The translations under genes were made by a program, and so were the position numbers. From sequence record NC_073052.1: 44,804 bases of DNA, one strand, 5' to 3'. Position 1 is the stretch's first letter. The number at the start of each line of letters is the position of its first letter. Below are positions 1 to 44,804 of this stretch, piece after piece. The notes under the pieces are model-generated. The model was given only the letters and a program-made list of their open reading frames with translations, was not told the origin of the DNA and did not search any database. Source of the stretch: Escherichia phage JLBYU60.

Positions 1-54
1 TATAATCCCCTTAGATGGCAGGGCCGTCTCCTATGTTGCCGATGGTCGGCGCAT

Positions 55-627
55 ATGAACAAAAGGGCTTATATCATGGCAGAAATCAAAGTTAAGGGCC
101 GACGCGCCAAACTGGACGGACGAGTAGCAGTAACCCCGCGCCGTAAACCAGGCGAGCAAACCGAGCACACCAATCTCGGACCTGAAATCGAGTACGGAAA
201 GCGCCGCAAAGGCGGTAAATGCGGACGCCCTACTGACTACCGATCAGTTTACTGCGACCAGCTTCGCCGCTATTTTGCCGATGCTGATGCCTGGCAGGTC
301 AACTACTCCGATAAAGGCGCTGCGCAAGTAATCCCCCGCAACAAAATGCCAACCTTCGGTCGATTTGCCGCGGAAATCGGCGTGGGCGTAGCTTGCCTGT
401 ATCGCTGGGCGCGTGCACATGAGGAGTTCGCCGAGGCGATGGCGGACGCTATGGAGCTTCAGAAAACCTTCCTGATGGAAGCTGGCGGCGTGACCATCGC
501 GGCGGGCTTCGCTACCTTCCTACTTAAAGCTAACCACGGCGTCCGCGACGATGTACCGCTGGATGACGACGAAGATGATAACGGCGACGTCGTTGTCGAA
601 CCTTCCGGCAAAGGCCAGGGTGAATAA
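55..627 (+). CDS. Putative terminase small subunit
   Basis: 190-aa ORF directly upstream of the large terminase, stop overlapping its start (TAATG); HTH-like segment GRFAAEIGVGVACLYRWARAHEEF; acidic C-terminus. Alternative start ATG 76 has a better RBS (AAGGG). Confidence 0.55.
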   Translation: MNKRAYIMAEIKVKGRRAKLDGRVAVTPRRKPGEQTEHTNLGPEIEYGKRRKGGKCGRPTDYRSVYCDQLRRYFADADAWQVNYSDKGAAQVIPRNKMPTFGRFAAEIGVGVACLYRWARAHEEFAEAMADAMELQKTFLMEAGGVTIAAGFATFLLKANHGVRDDVPLDDDEDDNGDVVVEPSGKGQGE

Positions 628-2012
628 TGCGTAACTATGCGGCAGAACACCGCGCACTTGAGCGCGCGATTGCAAAGCGCAACCGACCACCGCGCCCGAC
701 ACGCGTTGCGCAGGCGGTGCGTCTTTACCAGCCTGATTGCCTGCCGCACCAGGTCGAACTACTGCGGGACACGAAGACTAAAATCCTCGGCCTGTGTTCC
801 GGCTTCGGCGGCGGCAAGTCATGGGTCGCTGCGCGTAAGGTCATCCAGCTTTTAACCCTGAACCCAGGTCATGATGGCATCGTTACAGAACCGACTATTC
901 CGCTCCTGGTTAAAATCATGTATCCGGAACTGGAGAAGGCATTCGACGAGGCTGGCTTCCGGTGGAAGTTCAATAAGCAGGACAAGATCTATAACGTGCT
1001 GGTGAAAGGGAAATGGACCCGCGTTATCTGTGAATCAATGGAGAACTATACCCGCCTGATCGGGGTCAACGCCGCATGGATTGTCGCCGATGAATTCGAC
1101 ACTACTAAGCAAGACGTCGCGCTGGCGGCGTATCACAAATTGCTCGGTCGTCTGCGTGCGGGCTTCGTCCGCCAGTTCGTCATCGTGTCAACGCCTGAAG
1201 GCTACCGGGCGATGTATCAAATCTTCGAGGTGGAGAAGGATAGCCAAAAGCGCCTGATCCGGGCGAAGACCACCGACAACCACCATCTACCGGCAGACTT
1301 TATCGACACGCTGCGCAGTCAGTACCCGGCTAACCTGATTGATGCGTACCTGAACGGCCTGTTTGTTAACCTTACGTCGGGCGCGGTGTACAAGATGTTC
1401 AACCGCGAGGAGAACGCCAGCACCGAAGAAGTGCAACCGGACGACACGCTGATTATCGGTATGGACTTTAACGTCACGAAGATGGCGGCGGTCGTGTACG
1501 TCAGACGGCAGCGCATCACCGAAAACAAGGAGTTCCGCGACGAGATTCACGCAGTGGATGAATTCGTAGACCTGTTTGATACCCCGGCTATGATTGAGGC
1601 GATCGAGGAGCGCTACCCCGATCATTGTGCCGCCGGTCGGGTCGTCGTTTACCCGGATAGCAGCGGCAAGTCTCGCAAGACTGTTAACGCATCGTCGTCA
1701 GATATCGCACAACTGGAAGACGCGGGCTTCGAGGTGGAATACGACAGTGTTAACCCACCTGTGAAAGACCGATTGATCGCGATGAATACTATGATGTGCA
1801 ACTCGAAGGGCGTGCGCCAGTATTTTGTCAACCTGGATAAATGCCCTACACTAGCGAAATGTCTGGAACAGCAGGTTTACGACCTGAAGAAAGGCGAGCC
1901 GGATAAAACCGCCGGTGTGGACCACATGAACGATGCAGCGGGCTATCCAATTGCGCACCTGTTCCCAGTGATTCGCCCAATCGCCGTTGTTCCAACTGTA
2001 GACTTCTACTAA
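627..2012 (+). CDS. Terminase large subunit
   Basis: 461 aa; Walker A-like GFGGGKS and Walker B-like WIVADEFD ATPase motifs followed by a nuclease-sized C-terminal half; first large gene of the morphogenesis block. Confidence 0.85.
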   Translation: MRNYAAEHRALERAIAKRNRPPRPTRVAQAVRLYQPDCLPHQVELLRDTKTKILGLCSGFGGGKSWVAARKVIQLLTLNPGHDGIVTEPTIPLLVKIMYPELEKAFDEAGFRWKFNKQDKIYNVLVKGKWTRVICESMENYTRLIGVNAAWIVADEFDTTKQDVALAAYHKLLGRLRAGFVRQFVIVSTPEGYRAMYQIFEVEKDSQKRLIRAKTTDNHHLPADFIDTLRSQYPANLIDAYLNGLFVNLTSGAVYKMFNREENASTEEVQPDDTLIIGMDFNVTKMAAVVYVRRQRITENKEFRDEIHAVDEFVDLFDTPAMIEAIEERYPDHCAAGRVVVYPDSSGKSRKTVNASSSDIAQLEDAGFEVEYDSVNPPVKDRLIAMNTMMCNSKGVRQYFVNLDKCPTLAKCLEQQVYDLKKGEPDKTAGVDHMNDAAGYPIAHLFPVIRPIAVVPTVDFY

Positions 2013-2022
2013 GGAAACGACC

Positions 2023-3543
2023 ATGACCGTTAACGTAGACAACCAGCACCCGCTCTATGCGCGCATCGCGCCAGAGTGGAAAATGATCCGTGACTGCGTA
2101 GCAGGGGAGCGCGCCGTGAAGGCGTGCGGCCCATTATACCTGCCACACCCAGCAAGCGGCGACACCACCGACCCTAAATCGCGTGCGCGTTATAAGGCGT
2201 ATAAGCAGCGCGCCGTCTTCCTGAACGCCACCGCCCGAACCCTTAACGCACTGTTAGGCGTGGCCTTCGCGAAGCCGGTGAGTATTGACCTTTCCGGGGC
2301 AATGGCTGACCTGATTGATGACGTAGACGGCAGCGGGATGCCACTGGCGCAACTCCTGCGCGGCGCTATGTCGGAAGTGCTGCAATCGGGCCGCGCTGGA
2401 TTTATGGTGGACTACGACCGCCAGGCTAACTTTGATGAACTGGGTAACGTAGTGCCGCAGACAGCCGCTGAAATGGCGACACACCGCCCGCTTATCCGCC
2501 TGTATACGGCTGAGCAGATCATTAACTGGCGGCAGACCCACGGGGTCGACACGCTAATCGTGCTGAAGGAGACGGACGAAATCAGCACCGAAGATCCGGA
2601 CGACTTCGCAAACCACGAGGTAACGATCTGGACTGAGCTTCGCATGATTAACGGTGTGGCGCATGGTCGCCGCTGGTATTACAACGCGGACACGTCCGAA
2701 GTGCAAATGGACTTGCCGCGCGGCTTCACCCGCACCGACCTTGTACCACTGGTGGATGCTGCCGGTAACGCGCTTACGCAACTGCCTTTCTGTTGGTGTG
2801 GCGCGGTGGACAACAACGCGACGCCGGACGCCGCACCGCTGGCAGATATTGCATCCATCAACATTAAGCACTACAACGCCGAAGCTGACGTCGCAGAGAT
2901 TGCGCACATCGTAGGTCAACCTACCCTAGTTGCGACGGGGCTAACCCAATCATGGGCTGATAAAAACCTGAAGGGCGGCATCGCGCTCGGGGCAACTAAA
3001 GGCGTCATCCTGGGTCAGAACATGGACGCTAAACTGCTTCAGGCGGAGGAGAGAAACCTGTCAGTTGCTCTGTGTGAGCGACGCGAATTGCAGATGGCTA
3101 AACTGGGCGCGGCCCTGGTCGAGAAGGGGACCGCACCTAAGACGGCAACTGAAGCGGCCTACGATGCGCAGACTGATAACAGTATCCTGTCACTGATTGC
3201 CGGTAACGTTGAGAAGGCTTTCAACCGCGCGCTGCAAATCGTCAAGCTGTTCACTGGCGACACCGCAGATCAACGCGTAACGCTGAATAAGTTCTACACC
3301 GAAATCACGGTTGACGCACAGCTTATGACCGCAATGATGGCGGGTGTGCAGACAGGTACGGTCCGTCTGGCGGACTTTATCAAGTGGATGATGGCCCAGG
3401 GCGTTATTGATGACTCGCAAACCGTCGAGCAGGTGGAAGACGAACTGCGAAATCAGAACCCATTGCCTCAAATGTCCCCGGATGCGGTAGAATCTACCGA
3501 AGAAGACCAGGGCAAGGTAGCGGACGATGGCGAGAACAATTAA
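2023..3543 (+). CDS. Portal protein
   Basis: 506-aa ORF immediately after terminase large subunit with RBS; size and position typical of portal; acidic C-terminal tail. Confidence 0.7.
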   Translation: MTVNVDNQHPLYARIAPEWKMIRDCVAGERAVKACGPLYLPHPASGDTTDPKSRARYKAYKQRAVFLNATARTLNALLGVAFAKPVSIDLSGAMADLIDDVDGSGMPLAQLLRGAMSEVLQSGRAGFMVDYDRQANFDELGNVVPQTAAEMATHRPLIRLYTAEQIINWRQTHGVDTLIVLKETDEISTEDPDDFANHEVTIWTELRMINGVAHGRRWYYNADTSEVQMDLPRGFTRTDLVPLVDAAGNALTQLPFCWCGAVDNNATPDAAPLADIASINIKHYNAEADVAEIAHIVGQPTLVATGLTQSWADKNLKGGIALGATKGVILGQNMDAKLLQAEERNLSVALCERRELQMAKLGAALVEKGTAPKTATEAAYDAQTDNSILSLIAGNVEKAFNRALQIVKLFTGDTADQRVTLNKFYTEITVDAQLMTAMMAGVQTGTVRLADFIKWMMAQGVIDDSQTVEQVEDELRNQNPLPQMSPDAVESTEEDQGKVADDGENN

Positions 3544-4630
3544 TCAATATATGGCGGATCGCATGATTCGCCGTCACATCTTCACCCAGCGCCTGAGCAA
3601 TGATCAGGCGCGAAGGGTGCTGGCTATGTGGGAGAAGTTCCGGCCCGCTTTACTTGGTAAGCTGACCGAGTTACTTGATGGCAAAAAGTCCATGAATAAC
3701 AAAGCACTTACCACACTGTTAACGCAACTCGACAAGACCGTCAAAACGGAACTGCGCACCGAGTTTAAGGCGTTGGCTGAAAGCCTTCAGGAGTTCGCCG
3801 ACACCGAGGCTGATTATCTCGCCGACACATTAACGGCAGCGATCCAGCCGGTAGTCGCCGTACCGGCGGTCGAGGTGGTTGGCGTAGTGACCGGCGCGCA
3901 GATCGCAGCAACGGCAATGAAAAACCCGTTCCAGGGCAATACCATGATGCAATGGCCTGACTCACTTTCTGAGTGGACCAGGACGCAGATCGGTAATCAG
4001 GTGCGGGCGGGATTCATCCAGGGCAAGCCAACGATGGAAATTATCGCGGACGTGAGGCGCGCGCTAGGCGGTCGTAGTGCGCAAGCCATCTCAAGCGTTG
4101 TTAAGTCCGCAGTAAACCACTATGCGGCGACTGCCCGCGAACTAATGGTAAAAGCAAATGACGATATTCTCGAAGGTCGCCAATGGTTATCTACATTGGA
4201 CACACATACTTCTCCCATGTGCCAGCTACGCGATCGCCTGTTTTATCCGGTTGATGTTACTCCCGACACCAAAGGAAAGCGCGGCGGGAAAGTGGTGGCG
4301 GGGTCGCAGTATGGCGCTGGCCCTGGCAAGCTGCATTATTGCTGCCGGTCGACGGAGACGTGGAAAGTCAAAGGCATGGAAGATTGGCCCAGTGGTAAGC
4401 GTCCGGCACTGAAGGCCGACGCGGGTCGATTGCTGAGTGAGCAGGTAGACGCGCAGACTGATTTCTTCTCATGGGTGCAGCGCCAGCCGCGCCATATCCT
4501 GGAAGAATTATATGGAGTGCAACGCGCCGACCAGATTATGCGCGGCGTGAAAGTGCCGAAGATGTTCACCGATTCTGGCGAACTGATGACTATTGCACAG
4601 CTTAAAAACCGGGGGTTATGGCGTGATTAA
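3527..4630 (+). CDS. Head morphogenesis / minor capsid protein (SPP1 gp7 / Mu F-like, putative)
   Basis: 367-aa ORF overlapping the portal stop; position between portal and scaffold is typical for this family; no motif-level confirmation. Confidence 0.5.
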   Translation: MARTINQYMADRMIRRHIFTQRLSNDQARRVLAMWEKFRPALLGKLTELLDGKKSMNNKALTTLLTQLDKTVKTELRTEFKALAESLQEFADTEADYLADTLTAAIQPVVAVPAVEVVGVVTGAQIAATAMKNPFQGNTMMQWPDSLSEWTRTQIGNQVRAGFIQGKPTMEIIADVRRALGGRSAQAISSVVKSAVNHYAATARELMVKANDDILEGRQWLSTLDTHTSPMCQLRDRLFYPVDVTPDTKGKRGGKVVAGSQYGAGPGKLHYCCRSTETWKVKGMEDWPSGKRPALKADAGRLLSEQVDAQTDFFSWVQRQPRHILEELYGVQRADQIMRGVKVPKMFTDSGELMTIAQLKNRGLWRD

Positions 4631-4952
4631 ATATGCAGCGATTGGACTGGTTATCGGTCTGGCGGTAGGATTCTGGCTAGGTGACTCCTATCGCGCTGGC
4701 GTAGTGGCGGAGGCGGCGCAAGAAGCGCAAGCCCAAGCCCAACGGCAGCAAACTAAAGTAATCGAGCGCTCCGTGCAGGCAGAACAAGCCCGCGACGTGG
4801 AATACCGGACTATCACAAAAGAGGTTGTTAAATATGTTACGCGCCCTGACCGCCCTGATTGTAGTTTTGACGCTGAGCGCGTGCGGATCAAGCAGCGTGC
4901 CGTTGATGCCGCTAACGGAGTCGGCACTGCGACCGCCGTGCAAGTTCGATAA
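4623..4952 (+). CDS. Putative i-spanin (Rz-like inner membrane spanin)
   Basis: N-terminal TM helix IGLVIGLAVGFWLG followed by A/Q/E/R-rich coiled-coil segment; probable GTG start at 4623 preceded by GGGGG RBS (six-frame ORF begins at TTG 4593); contains the o-spanin gene in the +1 frame. Confidence 0.6.
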   Translation: MIKYAAIGLVIGLAVGFWLGDSYRAGVVAEAAQEAQAQAQRQQTKVIERSVQAEQARDVEYRTITKEVVKYVTRPDRPDCSFDAERVRIKQRAVDAANGVGTATAVQVR

Positions 4953-5064
4953 CCCGTCTGCGGACCCCGACGAAGATTTGATGATTGACGTGAAAAATAT
5001 GGAATGCGGGGCGAAGCTGAGGGCGCAGGTGTTGGAGTTGCAGCAAATAATTAAGGGGCCGTAA
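4834..5064 (+). CDS. Putative o-spanin (Rz1-like outer membrane lipoprotein)
   Basis: Signal peptide with lipobox LTLSAC-G, proline-rich mature part; ATG 4834 with RBS AAGAGG; starts inside the i-spanin gene in another frame and extends beyond it (overlapped architecture). Confidence 0.7.
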   Translation: MLRALTALIVVLTLSACGSSSVPLMPLTESALRPPCKFDNPSADPDEDLMIDVKNMECGAKLRAQVLELQQIIKGP

Positions 5065-5076
5065 TGGCCCCTTTTC
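5053..5076. terminator. Bidirectional rho-independent terminator between convergent genes
   Basis: AAGGGGCC-gtaat-GGCCCCTT stem-loop followed by TTT; lies between + gene ending 5064 and - gene ending 5079. Confidence 0.6.
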
Positions 5077-5078
5077 AG

Positions 5079-5843
5079 TTAGCGAGGAATGCCGCAAATC
5101 TCGTTGAGTGTTTTCACATCCAGCGCCACCGCCGTGGATTTTGGCTTGTCCGGGTACGGGATGAATTGCTCAACTTCAGGCCATGCCTTGATCAGCTTCT
5201 TATCGGTATTGTGCATATCCAGCACGCCGGTAACAGTTAGTTTGAACGCGTCATACTTAGCCCGCAACTCACGGCGGGCCTTGTCGTTACGGTCCAGGCG
5301 CTTGCAGAAATCGTGGTCCGCAGGGTAGTCTATGCGACCGCGTGGCTTATAGATCGGCAGCGATTTTCCGTCCTTGTCCACTTCACACACCGAAGCCAGC
5401 ATAACTTCCTCGAACCCCGGTACGATATCGCCGAGATCGGGAGATAGCTTATTCATGTATTTATATTCCCAGTATCCGCGATGTACGCGGTATTGGTAAC
5501 CGTCACCGCTCAAGGACAAGGTGCGAACGTTTCCGCCTGCGTTGATTTCGAAAGTGGCGTCGTAAACGCTGCCGATACCTTTCGGGCGGTCGGTGTTATA
5601 ACTATACGTCGCCTTGTTGGTGTATACGCAAACGCCGTACATCTGCGACGGGTCATCGCCGATTGCTTCGATGCGCGCAAGTAGCTCGGCGAACGTGCGA
5701 ATGCCTTCCGGCATACAGTCAAGCGTGATTGCGTACGCCAGATCGCGTGAGTCCATCATGATTTGTTTGGCTTCGGTTGCGATTTCGTGGTCGCGCAGGA
5801 TGTTAGCCAGAATCTGATTTTTAATGTCTTTCGTCAGTCTCAT
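5079..5843 (-). CDS. Hypothetical protein (accessory gene antisense to structural block)
   Basis: 254-aa ORF with ATG and RBS GAGGA; convergent with the spanin genes across a bidirectional terminator; no recognisable motifs. Confidence 0.6.
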   Translation of the reverse strand: MRLTKDIKNQILANILRDHEIATEAKQIMMDSRDLAYAITLDCMPEGIRTFAELLARIEAIGDDPSQMYGVCVYTNKATYSYNTDRPKGIGSVYDATFEINAGGNVRTLSLSGDGYQYRVHRGYWEYKYMNKLSPDLGDIVPGFEEVMLASVCEVDKDGKSLPIYKPRGRIDYPADHDFCKRLDRNDKARRELRAKYDAFKLTVTGVLDMHNTDKKLIKAWPEVEQFIPYPDKPKSTAVALDVKTLNEICGIPR

Positions 5844-5883
5844 TTTTATGTCCTCATTTTAGGGGCTTTCGCCCCCGATTGGT

Positions 5884-6198
5884 TTAGTTGAATTTGATGT
5901 TGCCACCGGTGGAAGTTAAGCGGGCACATACAGCTTCAACGGCATCGACGCACATGAAATCGTTAAAGGCTTCGACCAGGGCGTTTATGAAAGATGCCGG
6001 AACCAGGCCGCAAGCCGGATTATCGAATGTTGCGGAGTTGATCGCCGCTTTTGCCGCTTCGGAAGCATTCATGCTCTGGCACAGATTCAGCGCTTCCGCG
6101 TTACGCATTGCGTGAAAGGTAAAGGTATTCGCTACGGTAGCTTTATTGAAACGGGCCATTGCGGCGTCTACTGGAGTTGCTACGGTCATGTTAGTCAT
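5884..6198 (-). CDS. Hypothetical protein
   Basis: 105 aa from ATG 6198 (MTNMTVATPV) with RBS AAGGA; sigma70-like promoter and TTGGTTGCA motifs immediately upstream. Confidence 0.55.
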   Translation of the reverse strand: MTNMTVATPVDAAMARFNKATVANTFTFHAMRNAEALNLCQSMNASEAAKAAINSATFDNPACGLVPASFINALVEAFNDFMCVDAVEAVCARLTSTGGNIKFN

Positions 6199-6226
6199 TT
6201 TGTTTTCCTTCATATCTCTGTTGGTG

Positions 6227-6263
6227 TGCAACCAATATAATGCAACCAACATACGCAATGCAA
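6227..6263 (-). promoter_or_regulatory. Putative sigma70-like promoter with two TTGGTTGCA elements
   Basis: On minus strand: -35 TTGCAT (6263-6258), 17-bp spacer, -10 TTATAT (6240-6235); TATATTGGTTGCACACCAACA element identical to that upstream of 40414. Confidence 0.45.
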
Positions 6264-6352
6264 GCGAATTTTGCGATTATTTCTATCGCTGATAATATTA
6301 AGGCGTGAAGTCAAGCGGGTGGCCCGCTTTGCCACAATCCCAGGGGGATAGC

Positions 6353-7054
6353 ATGAAACTTACTAAAGCAGAATATGACGCGTTGCCCGAAGGTATGAAG
6401 GCGCTTTTTGTTGCCGATGGCGATGGGTATAAATCAACGTTCATGACCGCAGAAGAAGTACAGGCGGAAATCAAGGGTCTGAAAGACAACAACGCGAAGC
6501 TGGTGAGCGAGAAGAAAGCAGAAGCTGAACGCCGCGCCGAAGCCGAGCGCCTTGCGAAAGAGAAAGAGGAAGCCGCCGCGCGCAAAAATGGTGACCTCGA
6601 AGCGATCGATAAGTCCTGGAAAGATAAGTTTGCAAAACACGAAGCAGACACATCGGGAAAAATCGAAGCCTACCGCAAGCAGATCCACGATCTAACCATC
6701 GGCAGCGCTGCCAAAGACCTGGCGTCGAAGCTGTTCGGTAAGAATGCGGGCATCATGCAACGCCACGTAATGGACCGCCTGACGCTGGAAGACGGCGAAG
6801 ACGGCAGCTTGAAAGTGCGTGTCTTGCAGGATGGCAAACCGTCCGCGCTGACTATGGAAGAGCTTGAAAAAGAGTTCCGTAATAACGCCGATTTTGCATC
6901 TGTTCTGGCTGGCACGCCCGCCGGTGGCGCGCCGAGCAAACCGACGCATGTTGTCGAAGATATGAAGTCGAAAATCACTATGGGACACAGCTTCGGCATC
7001 ACCGACCTGACGAAACAGGCGGGTGAAATCATCGCTAAAATGGGCGACGAGTAA
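6353..7054 (+). CDS. Putative scaffolding protein
   Basis: 233 aa, strongly charged coiled-coil-like region (KKAEAERRAEAERLAKEKEEAAARK), located directly upstream of the major capsid gene; start ATG 6353 with RBS GGGGGA. Confidence 0.6.
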   Translation: MKLTKAEYDALPEGMKALFVADGDGYKSTFMTAEEVQAEIKGLKDNNAKLVSEKKAEAERRAEAERLAKEKEEAAARKNGDLEAIDKSWKDKFAKHEADTSGKIEAYRKQIHDLTIGSAAKDLASKLFGKNAGIMQRHVMDRLTLEDGEDGSLKVRVLQDGKPSALTMEELEKEFRNNADFASVLAGTPAGGAPSKPTHVVEDMKSKITMGHSFGITDLTKQAGEIIAKMGDE

Positions 7055-7151
7055 GCACATTGCCCGCGAAAGCGGGCGATTTTGCGAGCGCGTAAATCTA
7101 AGGTAACATTAACGGTACTGGGCGAATGCTCACAACTCAAAGGATTTCGAT

Positions 7152-8252
7152 ATGTCTTTAACAGTGTTCCAGCGTAAACTCGTTACCGCGGTTACGCAAA
7201 TGATCCCCGACAACCTGAACGTTTTCAACGCCGCCGCCAATGGCGCTGTTGTTCTCGGTACTGGTGAAGTGCTGAAGGATGTTATTGAGAAAATGTCCGT
7301 AGGCTTGATCGCCAACCTCGTTACCGACCGTAACGCCTACGCCCCTGTCGGCACTCCGGCAACCGCGAAAGTGCTGGCGCGTATGCTGACCAACTCGGTT
7401 AACCTTTCCGCAAAAGTGGGTCCGGTAGCAATCACTAAGGCTATGATGGCTAAGATCGAAACCAACGTTAACAGCGTTGCGGCTGAGATTGCGGCACAGG
7501 CTACTCAAGCGATTATGCTGCACTACCTGAAAGCTGGTATCGGCGCAAGTAAAGCGGCGATCGAAAGCAACGAAGCGGCAAAATACACCCAACCGGCGCG
7601 CGTTGACGGCGTTGGCGGTCGTACCTTCCCGACCCTGGCAGACTTCCCGCTGGCGGCTTCTAAGTTCGGCGATCAGGCGTCTTTGATTAAGTCCTGGTTT
7701 ATGGACGGCGTTACCTGGGCAAACTTCATTGCGTACCAGGCACTCCCTTCCGCTGAACAGGTATTCGCAATTGGCGATCTACAGGTAATGGGTGATGGCC
7801 TGGGCCGTCGATTCATTATCTCCGATGCCGCTGCCGATGCTATGGGCGCTGGTAACGTGCTGGGTCTGGTTCCTGGCGCGGTTGCAGTTACCACCAACGG
7901 CCTCGATATGCTGGCGCAGGAGAAAGGCGGTAACGAGAACATCGAACGCTGGTGGCAGGGCGAGTTCGACTTCAACGTGGCCGTTAAAGGCTACCGACTG
8001 AAGGCGTCCGCTCGTACCCCGATCGAAGGTGTGCGCTCGTTCAAACTGGACGATATTACCACTTCCGCTAACTGGGAACTGGACCAGGGCCAGGTAGACA
8101 ACGCACCGGCAACCGTGCAGGACGTTGGCGCTGTGGGTGATGGCGATACTAAAGGCCGTCGTAAGACCCAGGCCGCACAGGCAGTGCCTACCCGTCACAT
8201 CAAGGAAACGGCTGGCGTACTGGTTACGCTGACTGCGACTACCGCGTCTTAA
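7152..8252 (+). CDS. Major capsid protein
   Basis: 366-aa ORF after scaffold with RBS AAAGGA; followed by strong rho-independent terminator, as expected for a highly expressed capsid gene. Confidence 0.7.
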   Translation: MSLTVFQRKLVTAVTQMIPDNLNVFNAAANGAVVLGTGEVLKDVIEKMSVGLIANLVTDRNAYAPVGTPATAKVLARMLTNSVNLSAKVGPVAITKAMMAKIETNVNSVAAEIAAQATQAIMLHYLKAGIGASKAAIESNEAAKYTQPARVDGVGGRTFPTLADFPLAASKFGDQASLIKSWFMDGVTWANFIAYQALPSAEQVFAIGDLQVMGDGLGRRFIISDAAADAMGAGNVLGLVPGAVAVTTNGLDMLAQEKGGNENIERWWQGEFDFNVAVKGYRLKASARTPIEGVRSFKLDDITTSANWELDQGQVDNAPATVQDVGAVGDGDTKGRRKTQAAQAVPTRHIKETAGVLVTLTATTAS

Positions 8253-8269
8253 CGGGCGCAAATCCCAAA

Positions 8270-8297
8270 GGGGCGGGCTTATGCCCGCCTTTTTTAT
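8270..8297 (+). terminator. Rho-independent terminator after major capsid gene
   Basis: GGGCGGGC-ttat-GCCCGCC stem followed by TTTTTT. Confidence 0.8.
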
Positions 8298-8310
8298 AGG
8301 AGTGAATACA

Positions 8311-8811
8311 ATGTATGGCGACCCGCAAACCTTTATTGATTATGCCGCTGCGCGAGGCGTTGAAGTCACGCTGAGCGATGCAACGCGACACCTTACCGTC
8401 GCTAATGACTTCCTTAACGGCATCAACTGGATCGGAGAACCCGCAGACCAGACTGGCATCGACGCATGGCCCCGCATCAATTACCAATCGGACGGTAAGC
8501 CGGTGCGCGACACGCTCACTGAAGTTGTGGCAGTAGTGCCTGCAGGGCAGATCGTAGATTTTGCATCAATCCCCATTGCCGTCGAGCAAGCCGTTTACAG
8601 GTTGGCGATGTTGGTGGCGGACGAGGTCGATATTTCTCCTGTTGGCAGTGGTAAGGAGACTATCCGCGAAACTGTCGGCCCGATCACGATGGAATATGAC
8701 CCTGCGACGATTGGTAGCGGTGTCTCGTTCCCGTGGTGGGATGGCTTGCTGGGCCACTGGATTGGCTCAGACGGCAACGCAGCGGGTAATTTTGATGTAT
8801 TCCGGGGGTAA
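8311..8811 (+). CDS. Hypothetical head-tail connector / head completion protein
   Basis: 166 aa from ATG 8311 with RBS AGGAG; position between capsid and tail genes. Confidence 0.45.
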   Translation: MYGDPQTFIDYAAARGVEVTLSDATRHLTVANDFLNGINWIGEPADQTGIDAWPRINYQSDGKPVRDTLTEVVAVVPAGQIVDFASIPIAVEQAVYRLAMLVADEVDISPVGSGKETIRETVGPITMEYDPATIGSGVSFPWWDGLLGHWIGSDGNAAGNFDVFRG

Positions 8812-8915
8812 TATGAATCCTGCATTACTGGCGGCTATTATCGCCGCAAATACTAAACGCCAACCAGAACCGGAACCAGCGCCAGAACCGGAACCACCGG
8901 TACAGGAGGATGATA

Positions 8916-9269
8916 ATGGCGGGCTTTAATTACGCGGGGTTAAAGCGGAAAGTCAATCCGCTGATTAAAAAGTTCGGCATGACGGCTACGGTGACGCGTC
9001 CGGGGTCGGTTGACCGCGTAGACGGCGACGAAGTGATAATCCCGCCAACGTCGTTCGACGTCATCGGTCTTCGAGAGGAGTACAAGCCGAGCGAGATCGA
9101 CGGGACGCGTATCGTTGCCGGTGATGTGAAGTTTTTGTGTCAGGCCGTCAAGCAGGTAAAGGTCGGGGATTTGGTTAGCCTGAACAATACAGACTACCGG
9201 GTTATCAATTCCAACCCACTGCAACCGGCGGGGACGACCATGCTGTTTCAACTACAGCTAAGGGGCTAA
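8916..9269 (+). CDS. Hypothetical head-tail joining protein
   Basis: 117 aa from ATG 8916 with RBS GGAGGA; position in the connector region. Confidence 0.45.
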   Translation: MAGFNYAGLKRKVNPLIKKFGMTATVTRPGSVDRVDGDEVIIPPTSFDVIGLREEYKPSEIDGTRIVAGDVKFLCQAVKQVKVGDLVSLNNTDYRVINSNPLQPAGTTMLFQLQLRG

Positions 9270-9270
9270 C

Positions 9271-9864
9271 GTGGCTGAAGTCTACTCATTCGCCGCCACT
9301 ATTGCTACGTGGGTGGATAAGACGAAGGAGAACAACGATAAGGCGGTGCGGGCGTACGGGATGCAAATACTCGGACGCCTTATTGAGATCTCCCCGGTGG
9401 GCGACCCTCGCCGGTGGAAAATTAACAGGGCTTACGCGCTGGCCCGCCAGCACGCGAACAAGGTGAACGCCGCGCAGCGTCGCAAGAATGGTGGCAAACT
9501 GAAGCGCGGGCAGAAAAAGCACGCCAGCGTGCTGGTATCATTCAAGACTAAAAACGGCAACGTCACGTTCCGCCAGCGTGGCTGGGCTGCGAAGAATTAC
9601 ACCGGCGGACGCTTCCGGGGAAACTGGCAGGTTACGTTCGACCGCCCGGCTGTTGGCGCTATTGACCGCGTGGACAAGGCCGGAACGGCAACATTAGCCG
9701 CTGGGCGTGAAGTGTTAGCGCACTATGATTCGAGTGAATACGGGTCGATCTGGTTTACTAACAACGTGCCATACGCGCAGCGACTTGAGTATGGCTGGAG
9801 TAAACAAGCGCCAGCGGGGATTGTTCGCGTCGTAGCGGCAGAAATTAATTCGAAGGTGAAATAA
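9271..9864 (+). CDS. Putative neck / tail completion protein (HK97 gp10-like)
   Basis: 197 aa; C-terminal NNVPYAQRLEYG-type segment reminiscent of HK97 gp10 family; position upstream of the major tail protein. Confidence 0.5.
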   Translation: MAEVYSFAATIATWVDKTKENNDKAVRAYGMQILGRLIEISPVGDPRRWKINRAYALARQHANKVNAAQRRKNGGKLKRGQKKHASVLVSFKTKNGNVTFRQRGWAAKNYTGGRFRGNWQVTFDRPAVGAIDRVDKAGTATLAAGREVLAHYDSSEYGSIWFTNNVPYAQRLEYGWSKQAPAGIVRVVAAEINSKVK

Positions 9865-10286
9865 TGAGCAATACCGCAATCCGCAAAGCGCTTAACAGCG
9901 TGGTTGAAGAGTTATCGGCAAGCCTGAGCACAAGCCAGCGTCCGATTAGGGTTAACTGGGAGAACGTGAGCGGCGACCACGCAAACGGCAGCGGTGTCTA
10001 CCTGGAGCCGTACCTGCTACCGGCCCCGACCCAGTTTGTGGGCTTACAGCAGAAGGGTCGGATCTATGCTGGCGTATATCAGGTTGCCGTGGTGTTTCCC
10101 GCAGGAACTGGAACACAGTACGCGAGCGAACTGGCGGACGCCATCGCTACGTCTGATAAGTGGCTGGCGGTGAAGATTTCCGGTGCGTCATTTCAGCTTC
10201 AGGACGCGCCATACACCAGTTCAGTGATTGAAGACGTTGATCGCGCCCGCATCGTGGTTACAGTACCCTACACCTGTTGCGCCTGA
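9864..10286 (+). CDS. Putative tail terminator / tail completion protein
   Basis: 140 aa, start overlapping the upstream stop (ATGA); position immediately before the major tail protein. Confidence 0.5.
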   Translation: MSNTAIRKALNSVVEELSASLSTSQRPIRVNWENVSGDHANGSGVYLEPYLLPAPTQFVGLQQKGRIYAGVYQVAVVFPAGTGTQYASELADAIATSDKWLAVKISGASFQLQDAPYTSSVIEDVDRARIVVTVPYTCCA

Positions 10287-10347
10287 TTTGGCGCTATTCT
10301 GCGCGTGCTGTATCATTAAACCGTATATCTAAACAGGAGCGTTCATT

Positions 10348-11073
10348 ATGGGTTATCAACTTCCTAACGGGTCTAGCGTCCAGATTGGGTCCGTACTGGG
10401 CAACGGCATCGCTGTTACGGCAGCTACCAACGCCGCCGCGTCGATCTCCGACCTTACGCAAGGTTGCGTAATTACCTGCGCGGAGTCTCACGGTCTGGTT
10501 GTTGGCGACGTTGTTATGTTCACTAAAACCCCGTGGGTCCGTGCGCTGAACCGCGCGTTCATCGTTGGTAAAGTATCGGGGAACGACGTTACACTGGCGC
10601 GCTTCGATACTCAAGACGCCACCAAATACCCGACCGGTGCTTTCGGCGTAGGCACACCAGGCGAGGTGGTGAAGGTGTCGAGCTTTATCGACTTCCCGTT
10701 TATCACTAACGTCGCCGTGTCTGGTGGCGACCAGCAGACTACTACCTTCCAGCCGTTGCAGGTGAATACCGCGATTAGTCTGAATACCACGAAAAACCCG
10801 TTGGTCCAGACTTACACCTTCACCCATGACGAAGAAGACCCGATCCGCCCGATTCTGGAAGACCTGGACGACACACAGAAAACCACTGTGATTAAGTTCA
10901 CTAACCCGGCAGCGGCAAGCGGCAAAGGTGAGATCCGCATTTACCCGGCTAAGGTGTCTTTCCGGAAGATTCCATCGGCTGAAGTAAACAACGTGGAGAC
11001 GGTGGAGTCCACTCTGACCATGCAATCCGATATGGTTATTTACCGTAAGGACCTGGTTGAAGCGCTGTCGTAA
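10348..11073 (+). CDS. Major tail (tube) protein
   Basis: 241 aa with RBS AGGAG; located directly upstream of the tail assembly chaperone and tape measure genes; followed by strong terminator. Confidence 0.65.
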   Translation: MGYQLPNGSSVQIGSVLGNGIAVTAATNAAASISDLTQGCVITCAESHGLVVGDVVMFTKTPWVRALNRAFIVGKVSGNDVTLARFDTQDATKYPTGAFGVGTPGEVVKVSSFIDFPFITNVAVSGGDQQTTTFQPLQVNTAISLNTTKNPLVQTYTFTHDEEDPIRPILEDLDDTQKTTVIKFTNPAAASGKGEIRIYPAKVSFRKIPSAEVNNVETVESTLTMQSDMVIYRKDLVEALS

Positions 11074-11103
11074 TTTGGTCGCTTAAATAGCGGGTGTTAA
11101 TAT

Positions 11104-11127
11104 GGGGCCAGTACGGCCCCTTTTTTA
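11104..11127 (+). terminator. Rho-independent terminator after major tail protein gene
   Basis: GGGGCC-agtac-GGCCCC followed by TTTTTT. Confidence 0.8.
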
Positions 11128-11142
11128 TTGGAGAATACTACA

Positions 11143-11505
11143 ATGGCAAAAGCACCACTCTTCACACTTGACCCTAAGCCGACCTTTAAGCTGCCGATTG
11201 AGATCCCGCGCCCCGGTGAAAACGAACCGGGAAAAATGACGTTTACCGTGCGCCACCGCCCGATCGACGAATTTTCGCAGACCATGCAGGATACTGAGCG
11301 CAAGTTGTCGGAATATGACGACAATGATCCTGACGGCTTTAACGTTATGGTCGAGGCCATCATGCACGTCGCAGAAGGCTGGAATCTGCCGGACGAATTT
11401 AACGCGGAGAACGTCCGCCGCCTGGTGGTCAACTATCCGCGCGCGTTCGGCGTGTTCCACACGTCGTACTATCTCGAACTGATGGGGTTGCGTGAAAAAA
11501 ACTAA
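11143..11505 (+). CDS. Tail assembly chaperone (gpG-like)
   Basis: 120 aa, acidic; ends at slippery heptamer AAAAAAC (11496-11502) followed 7 nt later by a GC-rich stem; canonical position upstream of tape measure. Confidence 0.7.
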   Translation: MAKAPLFTLDPKPTFKLPIEIPRPGENEPGKMTFTVRHRPIDEFSQTMQDTERKLSEYDDNDPDGFNVMVEAIMHVAEGWNLPDEFNAENVRRLVVNYPRAFGVFHTSYYLELMGLREKN

Positions 11506-11819
11506 TTGAGGCGGCGCTACGCTTTTATGGCCCGCCGCCACCCTCCGAAGATTTAGCCGCGAGTTTATGGGGTGCGGCCCCCGAAGATGTTTGTCCGCCT
11601 GTTGCGCTATGGCCCGACAACGCGAAGGTAGTCGCAGTCTTCACAGATTGCTCCACGCAATGGCGCACCGGTTTTGGTGGCGCATACGGCATCGACTACG
11701 GCGTGCTGGAGTGGTTATTTAAGATGCACGGTATCGAAAACGAGCAGCGCGCGTTTAAAGATATCAAGCTAATGGAGCGAATCGCGCTTGATGAGATGGC
11801 GCAGCAGAACCCCGCATAA
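11143..11819 (+). CDS. Tail assembly chaperone frameshift product (gpGT-like, -1 PRF)
   Basis: -1 frame after the slippery site is open to 11819 without an internal start, encoding ...ALWPDNAKVVAVFTDCSTQWRTGFGG..., typical of gpT-like extensions. Confidence 0.6.
11496..11539 (+). promoter_or_regulatory. Programmed -1 ribosomal frameshift signal
   Basis: Slippery heptamer A_AAA_AAC (11496-11502), 7-nt spacer, then stem GGCGGCG (11510-11516) / CGCCGCC (11533-11539). Confidence 0.6.
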
Positions 11820-11954
11820 TGAAGCGGGACAGGCGGGACGTCCCGTTTTGTCCCGCCTCTGTAAAACTGCATATCTACTCACTTCCACTGCATAAACTCA
11901 AAACGGGACAAGCGGGACGTCCCGTTTTGTCACGCCCTGTAAATATGCATACCT
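11819..11954. repeat. Tandem ~45-bp sub-repeats each containing the 12-bp palindrome CGGGACGTCCCG
   Basis: Two similar units (about 11824-11875 and 11896-11947); palindromes at 11834-11845 and 11913-11924; each unit also forms GGCGGGAC...GTCCCGCC inverted repeats. Confidence 0.7.
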
Positions 11955-12140
11955 ATGCAGATTTCGTGCATAAACCAAACGGGACAGAAAGCGGGACAAA
12001 CACGAGGCGGGACAAAACGGGACAGCACCCCGTCCCCGCCAGTGCTGCCGCGGTTTTCAGCCGATCGGGACAGCGGGACAGCACCCCAGTCTTTCAGACT
12101 AGACGGGGGTCAATGGCCCCCCTCGTCTGAGACTGAATAA
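11955..12140. repeat. Dispersed direct repeat, copy A (CGGGACA iterons plus long imperfect hairpin)
   Basis: About 186 bp, near-identical at both ends to 40016-40201 (shared ...tgcataaaccaaacgggacagaaagcgggacaaaca... and ...gggacagcgggacagcaccccagtctttcagactagacggggg...cccccctcgtctgagactgaataa); lies between chaperone and tape measure genes. Confidence 0.8.
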
Positions 12141-12203
12141 GGTTTGTTTTGAAATCGCTGATACAATATCCATCGGCAACTGCATAAAAAAGGGGACTGC
12201 ATA

Positions 12204-14846
12204 ATGGCAGATCAGGCAGCAGGCATCACGCTAAAGGCTGATGTTGCACAAATCAGAACGGCAAATACTGTGCTGGACTCCTTCGCACAGAAATCCGAGA
12301 ACACAGAAAACAAGGTTAAGAAATTAAACGACACCCTCGGCAAATCCAAAAAGGTGACGAGTGACGCCGCGGGCGGAATGGAAAAGCTGGCAAACGAATC
12401 GCAGCGCGCCGCCGATGGCATGACGAAACAGGAGCGACTCGCCAACAGGTTAGGCATGTCGACTAAAAACCTGGGCTTTGCCTCGCGTAACGCCGCATTC
12501 CAGTTACAGGATATCGCAGTTACGCTTGAGATGGGTATGCCGGTACACCGCGTTATGCTTCAGCAGTTACCGCAGCTAACCGGCGCATTTGGCGGACTAG
12601 GTAACACTCTGCGTTATGTTGCTGGCTTCCTCGGTCCAGTTGGGATCGGCCTTGCTGCGGTAACGGCAACGTTAGGCGTGGGCGTAGCAATTACGTCCCG
12701 AGCAGAGAACCAGGTAGCGGCGCTTAATAAGACGCTGGCACTTTCCGGTAACATTTCCGGCCTGACGGCAAACCAGATCCTGGTGCTATCCGAGAACGCC
12801 GAGCGCATGGGCGGGTCATTCCGCAAGACGCGTGACACAATCCAGGCGCTGGCGGCGGCGGGTGTGAAAGCTGGTGGTGACTTCGGCGCATTGGCTAAGG
12901 TAGTTAATGACTTTGCGAAGGTGTCCAGCCAGCCGATCGAGGATGTGGTAGCGGCGGTGGCGAAGCTGTCAACCGACCCCGTTGGCGGACTGCGTGCGCT
13001 GGCGGATAAGTATCACGTCGTAAACGAAGCGCAGATCCAGCAGGTACAGTCGCTCGTTGATGCGGGTCGTGAGACAGACGCAGTTGCGCTGGCTAACAAA
13101 ACAGCCGCTGCGTCGTTCACCAGCATGACCAATGAGATCAAGGAGAACATGGGTACGCTTGAGCGATCTATGAACGTCGTCACATCGGCAGCCAAATCAA
13201 TGTGGGATGCCATCCTGGATGTGGGCCGCGCGCAGTCCTCCAATGAATCCGAGATGAAAGCGCGCGAATCACTGCAGCGGCTGACCACGGCTTACTATGC
13301 CGAGATGAAAGCGGTAAACGCTGCCGGTGGGGTAATGACTGAAGCGCAGAAAGCACGTATTAACATGCTTTACAGCGAACTGGTCGCCCAGGAAAAAGTG
13401 GTGGCGTCGCTCACCCTGCGTAACCGTGCTGAGCGAGACAACGCCCGCGCCGCAGACGAATCCGCAAAGGCGAACGAGGAGGCCAACCGCACTGCCCGTG
13501 ACCGCGCCGCGTTCGAGAAGGAATACGCCACCAACGCTAAGAAGCGCGCCGACGAGATCGCCCGCCTCAATTTGCTGAATAAGCGCGGCGTTATTGATGA
13601 GAAAGAACTAGCCGAGGCGGTGAAGCAGGTAAACGAGCGGTACAAAGACCCAGCCCCGAAAAAGGCCGCGGCTGTTCGCGTGGATGCCGGTATGAAAATG
13701 CTGGAAGTCGCACGGAGCGAACTGGCCCAGCTTCGAGAATCCGGCAAGCAGATCGAAGCCAACGCGTCTACGCAGACCCGCACGCAACGCGCTCAAGCGG
13801 CCTTAAACAAGCTGATCGCCGACAATGAGCAGTTAATCGCTGCGAGCAAAGAAAGAGCGCTAACGGCAGCAGAAAAGCAGCAATTAGTCGAGTTCGGGCG
13901 CGTGAAGGAAGTCCGCGAGCAGATCGTCGAAGAAGCCAAATTGCTGGATGCGAAAGAGCAGCAGGTTAAGGCGCACGCGCAGATCGATGCCTTCGTTAAG
14001 AACCAGAACGCCGAACTAAAAGCCACCGCGGCGGGCTATGCGCTTTCCACTCGCGAAGCGGCTAACCTGCGCGAAGAATTACAGCTGATTGACCGCCTTA
14101 AGCGCGTTGGTGCTAACGATACCGATATTGACCTGGCGGTGTCTAAGCTGCGCGAAGTGCAGGAAGCACAGACCGGTGCTAACGCCTCGCTATGGGATGG
14201 CTTCAGCCGCGGGCTTAAGGATAGCGTGGATGAAATGGGTAACGGCTATACGCAGATGGCGTCACTCACAAAATTCACGTTCGGCGCTATGCAGGACACG
14301 ATGAACGAGTTTTTCGAGACTGGCAAGCTGAACGCAAAGGATATGGTTAAGTCCATCCTGAGCGAATTAATCAAGCTGGCTACCTCGCAGGCGTTCAAGT
14401 CCATCGTTAGCGCTTTCGGTGGTGACGGCGGCAAAAACGGATTGTTCGGCGCTATCTTTTCCGGCCTCACTAAGAATGCGGACGGCGGAGCGTACGCAGG
14501 GGGCAATCTCGCGGCCTATTCGGGGAAGGTGGTAAGCCAGCCAACCTTTTTCAGTTATGGCGTCCAGGCGTTCGCTAAGGGCGCAGGATTGATGGGCGAG
14601 GCTGGTCCAGAGGCCATCATGCCGCTGAAGCGCGGGCCGGACGGGAAACTGGGCGTTGCCGCGTCTGGCGCAGGCGGTGGTATGGTCGTGACGACTAACG
14701 TTTACACGGGGACCGGTAAAACGGATACCAGTGTCAGCGGGCCGGATCCCCGTACCGCGCAGGCGTTCGGCAAGCAAATCACCGAGGCGGTGAAGGCCGA
14801 GATCGTGAAGGCGACGAAACCGGGTGGTGTACTTTACAAACGATGA
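12204..14846 (+). CDS. Tail tape measure protein
   Basis: 880 aa, long A/Q/E/K-rich coiled-coil central region, glycine-rich C-terminal part; RBS AAGGGGA; lies between chaperone and minor tail genes. Confidence 0.85.
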   Translation: MADQAAGITLKADVAQIRTANTVLDSFAQKSENTENKVKKLNDTLGKSKKVTSDAAGGMEKLANESQRAADGMTKQERLANRLGMSTKNLGFASRNAAFQLQDIAVTLEMGMPVHRVMLQQLPQLTGAFGGLGNTLRYVAGFLGPVGIGLAAVTATLGVGVAITSRAENQVAALNKTLALSGNISGLTANQILVLSENAERMGGSFRKTRDTIQALAAAGVKAGGDFGALAKVVNDFAKVSSQPIEDVVAAVAKLSTDPVGGLRALADKYHVVNEAQIQQVQSLVDAGRETDAVALANKTAAASFTSMTNEIKENMGTLERSMNVVTSAAKSMWDAILDVGRAQSSNESEMKARESLQRLTTAYYAEMKAVNAAGGVMTEAQKARINMLYSELVAQEKVVASLTLRNRAERDNARAADESAKANEEANRTARDRAAFEKEYATNAKKRADEIARLNLLNKRGVIDEKELAEAVKQVNERYKDPAPKKAAAVRVDAGMKMLEVARSELAQLRESGKQIEANASTQTRTQRAQAALNKLIADNEQLIAASKERALTAAEKQQLVEFGRVKEVREQIVEEAKLLDAKEQQVKAHAQIDAFVKNQNAELKATAAGYALSTREAANLREELQLIDRLKRVGANDTDIDLAVSKLREVQEAQTGANASLWDGFSRGLKDSVDEMGNGYTQMASLTKFTFGAMQDTMNEFFETGKLNAKDMVKSILSELIKLATSQAFKSIVSAFGGDGGKNGLFGAIFSGLTKNADGGAYAGGNLAAYSGKVVSQPTFFSYGVQAFAKGAGLMGEAGPEAIMPLKRGPDGKLGVAASGAGGGMVVTTNVYTGTGKTDTSVSGPDPRTAQAFGKQITEAVKAEIVKATKPGGVLYKR

Positions 14847-14880
14847 TAAAATGGCCCTCACTACAACGTGGGGGCTTTTT

Positions 14881-15480
14881 ATGTCACAAGGTACAATCAC
14901 ACTAACGAAAGGAAGTAAGACCGTCACGGGCGCGGGAACGGCGTTCCTTAGCGAGATCGGGAAGGTACTCGTATTCGCCCGCATCGACGGCAACGACTAC
15001 ACCGGCAAAATTGCGGCATTCAACTCGAACACGGTCATTACTCTGAAAGATAACTGGGCTGGGCCAACGAAATCCGGTGCGACATATGAGCTAATCGAAG
15101 CACACGACCCGCGATCAAACGAATGGCCCTATTACTGGCACATGCAATTGCAGGGCGGTGGCGACGTGCAGTTAGCTTTCCGGTCGGAGGAATTGCAATT
15201 CGGTAATGGCTACGGACAGAACATCGCGGACGGCCCGAACGCCGAAACGAAACAGTTCCCCGTGCAATTCGTCGGGCTGACTACGGACAAGTGGTGCAAC
15301 CCTAAACTGGTTTACAACTTCCTTCGCGGGCACTTCGTCAAGCCGTTTGTCGTCACCGCGCCGGATGGCGAAACAGGTTTATTCGTGGTCGAGCGTTCGA
15401 GCTTGTCGTACACGGACAACGGACACCTCACGGCAACCGTATCCGCCACCCTTAAGACTGCTATTGGATTCGTAAGATGA
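14881..15480 (+). CDS. Minor tail protein (lambda gpM-like C-terminal domain)
   Basis: 199 aa; C-terminal FGNGYGQ...FVKPFVVTAPDGETG resembles lambda M (FGDGYSQ...); N-terminal ~25 aa resemble the N-terminus of the tail fibre at 22364. Confidence 0.65.
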   Translation: MSQGTITLTKGSKTVTGAGTAFLSEIGKVLVFARIDGNDYTGKIAAFNSNTVITLKDNWAGPTKSGATYELIEAHDPRSNEWPYYWHMQLQGGGDVQLAFRSEELQFGNGYGQNIADGPNAETKQFPVQFVGLTTDKWCNPKLVYNFLRGHFVKPFVVTAPDGETGLFVVERSSLSYTDNGHLTATVSATLKTAIGFVR

Positions 15481-16265
15481 ATAAACTTTATCGCGAGGCG
15501 ACGCGCTTTGACCCATCGGGTCGCGTTCGCCTGATTCACATTGACGCGCAGGACGTGGAGCCAGGCGACGGTGCGATCGGCGCGGGCCATCACTATTTCC
15601 ACTACTGCTTTATTCCGCACACTGCCGAGGATATTGCTGCCGCCGGTGGTGACGAGGACAAGCTAAAACCTAAATCCATCTTCTTCGGCGGGCAGGAGTT
15701 CGAATTTTGGCCCTTCGATTTGTCCGGCCTCAACTTCTCCACATCAACGGCAGCAGAACCGCAGCTGACTATCGTTGATATTGGCGGCATAATCACCCGG
15801 CTATCATTGAATCACGACCAGCTACTGGGCGCGAAGGTTGAAATAATCGACACGTTCGCGAAGTTCCTGGACAACGGGCCGGATCCAGACCCAACGCAAA
15901 AACGTGTCCAGGAGTTTTACATCGACTCGCAGGTCGGGCGCAATCCGGGCAAGCAAATTACCTTCGCACTATCCTCGCCTGCGGATATGGAAGGGCAGGT
16001 CGTTCCCCGTCGCCAAATCATGAATATGTGCGAATGGGCGCTCAACGGGAAGTACGCCAGCGGGGACGGGTGCACCTGGAACCTTGCGAGGCCCGGTATC
16101 AAGTATTACGACGAGCGAGGTAATGAAGTCATTGCGATGAATATGGACCGATGCGGCGGCTGTTTGTCTGACTGTTATCTTCGATTTGGGCAAGGGCTTG
16201 CGGACCCTAAAGCGGCGGTGCTGGACTTCGGCGGCTTTCCGGGGTCCAGATTAATTAAGGGGTAG
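15477..16265 (+). CDS. Minor tail protein (lambda gpL-like)
   Basis: 262 aa; C-terminal cysteine cluster CEWAL...DGCTWN...DRCGGCLSDC matching the Fe-S-binding cysteines of lambda gpL; gene order M-L-K-I-J. Confidence 0.8.
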   Translation: MNKLYREATRFDPSGRVRLIHIDAQDVEPGDGAIGAGHHYFHYCFIPHTAEDIAAAGGDEDKLKPKSIFFGGQEFEFWPFDLSGLNFSTSTAAEPQLTIVDIGGIITRLSLNHDQLLGAKVEIIDTFAKFLDNGPDPDPTQKRVQEFYIDSQVGRNPGKQITFALSSPADMEGQVVPRRQIMNMCEWALNGKYASGDGCTWNLARPGIKYYDERGNEVIAMNMDRCGGCLSDCYLRFGQGLADPKAAVLDFGGFPGSRLIKG

Positions 16266-16267
16266 TT

Positions 16268-17008
16268 ATGTTAACGAAAAAGGTTAAAAGCGATATCGCC
16301 GCACACGTTGCGGCGTGTCTGCCGGAAGAAGCCTGTGGCCTGGTTGTCATGGTGGGTCGTAAGCAAGTGTTCGTCCCATGTCTGAACGTATTCGAAGACC
16401 CGACCGGCGTGCGCTCCCGCAAAGACGCTTTTACGATTAGTGATATGGCCTGGATGGATGCCGAGGATATGGGCGACGTCGTGCGCGTAGTCCACTCACA
16501 CCCAGGTCAGCGCGAGTTAACCCCCTCACTGGGCGACGTTAACGGATGCAACGGCAGCGGCGTAGTGTGGACCATCACTAACGAATATGGCGACTTTATT
16601 GAGATTGACCCGGAAGACCCGCCGCTGGTTGGTCGCCGATTTGTTCTCGGAATTACGGATTGTTATGGCCTCGTTATGGACTGGCACAAAAAGCAGGGAG
16701 TAAATTTGCCAGACTTCCGCGTGCCGTACAACTGGTGGGAGACCGGGGAGAACCTGTACATGGATAACTGGTACGGTGCAGGCTTCAGGGAATGCGAGGA
16801 GAATACGCCTGGGGCGATGGTCATCATGCAGATTAGCGCGCCAGTGCCTAACCATGCCGGAATCTACCTTCCGGGCAACCAACTACTACACCACATCTAC
16901 GGCAGCCTGTCGAGCGTGGTCCCCTTCCGGGCGGGATTTTTCCGCGACAATGTGGTTAAATGGGTCCGTCATAAAGACCTACCGGGGAATATCACAGAAT
17001 GGCAATGA
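16268..17008 (+). CDS. Tail assembly protein (lambda gpK-like, JAB/MPN + NlpC/P60)
   Basis: JAMM motif VVHSHPGQRELTPSLGD and downstream catalytic-Cys region DCYGLV typical of gpK. Confidence 0.8.
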   Translation: MLTKKVKSDIAAHVAACLPEEACGLVVMVGRKQVFVPCLNVFEDPTGVRSRKDAFTISDMAWMDAEDMGDVVRVVHSHPGQRELTPSLGDVNGCNGSGVVWTITNEYGDFIEIDPEDPPLVGRRFVLGITDCYGLVMDWHKKQGVNLPDFRVPYNWWETGENLYMDNWYGAGFRECEENTPGAMVIMQISAPVPNHAGIYLPGNQLLHHIYGSLSSVVPFRAGFFRDNVVKWVRHKDLPGNITEWQ

Positions 17009-17616
17009 CAACGTTTAAATTGTACGGCGTCTTAGGGCGTCGATTCGGTAAAGTGCATAAGCTGGATTGCTTCACTCCGGGCGAAGGAATCACCGGCTTG
17101 TGTGTGAAGTTGCCTGGGTTACAAGACTTTTTAATGTCGGCCCACCTGGACAACATGATGTTCAAGGTGCGCAAAGGCGACCACACAATGACCGGCTATG
17201 ATGAGCTAGGAGAGTTCCACGGCAACCGCGTCGTTACCATCGCGCCGGTTATGACTGGCGCAAAAAGGGGGCTGGGCCAATTGCTGGCAGGTGTCGCGAT
17301 CGTAGTGGCGTCGTTCTATACGGGCGGACTTGCTACTGCCGCTTTCGGGGCTTCGGCTGCAACCGCTGCCGCTATCGGTACGGCGACGTTTTCGTTCGGT
17401 ATGTCGATGGCGCTGGGTGGCGTTATGCAATTGCTGTCGCCACAACCGAAAGGATTGCAGACAAGGCAGGACGTGGATAACAAGGCGTCGTATGCGTTCG
17501 GCGGCCCAGTAAACACGACCGCGCAAGGCACAGCACTTGGTGTATTATGGGGCGAGCGCGAGATCGGCGGCGCTATTATTTCAGCCGGAATCGTAACCGA
17601 GGACTTGAACGAATGA
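16999..17616 (+). CDS. Tail assembly protein (lambda gpI-like)
   Basis: 205 aa; glycine/alanine-rich hydrophobic C-terminal region; position between gpK-like and gpJ-like genes. Confidence 0.7.
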   Translation: MAMTTFKLYGVLGRRFGKVHKLDCFTPGEGITGLCVKLPGLQDFLMSAHLDNMMFKVRKGDHTMTGYDELGEFHGNRVVTIAPVMTGAKRGLGQLLAGVAIVVASFYTGGLATAAFGASAATAAAIGTATFSFGMSMALGGVMQLLSPQPKGLQTRQDVDNKASYAFGGPVNTTAQGTALGVLWGEREIGGAIISAGIVTEDLNE

Positions 17617-20600
17617 CGATTATCTACGACGTCACAGGGCATAAAGGCGGCGGCGGCAAACAGCACACCCCACAGGAGACGCCCGATAGCCTGCATTCGC
17701 TGGCTAAAATCCGCATCTTGCTTGCACTGGGCGAGGGTGAATTCGAAAGTATTACCAGCGCCAGCGAATTGCGGCAGCGAGTATATCTGGATGGAACGCC
17801 GATCCAGAACGCGGACTTGTCCGAAAACTTCCCCGGCGCGCGAGTGGAGTTCCGCCCAGGCACACAGCACCAGGACGTGATCCACGGATTTTCAGCGGTG
17901 GAAAGTGAGCAATCCGTCGGTGTAAAACTGGAAAACGGCACGCCGTGGGTGCGCCAGATTAATGACACCAGTTTGGACGCCGTGCGCATTCGCATCGGCA
18001 TTCCGGCCTTGTACACTAACGAAGATAATGGCGACCTGGTGGGCGGGCGCATCGACTATAAGATAGTTGTGTATACGGATAACGCCGACCCGCGTGAGTT
18101 CAGATTCGCCGCCGTTGGTAAAACAATGTCGCTGTATGAGCGCGACCACCGCATCGAATTACCGTCGAACGTGAATACCGGCTGGCGCGTGGAGGTGCAC
18201 CGCATAACGGCAGACTCCACATCGGCGAAAGTGGTTAATGATATCCGGGTGCAGTCCATCACTGAGATTATTGACGCCCGCCTGCGTTACCCGCTAACCG
18301 CGCTGTTGTTTGTGGAGTTCGACGCCAAAGCGTTCCAGAACATCCCGCGCGTGTCCATTAAGTGCAAAGGCCGTAAAGTTCTAATACCGAACAACTACGA
18401 CCCGATTAATCATACCTATTCCGGGGACTGGGACGGCACGTTTAAACGCGCATGGACGGATAACCCTGCGTGGCACTGGTACGATATTTGTATTACTGAA
18501 CGCTTCGGCCTCGGCCGGCGTATCAAACCGCAAATGTTAAACCGGTACGCGCTCTACCAGATTGCGCAGCGCTGCGATCAGTTGGTCAGCGACGGCAACG
18601 GTGGTCGAGAAATCCGCTTTAAGAATGATATGTACATCCAGTCGCAGACAGACGCCTGGACCGTGCTTAAGGATTTGGCTGCCATCTTCGCCGGAATGAC
18701 CTGGTGGGGTAACCAGATGTTGAATATTGTCAGTGACCAACCGGTCGCAGCAGTGTCGCACACTATCACCAACGCCTCGGTAATTGATGGGCGATTCGAC
18801 TACGCATCTGGTAGCCAGAAAACGCGCTATTCCACATTCGCGGTAGCATACGGCAATCCGAAAAACCACTATGAAGATGCTATCGCAACGGGGCAACGTG
18901 TCGAACTGGTACGCCGCCATAAGATTAACCGTCTTGATATTACGGCGATCGGCTGTACGCGTGAATCTGAAGCGCAACGCCGCGGGCACTGGGCGCTAAT
19001 TTCCAACCAGCTTGACCAGCAAGTTAGCTTTAAGGTTGGCATGGAGGGACTTTTCTTTATTCCGGGTAGCGTAGTCGCGATCGCCGATACAAACATTTCT
19101 GGCGGCTTCGAGACACGCGGCGGTCGCCTGTTGACAGATCCCGGCACGCGTACCGTGCTGAACACAGACAGCGAAATCACGTTCCGCCCAGGTGATAAAT
19201 TCCTGGTACGCACCGATAGCGGTAATGTGGAGACTCGCGAGATCGCCAGCGTCAACGGCAACAAGGTTACGCTAAAAACCGCACTGGACGCCGACCCTAT
19301 TCCGGACCAGCCGTTTTGCGTTGATGGCGACGATATCCAGTTGCAGAAGTTCCGCATCACCGATCTGGAATATGACGACTCTACGAGCACTTTCTCGGTG
19401 CGCGGGATTGAATACAACGATAGCAAATATGATGCCGTTGATAATGGCGCGCGCCTAGACCCGGGCATCTTTACGCAAGTGCCTGACGGCGTAATGAAGG
19501 GGCCGGAATCCGTGACCATCACCCCGTCGCAGATTTCATCGCAAGGACAGCTAATCACCAACGTGGATATTGTTTTCCCGCCGGTGAAGGACGCCGTGGT
19601 GTATGAAATCCAGTGGCGACGCACCAGCTTGCAGAATATGGAAATCCAGTGGGGTAACGACTGGGTGAATATCCCGCGCACGGCATCGAACGGTGCGCAC
19701 ATCCCTAACGTGTTCTCAGGTAACTACCAGGCACGCGTCCGCGCAATTGGCATGGGCGAAATCTCGTCACCGTGGGTGTCTTCCGCAATCACGCCAGTTG
19801 AAGGTCGCCTCGGCGGTCTTAACGCGCCTATCATCACCAACGCGATTTCGGGCCTCCACCAGATCTTGTGGAAGTGGAACCACAACAACGCCGCTACGGA
19901 TATTTCGTACACCGAGCTTGAAGTGCGCAAGACCGGTGAGACTGAATGGAAATTCCTTACCAACGTCCCATATCCGGGGGCGGAGTATGCGCAAACATCG
20001 CTGGAGTTCGGAATTTACCAGCAGTTGCGCGCCCGTGTAGCGGATAAAATCGGCAACCTGTCGGACTGGTCGGCCCCGTTTGAAGGGCAGGTGAGTGACA
20101 AAGTTGACGAGTACATGAAGGGGCTTGATGACGAGTTCTTGACTTCCGAGGATGGTAAACGCTTCCAGGAAGCAATCAACACGATCCCGCAGGGTATTTA
20201 CGAGGCGATGCTCACCGATGCGCAGCAATTGTTCAACGCCCGCGCCGAGTACAAGGGTATTTATGCGGAAATCTCGGTCGCGTATAACGTGGCGGCGGAC
20301 GCCCACAAGGCGGTCGCTCAACTGGAGACGTTGATCGGCACGCGACTTGATGACGCGGAAGCTGCGATCCACACGTTGCAGACCGCGCAGAGCACACAGG
20401 AACAAGCGTTCGCCCAGTATCAGCAAACTGTTGCCGCTAAGTTCGGGGAACAGGAAGCCGCCATCCAGCAGGTACAAACGGCAACCGCAGACGTGGCGGG
20501 AGCGCTGGCGGAATATAAGACCCAGGTCGCGACACAGTTTGGTCAGCAGTCCGCCGCTATCGAGCAGAAGATGACGTCCTCGTTTAACCATGCTGGTGGC

Positions 20601-21032
20601 AGCGCCACGTACAGTCTTAAGGCTGGCGTGACGTATAACGGGACTTACTATGACGCCGGTATGCAGCTTTCAGTTGTTACGTCAGGCAACGCAGTTAAAT
20701 CTCGTATCGCGTTCAAAGCCGACCAGTTCTATATCATGCACCCGTCAAATGGGTCGCTTTCGTCCGCGTTTATCGTTGACGGCGGGCAGGTGTATATTGA
20801 CACGGCACGCATCAAGGACGCGTCAATCAACTTTGCACAGATCACGGACACGCTGCAATCGAATAACTACGACGGCAGTACGCGTGGTTGGCGCTTAGGG
20901 AAAGACGGAACGTTTATCAACCTGGGGACTGGAAGCGGCGGCGGGATGAAACAGACGAACACAAGAATCAGCGTGAAGGACGGAAACGGCGTTCTCCGCG
21001 TGCAGATTGGTGAGCTTACTGGTAGCTGGTAG
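17613..21032 (+). CDS. Central tail fibre / host specificity protein (lambda gpJ-like)
   Basis: 1140 aa from ATG 17613 (overlaps gpI-like stop, ATGA); long stretch YSGDWDGTFKRAWTDNPAWHWYDICITERFGLGRRI...YQIAQRCDQLVSDGNGG closely parallels lambda J (YSGIWDGTFK...MAWCLWDML...GQYCDQSVPDGFGG), as recalled from memory. Confidence 0.9.
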   Translation: MTIIYDVTGHKGGGGKQHTPQETPDSLHSLAKIRILLALGEGEFESITSASELRQRVYLDGTPIQNADLSENFPGARVEFRPGTQHQDVIHGFSAVESEQSVGVKLENGTPWVRQINDTSLDAVRIRIGIPALYTNEDNGDLVGGRIDYKIVVYTDNADPREFRFAAVGKTMSLYERDHRIELPSNVNTGWRVEVHRITADSTSAKVVNDIRVQSITEIIDARLRYPLTALLFVEFDAKAFQNIPRVSIKCKGRKVLIPNNYDPINHTYSGDWDGTFKRAWTDNPAWHWYDICITERFGLGRRIKPQMLNRYALYQIAQRCDQLVSDGNGGREIRFKNDMYIQSQTDAWTVLKDLAAIFAGMTWWGNQMLNIVSDQPVAAVSHTITNASVIDGRFDYASGSQKTRYSTFAVAYGNPKNHYEDAIATGQRVELVRRHKINRLDITAIGCTRESEAQRRGHWALISNQLDQQVSFKVGMEGLFFIPGSVVAIADTNISGGFETRGGRLLTDPGTRTVLNTDSEITFRPGDKFLVRTDSGNVETREIASVNGNKVTLKTALDADPIPDQPFCVDGDDIQLQKFRITDLEYDDSTSTFSVRGIEYNDSKYDAVDNGARLDPGIFTQVPDGVMKGPESVTITPSQISSQGQLITNVDIVFPPVKDAVVYEIQWRRTSLQNMEIQWGNDWVNIPRTASNGAHIPNVFSGNYQARVRAIGMGEISSPWVSSAITPVEGRLGGLNAPIITNAISGLHQILWKWNHNNAATDISYTELEVRKTGETEWKFLTNVPYPGAEYAQTSLEFGIYQQLRARVADKIGNLSDWSAPFEGQVSDKVDEYMKGLDDEFLTSEDGKRFQEAINTIPQGIYEAMLTDAQQLFNARAEYKGIYAEISVAYNVAADAHKAVAQLETLIGTRLDDAEAAIHTLQTAQSTQEQAFAQYQQTVAAKFGEQEAAIQQVQTATADVAGALAEYKTQVATQFGQQSAAIEQKMTSSFNHAGGSATYSLKAGVTYNGTYYDAGMQLSVVTSGNAVKSRIAFKADQFYIMHPSNGSLSSAFIVDGGQVYIDTARIKDASINFAQITDTLQSNNYDGSTRGWRLGKDGTFINLGTGSGGGMKQTNTRISVKDGNGVLRVQIGELTGSW

Positions 21033-21035
21033 TAT

Positions 21036-21056
21036 GGGGGCTTCGGCCCCTTTTTA
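21036..21056 (+). terminator. Rho-independent terminator after gpJ-like gene
   Basis: GGGGC-ttcg-GCCCC followed by TTTTT. Confidence 0.75.
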
Positions 21057-21068
21057 ACGAGGTTATTT

Positions 21069-21371
21069 ATGGCATTCGGTATCGCAACGTGGGACGCGCA
21101 AGGACGCCCAAACAACTACGGCATTAAACCGGTAAGCGTGATCGGAAGGATTCATCTTGCGGAAGGACAAAAATCAGGCGCATGGTCATTCCCTGTACCG
21201 GCGGGGATGAAGGTCGGATACGTGGTCGCACTGGATAAAGGCGCGGTCGGGCCAGGACGCAGAATCACCGCCAGCGGGAACACTATCACGGTTTCCGCAG
21301 CAAGTGAGGTTGGTGGCGGGGTTTACTCCGCATCTGAATGTGACGTTATTGTTTTTGTGGAGCGAGCATAA
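21069..21371 (+). CDS. Hypothetical tail-associated protein
   Basis: 100-aa ORF after the gpJ terminator with plausible RBS; no recognisable motif. Confidence 0.45.
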   Translation: MAFGIATWDAQGRPNNYGIKPVSVIGRIHLAEGQKSGAWSFPVPAGMKVGYVVALDKGAVGPGRRITASGNTITVSAASEVGGGVYSASECDVIVFVERA

Positions 21372-22045
21372 TGGCTAATTACGGCGCGTTGATTGACTTA
21401 CCAAACGGCAACCCGTTTATCACGCCAGAATCGACGCCGTTTTGTCTATTCCGCCGTGTGGTTGTTGGGTCTTCGGCTAACGGCACTGCGCAGTCGGCGG
21501 CTGCCGATATTAATTTGGGTGGTGACTACCCTGCAATAGCGTTTGTGAAAACTACGCACACCGCCCAGCCGACCGTAGTAGGGTCTTCTCGCGTTGGTAA
21601 TGTGGTGAAGGTGAGCGCCAGCAATCCATTCGGGCAGGGCTTCACGATGACGGCTTACATCTTTGCTATATTCCCACAGACCCTTCCGCGGTGGGGCTTC
21701 GCTATTTGGGATAAGACGGGGAAGCTAGTGCTTACTAATGAGAGTCGCGTACTAAGTGATTTAGTTACCGTCGGATCGCCAGGCGCTAACGGGGGGATTA
21801 ACATTGACCAGACGCTAAACGGCAGCTACGCCGTCGCTCCGGGCATATTGGGGTCTACGCTGATCCGGTTTTTTGTGCAGGGCCAGCCGCAAGTAATATC
21901 GGTAACGGCGTACACGGGGGCCAGATTTGATGGGTCGCGAACGCGTATATCGGCAGCGTCGTCGGGGAACGCCACGGGGGATGTGGTGGGGTATACTAAC
22001 AACGGCAACGCGATTATGGCGATTAACACCGCCAATTATGATTGA
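21371..22045 (+). CDS. Hypothetical tail-associated protein
   Basis: 224 aa, start overlaps upstream stop (TAATG); between gpJ and the side tail fibre. Confidence 0.45.
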   Translation: MANYGALIDLPNGNPFITPESTPFCLFRRVVVGSSANGTAQSAAADINLGGDYPAIAFVKTTHTAQPTVVGSSRVGNVVKVSASNPFGQGFTMTAYIFAIFPQTLPRWGFAIWDKTGKLVLTNESRVLSDLVTVGSPGANGGINIDQTLNGSYAVAPGILGSTLIRFFVQGQPQVISVTAYTGARFDGSRTRISAASSGNATGDVVGYTNNGNAIMAINTANYD

Positions 22046-22046
22046 A

Positions 22047-22069
22047 GAAAGCCCCGAAAGGGGCTTATT
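22047..22069. terminator. Bidirectional terminator between convergent genes
   Basis: AAAGCCCC-gaaa-GGGGCTT with A-run upstream and T-rich tract downstream; between + gene ending 22045 and - lipoprotein gene ending 22065. Confidence 0.65.
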
Positions 22070-22283
22070 TGCAGGTTGTGCTTTTGAAGTGGTCTACAGA
22101 CACGTACTGGAAGCCGAACGGATAGCCCGCCCTTAGCATTTTATGCCCGGAGAAGTCTGCAACACCATACACAGGGACCGCATAATCCATACCGCCAGTG
22201 TGGTATGTCGCGTCGCAGATTTTTGACGGCATACCGGCACAACCTGACAGAAGAACCGCACAAATCATAATTAAAGTTTTCAT
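22065..22283 (-). CDS. Small lipoprotein, candidate superinfection-exclusion protein (Cor/Llp-like)
   Basis: 72 aa from ATG 22283 with RBS AGGAGATGA; signal peptide MKTLIMICAVLLSGC with lipobox LSG-C; antisense gene embedded among tail fibre genes with its own sigma70-like promoter. Confidence 0.6.
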   Translation of the reverse strand: MKTLIMICAVLLSGCAGMPSKICDATYHTGGMDYAVPVYGVADFSGHKMLRAGYPFGFQYVSVDHFKSTTCK

Positions 22284-22314
22284 GGTATCATCTCCTATAT
22301 TTGGTTGAGTTTTA

Positions 22315-22346
22315 GTATTACACCGCCCAACCAGGATTGCAACCAA
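22315..22346 (-). promoter_or_regulatory. Putative promoter for the antisense lipoprotein gene
   Basis: On minus strand: ATTGGTTGCAA containing -35 TTGCAA (22342-22337), 16-bp spacer, -10 TAATAC (22320-22315). Confidence 0.4.
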
Positions 22347-22363
22347 TTTAAGAGGATTTAGCT

Positions 22364-24049
22364 ATGGCAGCGGGTACACTATCCGTAACGAATAACAGCA
22401 AGGCGGTTGTCGGGGTAGGCACGACGTTTACCGCGTTTAAAGCTGGCGACTTCTTAACGCTGGTGGTAGGACAAGTCCCCTACACCGTGGCAATCGCGTC
22501 CATTGAAAGCGCAACCGCGCTTACGCTGGTGCTGCCGTTCGACGGCCCAACGGCAACCGGCCTCGCGTGGGATGGCGTTAAGCGCGATACCATGTCGCTG
22601 GCAACGATGGGCGTTACCGTACAGGCTCAAAAAGCATTGCGCTTGATGATTGCAGATGAAAACAACTGGCGTGCAATCTTCGGCGACGCTGAAGAAATCA
22701 CGGTCACGCTGCCGAACGGGCAGGTGATGCAGGGTATGTCATGGGGCTACCTGTCGCAGTTGATGAAACAGATCGACCCAGTGGAAATGCGCGACCTGCA
22801 ACAACAAGCCGCCGCATCGGAAGCAGCCGCGCAAGGATTTCGCAATGAGGCAGAAGGCTTCAAAAACGACACCAACACCATCAAGACGCAGACCAACCAG
22901 ATTAAGACGGACACACAGGCTATCCACGACGCCACCAATACCATCAAGACGCAGACCAACCAGATTAAGACGGATACGCAGGCCATCAAGGACCAGACCA
23001 ACCAAATTAAGACGGATACCGGAGTTATTCGCGACCAGGCCAACACCGCGAAGACGGACGCGCAAGCCGCCCGCGATGCCGCGCAGGTATACAGGGACGA
23101 GGCCGAACAATTCAAAAATGAGGTTGACCCGTCTCAATACGCTAAGGTAAGTAACAACCTCACCGACCTCACCGACAAAACCGCGGCACGGCAGACTCTC
23201 AACGCAATCGGCGTCGGGGATTATGGCATCGGAGGCGGCGCACCTGGCGGAAGTTGGGACACAGCAGATGATAGCACCCTGATCGCTACAAACACAGGGT
23301 CCCCACTAGGTGACGTCTCCGTAGCGGGTGTGCATGTTAAGTTTGCGCAAAACTATGCTGTACAGTTCGCGGCGCGTCAAAGCCGATTTTTCTGGCGAAC
23401 TAAAGAGAATGGGGCGCTACAGAATTGGTGCGAAGCGGTGAAGCCGGGGGACTACGGACTAGGGATTGAAAACTCAGTCCCCCCGCCGAATACGCAGGCT
23501 TGCTTTTTCTCGCAGTCGATCGGAACACCGACTTGGGCACCTGCAAACGGCGCAGGATTTCAATCGGCCTACTCGCCCTCTCGTGTCGCACAGCTTATGG
23601 TCGGCGCGTTGCCAGCGCTCTACTATCGTTGGAACACCTCCGGCAACGCGCAAGTCTCCGCTTCGACGGCGCCGTGGTCACGGGTGCAAGATGCCGGTAC
23701 GTCTGACGCCCGTGTGAAGGATATTAAGGGAAATTTAAATGTGGAGGCGGCGCTGGATAACATCAACCGCCTTGAGTTTAAGTTATTCCGGTATACGTTT
23801 GACGAACCGGAGCGATCTACGCGACGCGGAATCATTGCACAGCAAGCGGCAACGGTTGACCGGGAATATGTGCACGACCACGAAGTTCCGGGGATGATGA
23901 CGTTAGACTTAAACCCGCTTGTCGCGGATTGCCTGGCGGCTATTAAAGCGTTAAGAGCGCGTGACGAGGCGAACAAGGCCGAGATTGCAGAACTGAAAGC
24001 TGCCGTAGCGGATTTGAAAGCCGCGGTCGCGGCGCTGACTAAAGCATAA
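22364..24049 (+). CDS. Side tail fibre with C-terminal intramolecular chaperone (peptidase S74-like) domain
   Basis: 561 aa; tandem 21-aa repeats (NTIKTQTNQIKTDTQAI...); C-terminal region DARVKDIKG...LEFKLFRYTFD...GIIAQQAATVD typical of auto-cleaving chaperone domains of phage fibres/endosialidases; terminator downstream. Confidence 0.75.
   Translation: MAAGTLSVTNNSKAVVGVGTTFTAFKAGDFLTLVVGQVPYTVAIASIESATALTLVLPFDGPTATGLAWDGVKRDTMSLATMGVTVQAQKALRLMIADENNWRAIFGDAEEITVTLPNGQVMQGMSWGYLSQLMKQIDPVEMRDLQQQAAASEAAAQGFRNEAEGFKNDTNTIKTQTNQIKTDTQAIHDATNTIKTQTNQIKTDTQAIKDQTNQIKTDTGVIRDQANTAKTDAQAARDAAQVYRDEAEQFKNEVDPSQYAKVSNNLTDLTDKTAARQTLNAIGVGDYGIGGGAPGGSWDTADDSTLIATNTGSPLGDVSVAGVHVKFAQNYAVQFAARQSRFFWRTKENGALQNWCEAVKPGDYGLGIENSVPPPNTQACFFSQSIGTPTWAPANGAGFQSAYSPSRVAQLMVGALPALYYRWNTSGNAQVSASTAPWSRVQDAGTSDARVKDIKGNLNVEAALDNINRLEFKLFRYTFDEPERSTRRGIIAQQAATVDREYVHDHEVPGMMTLDLNPLVADCLAAIKALRARDEANKAEIAELKAAVADLKAAVAALTKA
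22877..23020 (+). repeat. In-frame tandem 63-bp repeats within tail fibre gene
   Basis: About 2.3 copies of accatcaagacgcagaccaaccagattaagacgga... (21-aa unit TIKTQTNQIKTDTQAI). Confidence 0.8.
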
Positions 24050-24055
24050 CGAGAA

Positions 24056-24078
24056 GGGGCCGCACGGCCCCTTTTTTA
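24056..24078 (+). terminator. Rho-independent terminator after tail fibre gene
   Basis: GGGGCC-gcac-GGCCCC followed by TTTTTT. Confidence 0.8.
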
Positions 24079-24651
24079 GTTTGAGTTTTCCCAGTCCATT
24101 TTGCGCCGCACCAGCGGGCTTTCGTAATATTCCTTGCCTTCCACTTCCACTAAGGGCCAGTCGTTCACTATAACGTATGGCTCCGCGATATCCTCGATCA
24201 CGCCGTGCGCACTATGTTGCCCGAAATCTACGCCCACCAGAATAACACCGGCAACTCGACGAGTGAGATACTCGCGAGCGCAACGCGCCTCTACCAGTCC
24301 GCGACGGATGCCGCTGGTGGCTTTGACCTCATATGTCCATACGGCATCAATCATGTGTTCTTTGTAGTCGGGGCCGGACTTAACCTTGCGCTTGCCGACC
24401 ATGATAATATCGCCGCGGTCGATAGTGTTAGCGCTAAACAGGCCAGTACGCATTAGCAAACCTTGTGGAATACAGCTACGCCCTCCCGCCTGCCCTTCGA
24501 GGTACATGCCTGCAAACATCTCGCCCAGTACACCGACAAGACGGCTTTGCTTGCACGCGTCAGACTTGTATCGCCACTGGTCAAACTCGATGCTTGCTAT
24601 CATTGCCGCCAGGTGGAATTGTTTACCCGATATTTCATATTCGCCGTACAT
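24076..24651 (-). CDS. Hypothetical protein, possible PD-(D/E)xK-type nuclease
   Basis: 191 aa; weak D...EVK signature (GDIIMVG...WTYEVKATSG); first gene of the minus-strand DNA metabolism block. Confidence 0.4.
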   Translation of the reverse strand: MYGEYEISGKQFHLAAMIASIEFDQWRYKSDACKQSRLVGVLGEMFAGMYLEGQAGGRSCIPQGLLMRTGLFSANTIDRGDIIMVGKRKVKSGPDYKEHMIDAVWTYEVKATSGIRRGLVEARCAREYLTRRVAGVILVGVDFGQHSAHGVIEDIAEPYVIVNDWPLVEVEGKEYYESPLVRRKMDWENSN

Positions 24652-24693
24652 TGTGTTGCCCTCATTGATGCGGGCCGAAGCCCGCGATTAGAA

Positions 24694-25215
24694 TTATTTA
24701 AGTGCGCCAGTCACCAGTGTTTTTTCCATGTTACGGAAGTCTTCCGGCGTCATGAGGATTTTAGATCCGTCTTCGCCGGTGAGTACGACCATAGGCTGTA
24801 CGTCCTGATCTGCGATGCCAAAATTAGCGGCTTTAACCATCTTGCCCGCCGATGCAGAAGGACGCCACGTTCCGCCGGTGGAGATGGGACAGCCTTTGAG
24901 GCTGTCGAATTGTGCTGCCGTTGTATCGATCTGAATCTCGTCGTGCACGGTCATGTAAGACTCACCCAGCAGTGCGGCATATGCTACCAGGTCCACGATG
25001 TTATCTTCCTGGTGCTTACGGTGCTGGCGCACCAGCTTCAGGCAGATCAGGAAGGTCCAGGCTTCTTGCTCGGTAAGGTCGCGCCCGGTAAGCGCGTTAA
25101 ACACGGCGGCGACCTGTTTAGCGCTGCGTTCTTCTTTCGCGTTGTCATAGCCGTTTTCTTTTCCGCGCTGCTCCATAGTGGTGGCGGCGTTTTTGCAGTA
25201 TTCGTATGCTTTCAT
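24694..25215 (-). CDS. Hypothetical protein
   Basis: 173 aa from ATG 25215 with RBS AGGAG (six-frame ORF extends to 25290 without RBS); no motif identified. Confidence 0.5.
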   Translation of the reverse strand: MKAYEYCKNAATTMEQRGKENGYDNAKEERSAKQVAAVFNALTGRDLTEQEAWTFLICLKLVRQHRKHQEDNIVDLVAYAALLGESYMTVHDEIQIDTTAAQFDSLKGCPISTGGTWRPSASAGKMVKAANFGIADQDVQPMVVLTGEDGSKILMTPEDFRNMEKTLVTGALK

Positions 25216-25277
25216 GGTTTGTCTCCTTTTAGGGGAGGCAGTATTGCCTCCCGATGTGGTTAATATAGTTGGTTGCA

Positions 25278-25748
25278 TTATTGGTTGCAAGTGAATTTTG
25301 CAAGATTCACAGAATAAATATGCGGGACCAGTTCTTCACACGCCCGTTTGATGGCGGCGATGTTCTTCGCGCAGTCGTCAATGATGACCAGTTCGTTAAC
25401 TTCTGCATAGCACACCAGGCCAAATACGGAACGGGCCTTGTACTCTGGCGGCGGCGTGTCATCAAGCATATGGCGTAAGAACAGACGACCTTTCGGGAAT
25501 CTATCCAATTGCTCTTTCGTTGACTCCCAGCAATCTGACTGGCGGTTTGACAGGTACGCAATGTCGAAGCCCTGTTTAGCGTACATGCGCAATAACGGCA
25601 GCATGTCATAATTAATGTCTTCGCGGACGTGGGCCTTATGCCACTTCGCCCAAAACGTTGATTTAGTCTTGATCCCCGGAACTAGGTCGTCGCGCACACT
25701 GCTTGACCCGTTGATAACGCCATCTAAATCGCAAATCAGTAGTTTCAT
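25278..25748 (-). CDS. HAD-superfamily phosphatase (nucleotidase / polynucleotide phosphatase-like)
   Basis: 156 aa; HAD motif I LICDLDGV and motif IV VIIDD. Confidence 0.65.
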   Translation of the reverse strand: MKLLICDLDGVINGSSSVRDDLVPGIKTKSTFWAKWHKAHVREDINYDMLPLLRMYAKQGFDIAYLSNRQSDCWESTKEQLDRFPKGRLFLRHMLDDTPPPEYKARSVFGLVCYAEVNELVIIDDCAKNIAAIKRACEELVPHIYSVNLAKFTCNQ

Positions 25749-25922
25749 TTTAATTCCGCCATTAAATTTTCACGTACAATACGGGCCGAGAATGCGTCGC
25801 ACACAAGATGGCAACGCGCCGTCATGACAAGCCAGCCAGTTAGGTCAAGGCCCAGCAATTGATGAGGTTGGCTTGCGCGCCTTACTTTATTTCCAGGGAA
25901 AACCTGGTAGCGTTTAATTATT

Positions 25923-26432
25923 TCATCCACGACGCGAGGACTTCGGTCGACGACTAAGATATTCATTTAATTCACCTTCGCTCATTATTTCGATTTGTGC
26001 GCTGCCGTTTGGCGGCACTTCTTCAAAGATTATCAATTGCTGGCACTTGTTGTTACTCGGCCCGACCTTACCGGTGACGGCGTGTATAAACCGGATCCGC
26101 CAGTCCAGCAAAATAATCAGGTTTGCAGTCTTCCTGGCCAGCTTCGCCCACTTCGTCGACGTGTCCTGATTCAGTAGCATGACCGTCCGGCGTCCGTGCG
26201 CTGCGCACTCTACCCACGGCAGCGGATCGGAATACGGCGGATTGCACCACTTCCACCCTTTCAACTCGGACCAGTCCACATCAAGCGCGCTGTGTTCCGC
26301 CGTGAAGTAACGCGGTAGCAGATGATTGGCGTCGCTTGCCGCCATATCGTAACGGAATAGGTATTTCCGACGAAGCGGTTTAAATAAAGCTGGCGGCGTG
26401 CGCCAGCTATCTTTTTGCTCATTCTCCGTCAT
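25923..26432 (-). CDS. DNA N6-adenine methyltransferase (phage Dam family)
   Basis: 169 aa; N-terminal WRTPPALF and catalytic WCNPPYS (NPPY motif IV), characteristic of small phage Dam methyltransferases. Confidence 0.8.
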   Translation of the reverse strand: MTENEQKDSWRTPPALFKPLRRKYLFRYDMAASDANHLLPRYFTAEHSALDVDWSELKGWKWCNPPYSDPLPWVECAAHGRRTVMLLNQDTSTKWAKLARKTANLIILLDWRIRFIHAVTGKVGPSNNKCQQLIIFEEVPPNGSAQIEIMSEGELNEYLSRRPKSSRRG

Positions 26433-26877
26433 AGTCGGGATCTATCGCATACAGGGCGGTTTTCTTGCCACTGGATAGCACGCGTTGGACTCGGGATAGC
26501 TCCGCCCTACTGAGCGGTCGGCTATCGGAATAGTAGCTGCCGTTTGCACGCCACGCTATACGCACCAGTCCTTTCCGCGGGATCGAAGACTGGCTGCCCT
26601 TCGGACGGACGTACTCCTCGGCCAGTTTGCAATGCTCGCGCAGACCTTCGGCAGTGATGCGGTTTAGCGCGACGGTGGTTGTGTACCCGGTGCGCTGCAT
26701 AATACCCATCAACTCATACAGCAGTTCGAAGCGCTCCTCTAACTCCTTGCGCATCTTTTCCTCGCCTTCATAGCTCGCCATGTAGGTATCCGCCAGCGCG
26801 TTCGCCCGTTCGACCTGTTCGCGGGCTTCGAGGCATTGCGCGGCCCAGTAATTTTTCTCTTCTTGTAAAATTTTCAT
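26419..26877 (-). CDS. Hypothetical protein
   Basis: 152-aa ORF; two TTGGTTGCA motifs and a sigma70-like promoter upstream; overlaps Dam start by 14 nt. Confidence 0.5.
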   Translation of the reverse strand: MKILQEEKNYWAAQCLEAREQVERANALADTYMASYEGEEKMRKELEERFELLYELMGIMQRTGYTTTVALNRITAEGLREHCKLAEEYVRPKGSQSSIPRKGLVRIAWRANGSYYSDSRPLSRAELSRVQRVLSSGKKTALYAIDPDYDGE

Positions 26878-26958
26878 CGTGTTGTCTCCAGGTATTAAAA
26901 AAGGCGTCCAAACCGGACACCCTTAAGATAATGCAACCAATATGATTATGCAACCAAT

Positions 26959-27282
26959 TTACGCATAAAAGTTCGGGTCGCGTGCGACGTCTACCAGGTA
27001 AAGGTTGCTTATGCGGTTGCCGTAGTGCCCTGGAGTGCGCTGGCGGCACACAACGGCGAAGCCTGGAGGGATTGTATTGCCCGTCTCAATAATCCACGCC
27101 ACGCGTGCGCCAGACAGCGTCTTTCCGTTGCATTCGATACGTGTTCCGCCGTCGGCAGTATTGATGTTGCCAATCTTGCAGCCGGTGGACTTCAGACGGA
27201 TGACTCCGGTTTTGCTGTCGTAGGTGAATAGCTGGTTAGTCATTGCGACCGAAAAATCGATGGTTTCGTATGTAGCGTTCAT
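26959..27282 (-). CDS. HNH_3 (AP2-like) family protein, possible small homing endonuclease
   Basis: 107 aa with RBS GAGGAA; architecture NGKT...ARVAWII...IPPGF...GHYGNRISNLYLV parallels HNH_3 endonucleases though the His-Asn core is shortened. Confidence 0.5.
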   Translation of the reverse strand: MNATYETIDFSVAMTNQLFTYDSKTGVIRLKSTGCKIGNINTADGGTRIECNGKTLSGARVAWIIETGNTIPPGFAVVCRQRTPGHYGNRISNLYLVDVARDPNFYA

Positions 27283-27989
27283 TTTAAATTTTCCTCGTTA
27301 ACCGCTATCGCGAAGCCGCGCGGAGTGAGTGAGCGGATTAATTTTGTACGAGCGGATTTACCACCGAGGCGACTATACTGTTTCGAGTACCCTTTTTCAA
27401 CGAAAACAGGTTTCTTCTCTGGCATACGGAAGCCGTTGCCGGTCCATAAGCAAGTCAGCTTCGGATATGAATCGCGGGCGTTGATGTATTCCGGGAAGAG
27501 CGGGTGTACGTCATCCTCCGGCAGATACCCCCCATACTCCCACGGGTCGAACGAGTGATCCGGCTTGCGCCACTGGGTGGAAAGCACACTGCGCGGATTC
27601 TCAATCATATATGGCACTTCGAAGAAGTCACCCAGGTAAGCGGCGATCTTCGCGGTGCGCACCGCCTTAAGCTGAAAGGCTGGGTCTTTTGCACGCTTGC
27701 GCGGGAAAGCTGGCGCACCGCTCACCGCCAGATCCGTGCACGGCGGGAACGCATATATGATATCCGGAGTACCGAAATCGCCATTCATCGCACGGTCTAC
27801 AAAGTCCAGATCGATAAACTCATTGCGATACCGGATTCCGCGACCATAAATCCGGTAGTCAAGGTAAGACCCGTGATCGGCTTCGGAGTAGTTGAAGCAA
27901 TAACACTTATGCCCCATCTCGGCCGCACGCTCAATCATCAAGCCGCTGCCGTCAAACAGTGACCAGATTGTCATTTTAGCAATAGTCAT
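27279..27989 (-). CDS. Compact C5-methyltransferase-like protein (putative DNA cytosine-5 modification enzyme)
   Basis: 236 aa; motif I-like SLFDGSG, motif IV-like DIIYAFPPCTDLAVSGA (catalytic Pro-Cys), motif VI-like YMIENPRS, motif IX-like SLTPRG; no room for a normal target-recognition domain; start ATGA-overlaps the SNF2 helicase stop. Confidence 0.6.
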   Translation of the reverse strand: MTIAKMTIWSLFDGSGLMIERAAEMGHKCYCFNYSEADHGSYLDYRIYGRGIRYRNEFIDLDFVDRAMNGDFGTPDIIYAFPPCTDLAVSGAPAFPRKRAKDPAFQLKAVRTAKIAAYLGDFFEVPYMIENPRSVLSTQWRKPDHSFDPWEYGGYLPEDDVHPLFPEYINARDSYPKLTCLWTGNGFRMPEKKPVFVEKGYSKQYSRLGGKSARTKLIRSLTPRGFAIAVNEENLK

Positions 27990-29446
27990 TTGCGCGCCTT
28001 TTTAGCTTTCATGTATTCCATCAAGTCGTCCTGGATATCTCGCTTACTGTCGCGACGCTCGGCGACCAATTCGTCCAGTGTCCCGCGCGCCTGGATAATG
28101 TAGACGAATACCGGTCGAGGGTGTCCGGCCTGCATCTGGCGAACCGGCCCGATACGTTCAACGATCTGCGAAAAGTGCTCAAAGTTCCAGGTGTCGGAGA
28201 AGATTGCCAGGTGATGACCGCCGTCCTGCAAGTTAAGGCCGTGGCCCGCCGATGCCGGGTGTGCAAACATGATGGGGATCTCGCCCCTGTTCCACGCTTC
28301 CATATCCTTATTGCCCTGCTTACCTTTACCCAACGCAACGCCGTGCGGAAATTTCTTCTTAAGACGTGCCAGGTCATGCTTATACTGATACGCAACGAGC
28401 AACGGCGCGCCGTTCAACTCCTCCACGATACTTTCCAGTGCGTCCAGCTTCGCGTCGTGAATCTTCACCCATTCGTCGGTGCGCTCGCCGTCTTCGTCGA
28501 CCTTATACACGGCCCCGGAAGCAAGCTGAAGGCACTTAATAGTCTTCGAAGCAGCGTTCGCCGCCTCCACCGTTCCGCTTTCCAGTTCGGCAAATAGCTC
28601 CGCTTCGAATTGGTCATAAATCTTGCGGGCTTTTTTCGGCAGGTCCACAACAACCGGCGTATAGATTGGCTTGTCACACCCGAAGTATTCAGCCGCATCA
28701 ACGGTTAGCGACACGTCGGACAGTCGTTGTTGTATTTCTTTCTCGGAGTTCTTAAGCGGGGCGTGCTGCATCGTGAAGCTGCCAGGCTTAACCGGCTTGC
28801 TAATAAACCAGCGGTCTGTGAATGCCTTATAACTACTGCCGAGGCGTTCGCCACCGTCGACAAACCACGTCTGACCCCACAGGTCTTTCAGTCCGTTTGG
28901 TGCGGGTGTGCCAGTCAGGTTAATCCAGCGCTTGACGTGCTTATGTGCGATCGCTGCCAGCGCACGGGCGCGCTTACTTCCCTGCTTGCTTCTATAGCCT
29001 TTCAGCTTAGTGGATTCATCGGCAACCACGACCGTAAAGGGCCACTCGTCGCCGCAATACTCAACAAGCCACTCAACTACATCATAGTTAATACAAACCA
29101 CGTTAGCGTCGCTCTCAAGCGCAGCGATGCGGTCCTTCTCTGGCCCAGTGCCGTCTACTACCAGCAAGGCTGGGAAGCGCCATTTCTCCTGTTCCGGGGG
29201 CCATGTACCGGACGCAACGCGCAGCGGGGCCAGCACCAGTACGCGGTCATCCTGGTTGGACAGGATGCCAGTCTGGAACATTTTATTCAGCGCCCACATG
29301 GTCGCGCCGGTTTTACCCGACCCCATTGTCGCCCAAATATTGCAGCGCTTATGCTCGAGGATGAACGCGGTTATCAACTTCTGATATTCGCGGCGTCGGA
29401 ATCGTGCCATTTCTTTATTCCGCCTTTTTCCAGACTTCGGTTTCAC
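27986..29446 (-). CDS. SNF2-family ATP-dependent helicase
   Basis: Walker A MGSGKTG, DExx box VVADESTKL, SNF2 signature LTGTPAPNG, C-terminal helicase motifs (FAHPASAGHGLNLQDG...); start either GTG 29446 (RBS AAGGAA) or ATG 29410. Confidence 0.8.
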   Translation of the reverse strand: MKPKSGKRRNKEMARFRRREYQKLITAFILEHKRCNIWATMGSGKTGATMWALNKMFQTGILSNQDDRVLVLAPLRVASGTWPPEQEKWRFPALLVVDGTGPEKDRIAALESDANVVCINYDVVEWLVEYCGDEWPFTVVVADESTKLKGYRSKQGSKRARALAAIAHKHVKRWINLTGTPAPNGLKDLWGQTWFVDGGERLGSSYKAFTDRWFISKPVKPGSFTMQHAPLKNSEKEIQQRLSDVSLTVDAAEYFGCDKPIYTPVVVDLPKKARKIYDQFEAELFAELESGTVEAANAASKTIKCLQLASGAVYKVDEDGERTDEWVKIHDAKLDALESIVEELNGAPLLVAYQYKHDLARLKKKFPHGVALGKGKQGNKDMEAWNRGEIPIMFAHPASAGHGLNLQDGGHHLAIFSDTWNFEHFSQIVERIGPVRQMQAGHPRPVFVYIIQARGTLDELVAERRDSKRDIQDDLMEYMKAKKARK

Positions 29447-29633
29447 TGTTCCAGTTCCTTTTTGTAGCGTCGTAGTTGGTGGCGTGTCCGATGTGCACCC
29501 CGGTAGCCCGGAAGCTCTTAAATTTTTGCCAGCACACCGTCAACGGCAGCGGATCATTCATGCCCGCGATAAACCATACGCGATCGCCCGGTTTACATTC
29601 GCCCAGCTTGGTGAGTCGGTAATGTTCTTTCAT
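29415..29633 (-). CDS. Hypothetical protein
   Basis: 72 aa from ATG 29633 with RBS GGGAGA preceded by a terminator-like hairpin; no motifs. Confidence 0.45.
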   Translation of the reverse strand: MKEHYRLTKLGECKPGDRVWFIAGMNDPLPLTVCWQKFKSFRATGVHIGHATNYDATKRNWNSETEVWKKAE

Positions 29634-29645
29634 CGTCATGTCTCC

Positions 29646-29670
29646 CAAAAATGGCGGGACAAGCCCGCCG
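29646..29670 (-). terminator. Terminator-like hairpin on minus strand
   Basis: Minus strand reads GGCGGGC-ttgt-CCCGCC then ATTTTT, immediately followed by RBS GGGAGA and ATG of the 29415-29633 gene. Confidence 0.5.
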
Positions 29671-29676
29671 TATTAA

Positions 29677-29850
29677 TTATTTTTGTTCTGCACGGTAGCG
29701 GCGCTGCCGTTCGCGCTCTTTCTTATTGCGGCACGATTTGCACTCGGCCCTATACCCGTCTGGACTGCGCGCAGTCTTACCGGTGTATTTGTGGAACTGG
29801 GATAGCGGCTTTACACAGCCGCAATTACTGCAGCGTTTCTCTTCAATCAT
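29677..29850 (-). CDS. Small zinc-ribbon protein
   Basis: 57 aa from ATG 29850 with RBS GAGGA; CSNCGCVKPL...ECKSCRNKK matches the repeated N-terminal zinc-ribbon modules of the HNH endonuclease at 30166-30768. Confidence 0.45.
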   Translation of the reverse strand: MIEEKRCSNCGCVKPLSQFHKYTGKTARSPDGYRAECKSCRNKKERERQRRYRAEQK

Positions 29851-29890
29851 TTCTAAAATCCTCGTTAGTGCTAACCTGCTCACTATACTG

Positions 29891-30169
29891 TTAAGCGACC
29901 AAATCAGCAACCAATAAATCGCAGTCGACTATGTTGTCAATAACGCGAACGTTAGCACCGCGGCGGGCCATCCGCTCATGTTCGCGTACCTGGTGCGGCT
30001 TCGGTTTTCCACCGGGGCGCTTCACTTCGACGAACACTATTTTGCCGTTGATGATGATAATCAGGTCGGGCGCACCTGCGCGCCCCTCCCATGCCAGTTT
30101 TCGGCAGAATCCGCCTACCTCTTTCACCCGTCGCATCAGGTGACTTTGTATCTTGCCTTCTGGTGTCAT
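29891..30169 (-). CDS. VRR-NUC domain nuclease
   Basis: 92 aa from ATG 30169 with RBS AAGGA; core GAPDLIIIINGKIVFVEVKRPGGKPKPHQ typical of VRR-NUC (PD-(D/E)xK) proteins; start ATGA-overlaps HNH gene stop. Confidence 0.65.
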   Translation of the reverse strand: MTPEGKIQSHLMRRVKEVGGFCRKLAWEGRAGAPDLIIIINGKIVFVEVKRPGGKPKPHQVREHERMARRGANVRVIDNIVDCDLLVADLVA

Positions 30170-30768
30170 TGTCGGCTTTTCCTTACGGCAGCGATGGCAG
30201 GTCCGATAAACTTCTTCATTTCGTCCGGGGTAAACCGATCCCCGCGGGCTATGTTGCACTCTACGCAGCACGGCACGCAGTTATCTTTCGTATGGCCTAC
30301 TGCGTTGTCGAGTCGGTCCGCGCCATTGTCGCCGGTGAATCCGCAGTATGCGCACGGCTGAGAAGTAAGGCGCAGCACGTCCTCTGTAGTAAGGTCGGTG
30401 TTTAGCCCCTTCCTTTCGTCTGCCTTACGGTACTGAAAGAGTTTATAGTAAGCGCGGATCTCTGGTGTCCGGTGGTTGTACTCGCGGCGTGACTTATTAG
30501 CGCACGATCGGCATTCTTTACGAATATGTGACCCGTTTGCTTGGCTTCCTGGCCGGAAGTTTTCCGGCGTGAGCGGCTTGCGCTCACCGCACGTACGACA
30601 TGTTACGATCTCCCCGGTGTACTCTCGCCATACTTCTCTCGGCGGCGCGCCTCTTTCCTTATCCCGTCTCTCTTTCTTATATGCCGCCATGCATTTGGCG
30701 CACCACGACTGGCCCTTGTTGAAAGCGGACTCATCTTTACCCGTATTACAACGCCCACAATGTTTCAT
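30166..30768 (-). CDS. HNH endonuclease with N-terminal zinc-ribbon repeats
   Basis: 200 aa from ATG 30768 with RBS GAGGTG; C-terminal HNH core CAYCGFTGDNGADRLDNAVGHTKDNCVPCCVECN; two CxxC...CxxC modules at the N-terminus. Confidence 0.7.
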   Translation of the reverse strand: MKHCGRCNTGKDESAFNKGQSWCAKCMAAYKKERRDKERGAPPREVWREYTGEIVTCRTCGERKPLTPENFRPGSQANGSHIRKECRSCANKSRREYNHRTPEIRAYYKLFQYRKADERKGLNTDLTTEDVLRLTSQPCAYCGFTGDNGADRLDNAVGHTKDNCVPCCVECNIARGDRFTPDEMKKFIGPAIAAVRKSRQ

Positions 30769-30816
30769 ATACACCTCGAAAAAGAAAACGCCAGACAATA
30801 ATGCCCAACGTTTCCG

Positions 30817-33108
30817 CTACTTGCGGTAGCGATACATGCAATCGCCCTCTGCGGCGAGTGGGAAGCCTTTCGCCCAAATAGGTAGGTCGCACATCAGCGC
30901 GCAAAGCTCCTCGGTCGTGTAGTCGTCAGTGTCCGGCACTTCTGTGATCAATTCGTCGTGTACGGACAGGACGATCTCATACCCCGCGGCTTCAACGCCA
31001 GGCATGGACCATGCGAGAATATCGCGGCACAACGCCTGTACGATGTTCTCCGTCAGTTTGCCGCCGTAGGTGTACTGGAAACCCCACTGGCGCGTAGTCT
31101 GATTCTCGCCCTGGTATTTGATGCGGGTGCTGGTGCGCTTCTTGCCGGTGTCTTCGTCGATCTCGGTCGTGACAGATAGCGCGATGCCGGGATAGCTCAT
31201 GATGCGCCCTGAAGGCAACTCAATTTTAAGCCACCACCCCGCGGCGTTCGGGTCGTCGCGCTCCTCGTCAAAGGTTGGGTCGTGCTTCGCCTTCGTACGG
31301 ACAATCTTGAGCGCTTTTCTACCGTCCGGGCGAACGTTCGCACCCGCCCAGTATGCTTTGCCCGGATTGCGGATTGCACACAACACCGCGTCCTCAAGCT
31401 CGGCCCAAAAGGCTACCGTCATCGGGTGAGACTCACGCCACATACGTTTGATCGCGTCACACGTCAACCACACGTTTTTTGGCAGTATGTAAGTTGGGCG
31501 CTCGTCTTTCTTGCCAGGCTTCGGCGGGCGCTTGGCTTCGTTAATGCGGGCATACTCATAACCACGTTTCGCCGCGGCCCAAATATGATCGGGGAATGTG
31601 CCCTTCATGACGTCCGCCATCGCATACAGGTCGAGGCCCAGGTTTTTAGCAAACTGCAGGAACGCTGCAACACCGCCACCATAGCCCAACCCCAATTCGC
31701 ACGCCTTACCAATCTGGCGCAAGTCTTTGCGGTTGGCTTTGATGTATTCCGGGTCGAGGCCAAACATCTTACCGGCAGTCTCACAATAGATATCACGATC
31801 GGCCTTAAACACCATTAGCGCGGTTTTCTCGCCAGCGATCCAGGCAAGCCCGCGACCTTCCACGTTAGAAAAGTCAGCTACAACAAACTTCTTGCCCTTA
31901 GCCGGAATAATGCACCCGCGAACGGTCGAGGCCGTTAACTTCGATATGTCATACGCCCAGTGTGCAGTCCCGCGTAACAGGGAGTTGATGCCGTTGGTGA
32001 GCATGTGCGACCGCACCCAATAAGAAACGTCGCTCTCGCCATCACGGCGTTTAATCTTCCCTTCATGGTCGTCGCTGTACTCGCCACGCGCCAGGTTTTG
32101 AGGTTGAAAGCCTTTACCGGCCCAGCGTAGCGTGCGCTTTGCCCCACCATACTGAAGACAACCACGGCGGCGACCATCTGCGGATAAGCCGTTAACTAGC
32201 GGATTGTACTTAGTCGATGCCGTTGATGACGCACCGAGGCGCATTTCGATAAGCGCTTTGCCTTCGTCGGGGAAGTCCGGGTCTTCAAGCAGGTCATTCA
32301 GCGTGGATTTCTGCGCGTTGTGGATTGTGAACGCTGGCGCAATATCACGCAGGATTGGCAGGAAGTCATTGCCGGTCAGCTTACCGCCAAATCGCTCCCA
32401 GGCTTCCTCCTTCAATTCTTCCTTATGCGCCTGCACCGCTTTGATCGCGGCGTTCGCCAGGTCAACGTCCACATAGAAGCCGCGGTCGTTGATCAACTGG
32501 TCAATAAGCAGTATCTCGTCTTCCTTCGGAGTATTACCCCAGTCCGGTATGCGCCAGTAGACCTCACGCATCGCGATAATATCCAGCGCGGCATATCGCA
32601 GAAATTTGGCCCATTCTTCAGGGTGAGTCTCGCGCGTGTAGCGGCGTATTTTGTAGGTCTTAGGGGTAGGCTTACAGAATCGTTTGATCAGCGCCTTGCC
32701 TGCCTTATCCTTCGCGTGCTCTGCGTCAACGCCCAACACCTGACACTGCATATCGAGGCTACCCGGCAGCGCGTGGCGAAAGGCCATAATCATTGTGTCT
32801 TCGATCTGGCTTACCGGCAGGTCAATACCCCACTTCTCGCGGATAACCAGGCGGTCAAACAGGAGGCCGTTAGCCATCACTATTTTTGCTTTCTTGCGGG
32901 AAACATGGCGGAGCGCCTTGCGCAGTTCACGCGGCATTGTGGGGGATTCAGTGCAATCCCATGTCTGCACGCGGCCCTCGTCGATGGCGTATGTGCAAAT
33001 CATAATCTCGGTGGTTGGGTGCTCTGCGTAGGCGTACGCCCCAACCTTCTTTAGGTCCACCCCGCTAAATGTCTCGGTGTCGAGAAACAGACGTTCGAAG
33101 TCTTTCAT
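30817..33108 (-). CDS. DNA polymerase, family A, with 3'-5' proofreading exonuclease domain
   Basis: 763 aa; Exo I-like LFLDTETFSG; Pol A motif A DFSNVEGRGLAWIAGE, motif B RQIGKACELGLGYGGG, motif C VLSVHDELI. Confidence 0.9.
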   Translation of the reverse strand: MKDFERLFLDTETFSGVDLKKVGAYAYAEHPTTEIMICTYAIDEGRVQTWDCTESPTMPRELRKALRHVSRKKAKIVMANGLLFDRLVIREKWGIDLPVSQIEDTMIMAFRHALPGSLDMQCQVLGVDAEHAKDKAGKALIKRFCKPTPKTYKIRRYTRETHPEEWAKFLRYAALDIIAMREVYWRIPDWGNTPKEDEILLIDQLINDRGFYVDVDLANAAIKAVQAHKEELKEEAWERFGGKLTGNDFLPILRDIAPAFTIHNAQKSTLNDLLEDPDFPDEGKALIEMRLGASSTASTKYNPLVNGLSADGRRRGCLQYGGAKRTLRWAGKGFQPQNLARGEYSDDHEGKIKRRDGESDVSYWVRSHMLTNGINSLLRGTAHWAYDISKLTASTVRGCIIPAKGKKFVVADFSNVEGRGLAWIAGEKTALMVFKADRDIYCETAGKMFGLDPEYIKANRKDLRQIGKACELGLGYGGGVAAFLQFAKNLGLDLYAMADVMKGTFPDHIWAAAKRGYEYARINEAKRPPKPGKKDERPTYILPKNVWLTCDAIKRMWRESHPMTVAFWAELEDAVLCAIRNPGKAYWAGANVRPDGRKALKIVRTKAKHDPTFDEERDDPNAAGWWLKIELPSGRIMSYPGIALSVTTEIDEDTGKKRTSTRIKYQGENQTTRQWGFQYTYGGKLTENIVQALCRDILAWSMPGVEAAGYEIVLSVHDELITEVPDTDDYTTEELCALMCDLPIWAKGFPLAAEGDCMYRYRK

Positions 33109-33275
33109 TGCTTTATCCTCACTACGGCGTCAGCGCTGCCGATCATGGAGAAGATGCCGTCTGACAGGGCAATCTCTTCGCCGTTGTTGCGAATCTCGGC
33201 AACTGTGAAATATTCCCCCAGTAGCTTAGACCATACCCGCATTCCGACTTTTACTTCGCTGGCTTTAATACGCAT
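33105..33275 (-). CDS. Small hypothetical protein translationally coupled to DNA polymerase
   Basis: 56-aa ORF (MRIKASEVKVGMRVWSKLLGEYFTV...) not in the six-frame track; its TGA overlaps the polymerase ATG (ATGA). Confidence 0.4.
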   Translation of the reverse strand: MRIKASEVKVGMRVWSKLLGEYFTVAEIRNNGEEIALSDGIFSMIGSADAVVRIKQ

Positions 33276-33333
33276 TTTTCATTGTCCTATTAAAAAGCCC
33301 GCATTAAGCGGGCTTGAATAGTGGGCTTTGCCC

Positions 33334-34113
33334 TTAACGGCGGCGACGTTTACGTGGCGCTTCGTCTTCGTCGTCGTCCTCATCTTCGTCATCGCGTGGC
33401 TTACGCCGTTTGCGAGGTTTTTCATCTTCCTCATCGTCGTCGTCATCGCGGCGCTTGGATTTCTTGGACTTGCGCGGCTTGTCATCTTCATCATCGTCAT
33501 CACGACGTTTTGACTTTTTGGACTTGCGCGGTGCTTCGTCTTCGTCGTTGTCCAGGTCTTCATCGGAGCAAGACGACCCGCCACCTCCGAAGGCTTCGCC
33601 GTCTTCACGGAATCGCAGACCCAGCAAGCCAGCCCCGAGACCCTTGCCGTTGGTATTGTTCCACGCCCAAATATCCAGGGACACATTGCAATAACAACCG
33701 GAGTAGATCTCCTGGCCTTCGATCTCGTCGCCTTCTACGGTCAGACCTTGTTCCGTCTGCTTCTCGCCAAGTGACGTTTGAATGATCGGCTGTTTGAACG
33801 ATTTGGCGTTGATGTACAACATGCCTTCGAATTCTTCGGTTACTTCGTCGCGCTCGTCACCGTCGCGAACTGCGCATTCCTTAGAATCCTGGGCGTAGTG
33901 GCGGTCCATCCACTTATCGGCATTCTTCTCGGATTTCAGCTTATCGGTGAGCACTGCGCGCGCTGCCGCTTCCACTTTGTCCACCTGCGGATCTTCTTTA
34001 TCCAGAAGAATAACGGCACGGTATGCCGGTTTTTGACCATCCTGTTTAGGGGTATCACGTTCCCAAATTTTAAGGAAGCATACGCGCACATTTTTCAGGT
34101 TGACTTTAGCCAT
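33334..34113 (-). CDS. Putative ssDNA-binding protein (DUF2815/gp2.5-like) with charged C-terminal repeats
   Basis: 259 aa from ATG 34113 (MAKVNLKNVRV) with RBS GAGGAA; adjacent to a DUF2800-like exonuclease; C-terminus has tandem K/R-rich and D/E-rich blocks (DEAPRKSKKSKRRDDDDEDDKPRKSKKSKRRDDDDDEED...). Confidence 0.45.
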   Translation of the reverse strand: MAKVNLKNVRVCFLKIWERDTPKQDGQKPAYRAVILLDKEDPQVDKVEAAARAVLTDKLKSEKNADKWMDRHYAQDSKECAVRDGDERDEVTEEFEGMLYINAKSFKQPIIQTSLGEKQTEQGLTVEGDEIEGQEIYSGCYCNVSLDIWAWNNTNGKGLGAGLLGLRFREDGEAFGGGGSSCSDEDLDNDEDEAPRKSKKSKRRDDDDEDDKPRKSKKSKRRDDDDDEEDEKPRKRRKPRDDEDEDDDEDEAPRKRRRR

Positions 34114-34203
34114 TTTCCAATTCCTCATTTTCACATGTATCGGGGTTATTGGAGGCCACCCCGTTCGGCTTGGTTGCCAATTTACTTGGTTGCGCTTAAG
34201 CGG

Positions 34204-34446
34204 TCAAGCATTTTCATTAAAAAGATTTCTGGTCACGTAGTTGGTAGCGTTCTCGATCCAGCTTAACGGCGGGCGGTCGATGTTCTTCTCCACCCAATCG
34301 ACGGCAACTTCGCTATAGCCGTCATCCAGCCAGCGGGTCGGATGGCGAATCATCCACGCCACCATTAACACGCCTTGCACGCAATGCAGGATAAAGCCCA
34401 GCGCTCCGAGCAAAAACATCAATAAGATTGCGAATACTTTATTCAT
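34204..34446 (-). CDS. Small membrane protein
   Basis: 80 aa with two predicted TM helices (FAILLMFLLGALGFILHCV; VLMVAWMI); stop overlaps region of TTGGTTGC motifs. Confidence 0.5.
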   Translation of the reverse strand: MNKVFAILLMFLLGALGFILHCVQGVLMVAWMIRHPTRWLDDGYSEVAVDWVEKNIDRPPLSWIENATNYVTRNLFNENA

Positions 34447-35869
34447 TGCTTAAGTCCTCGTCAGTAGCTTCCGACCACGCAGGGCGCGGGTCGTCGATTG
34501 GTGCTAACACCGGTTTGGCTGGTGCGCGCGTGATTTTATCACACAGCTTCGCCCACACTTTCGGTTTTTCGTCCTTCAGTACCTTCTCGGCATCCGTAGG
34601 GCTGAGCAATGTTTCTTTGTACATCACATCGCGCTTGATCCGGGCCTTCGTGAAGATTTCAATAACTTCGCTCTCGTCCGCCCACTTACGGATCCCTTCC
34701 TTACCGGCAACCATCTTGAGGCCCAGCGATTCGCCATCGCCCGCCATTACCGCTTTGAATACCGCGGACTCGATAGCTTTGATGTGCTGGCGCATTGCGT
34801 CCAGGCCTTCATAAGCCTTGCGCAGTTCCGCAGCGCTCATAGCGCCTGGGGCCGCTTCTTTCTTGCCACGCTTCGCACGTCGTGCCGCTTTGCGGGCTTC
34901 GCGGGCCATATTGCGGTCGTGATTGGCGCATTCTTCCTCTGTCGCAATACTTACGTCGTCGCCCAGGTCTTCGTCTGTTGCCGTTGGTGGGGTCATCGTG
35001 TCGATTGCAGCCTTAGCGCGGGCGCTACACTGATCCGCAAATCTGCACCACTGACACGCATCAACGCTCGGTCGGAAGTCGGCACGGGTGAGTCCCTTTT
35101 TGCCGCGGGCGTACGCTTCCAGGGCGGCGATAGCACGCTTTGACGCAAACTTAGCGAATATCTCCAGGGCTTCTACCGAAATATCCCACTCCGACGCCCC
35201 GCCGCAATACGGCTGGAAGATAACCAGGCGCACGGTCGTGATGTCGTACATGGATTGCAGCTTGCGCAGCAGGCCGAGCGCGTACAACATAAGCTGTTTG
35301 TTTTCTTTCGCCTCGACCTTATGCCGCCCGGTCTTCAGGTCGCCAACAATCAGCATGTACGTGCCGTCGGTCTTCTTCATGACCATGACCATATCCGCAG
35401 TGCCGAACGTCTTAACCCGGTTGCCGTCGATCTCGAAGCCAGAGTGTAGGACGCGGGTGAGATCGGCGCGCATCTCAAGCTGAACAAACTCCGCCACTTC
35501 GAGGAGCGGTCGCCAGTGGTCGATGTACGCGTCGCACTGTTTCACCATGTCGTCGTTGACCAGTACGCCGCCTTTCGGTGCTTTCGGGTGGGCCTTTACC
35601 GGCCCCTTACCTTCGTTCTCGACGTAACACCCTTTGTACGTCTTAGCGGTTATCAGCTTCTCACCGGCGATAATACGGTTGAGCACGACTTCAGATACGG
35701 TGTGCATACTCGTACCGTTAATCGCCGCTTGCCCGGATTCGTTCGGGATACCCTGTTCTACCACCAGGGCGGCGGGGCAACCCATCCATTTTTTAGCACC
35801 GGATGGCCCGAGTAATGAATGTTCCGTATTACTACCGGATTGTGTTTTGCGCTTCGGTTTAATCGCCAT
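34439..35869 (-). CDS. Cas4/RecB-like PD-(D/E)xK exonuclease (DUF2800-like) with C-terminal extension
   Basis: 476 aa with RBS AAGGGTGG; N-terminal LLGPSGAKKWMGCPAAL, nuclease core IVGDLKTG, Cys cluster CQWCRFADQC; extra ~150-aa charged C-terminal region. Confidence 0.6.
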   Translation of the reverse strand: MAIKPKRKTQSGSNTEHSLLGPSGAKKWMGCPAALVVEQGIPNESGQAAINGTSMHTVSEVVLNRIIAGEKLITAKTYKGCYVENEGKGPVKAHPKAPKGGVLVNDDMVKQCDAYIDHWRPLLEVAEFVQLEMRADLTRVLHSGFEIDGNRVKTFGTADMVMVMKKTDGTYMLIVGDLKTGRHKVEAKENKQLMLYALGLLRKLQSMYDITTVRLVIFQPYCGGASEWDISVEALEIFAKFASKRAIAALEAYARGKKGLTRADFRPSVDACQWCRFADQCSARAKAAIDTMTPPTATDEDLGDDVSIATEEECANHDRNMAREARKAARRAKRGKKEAAPGAMSAAELRKAYEGLDAMRQHIKAIESAVFKAVMAGDGESLGLKMVAGKEGIRKWADESEVIEIFTKARIKRDVMYKETLLSPTDAEKVLKDEKPKVWAKLCDKITRAPAKPVLAPIDDPRPAWSEATDEDLSNE

Positions 35870-36057
35870 TATTCCACCCTTGAAAATTGAGCAATGTAAT
35901 AATCGTGTTCAACATTGGCCCGCTTCGCGGCATTGTTCATGGTAGCCGCCAGTCCTCGAGCTTGCATCCAGCAGCAATTCCAGTTTTGATTCATAACGAT
36001 TTCTGGTTGCTCGTCGCCGGTAATACGGCAACGAAATAAAACAAAGAATATAGCCAT
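35869..36057 (-). CDS. Small hypothetical protein
   Basis: 62-aa ORF with ATG 36057 abutting the upstream gene stop; end overlaps exonuclease start by 1 nt; no motifs. Confidence 0.35.
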   Translation of the reverse strand: MAIFFVLFRCRITGDEQPEIVMNQNWNCCWMQARGLAATMNNAAKRANVEHDYYIAQFSRVE

Positions 36058-36309
36058 TTATTTTGTCTCCCAGCGGTCAATTGTTTTTGCTTCGGATGCA
36101 ACTGCGAAGCGAACATATTCCAGATTGGAATCAGCCCAAATATAAAAGTCTGGATTAATAAAGGTGGTGCGCTTAATTTGCGCGGGAGTATTGCGGCGTT
36201 TATCTATTACGGCAACGCGTGACTGAAAGTTGCCGATGCGTTCGAATAGCCAATAATAAGGGCGTTGGTCGCGTGAATCCACCGCCTCGATTAGCGTGAA
36301 GCGTGCCAT
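36058..36309 (-). CDS. Hypothetical protein
   Basis: 83 aa with RBS GAGGA; preceded by a terminator-like hairpin. Confidence 0.5.
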   Translation of the reverse strand: MARFTLIEAVDSRDQRPYYWLFERIGNFQSRVAVIDKRRNTPAQIKRTTFINPDFYIWADSNLEYVRFAVASEAKTIDRWETK

Positions 36310-36321
36310 TGTCTCGTCCTC

Positions 36322-36350
36322 TAAAAAGAGGCCCGCAGATTAGCAGGCCG
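36322..36350 (-). terminator. Terminator-like hairpin on minus strand
   Basis: Minus strand reads GGCCTGC-taatct-GCGGGCC (one mismatch) then TCTTTTT; downstream of stop at 36358. Confidence 0.45.
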
Positions 36351-36357
36351 GAATACA

Positions 36358-36873
36358 TTAATCTTCCAGTTCGAAATAGGTTTCGACGATTTCTTTTAGC
36401 TCTGTGTGGAAGTCTTCGACGTCGTCATCTTCCAGCTTGGCGATTGATTTGATCTCGAACGATTCCAGCAGGTCGTCGAATTCGTCGTTCGCATCGTCGT
36501 CGTCACCACCGGCAATAATCGCGGCATACTGTTTGATCTCGTCGCGCATCTCTGCCAGCGGATCGGCATCTTTCTTGCCTTTGCCTTTTGCCGGTGCTTT
36601 TTTAGACTTAGCCGGTTTTTCATCTTCGGCATCGTCGTCGTCATCTTCTACGACTTCTTTTTTGGCCTTACCCTTCGCCGGTGCTTTTTTAGCTTTAGCC
36701 GGTTTTTCGTCTTCGGCGTCATCGTCGCCATCTTCGACAACTTCTTTTTTGGCCTTAGACGGCTTCTTGTCTTCCTGCTTACCAACGGCAGCGCCAACGG
36801 TTTCATAATGCTTTGCAATGGTCTCCAGTGCTACTACGCCGCGAGTGATCAGGTTTACGATTTGCTCAAACAT
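36358..36873 (-). CDS. Hypothetical protein with tandem lysine-rich/acidic repeats
   Basis: 171 aa from ATG 36873 (MFEQIVNL) with RBS GGAGATA; central duplicated ~31-aa unit (KPAKAKKAPAKGKAKKEVVEDDDDDAEDE) and acidic C-terminus; the six-frame ORF extension to 37053 lacks a credible start. Confidence 0.55.
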   Translation of the reverse strand: MFEQIVNLITRGVVALETIAKHYETVGAAVGKQEDKKPSKAKKEVVEDGDDDAEDEKPAKAKKAPAKGKAKKEVVEDDDDDAEDEKPAKSKKAPAKGKGKKDADPLAEMRDEIKQYAAIIAGGDDDDANDEFDDLLESFEIKSIAKLEDDDVEDFHTELKEIVETYFELED

Positions 36874-37110
36874 GGTATATCTCCGATTGGTTAAGTTTAG
36901 GTGTCGGCAGTTAACTTCGTCGGTGGCCTTAACATATTGCCAGGTTACGCGTTCTCCCGTTCGGGTAGTGGACCTGGTTATATAATCACGGTTGGGAATC
37001 CTGACACTTCGATCCGGCCCCTGCGGTGCCCCTCTCCAGTTTGCGTCCTGCATCCTGTCGACGGAGTGAATGATAGATTGGTTGCAGGATGGGTGTCAAC
37101 AACTAATTTC

Positions 37111-37143
37111 AAAAAAAAGCGCCGAAGCAAAATGCGACGGCGC
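37111..37143 (-). terminator. Terminator-like hairpin on minus strand in large intergenic region
   Basis: Minus strand GCGCCG...CGGCGC stem (large loop) followed by TTTTTTTT. Confidence 0.4.
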
Positions 37144-37214
37144 TAACCAATAAGAGACAATGAGACGGAAAGTATTATTACACGCGTGCGCGCCCGTTTC
37201 AATATCCAAAGGAT

Positions 37215-37243
37215 TTGACACCCTGCGGTTTTAGGTGTAGTTT
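37215..37243 (+). promoter_or_regulatory. Putative sigma70-like promoter for HTH regulator gene
   Basis: -35 TTGACA (37215-37220), 17-bp spacer, -10 TAGTTT (37238-37243); followed by inverted repeat TTGGTcattaaCCAAC overlapping the RBS region. Confidence 0.4.
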
Positions 37244-37274
37244 CATTGGTCATTAACCAACAGGAGACTGAATT

Positions 37275-37604
37275 ATGAATATCAAAGAAGCAATTGAAGT
37301 GTTATCTAATGCTATCCGCGGCGAGGCGGGTAAATCCTGGTATTACACAAATGCGGTGGATACTCTGTTATTTGAAGTGTCCAGGTTATCGCGTGCTGAG
37401 AAGGAGCTTACCGCCAAACTGGAATTACTGAATGGAACGGCAGCAAGCAAGCTGCAAAAACACAATGAAGAAATGGAAGAATACAAAAAGCAGGTTATCC
37501 GTTTGCGCGCCGAGGGCAAATCTTGGGCGATGATTGCCGAGTTGACCGGAATTAATCAGAGCACAGTGCGCTCCTGGGTACGCAATAATAAAACTTCTAA
37601 GTAA
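37275..37604 (+). CDS. HTH DNA-binding protein (putative early transcriptional regulator)
   Basis: 109 aa with RBS AGGAGA; C-terminal HTH-like segment SWAMIAELTGINQSTVRSWVRNN; first + strand gene after a 400-bp divergent intergenic region with sigma70-like promoter. Confidence 0.6.
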   Translation: MNIKEAIEVLSNAIRGEAGKSWYYTNAVDTLLFEVSRLSRAEKELTAKLELLNGTAASKLQKHNEEMEEYKKQVIRLRAEGKSWAMIAELTGINQSTVRSWVRNNKTSK

Positions 37605-37614
37605 GGCCACGGCA

Positions 37615-39879
37615 ATGAGCTTGATTAAATTCGCTGTAACAAAACCCGCTAAAAAAGGCGAAAAAGCCAGGGCGGAAAACTTCCAGATGACGACCGATGA
37701 GTTTTTCGAATTTATCAAAGATGCGAAAGAAATCTCCTCGGTGCATATCAACAAGACGGAAGATAAAGCCGAGTATGCGCGCCGCAAGCGTAAGGCCGAT
37801 GGCATCGTGGCGTATACCAGTGACGGATTGCGTCGTAAGACCAGTGCGGTGGACCGTTCGATCCTGTTCTTTGATATTGACCGCACCGACACCCGCACCC
37901 TGCGCCGCTGCCGCAAGGCGTTCATCGACGCGGGTCTGGAACACGTATTTCACACCACAACCGGCGACCGCCACCCGCTGAAAGGAGGCACGCGTTGCGC
38001 TCGTTTCCTGGTGCTCACCGATAAGCCTGTACCTGCTGAAGACCTGGGCCGCGTCCAGTATGCACTATTACACCAACTGGGCCTGTCAGATGTGGACTTC
38101 GATGATTGCACGAAAGACACAAACCGCCTTATGTACCTGCCTCACCAGCAATCGGTTGTTAAGTGTCACTACGGCAAACGTGCCCGCGTCCGTCGTCTGC
38201 TGCGCCTGGCGGATAAGCTGGGAGTGGAAAAAGAGGAAGTACGCCGCGAACTAACCCAGGGCGATGACGGCGTGGCGGACGGCATTCTGGATTGGTGCTT
38301 CCAGGCCGGATTCGAACCGCTGTCGTCCGGTCGTGGTTATGAAGTGCCATGCCCGAACGAACATCTGCATAGTGGCGAAGGGTCCACCGCTATCATGGTT
38401 AAGGATGGCGAGATCCGTTTCAAGTGTATGCACACCGGCAACGAGTGCTGTTCCGAACTGAACAGACACCAGCACCTGGCGCTACGTCTTATCGGGATCC
38501 CGGACCACCTGAACGTCGAACCGCACAACATGTCACGTAAGCAAATCGCCGCCATCCTTCCGGGACTGGACGACGAGGAGGTCGAATCGTGCTATGAACA
38601 TATCGTTGATGCGGTCGGTGACGGCGACGAGTACGGCGGATGTACGGACGCAGACCTGGACAACGAGCCGGTTGCACTGTTCAGTAAGCACGACCCGATC
38701 ATAGAAGGTCTGATTAACTTCAAATCGACCTGGTATATGGCTGGCGAGTCGAACATCGGTAAATCGTTCTACGTGCTGGGCCAAATGGGTGCGGTTGCCG
38801 CGGGGATTCCGTTCGGCGGCGCGAAGGTCGTCCAGTCCCATTGCTTCTATTTCGACGCGGAAGGTGGCGAAGCCTCTAACCAGCGCAAAGAAGCATTGCA
38901 GATTAAATATGAGCACGACCTGGACAAGCTGCACATTATCGATCTGCAATCACGCGGCTGGGATATCACCAGCAAATCCGGCTTGCGTGAAGTTATCAGC
39001 TTCATCAACCGCACCGCTAACGGCGAACCGGTTGGCCTGGTGGCGTTCGACTCACTCAACCAGACTGTTGCGTTGCGGTCCGCGGATGCTAAACCGTTCG
39101 ACGAGAACAACGCCAGCGATATGGGTGAAGTGGTCAAAGCGCTGAAGGCCATCGCGGAAAATACAGGTGGCAGTGCGGGCGTCATCCACCACCCGGCGAA
39201 GGGTGCAAACGGCAGCAGAACCCCCCGCGGGTCCGGCGCGCTGCATGGCGCTGTCGATTCTGCGTTCTTCCTGGAACAGCCGGACGACAACCAGCCAGGC
39301 CAATTGAACCTGTATCACGAAAAGGCACGTAACGGCATCAAGCAAGCGCCGCGTGGCTTCGTCCTGCTCAAGTGCAAGGTGAAGGTGGATCTCCGCAAGT
39401 CAGAAGCGTTCGAAGCCCACCAGTCCACCAGCACCGGGCCGGACTTCGGCGATGTGGTCGCCGGTTGGGACGTCAAGCCGATCGCATCAACGCCACGCGA
39501 CGAGACTCTTTACCTCGTACCGGTCGCCCTGGCACCGTTCGCCATTGAGCAGGCAAAGGCCGCTGGCAAGGCCGCAGTTAAGGAAGAGAACGCCGCAGGA
39601 CCGCGCAACGAAAAAGAGAAAGTGCTTTATGCAGCGCTGGAAAAACTGATGGAAGATAACCCGGACCATACCGGATTCAGCAAATCGGCAATTGTCCGCC
39701 AGGCTGGGCTTGCGAAAGGTGGCACATCGACGAAGGCAATCGACGATATGGTCGAGCGCGGCGTACTCGGTTTTTACACAGATCCGCACACCGGGGCCAT
39801 CTATGGGTCGTCGAATATCGTCATCAAAACGAATATACCCATCACGCTTTCGGCGACCGATGATGATTTAAAAGATTAA
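37615..39879 (+). CDS. Primase-helicase (replication initiation protein with RecA-like AAA_25-type ATPase domain)
   Basis: 754 aa; N-terminal region with LFFDIDRTD acidic motif and Cys/His zinc-binding segment CPNEHLHSGEG...FKCMHTGNEC; central Walker A GESNIGKS and Walker B-like LVAFDSLNQ. Confidence 0.7.
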   Translation: MSLIKFAVTKPAKKGEKARAENFQMTTDEFFEFIKDAKEISSVHINKTEDKAEYARRKRKADGIVAYTSDGLRRKTSAVDRSILFFDIDRTDTRTLRRCRKAFIDAGLEHVFHTTTGDRHPLKGGTRCARFLVLTDKPVPAEDLGRVQYALLHQLGLSDVDFDDCTKDTNRLMYLPHQQSVVKCHYGKRARVRRLLRLADKLGVEKEEVRRELTQGDDGVADGILDWCFQAGFEPLSSGRGYEVPCPNEHLHSGEGSTAIMVKDGEIRFKCMHTGNECCSELNRHQHLALRLIGIPDHLNVEPHNMSRKQIAAILPGLDDEEVESCYEHIVDAVGDGDEYGGCTDADLDNEPVALFSKHDPIIEGLINFKSTWYMAGESNIGKSFYVLGQMGAVAAGIPFGGAKVVQSHCFYFDAEGGEASNQRKEALQIKYEHDLDKLHIIDLQSRGWDITSKSGLREVISFINRTANGEPVGLVAFDSLNQTVALRSADAKPFDENNASDMGEVVKALKAIAENTGGSAGVIHHPAKGANGSRTPRGSGALHGAVDSAFFLEQPDDNQPGQLNLYHEKARNGIKQAPRGFVLLKCKVKVDLRKSEAFEAHQSTSTGPDFGDVVAGWDVKPIASTPRDETLYLVPVALAPFAIEQAKAAGKAAVKEENAAGPRNEKEKVLYAALEKLMEDNPDHTGFSKSAIVRQAGLAKGGTSTKAIDDMVERGVLGFYTDPHTGAIYGSSNIVIKTNIPITLSATDDDLKD

Positions 39880-39954
39880 ATTTTGCGCGCATTGGTTGCC
39901 GATATGGGAATTCCCATATCGCTAAAAGGTTAAATTTTGCGCGCATTGGTTGCC
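39876..39954. repeat. 25-bp perfect direct repeats flanking a 20-bp perfect palindrome
   Basis: TTAAATTTTGCGCGCATTGGTTGCC at 39876-39900 and 39930-39954; palindrome GATATGGGAATTCCCATATC at 39901-39920; first repeat overlaps the primase-helicase stop codon. Confidence 0.85.
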
Positions 39955-40015
39955 ATTTTGAGTGTTTTTATCAGGTCGTATTGGTTGCCGTGTAGTGTGA
40001 ATATAGTGAATAGTT

Positions 40016-40201
40016 ATGCAGTTTTACTGCATAAACCAAACGGGACAGAAAGCGGGACAAACAAGGGGCGGGACAAAGCGGGACAGCACCCCCGTCCCGC
40101 CCCGGATGGCGCGGCCTGGAGAGGAGCGGGACAGCGGGACAGCACCCCAGTCTTTCAGACTAGACGGGGGTCAGCGGCCCCCCTCGTCTGAGACTGAATA
40201 A
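40016..40201. repeat. Dispersed direct repeat, copy B (CGGGACA iterons plus long imperfect hairpin)
   Basis: Same orientation and length as copy A, 28,061 bp downstream; central ~45 bp diverged; located in the non-coding hub after the primase-helicase gene. Confidence 0.8.
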
Positions 40202-40350
40202 AATCCGAGGATTGCAAAATACACGGCAGCATGATGCGAAGGGCGGTCGTCGATGAACCAGGCAACCAATGCGGGTTGCATTATGCTGAGTGAAAAATGC
40301 AGTTTGCAGTCACAGCAGATAGCGATCAACTTTTTCATGCGCGTGATTAA

Positions 40351-40393
40351 TATTGGTTGCACCCTGCCTGGCGCCCTGCTATATTGGTTGCAC
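40351..40393 (+). promoter_or_regulatory. Putative sigma70-like promoter with duplicated TATTGGTTGCAC elements
   Basis: -35 TTGCAC (40357-40362), 17-bp spacer, -10 TATATT (40380-40385) preceded by TG-like extension; second TTGGTTGCACACCAA copy spans the predicted start site; gene starts at 40414. Confidence 0.5.
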
Positions 40394-40413
40394 ACCAACA
40401 AGAGGACTGAACG

Positions 40414-40719
40414 ATGAAAGTATTAATCTGGAATTACACAATGGCAGTGGCGAAGCTGTACGAAGCGAAACACACAAACGGCAACGCAGACGACGCGCGC
40501 CAGGTTGTCATCCTGGCCCAGCAGGGAATCATGAACGCGTTCGACGATATGTTTGCCAGCCTGGACGAACTGGAACCGCTGCGCGTGGCGATCTGCGAAT
40601 ATGCGATGGCATTTGCCCGTGAACGCCTGGCGTATCGCTTCGGGATCGGCGAGACGGCAGTGACAAACGTCGCCCGGATTAAAGCCCAGCGTGAGCTATT
40701 CGCCCAGCTTGCGAAATAA
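40414..40719 (+). CDS. Hypothetical protein
   Basis: 101-aa ORF with RBS AAGAGGA, directly downstream of a sigma70-like promoter (TTGCAC-17-TATATT). Confidence 0.5.
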   Translation: MKVLIWNYTMAVAKLYEAKHTNGNADDARQVVILAQQGIMNAFDDMFASLDELEPLRVAICEYAMAFARERLAYRFGIGETAVTNVARIKAQRELFAQLAK

Positions 40720-40728
40720 GAGGCCAAA

Positions 40729-41160
40729 ATGACCCGTAGACGCGCAAAACAGCTTTCGTGGCATATTCCCCTGCATTGCATACGAATATGGGCTAAGAAT
40801 GCGAATGTGGGGGATTCTGTATTCTGGTGTTATCGCGACGACGTAAAGCCACTGACGCAGACTCGCTACTTGCACCTGTTCGCAGCAAAGCACGGATTCC
40901 AGGTGCGGACTTCCTTGCAACCAATGGGGATCCGTATTACATTACGCCGAAAGCCCGCCATTGAGCGGGTAGGCAAACACTGGAGACTGAGCAAAATGAA
41001 CAAGCAACCTGAACGCTGGCGGAGTAAGGCCACGCGACTGACTTACTTCGTGACAGAAGAAGCAAACGGCAACGTGACTATTTCACACCCTAAGTGTGGT
41101 ACTCGCCGCACTATCTCGCGCCTCACATTAGTTCGTAACTACAGGAGATTGACAGAATGA
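40729..41160 (+). CDS. Hypothetical basic protein
   Basis: 143-aa ORF, arginine-rich; RBS-like GAGG upstream; no motifs. Confidence 0.5.
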   Translation: MTRRRAKQLSWHIPLHCIRIWAKNANVGDSVFWCYRDDVKPLTQTRYLHLFAAKHGFQVRTSLQPMGIRITLRRKPAIERVGKHWRLSKMNKQPERWRSKATRLTYFVTEEANGNVTISHPKCGTRRTISRLTLVRNYRRLTE

Positions 41161-41558
41161 AAATGATATTCCGCAATAAGCATAATGGGCGATTCCTTAC
41201 CCCGATCGAAGTGCTGCCGAACTATGTGCGCATGTACCATGAAGCCAGCGACCGCGTATTCTGGTACAAGAAAGCCACCCTGCATGAGCATTTGCAGGTA
41301 GTGCACCACGACGTACGAGTAGGTGATGTGCTGCGTTGTGATGGCAATGACTACACTTGGGTCGTGAAGTCAGTCGGGACGGAATGGATTACTATCGACA
41401 GCACTCTGGTGGCAGGCGCGACTATTAACCCCGCCACCCTGGTGAATTACACCCGCGTAGGCCGGAACTACACACCTAAGCGCCCTGGCGTCGTGGCGAA
41501 AGCGATCACCCGTACGGAGCACCCATATACCAAATACGACGAGAGCAAGGTGCGCTAG
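41157..41558 (+). CDS. Hypothetical protein
   Basis: 133-aa ORF, start ATGA-overlaps the upstream stop; ends at TAG followed in-frame by ~50 further sense codons. Confidence 0.5.
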   Translation: MKMIFRNKHNGRFLTPIEVLPNYVRMYHEASDRVFWYKKATLHEHLQVVHHDVRVGDVLRCDGNDYTWVVKSVGTEWITIDSTLVAGATINPATLVNYTRVGRNYTPKRPGVVAKAITRTEHPYTKYDESKVR

Positions 41559-41983
41559 CATATCGACAACGCCCGGAAGGCCATTACCCAGCAATGCGAT
41601 GCAATGCGCATGGCTAATCTGGACGCAAAACGCCACGGAATCGGCGTGCTCCTGGTCTACCCCGACGGTAGCATGAAGTCCGTAAGCCCGTTGCGTGTGG
41701 TGCTGAAATGAATAAATTCGATTTAGTGCGGGATAAATTAACCCGCGATTTATACTTGGTGGTCGCCGTAACCCATTACCAGGTTAAACTACGTAATGTG
41801 GCTACTAAGCAAGCGCACTGGGCGCCACGCCATAACCCACATCTGGAGGTCGTATCCCGTGTCGGCTGTGATTCGTGATATGCTGATGCATAACCGCTTT
41901 GAGATAGGCGGTCGGGTATTTCGCAATTACTTCGTGGCGCGTGCATGGGCGCGCCATATTGGCAAACCGGAAGGGGCAATTCG

Positions 41984-42271
41984 ATGCTACACGATTTGAT
42001 TTATTGGTTTGGTTTTGGGTGCGCGACACTCTTTGCTACGGTGCTGGCGCTGTTGGTATGGGTATTCCTGATTTGGCCCGCGGTGGAAGCTGCCAGTATT
42101 ACCCGCATGACGTTCGAGGTCTACAAGCGCCGTGGAATAACGGAGCACCCGACCAGGCTTCGGATGTGGTGGCTGTGGTATCGGGATATGATAGGCGGTC
42201 GAACATTCGAAGCCGTCCGCTCATCCGGGTGGGAGTGGAAAGGCGTCGGCAAGTGGTCCGTTTTCGATTAA
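41984..42271 (+). CDS. Small membrane protein
   Basis: 95 aa from ATG 41984 (MLHDLIYWFGFGCATLFATVLALLVWVFLIW), one strong TM helix; followed by a strong terminator. Confidence 0.45.
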   Translation: MLHDLIYWFGFGCATLFATVLALLVWVFLIWPAVEAASITRMTFEVYKRRGITEHPTRLRMWWLWYRDMIGGRTFEAVRSSGWEWKGVGKWSVFD

Positions 42272-42288
42272 TTATGCAAGCGTGATAT

Positions 42289-42323
42289 AGTCCCAGTGAG
42301 CTAAAACTTACTGGGACTTTTTT
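42289..42323 (+). terminator. Rho-independent terminator immediately upstream of holin start
   Basis: Perfect 9-bp stem AGTCCCAGT / ACTGGGACT with 12-nt loop followed by TTTTT; holin ATG at 42324. Confidence 0.75.
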
Positions 42324-42614
42324 ATGGATAAGCTAAACGAGTGGTTATTCGCCCTTGCGTGTCTTGCTGGTGGCTTCGTCGGCGCACGCATTCACGGCGA
42401 GGCTACGAAAGGGCCGCTAAACTTCGTGTTATATATCGTAGTTGGCTTCCTGTGTGCCATCTTTGGTGCGCCAGCTATCGCCGAGTGGGCTGGCTTATCT
42501 GGCGAGCGCACTGTCGCCGGTTTGGGCTTCGTAACTGCAATCTTCTGGATGCCAATAGCCGCCCGGATCAGGGAGACTATTGAGTCGTTCCGACTTCCGG
42601 GGGGCGCAAAATGA
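42324..42614 (+). CDS. Putative holin
   Basis: 96 aa with three predicted TM segments; immediately upstream of a second small membrane protein and the endolysin. Confidence 0.55.
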   Translation: MDKLNEWLFALACLAGGFVGARIHGEATKGPLNFVLYIVVGFLCAIFGAPAIAEWAGLSGERTVAGLGFVTAIFWMPIAARIRETIESFRLPGGAK

Positions 42615-42856
42615 TTATCTCCGTCCTGTTGTTTGTTATCATAGGGGCTTCGTCCCTGTTTAACGTGTATGCGCCGTCCGTTCAGGATGGCTTCTTCGGT
42701 CGGGTGTTATATCTGCTTACGGCGATGGTCTGCATTATCGGACTGTTGCAAACCGGAGACGTATCTGACGCCACCTGGACCGCGTTAATCTGGTTGTTTG
42801 CATTGCGCACGCTGCGTAATGCTGTTCTAAATGGGGTAAAACATGCGATTCAGTGA
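42611..42856 (+). CDS. Putative second holin / antiholin
   Basis: 81 aa with 2-3 TM segments; start overlaps upstream stop (ATGA); precedes endolysin. Confidence 0.5.
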   Translation: MIISVLLFVIIGASSLFNVYAPSVQDGFFGRVLYLLTAMVCIIGLLQTGDVSDATWTALIWLFALRTLRNAVLNGVKHAIQ

Positions 42857-43334
42857 CAACGGTCTAAGATTTACGGCAGCATGGGAGCAATTCAGCCCAG
42901 TGCCGTATTTTGCGACTAAGAAAGAGCAGGCCCGCGGCCTGTATACCTGGGGCTATGGTCACACCGGCACTAATCCGCCGCGGAGCATTACCCGTGCGGA
43001 AGCACTGGAGCTACTCAAGCGCGACGTGGCGTATGCCGAGAACTGGGTAAACAAGTACGCACACCCGAGCATCAACCAGGCGCAATTCGACGCGCTGGTG
43101 GACCTGGTTATCAATGCCGGTCCTGGTCCGATCATGCCGGACGACGTCGCCGGAGACTTCGACGATGCGATCCGCCTGGGTGACTGGGCAAAGGTCCGTG
43201 CTACGCTGCCACAATTCCGCAAGCAAGGCGGGGCAGTGCTCAAGGGGCTTGTCCGTCGTGCAATCGGCAGGCAGGCACTATTTGATGGTAAGCAGTGGGA
43301 CGTTGCCGAGAAAATCGGGCGAAACGCCGCATAA
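42843..43334 (+). CDS. Endolysin (phage lysozyme, GH24-like)
   Basis: 163 aa; N-terminal catalytic region TAAWEQFSPVPYFATKKEQARGLYTWGYGHTG matching the Glu...Asp...Thr pattern of T4-type lysozymes. Confidence 0.8.
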   Translation: MRFSDNGLRFTAAWEQFSPVPYFATKKEQARGLYTWGYGHTGTNPPRSITRAEALELLKRDVAYAENWVNKYAHPSINQAQFDALVDLVINAGPGPIMPDDVAGDFDDAIRLGDWAKVRATLPQFRKQGGAVLKGLVRRAIGRQALFDGKQWDVAEKIGRNAA

Positions 43335-43350
43335 TACGAGGAGACACAGT

Positions 43351-43512
43351 ATGTTAAAAAGCATTCTTGATCATAACGCCGACGCGCTCGCCGCGCTGGC
43401 TAAAACCGAAGACCCAGGCGCTCGCGCCATTATCGCGGACACTATCAGTCATGCTGGCGTATTTGACGCGAAGCTGCCGAGTCCGCCACCGCCCGCAGAG
43501 ACTGAAGAGTAA
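43351..43512 (+). CDS. Small hypothetical protein
   Basis: 53 aa from ATG 43351 with RBS GAGGAG; followed by rho-independent terminator. Confidence 0.4.
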   Translation: MLKSILDHNADALAALAKTEDPGARAIIADTISHAGVFDAKLPSPPPPAETEE

Positions 43513-43519
43513 ACCACCA

Positions 43520-43546
43520 AGCCCGGAATTATCCGGGCTTTTTTAT
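43520..43546 (+). terminator. Rho-independent terminator
   Basis: AGCCCGGA-atta-TCCGGGCT followed by TTTTTT. Confidence 0.8.
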
Positions 43547-43607
43547 TTATTGCCCCAGTACCGTGGTATATTGCATCCAGGTCATCTCAATCTGGAAGTA
43601 AATTAAT

Positions 43608-44750
43608 ATGCACCCGCAAACTAAAATCACCGACGAGCAATTGATCGCCGAGTTGCAATCCGGCACTACCTCGAAAGATATTGCGAAGAAATACGGGATT
43701 GCCCTACGCAATGTTTATATGCGCAAAGCCCGCCTGTCGAAAAAAGGCATTGGACACGGCAACGATGCCGTAATACGCAAGCGCGTTGCCGATGGGTTTG
43801 GGGTTAAGCGCGTATCGGCCCTGGTGCGTGGCAATGGCGAAGAGGTCATGTCGTGGGTCATCACTGAGCAGGACAAAGAGCGCCAACTCGAAGCCATGCG
43901 CGCTGTTGTCGAGGGTATGAACAGCGAAATCACACCGGCAGCGCCAGTAAAAGCCCCGCCAGTACCGATCCAGGCGCTCGACTTGCTCAACCTGTACACC
44001 GTGTCAGACTTCCACCTGGGCATGTTGGCATGGGGCGAGGAGACTGGCGAAGACTGGGATATGGCGATCGCCGAAGACCTGTTCTACCGCTGGTTTGTCG
44101 AAGCCTTCGCACGCGCCCCGGACGCAGGCACTGCCGTAATTAATATCCTCGGTGATATGGTCCACTTTGATAGCCTTGATGCCGTCACACCGGCCAGCGG
44201 TCACGTACTGGACGCGGATACCCGCTACCAGAAGCTGGTCCGCTACATGATTCGCATGGTGCGCAACGTCGTCGAACTGGCGCTGCAAAAACACCACAAA
44301 GTCAAACTGCTAATCGTCCAGGGAAATCATGACGAGTCGGGTATGATTTGGCTGGCTGAGATGTTCAATACTCTGTACGAGAACGAGCCGCGCGTCGATG
44401 TGGATACGTCCCCGGACGTCTACAAAATGGTGCAGCACGGTAAGACCACGCTATTCTTCCACCACGGGCACAAAGCGCGATTCGATGCTATCGAGCAGGT
44501 TATGATTTCTAAATTCAGACAGGCTTTCGGATCCAGTGAGTACAGCTACGCGCACGTAGGCCACTTGCACCACCAGAAGATTGTAGAATCCCGCAACATG
44601 ATTGTTGAACAGCACCGGACGCTCGCAGCGAAAGACGCCTACGCCAGTCGTGGCGGTTGGATGTCCGGTCGCAGCGCAAACGTCATCACCTATAGCGCCA
44701 ACTACGGCGAAGTAGCGCGCTTAACCATTAGCCCGGAAATGTTGAAGTAA
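43608..44750 (+). CDS. HTH-domain fused metallophosphoesterase (calcineurin-like phosphatase/nuclease fold)
   Basis: 380 aa; N-terminal HTH-like TSKDIAKKYGIALRNVYMRKARL; metallophosphatase motifs GDMVHFD, GNHDE, HHGH, GHLHH. Confidence 0.75.
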   Translation: MHPQTKITDEQLIAELQSGTTSKDIAKKYGIALRNVYMRKARLSKKGIGHGNDAVIRKRVADGFGVKRVSALVRGNGEEVMSWVITEQDKERQLEAMRAVVEGMNSEITPAAPVKAPPVPIQALDLLNLYTVSDFHLGMLAWGEETGEDWDMAIAEDLFYRWFVEAFARAPDAGTAVINILGDMVHFDSLDAVTPASGHVLDADTRYQKLVRYMIRMVRNVVELALQKHHKVKLLIVQGNHDESGMIWLAEMFNTLYENEPRVDVDTSPDVYKMVQHGKTTLFFHHGHKARFDAIEQVMISKFRQAFGSSEYSYAHVGHLHHQKIVESRNMIVEQHRTLAAKDAYASRGGWMSGRSANVITYSANYGEVARLTISPEMLK

Positions 44751-44804
44751 CGGCAACCCATAAGCCTCCCAGCCTGCCGATTTGGTGGGCTTTTTTGTGC
44801 CTGT

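What the first reader, a model, noticed from the sequence alone, without database searches (positions are those of the whole stretch)
43608..44750. Unusual fusion of an HTH domain to a calcineurin-like metallophosphoesterase
The last gene combines an N-terminal HTH-like segment with a complete metallophosphatase motif set (GDxxHxD, GNHDE, HHGH, GHLHH). Phage metallophosphatases (for example lambda-type protein phosphatases) normally lack a DNA-binding domain; a DNA-targeted phosphoesterase could act as a nuclease (SbcD/Mre11-like fold), be involved in DNA end processing, or be a regulator with enzymatic output.
Basis: partly seen in the sequence, partly recalled or inferred. Interest (0 to 1): 0.45.

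Follow-up and report, generated by a model that had tools for sequence, protein, structure and literature searches.

The report
HTH-tethered Mre11-like phosphoesterase of siphophages
The last gene of this Dhillonvirus genome really does encode a DNA-binding helix-turn-helix fused to a complete Mre11/SbcD-like metallophosphoesterase, but this is the normal form of a large, uncharacterised phage family (also in T1), and it is a plausible, untested candidate for the enzyme that degrades host DNA.

Summary
ORF 43608-44750 (+, 380 aa) is a real gene under purifying selection. It has an N-terminal three-helix HTH (residues 9-45), a beta-hairpin/helix module (64-105) and a metallophosphoesterase (MPE) domain (121-380) with all five motifs.

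"Unusual" is not supported.
- The window is a complete Dhillonvirus genome.
- The protein matches PHROG 704 end to end (E 1.9e-161).
- Relatives occur in 2,063 of 50,697 phage records, including T1 ST16 and TLS gp66.
- 141 of the 150 best 50%-identity representatives are at least 350 aa.

The gene is its own transcription unit: a terminator on each side and a conserved extended -10 element upstream. In other lineages it ends the early DNA-metabolism region. It often lies next to a T5-Dmp-like dNMP phosphatase, a dNMP kinase or a dNTP pyrophosphohydrolase, or just upstream of Q.

Best reading: an HTH-tethered, Rad50-independent DNase. It may be the unidentified host-DNA-degrading function of T1-like phages. 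No activity has been tested.

The parts
43519..43540 (+). Intrinsic terminator (AAGCCCGGA-ATTA-TCCGGGCTT followed by a T run). It ends the lysis operon and insulates the gene upstream.
   Evidence: Terminator scan; perfect 9-nt inverted repeat.
43561..43573 (+). Conserved element CCGTGGTATATTG, read as an extended -10 promoter: TG at 43564-43565, hexamer TATATT at 43567-43572. Promoter function is inferred, not shown.
   Evidence: It is kept in all seven Dhillonvirus relatives compared (some read CCGTGATATATTG). In three of them the 100-nt upstream region is only 21-39% identical in ungapped comparison. The consensus scan did not report it because there is no good -35. It is not enriched elsewhere in the genome: 3 matches against 1.7 expected.
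43594..43598 (+). Shine-Dalgarno-like GGAAG, 9 nt before the ATG. An in-frame TAA lies at 43599-43601.
   Evidence: Read directly from the sequence.
43608..44750 (+). Coding sequence of the HTH-metallophosphoesterase: 380 aa plus stop.
   Evidence: ORF list; PHROG 704 E 1.9e-161 over residues 5-380; purifying selection along the whole length.
43632..43742 (+). N-terminal three-helix helix-turn-helix (residues 9-45). The predicted recognition helix is 33-45.
   Evidence: AF2 helices 9-17, 22-29 and 33-45, block-mean pLDDT 85-91 over residues 11-40. HTH Pfam families hit many homologues. The family profile aligns residues 8-59 to GerE 1fse at E 0.16. This region evolves faster than the enzyme domain: 20-24% against 44-57% identity to the query.
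43797..43922 (+). Beta-hairpin (residues 64-88, with the conserved QWVK motif, W83) plus a helix (90-105). This module is specific to the family; its role is unknown.
   Evidence: AF2 secondary structure. S70, G77 and W83 are invariant in alignment A2.
43968..44747 (+). Calcineurin-like metallophosphoesterase domain (residues 121-380).
44007..44015 (+). Motif I, D134-F-H136, within SDFHLG. Predicted metal ligands.
   Evidence: Invariant in alignments A1 and A2. E. coli SbcD has SDWHLG.
44151..44171 (+). Motif II, G182-D183-M-V-H186-F-D188. D183 is the predicted bridging aspartate.
   Evidence: G182, D183 and D188 are invariant and H186 is at least 90% conserved in A1. In A2, H186 and D188 are invariant and D183 is at least 90% conserved.
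44187..44225 (+). Family-specific signature TPASGHVLDADTR (residues 194-206), following motif II.
   Evidence: T194, P195, D202, D204 and R206 are invariant in A2. I do not recall this signature from other metallophosphoesterase families; that comparison was not tested here.
44322..44336 (+). Motif III, G239-N240-H241-D242-E243.
   Evidence: N240 and H241 are invariant.
44460..44471 (+). Motif IV, H285-H286-G287-H288.
   Evidence: H286 is invariant in A1. All four residues are invariant in A2.
44559..44573 (+). Motif V, G318-H319-L-H321-H322.
   Evidence: G318 and H321 are invariant.
44771..44791 (+). Intrinsic terminator after the gene, before the small terminase gene (55-627 in the circularly permuted map).
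   Evidence: Terminator scan. Gene order in phage Gluttony: endolysin, small ORF, this gene, terminase.

Best explanation
The gene encodes a stand-alone, Rad50-independent, two-metal phosphodiesterase of Mre11/SbcD-like fold. I infer that it acts on DNA, as a nuclease, and that its own N-terminal helix-turn-helix brings it to DNA.

Proposed mechanism:
- The HTH (res 9-45) docks on duplex DNA.
- A Pro/Ala-rich linker and a beta-hairpin/helix module connect it to the catalytic domain.
- In the catalytic domain, D134/H136, D183, N240, H286 and H319/H321 hold a two-metal centre (probably Mn2+) that activates water to cut the phosphodiester backbone. H241 stabilises the transition state.

Proposed setting:
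- It is made from its own host-type promoter, as a unit insulated from the lysis and packaging operons on either side.
- It belongs functionally with the early or delayed-early DNA and nucleotide-metabolism genes.
- The most likely biological role is degradation or processing of DNA to feed the phage nucleotide pool. In T1-like phages that would be host-chromosome breakdown.

Shown here: the architecture, the conserved catalytic residues, the fold class, the transcription-unit anatomy and the gene neighbourhoods.
Inferred: the DNA substrate, metal use, timing of expression and biological role.
For: Active enzyme: all five metallophosphoesterase motifs are present, and the predicted metal-binding residues are invariant or at least 90% conserved across relatives of 33-57% identity. 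This argues for an active enzyme, not a pseudo-enzyme.

Fold class:
- The AF2 model has pLDDT 83.8.
- Motif I, SDFHLG, matches SbcD's SDWHLG.

HTH: it is family-wide and evolves about twice as fast as the enzyme domain, as expected for a targeting module.

Neighbourhoods in 21 lineages with under 80% identity:
- A T5-Dmp-like 5'-dNMP phosphatase (phrog_415) lies directly downstream in 4 lineages.
- It is followed by a dNMP kinase (phrog_139) or a dATP/dGTP pyrophosphohydrolase (phrog_801).
- In 4 lambdoid lineages the gene is the last gene of the nin-type early region, directly upstream of a Q antiterminator.

Precedents in other phages:
- T5 A1, a predicted metallophosphoesterase, is necessary and sufficient for host DNA degradation (bioRxiv 10.64898/2026.04.02.716235). 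In the T5 record A1 lies two genes from dmp.
- Mycobacteriophage Gp48, also a metallophosphoesterase, damages host DNA (PMC12287305).
- T1 and TLS degrade the host genome and reuse the nucleotides, and the gene responsible is unidentified (PMC11447400). Both carry this gene: T1 ST16 at 45% identity over the full length, and TLS gp66.

Transcription unit: the gene is bracketed by terminators and preceded by a conserved extended -10 element.
Against: - No member of the family has been assayed, so the substrate is purely inferred.
- No characterised metallophosphoesterase is detectable by sequence. The profile search of PDB found none. hhalign probabilities are 2% for SbcD and 15% for T5 A1.
- There is no capping domain and no Rad50/SbcC partner, both of which Mre11/SbcD need for robust activity.
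- The nucleotide-enzyme neighbours fit a nucleotide substrate as well as a DNA substrate.
- In the window itself the gene sits between lysis and packaging genes, and its timing of expression is unknown.
- How phage DNA would escape such a nuclease is unexplained.
Confidence: 0.55

Rival explanations
1. It is a nucleotide-level phosphodiesterase or phosphatase. It would act on dNTP/dNMP pools, oligonucleotides or cyclic-nucleotide immune signals rather than on polymeric DNA. The HTH would then serve only for autoregulation or localisation.
For: - The recurrent neighbours are nucleotide-pool enzymes: Dmp-like dNMP phosphatase, dNMP kinase and dATP/dGTP pyrophosphohydrolase.
- Small-molecule phosphodiesterases (MJ0936, YfcE, Rv0805, GpdQ) score nearly as well as Mre11 in the fold searches.
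- An Acb2/Tad1-like sponge gene lies 1.4 kb downstream in one lineage.
Against: - The DNA-binding HTH is conserved at the family level.
- The top structural matches are nucleases.
- There is no match in the PADLOC defence-system library, apart from a spurious DpdE hit at E 0.014.
- I know of no anti-signalling phosphodiesterase with this architecture (my own knowledge).
Confidence: 0.15
2. It is a nucleic-acid end-healing enzyme: a 2',3'-cyclic phosphodiesterase or 3'-phosphatase on broken DNA or RNA ends. This would resemble the metallophosphoesterase domain of Clostridium thermocellum Pnkp, working with kinase and ligase functions.
For: - PHROG and Pfam label the neighbouring HAD protein as a polynucleotide-kinase-phosphatase domain (HAD_PNKP E 1e-14 to 4e-20).
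- Metallophosphoesterase domains do carry out end healing in CthPnkp (PMC2190708, abstract).
- The window has a small ORF whose PHROG family (phrog_10530) is labelled DNA ligase, at 26419-26877.
Against: - The HAD neighbour falls in the same PHROG as T5 Dmp, a dNMP phosphatase.
- Its partner is a dNMP kinase (phrog_139), not a polynucleotide kinase.
Confidence: 0.1
3. It is primarily a transcription regulator. The HTH would bind phage promoters for autoregulation or for the early-to-late switch, and the phosphoesterase domain would act as a sensor or effector.
For: - The HTH is of a type found in LuxR/GerE, sigma-70 region 4 and LysR regulators.
- The gene lies at the early-late junction in many phages.
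- In three Dhillonvirus relatives an 8-9 nt inverted repeat (GGACCGTG/CACGGTCC) brackets the gene's own -10 element.
Against: - The catalytic residues are invariant, so enzymatic activity is under selection.
- A bona fide Q antiterminator lies immediately downstream in 4 lineages, so this gene is not the late regulator there.
- The promoter-associated motif is not enriched in the genome.
- The inverted repeat is degenerate in the window itself.
Confidence: 0.1
4. It is a protein phosphatase, functionally equivalent to lambda NinI (lambda phosphatase), whose genomic slot it occupies.
For: In 4 lambdoid lineages the gene sits directly upstream of Q. That is exactly where lambda carries ninI.
Against: - The PPP signatures (GDxHG, GDxVDRG, GNHE) are absent.
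- hhalign probability against lambda NinI is 0.4%.
- A protein phosphatase has no obvious use for an HTH.
Confidence: 0.05

Closest known systems
Mre11 / SbcD double-strand-break nucleases (Mre11-Rad50, SbcCD)
   Same: - Motif I (SDxHLG), motif III (GNHD) and motif V (GHxH) are shared with E. coli SbcD.
   Different: - There is no capping domain: the protein ends with the metallophosphoesterase core at residue 380.
- No Rad50/SbcC ATPase gene is in the genome or the neighbourhoods.
- It carries an N-terminal HTH and hairpin module instead.
- Similarity is not detectable by sequence: hhalign probability 2%, and no PDB hit with the family profile.
Bacteriophage T5 A1 (pre-early protein, predicted metallophosphatase, required and sufficient for host DNA degradation)
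   Same: - It is a phage-encoded stand-alone metallophosphoesterase with all five motifs recognisable by eye.
- Motif III shares a local signature, NHDxxxSxWL.
- In T5, A1 lies two genes from dmp. Here Dmp-like genes lie directly downstream in 4 lineages.
- T5 A1 works with a separate DNA-binding protein, A2, according to the record annotation. Here DNA binding is fused to the enzyme.
   Different: - There is no significant sequence relationship: hhalign probability 15%, hmmsearch 2-3 bits. The PHROG differs (1745 against 704).
- A1 is 556 aa, with an unrelated N-terminal half.
- A1's in vitro nuclease activity is itself still unproven (bioRxiv 10.64898/2026.04.02.716235).
Mycobacteriophage cluster-A metallophosphoesterase (A10ZJ24 Gp48)
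   Same: It is a phage metallophosphoesterase with five motifs and phosphodiesterase activity. It is expressed early, is toxic to the host and damages host genomic DNA (PMC12287305).
   Different: The paper describes no HTH. The sequence relationship was not tested here. The host and phage lineage are different.
Lambda NinI (lambda protein phosphatase, PPP family)
   Same: It belongs to the same superfamily. It occupies the same genomic slot, the last nin-region gene before Q, as the lambdoid members of this family.
Archaeal PolD DP1 and eukaryotic B-subunits of replicative polymerases
   Different: There is no OB fold and no partner polymerase. According to the TLS paper (PMC11447400), T1 and TLS have no apparent DNA polymerase gene, yet both keep this gene. 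The name comes from automatic transfer, not from evidence.

Membership tests
Calcineurin-like metallophosphoesterase superfamily (Pfam PF00149) | Five motifs: DxH, GD, GNH[DE], H, GHxH | tested here: met
   D134/H136, G182-D183, G239-N240-H241-D242, H286 and G318-H319-x-H321 are present. All are invariant or at least 90% conserved in relatives.
Calcineurin-like metallophosphoesterase superfamily (Pfam PF00149) | Score above the curated Pfam threshold, and the characteristic metallophosphoesterase fold | tested here: met
   [not shown]
PHROG 704 (annotated 'DNA repair exonuclease') | Full-length match to the family profile | tested here: met
   E 1.9e-161. Residues 5-380 align to profile positions 2-390 of 390.
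Mre11/SbcD nuclease family | Metallophosphoesterase nuclease core with DxHLG, GDxxH/D, GNHD and GHxH | tested here: met
   [not shown]
Mre11/SbcD nuclease family | C-terminal capping domain that gates the active site | tested here: not met
   [not shown]
Mre11/SbcD nuclease family | Adjacent Rad50/SbcC ABC-ATPase partner | tested here: not met
   None of the large ORFs scanned in the window is a Rad50/SbcC-type ATPase. The top Pfam families among 139 neighbouring ORFs from 14 lineages include no ABC ATPase.
Mre11/SbcD nuclease family | Homology detectable at sequence level | tested here: not met
   hhalign against E. coli SbcD gives probability 2%. The family-profile search of all PDB sequences finds no metallophosphoesterase at E <= 10.
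PPP protein phosphatases (lambda NinI type) | GDxHG, GDxVDRG and GNHE motifs, and the PPP fold | tested here: not met
   [not shown]
T5 A1-like host-DNA-degradation proteins (PHROG 1745) | Sequence homology to A1 | tested here: not met
   hhalign probability is 15%, covering motif III only. hmmsearch gives 2-3 bits. A1 belongs to PHROG 1745, not 704.
T5 A1-like host-DNA-degradation proteins (PHROG 1745) | Causes degradation of host DNA when expressed | not testable with these tools
   This needs expression or knock-out experiments.
Helix-turn-helix DNA-binding domains (LuxR/GerE, sigma-70 region 4, LysR-type) | Three-helix bundle with a helix-turn-helix | tested here: met
   AF2 helices at 9-17, 22-29 and 33-45, block-mean pLDDT 85-91 over residues 11-40. 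Among the 127 aligned sequences, 59 hit HTH_1, 31 HTH_50 and 16 HTH_8. The query alone is sub-threshold: GerE 14.8 bits against a cut-off of 23.5.
Helix-turn-helix DNA-binding domains (LuxR/GerE, sigma-70 region 4, LysR-type) | Actual DNA binding, and its sequence specificity | not testable with these tools
   This needs gel-shift, DAP-seq or similar assays. A search for a repeated target motif found no enrichment.

The most novel reading that the evidence does not exclude
This HTH-metallophosphoesterase family (T1 ST16, TLS gp66, the Dhillonvirus gene in the window, and Jersey/Kagunavirus/Webervirus homologues) is the long-unidentified phage DNase that degrades the host chromosome in T1-like and related siphophages. 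It would be a Rad50-independent, HTH-tethered Mre11-like nuclease that supplies dNMPs to the adjacent Dmp and dNMP-kinase salvage enzymes. In effect it would be a single-polypeptide counterpart of the T5 A1 + A2 pair. Mutants in it would show the 1981 Roberts-Drexler high-transduction, no-host-degradation phenotype.
Probability: 0.25. Interest if true: 0.65.

Novelty: new member of a known kind. Interest (0 to 1): 0.38.

Why it matters
The gene itself is ordinary in distribution. It is a core gene of several abundant coliphage, Salmonella-phage and Klebsiella-phage genera that are widely used in phage-therapy collections, and it occurs in about 4% of sequenced phages. Yet no member has been characterised, and database names disagree: 'DNA repair exonuclease', 'oxidoreductase', 'winged HTH protein', 'proof-reading exonuclease', 'DNA polymerase II small subunit'.

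[quoted passage not shown] This family is a concrete candidate that is cheap to test.

If confirmed, it would do three things:
- It would show that an Mre11-type nuclease core can work without Rad50 when tethered by an HTH.
- It would explain nucleotide scavenging in these phages.
- It would identify a gene whose removal should raise generalized transduction. That matters for the safety assessment of therapeutic phages.

Tried and rejected
1. Homology to T5 A1. Only a motif-III patch aligns (hhalign probability 15%, hmmsearch 2-3 bits). I keep A1 as an analogue, not a relative.
2. Late-gene regulator replacing Q. This was suggested by the gene's position before the lysis genes in T1 and in metagenomic P22-like phages. 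I rejected it because a genuine Q gene lies directly downstream in 4 lineages.
3. Functional link to lysis. An endolysin lies within 2 kb in about 8 of 21 lineages, but not in Kagunavirus/Jersey, L005, L006 and others. This is better explained by the gene's position at the early-late junction.
4. Packaging accessory, because the gene lies next to the small terminase in the window. This adjacency is not conserved: Terminase_2 appears in only 2 of 139 neighbouring ORFs.
5. A regulon for the HTH. The conserved upstream motif CCGTGRTATATTG is not enriched in the genome.
6. Paralogy between this HTH and the 109-aa HTH protein at 37275-37604. BLAST finds no similarity.
7. Defence or anti-defence libraries. 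PADLOC gives only a spurious DpdE hit. The Dhillonvirus anti-Tmn paper concerns other genes. The STAND-sensor paper does not mention this protein.
8. Expression timing from Vibrio phage HH109 gp35, an early 'calcineurin-like phosphoesterase'. The Vp670 homologue is unrelated to this family (hhalign probability 0.2%).
9. Single-sequence AF2 model. It was too poor to use (pLDDT 44) and was replaced by the alignment-based model.
10. Tools that failed. The afdb50 fold library was unavailable. The search for related loci with the most diverse alignment failed, so A2 was used instead.
11. Literature searches for an HTH-metallophosphoesterase phage protein found no description.
Full report
**What the window is.** The 44.8-kb window is a complete genome of a Dhillonvirus, an HK578-like E. 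coli siphophage.
- The flagged region and the first 25 kb match about 155-159 deposited phages at 90-96% DNA identity.
- In the annotated relative Gluttony the local gene order is: holin, holin, endolysin, small ORF, this gene, small terminase, large terminase, portal.
- The rest of the genome encodes a family-A DNA polymerase, a helicase-primase, a second helicase, an exonuclease (phrog_69), a Gp2.5-like annealing protein and two methyltransferases. None of the large ORFs scanned is an SbcC/Rad50-type ATPase.

**Checking the observation.** ORF 43608-44750 (+) encodes 380 aa.
- In an alignment with 33 relatives of 33-48% identity, the invariant columns are D134, H136, G182, D183, D188, T194, L201, N240, H241, H286, G318 and H321. 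This set includes most of the predicted metal-binding and catalytic positions; H319 is at least 90% conserved.
  - An in-frame TAA lies three codons upstream of the ATG, and a GGAAG lies 9 nt before it.
  - PHROG 704 aligns from residue 5.
  - Within Dhillonvirus, codons 1-60 carry 12-23 synonymous but only 1-4 non-synonymous differences per comparison, the same pattern as the rest of the gene.
- The HTH is weak on the single sequence (GerE E 0.023, HTH_28 E 0.22) but clear at family level.
  - Among the 127 aligned sequences, 59 hit HTH_1, 31 HTH_50, 16 HTH_8 (best 6.4e-10), 11 GerE and 5 Sigma70_r4_2.
  - The family profile aligns residues 8-59 to the GerE structure 1fse (E 0.16).
  - AlphaFold2 with the 127-sequence alignment (mean pLDDT 83.8, pTM 0.70) gives helices at 9-17, 22-29 and 33-45, with block-mean pLDDT 85-91 over residues 11-40.

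**Architecture.** The model gives this order:
- HTH, residues 9-45, plus a fourth helix at 53-59.
- A beta-hairpin (64-88), carrying the conserved QWVK motif, plus a helix (90-105).
- A Pro/Ala-rich linker (106-120).
- The metallophosphoesterase (MPE) domain (121-380).

After motif II there is a family-specific signature, TPxSGHxLDADTR (194-206). Many Arg and Trp residues in the C-terminal part are invariant.

**How unusual is the fusion?** It is not unusual.
- An exhaustive HMMER scan of 1.84 billion representatives finds 4,710 clusters at 50% identity (1,137 at E <= 1e-30).
- Of the best 150, 141 are at least 350 aa. Motif I lies at residues 120-160 in 135 of them. 121 match a profile built from residues 1-60.
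- tblastn finds the gene in 2,063 of 50,697 phage records, 1,680 of them covering at least 80% of the query.
- These include T1 (ST16, 45% identity over residues 4-379), TLS (gp66), Jersey, SETP3, K1G, many Klebsiella phages, Pseudomonas phage Motto and Rhodobacter phage RcLkye (38% identity, residues 11-379, with an HTH at 14-47).
- Only remote relatives lack the N-terminal module, for example some Vibrio, Campylobacter, Bacillus and Flavobacterium phages.
- The HTH diverges about twice as fast as the enzyme: 20-24% against 44-57% identity to the query.

**Which kind of metallophosphoesterase?**
- Foldseek also puts Mre11 first, at E 1.5e-7.
- The ranking is shallow: LpxH, Vps29 and YfcE score 12.2-12.6. 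The safe statement is "Mre11/SbcD-like and clearly not PPP-like".
- The family is isolated at sequence level.
  - Pfam Metallophos is passed only just (22.4 against 21.5 bits).
  - Only 42 of the 127 aligned sequences hit it at E <= 0.01.
  - A family-profile search of all PDB sequences finds no MPE.
  - hhalign probabilities are 2% for E. coli SbcD, 0.4% for lambda NinI and 15% for T5 A1.
- Two defining features of Mre11/SbcD are absent: the capping domain and a Rad50/SbcC partner. I therefore do not file it as an Mre11/SbcD family member.

**Transcription unit.**
- Intrinsic terminators lie at 43519-43540 and 44771-44791.
- Between the first terminator and the ATG, the element CCGTG(G/A)TATATTG (43561-43573) is kept in all seven Dhillonvirus relatives compared. 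In three of them the 100-nt upstream region is only 21-39% identical in ungapped comparison.
- It reads as an extended -10 promoter (TGnTATATT). This is inference.
- The gene therefore looks like an insulated, self-contained unit placed between the lysis and packaging operons. That fits expression at a different time from its neighbours.
- In three relatives an 8-9 nt inverted repeat brackets this -10 element. In the window the repeat is degenerate.
- The motif is not enriched elsewhere in the genome.

**Genomic context across lineages.** I collected 21 lineages with under 80% MPE identity, and scanned their neighbours.
- In 4 lineages (Kagunavirus L019, L050, L058, L076) the next gene, or next but one, is a HAD phosphatase of phrog_415. 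This is the same PHROG as T5 Dmp, the deoxynucleoside-5'-monophosphatase, which matches at E 3.6e-57 over its full length.
- That gene is followed by a dNMP kinase (phrog_139; L019, L058) or a dATP/dGTP pyrophosphohydrolase (phrog_801; L050, L076). The pyrophosphohydrolase is also near the gene in Vibrio phage K137.
- In 4 lambdoid lineages (L052, L055, L079, L082) the gene is immediately followed by a Q antiterminator (Pfam Phage_antitermQ E 2.6e-11). It is thus the last gene of the nin-type delayed-early region, in the slot that lambda gives to ninI.
- An endolysin lies within 2 kb in about 8 lineages, including the window, T1, RcLkye and P22-like contigs. I attribute this to the gene's position at the early-late boundary.
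- In the window itself, the Dmp-like gene is elsewhere, at 25278-25748 on the minus strand (phrog_415 E 1.2e-30).

**Mechanism and role.** These features together point most economically to a DNA phosphodiesterase tethered to its substrate by the HTH:
- a catalytically intact MPE;
- a nuclease-like fold;
- a conserved DNA-binding module;
- a position among delayed-early DNA-metabolism genes;
- repeated adjacency to dNMP-handling enzymes.

There are literature precedents for stand-alone phage MPEs that attack host DNA.
- T5 A1 is necessary and sufficient for host DNA degradation (bioRxiv 10.64898/2026.04.02.716235). In the T5 record it lies two genes from dmp.
- Mycobacteriophage A10ZJ24 Gp48 has phosphodiesterase activity and damages host DNA (PMC12287305).
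- The 2024 TLS re-annotation states that T1 and TLS degrade the host genome and reuse the nucleotides. It says the responsible gene could not be identified, and lists this as an open question (PMC11447400). It names the TLS member of this family only as a 'proof-reading exonuclease'.

I therefore propose, at about 25% probability, that this family is that missing DNase. The general claim, an HTH-tethered DNA nuclease or phosphodiesterase in phage DNA metabolism, I hold at about 55%.

**Rivals.** A nucleotide or small-molecule phosphodiesterase, an end-healing enzyme, a transcription regulator and a protein phosphatase are laid out with their tests in the structured fields. The regulator and protein-phosphatase readings are the weakest, for two reasons: the catalytic residues are invariant and Q is present separately, and the fold is a poor match to PPP enzymes.

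**Verdict.**
- The feature is a well-populated, already catalogued (PHROG 704) but functionally unstudied phage family, not an oddity of this genome.
- The window's protein is 99% identical to deposited sequences.
- Its value lies in being a concrete, testable candidate for an explicitly open question in T1-like phage biology. The sequence itself is not novel.

Noticed in passing
window 5079-5843 (-): This is an Nmad5 (nucleotide-modification-associated domain 5) gene, Pfam E 7.6e-59. In Dhillonvirus, mutations in nmad5 let the phage escape the Tmn defence system (PMC11846954).
   Followed up: partly
window 25278-25748 (-): A 156-aa HAD phosphatase in the same PHROG (415) as T5 Dmp, the 5'-deoxyribonucleotidase (E 1.2e-30). 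In other phage lineages the homologous gene sits directly downstream of the HTH-metallophosphoesterase gene. PHROG labels the family 'polynucleotide kinase', which looks like a misnomer for these single-domain proteins.
   Followed up: partly
window 37275-37604 (+): A 109-aa protein with a C-terminal HTH (HTH_23 3e-07, Sigma70_r4_2 7e-07), directly upstream of the helicase-primase gene. It is annotated 'transposase' in phage Gluttony. It has no similarity to the HTH of the flagged gene.
   Followed up: partly
L014:4953-4978, L015:4459-4488, L017:4953-4978 (Dhillonvirus relatives); window 43558-43585: In three relatives an 8-9 nt inverted repeat (GGACCGTG ... CACGGTCC) brackets the conserved -10 element upstream of the gene. 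It could be an operator. In the window the repeat is degenerate.
   Followed up: partly
window 40374-40386 (+): A second TGnTATATTG-type element (CCCTGCTATATTG) lies just upstream of ORF 40414-40719, in the gap after the helicase-primase gene. It may be another extended -10 promoter.
   Followed up: no
window 29891-30271 (-): A small VRR-NUC nuclease-domain protein (Pfam E 1.7e-05) lies among the replication genes. It is another nuclease candidate in this genome.
   Followed up: no
Family level: phrog_20703 and phrog_20762; Shigella phage vB_SsoS_008 (H76); Roseobacter phage RDJL Phi 1: Separate PHROGs exist for the N-terminal (res 5-199) and C-terminal (res 264-378) parts of the protein. In some phages the gene appears as 2-3 adjacent pieces. 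This suggests recurrent splitting by frameshifts or mobile-element insertion.
   Followed up: no
L011:6857-7228 (Vibrio phage K137): This ORF is annotated 'endolysin'. By BLAST it matches the dATP/dGTP pyrophosphohydrolase-like ORFs of L050 and L076 (phrog_801; also phrog_5033, 'endolysin; inhibits RNA polymerase'). The record's annotation is probably wrong.
   Followed up: partly
L002:8565-8927 (also L003 and L004; metagenomic P22-like phage): An Acb2/Tad1-hairpin anti-defence sponge gene lies just after the lysis cassette, 1.4 kb downstream of the HTH-metallophosphoesterase homologue.
   Followed up: no
window 43351-43512 (+): A 53-aa ORF lies between the endolysin gene and the terminator, with no Pfam hit. 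It is conserved as a 'hypothetical protein' in relatives. The spanin-like genes of this phage group are annotated far away, after the head-morphogenesis gene. That is an odd arrangement for a lysis cassette.
   Followed up: no
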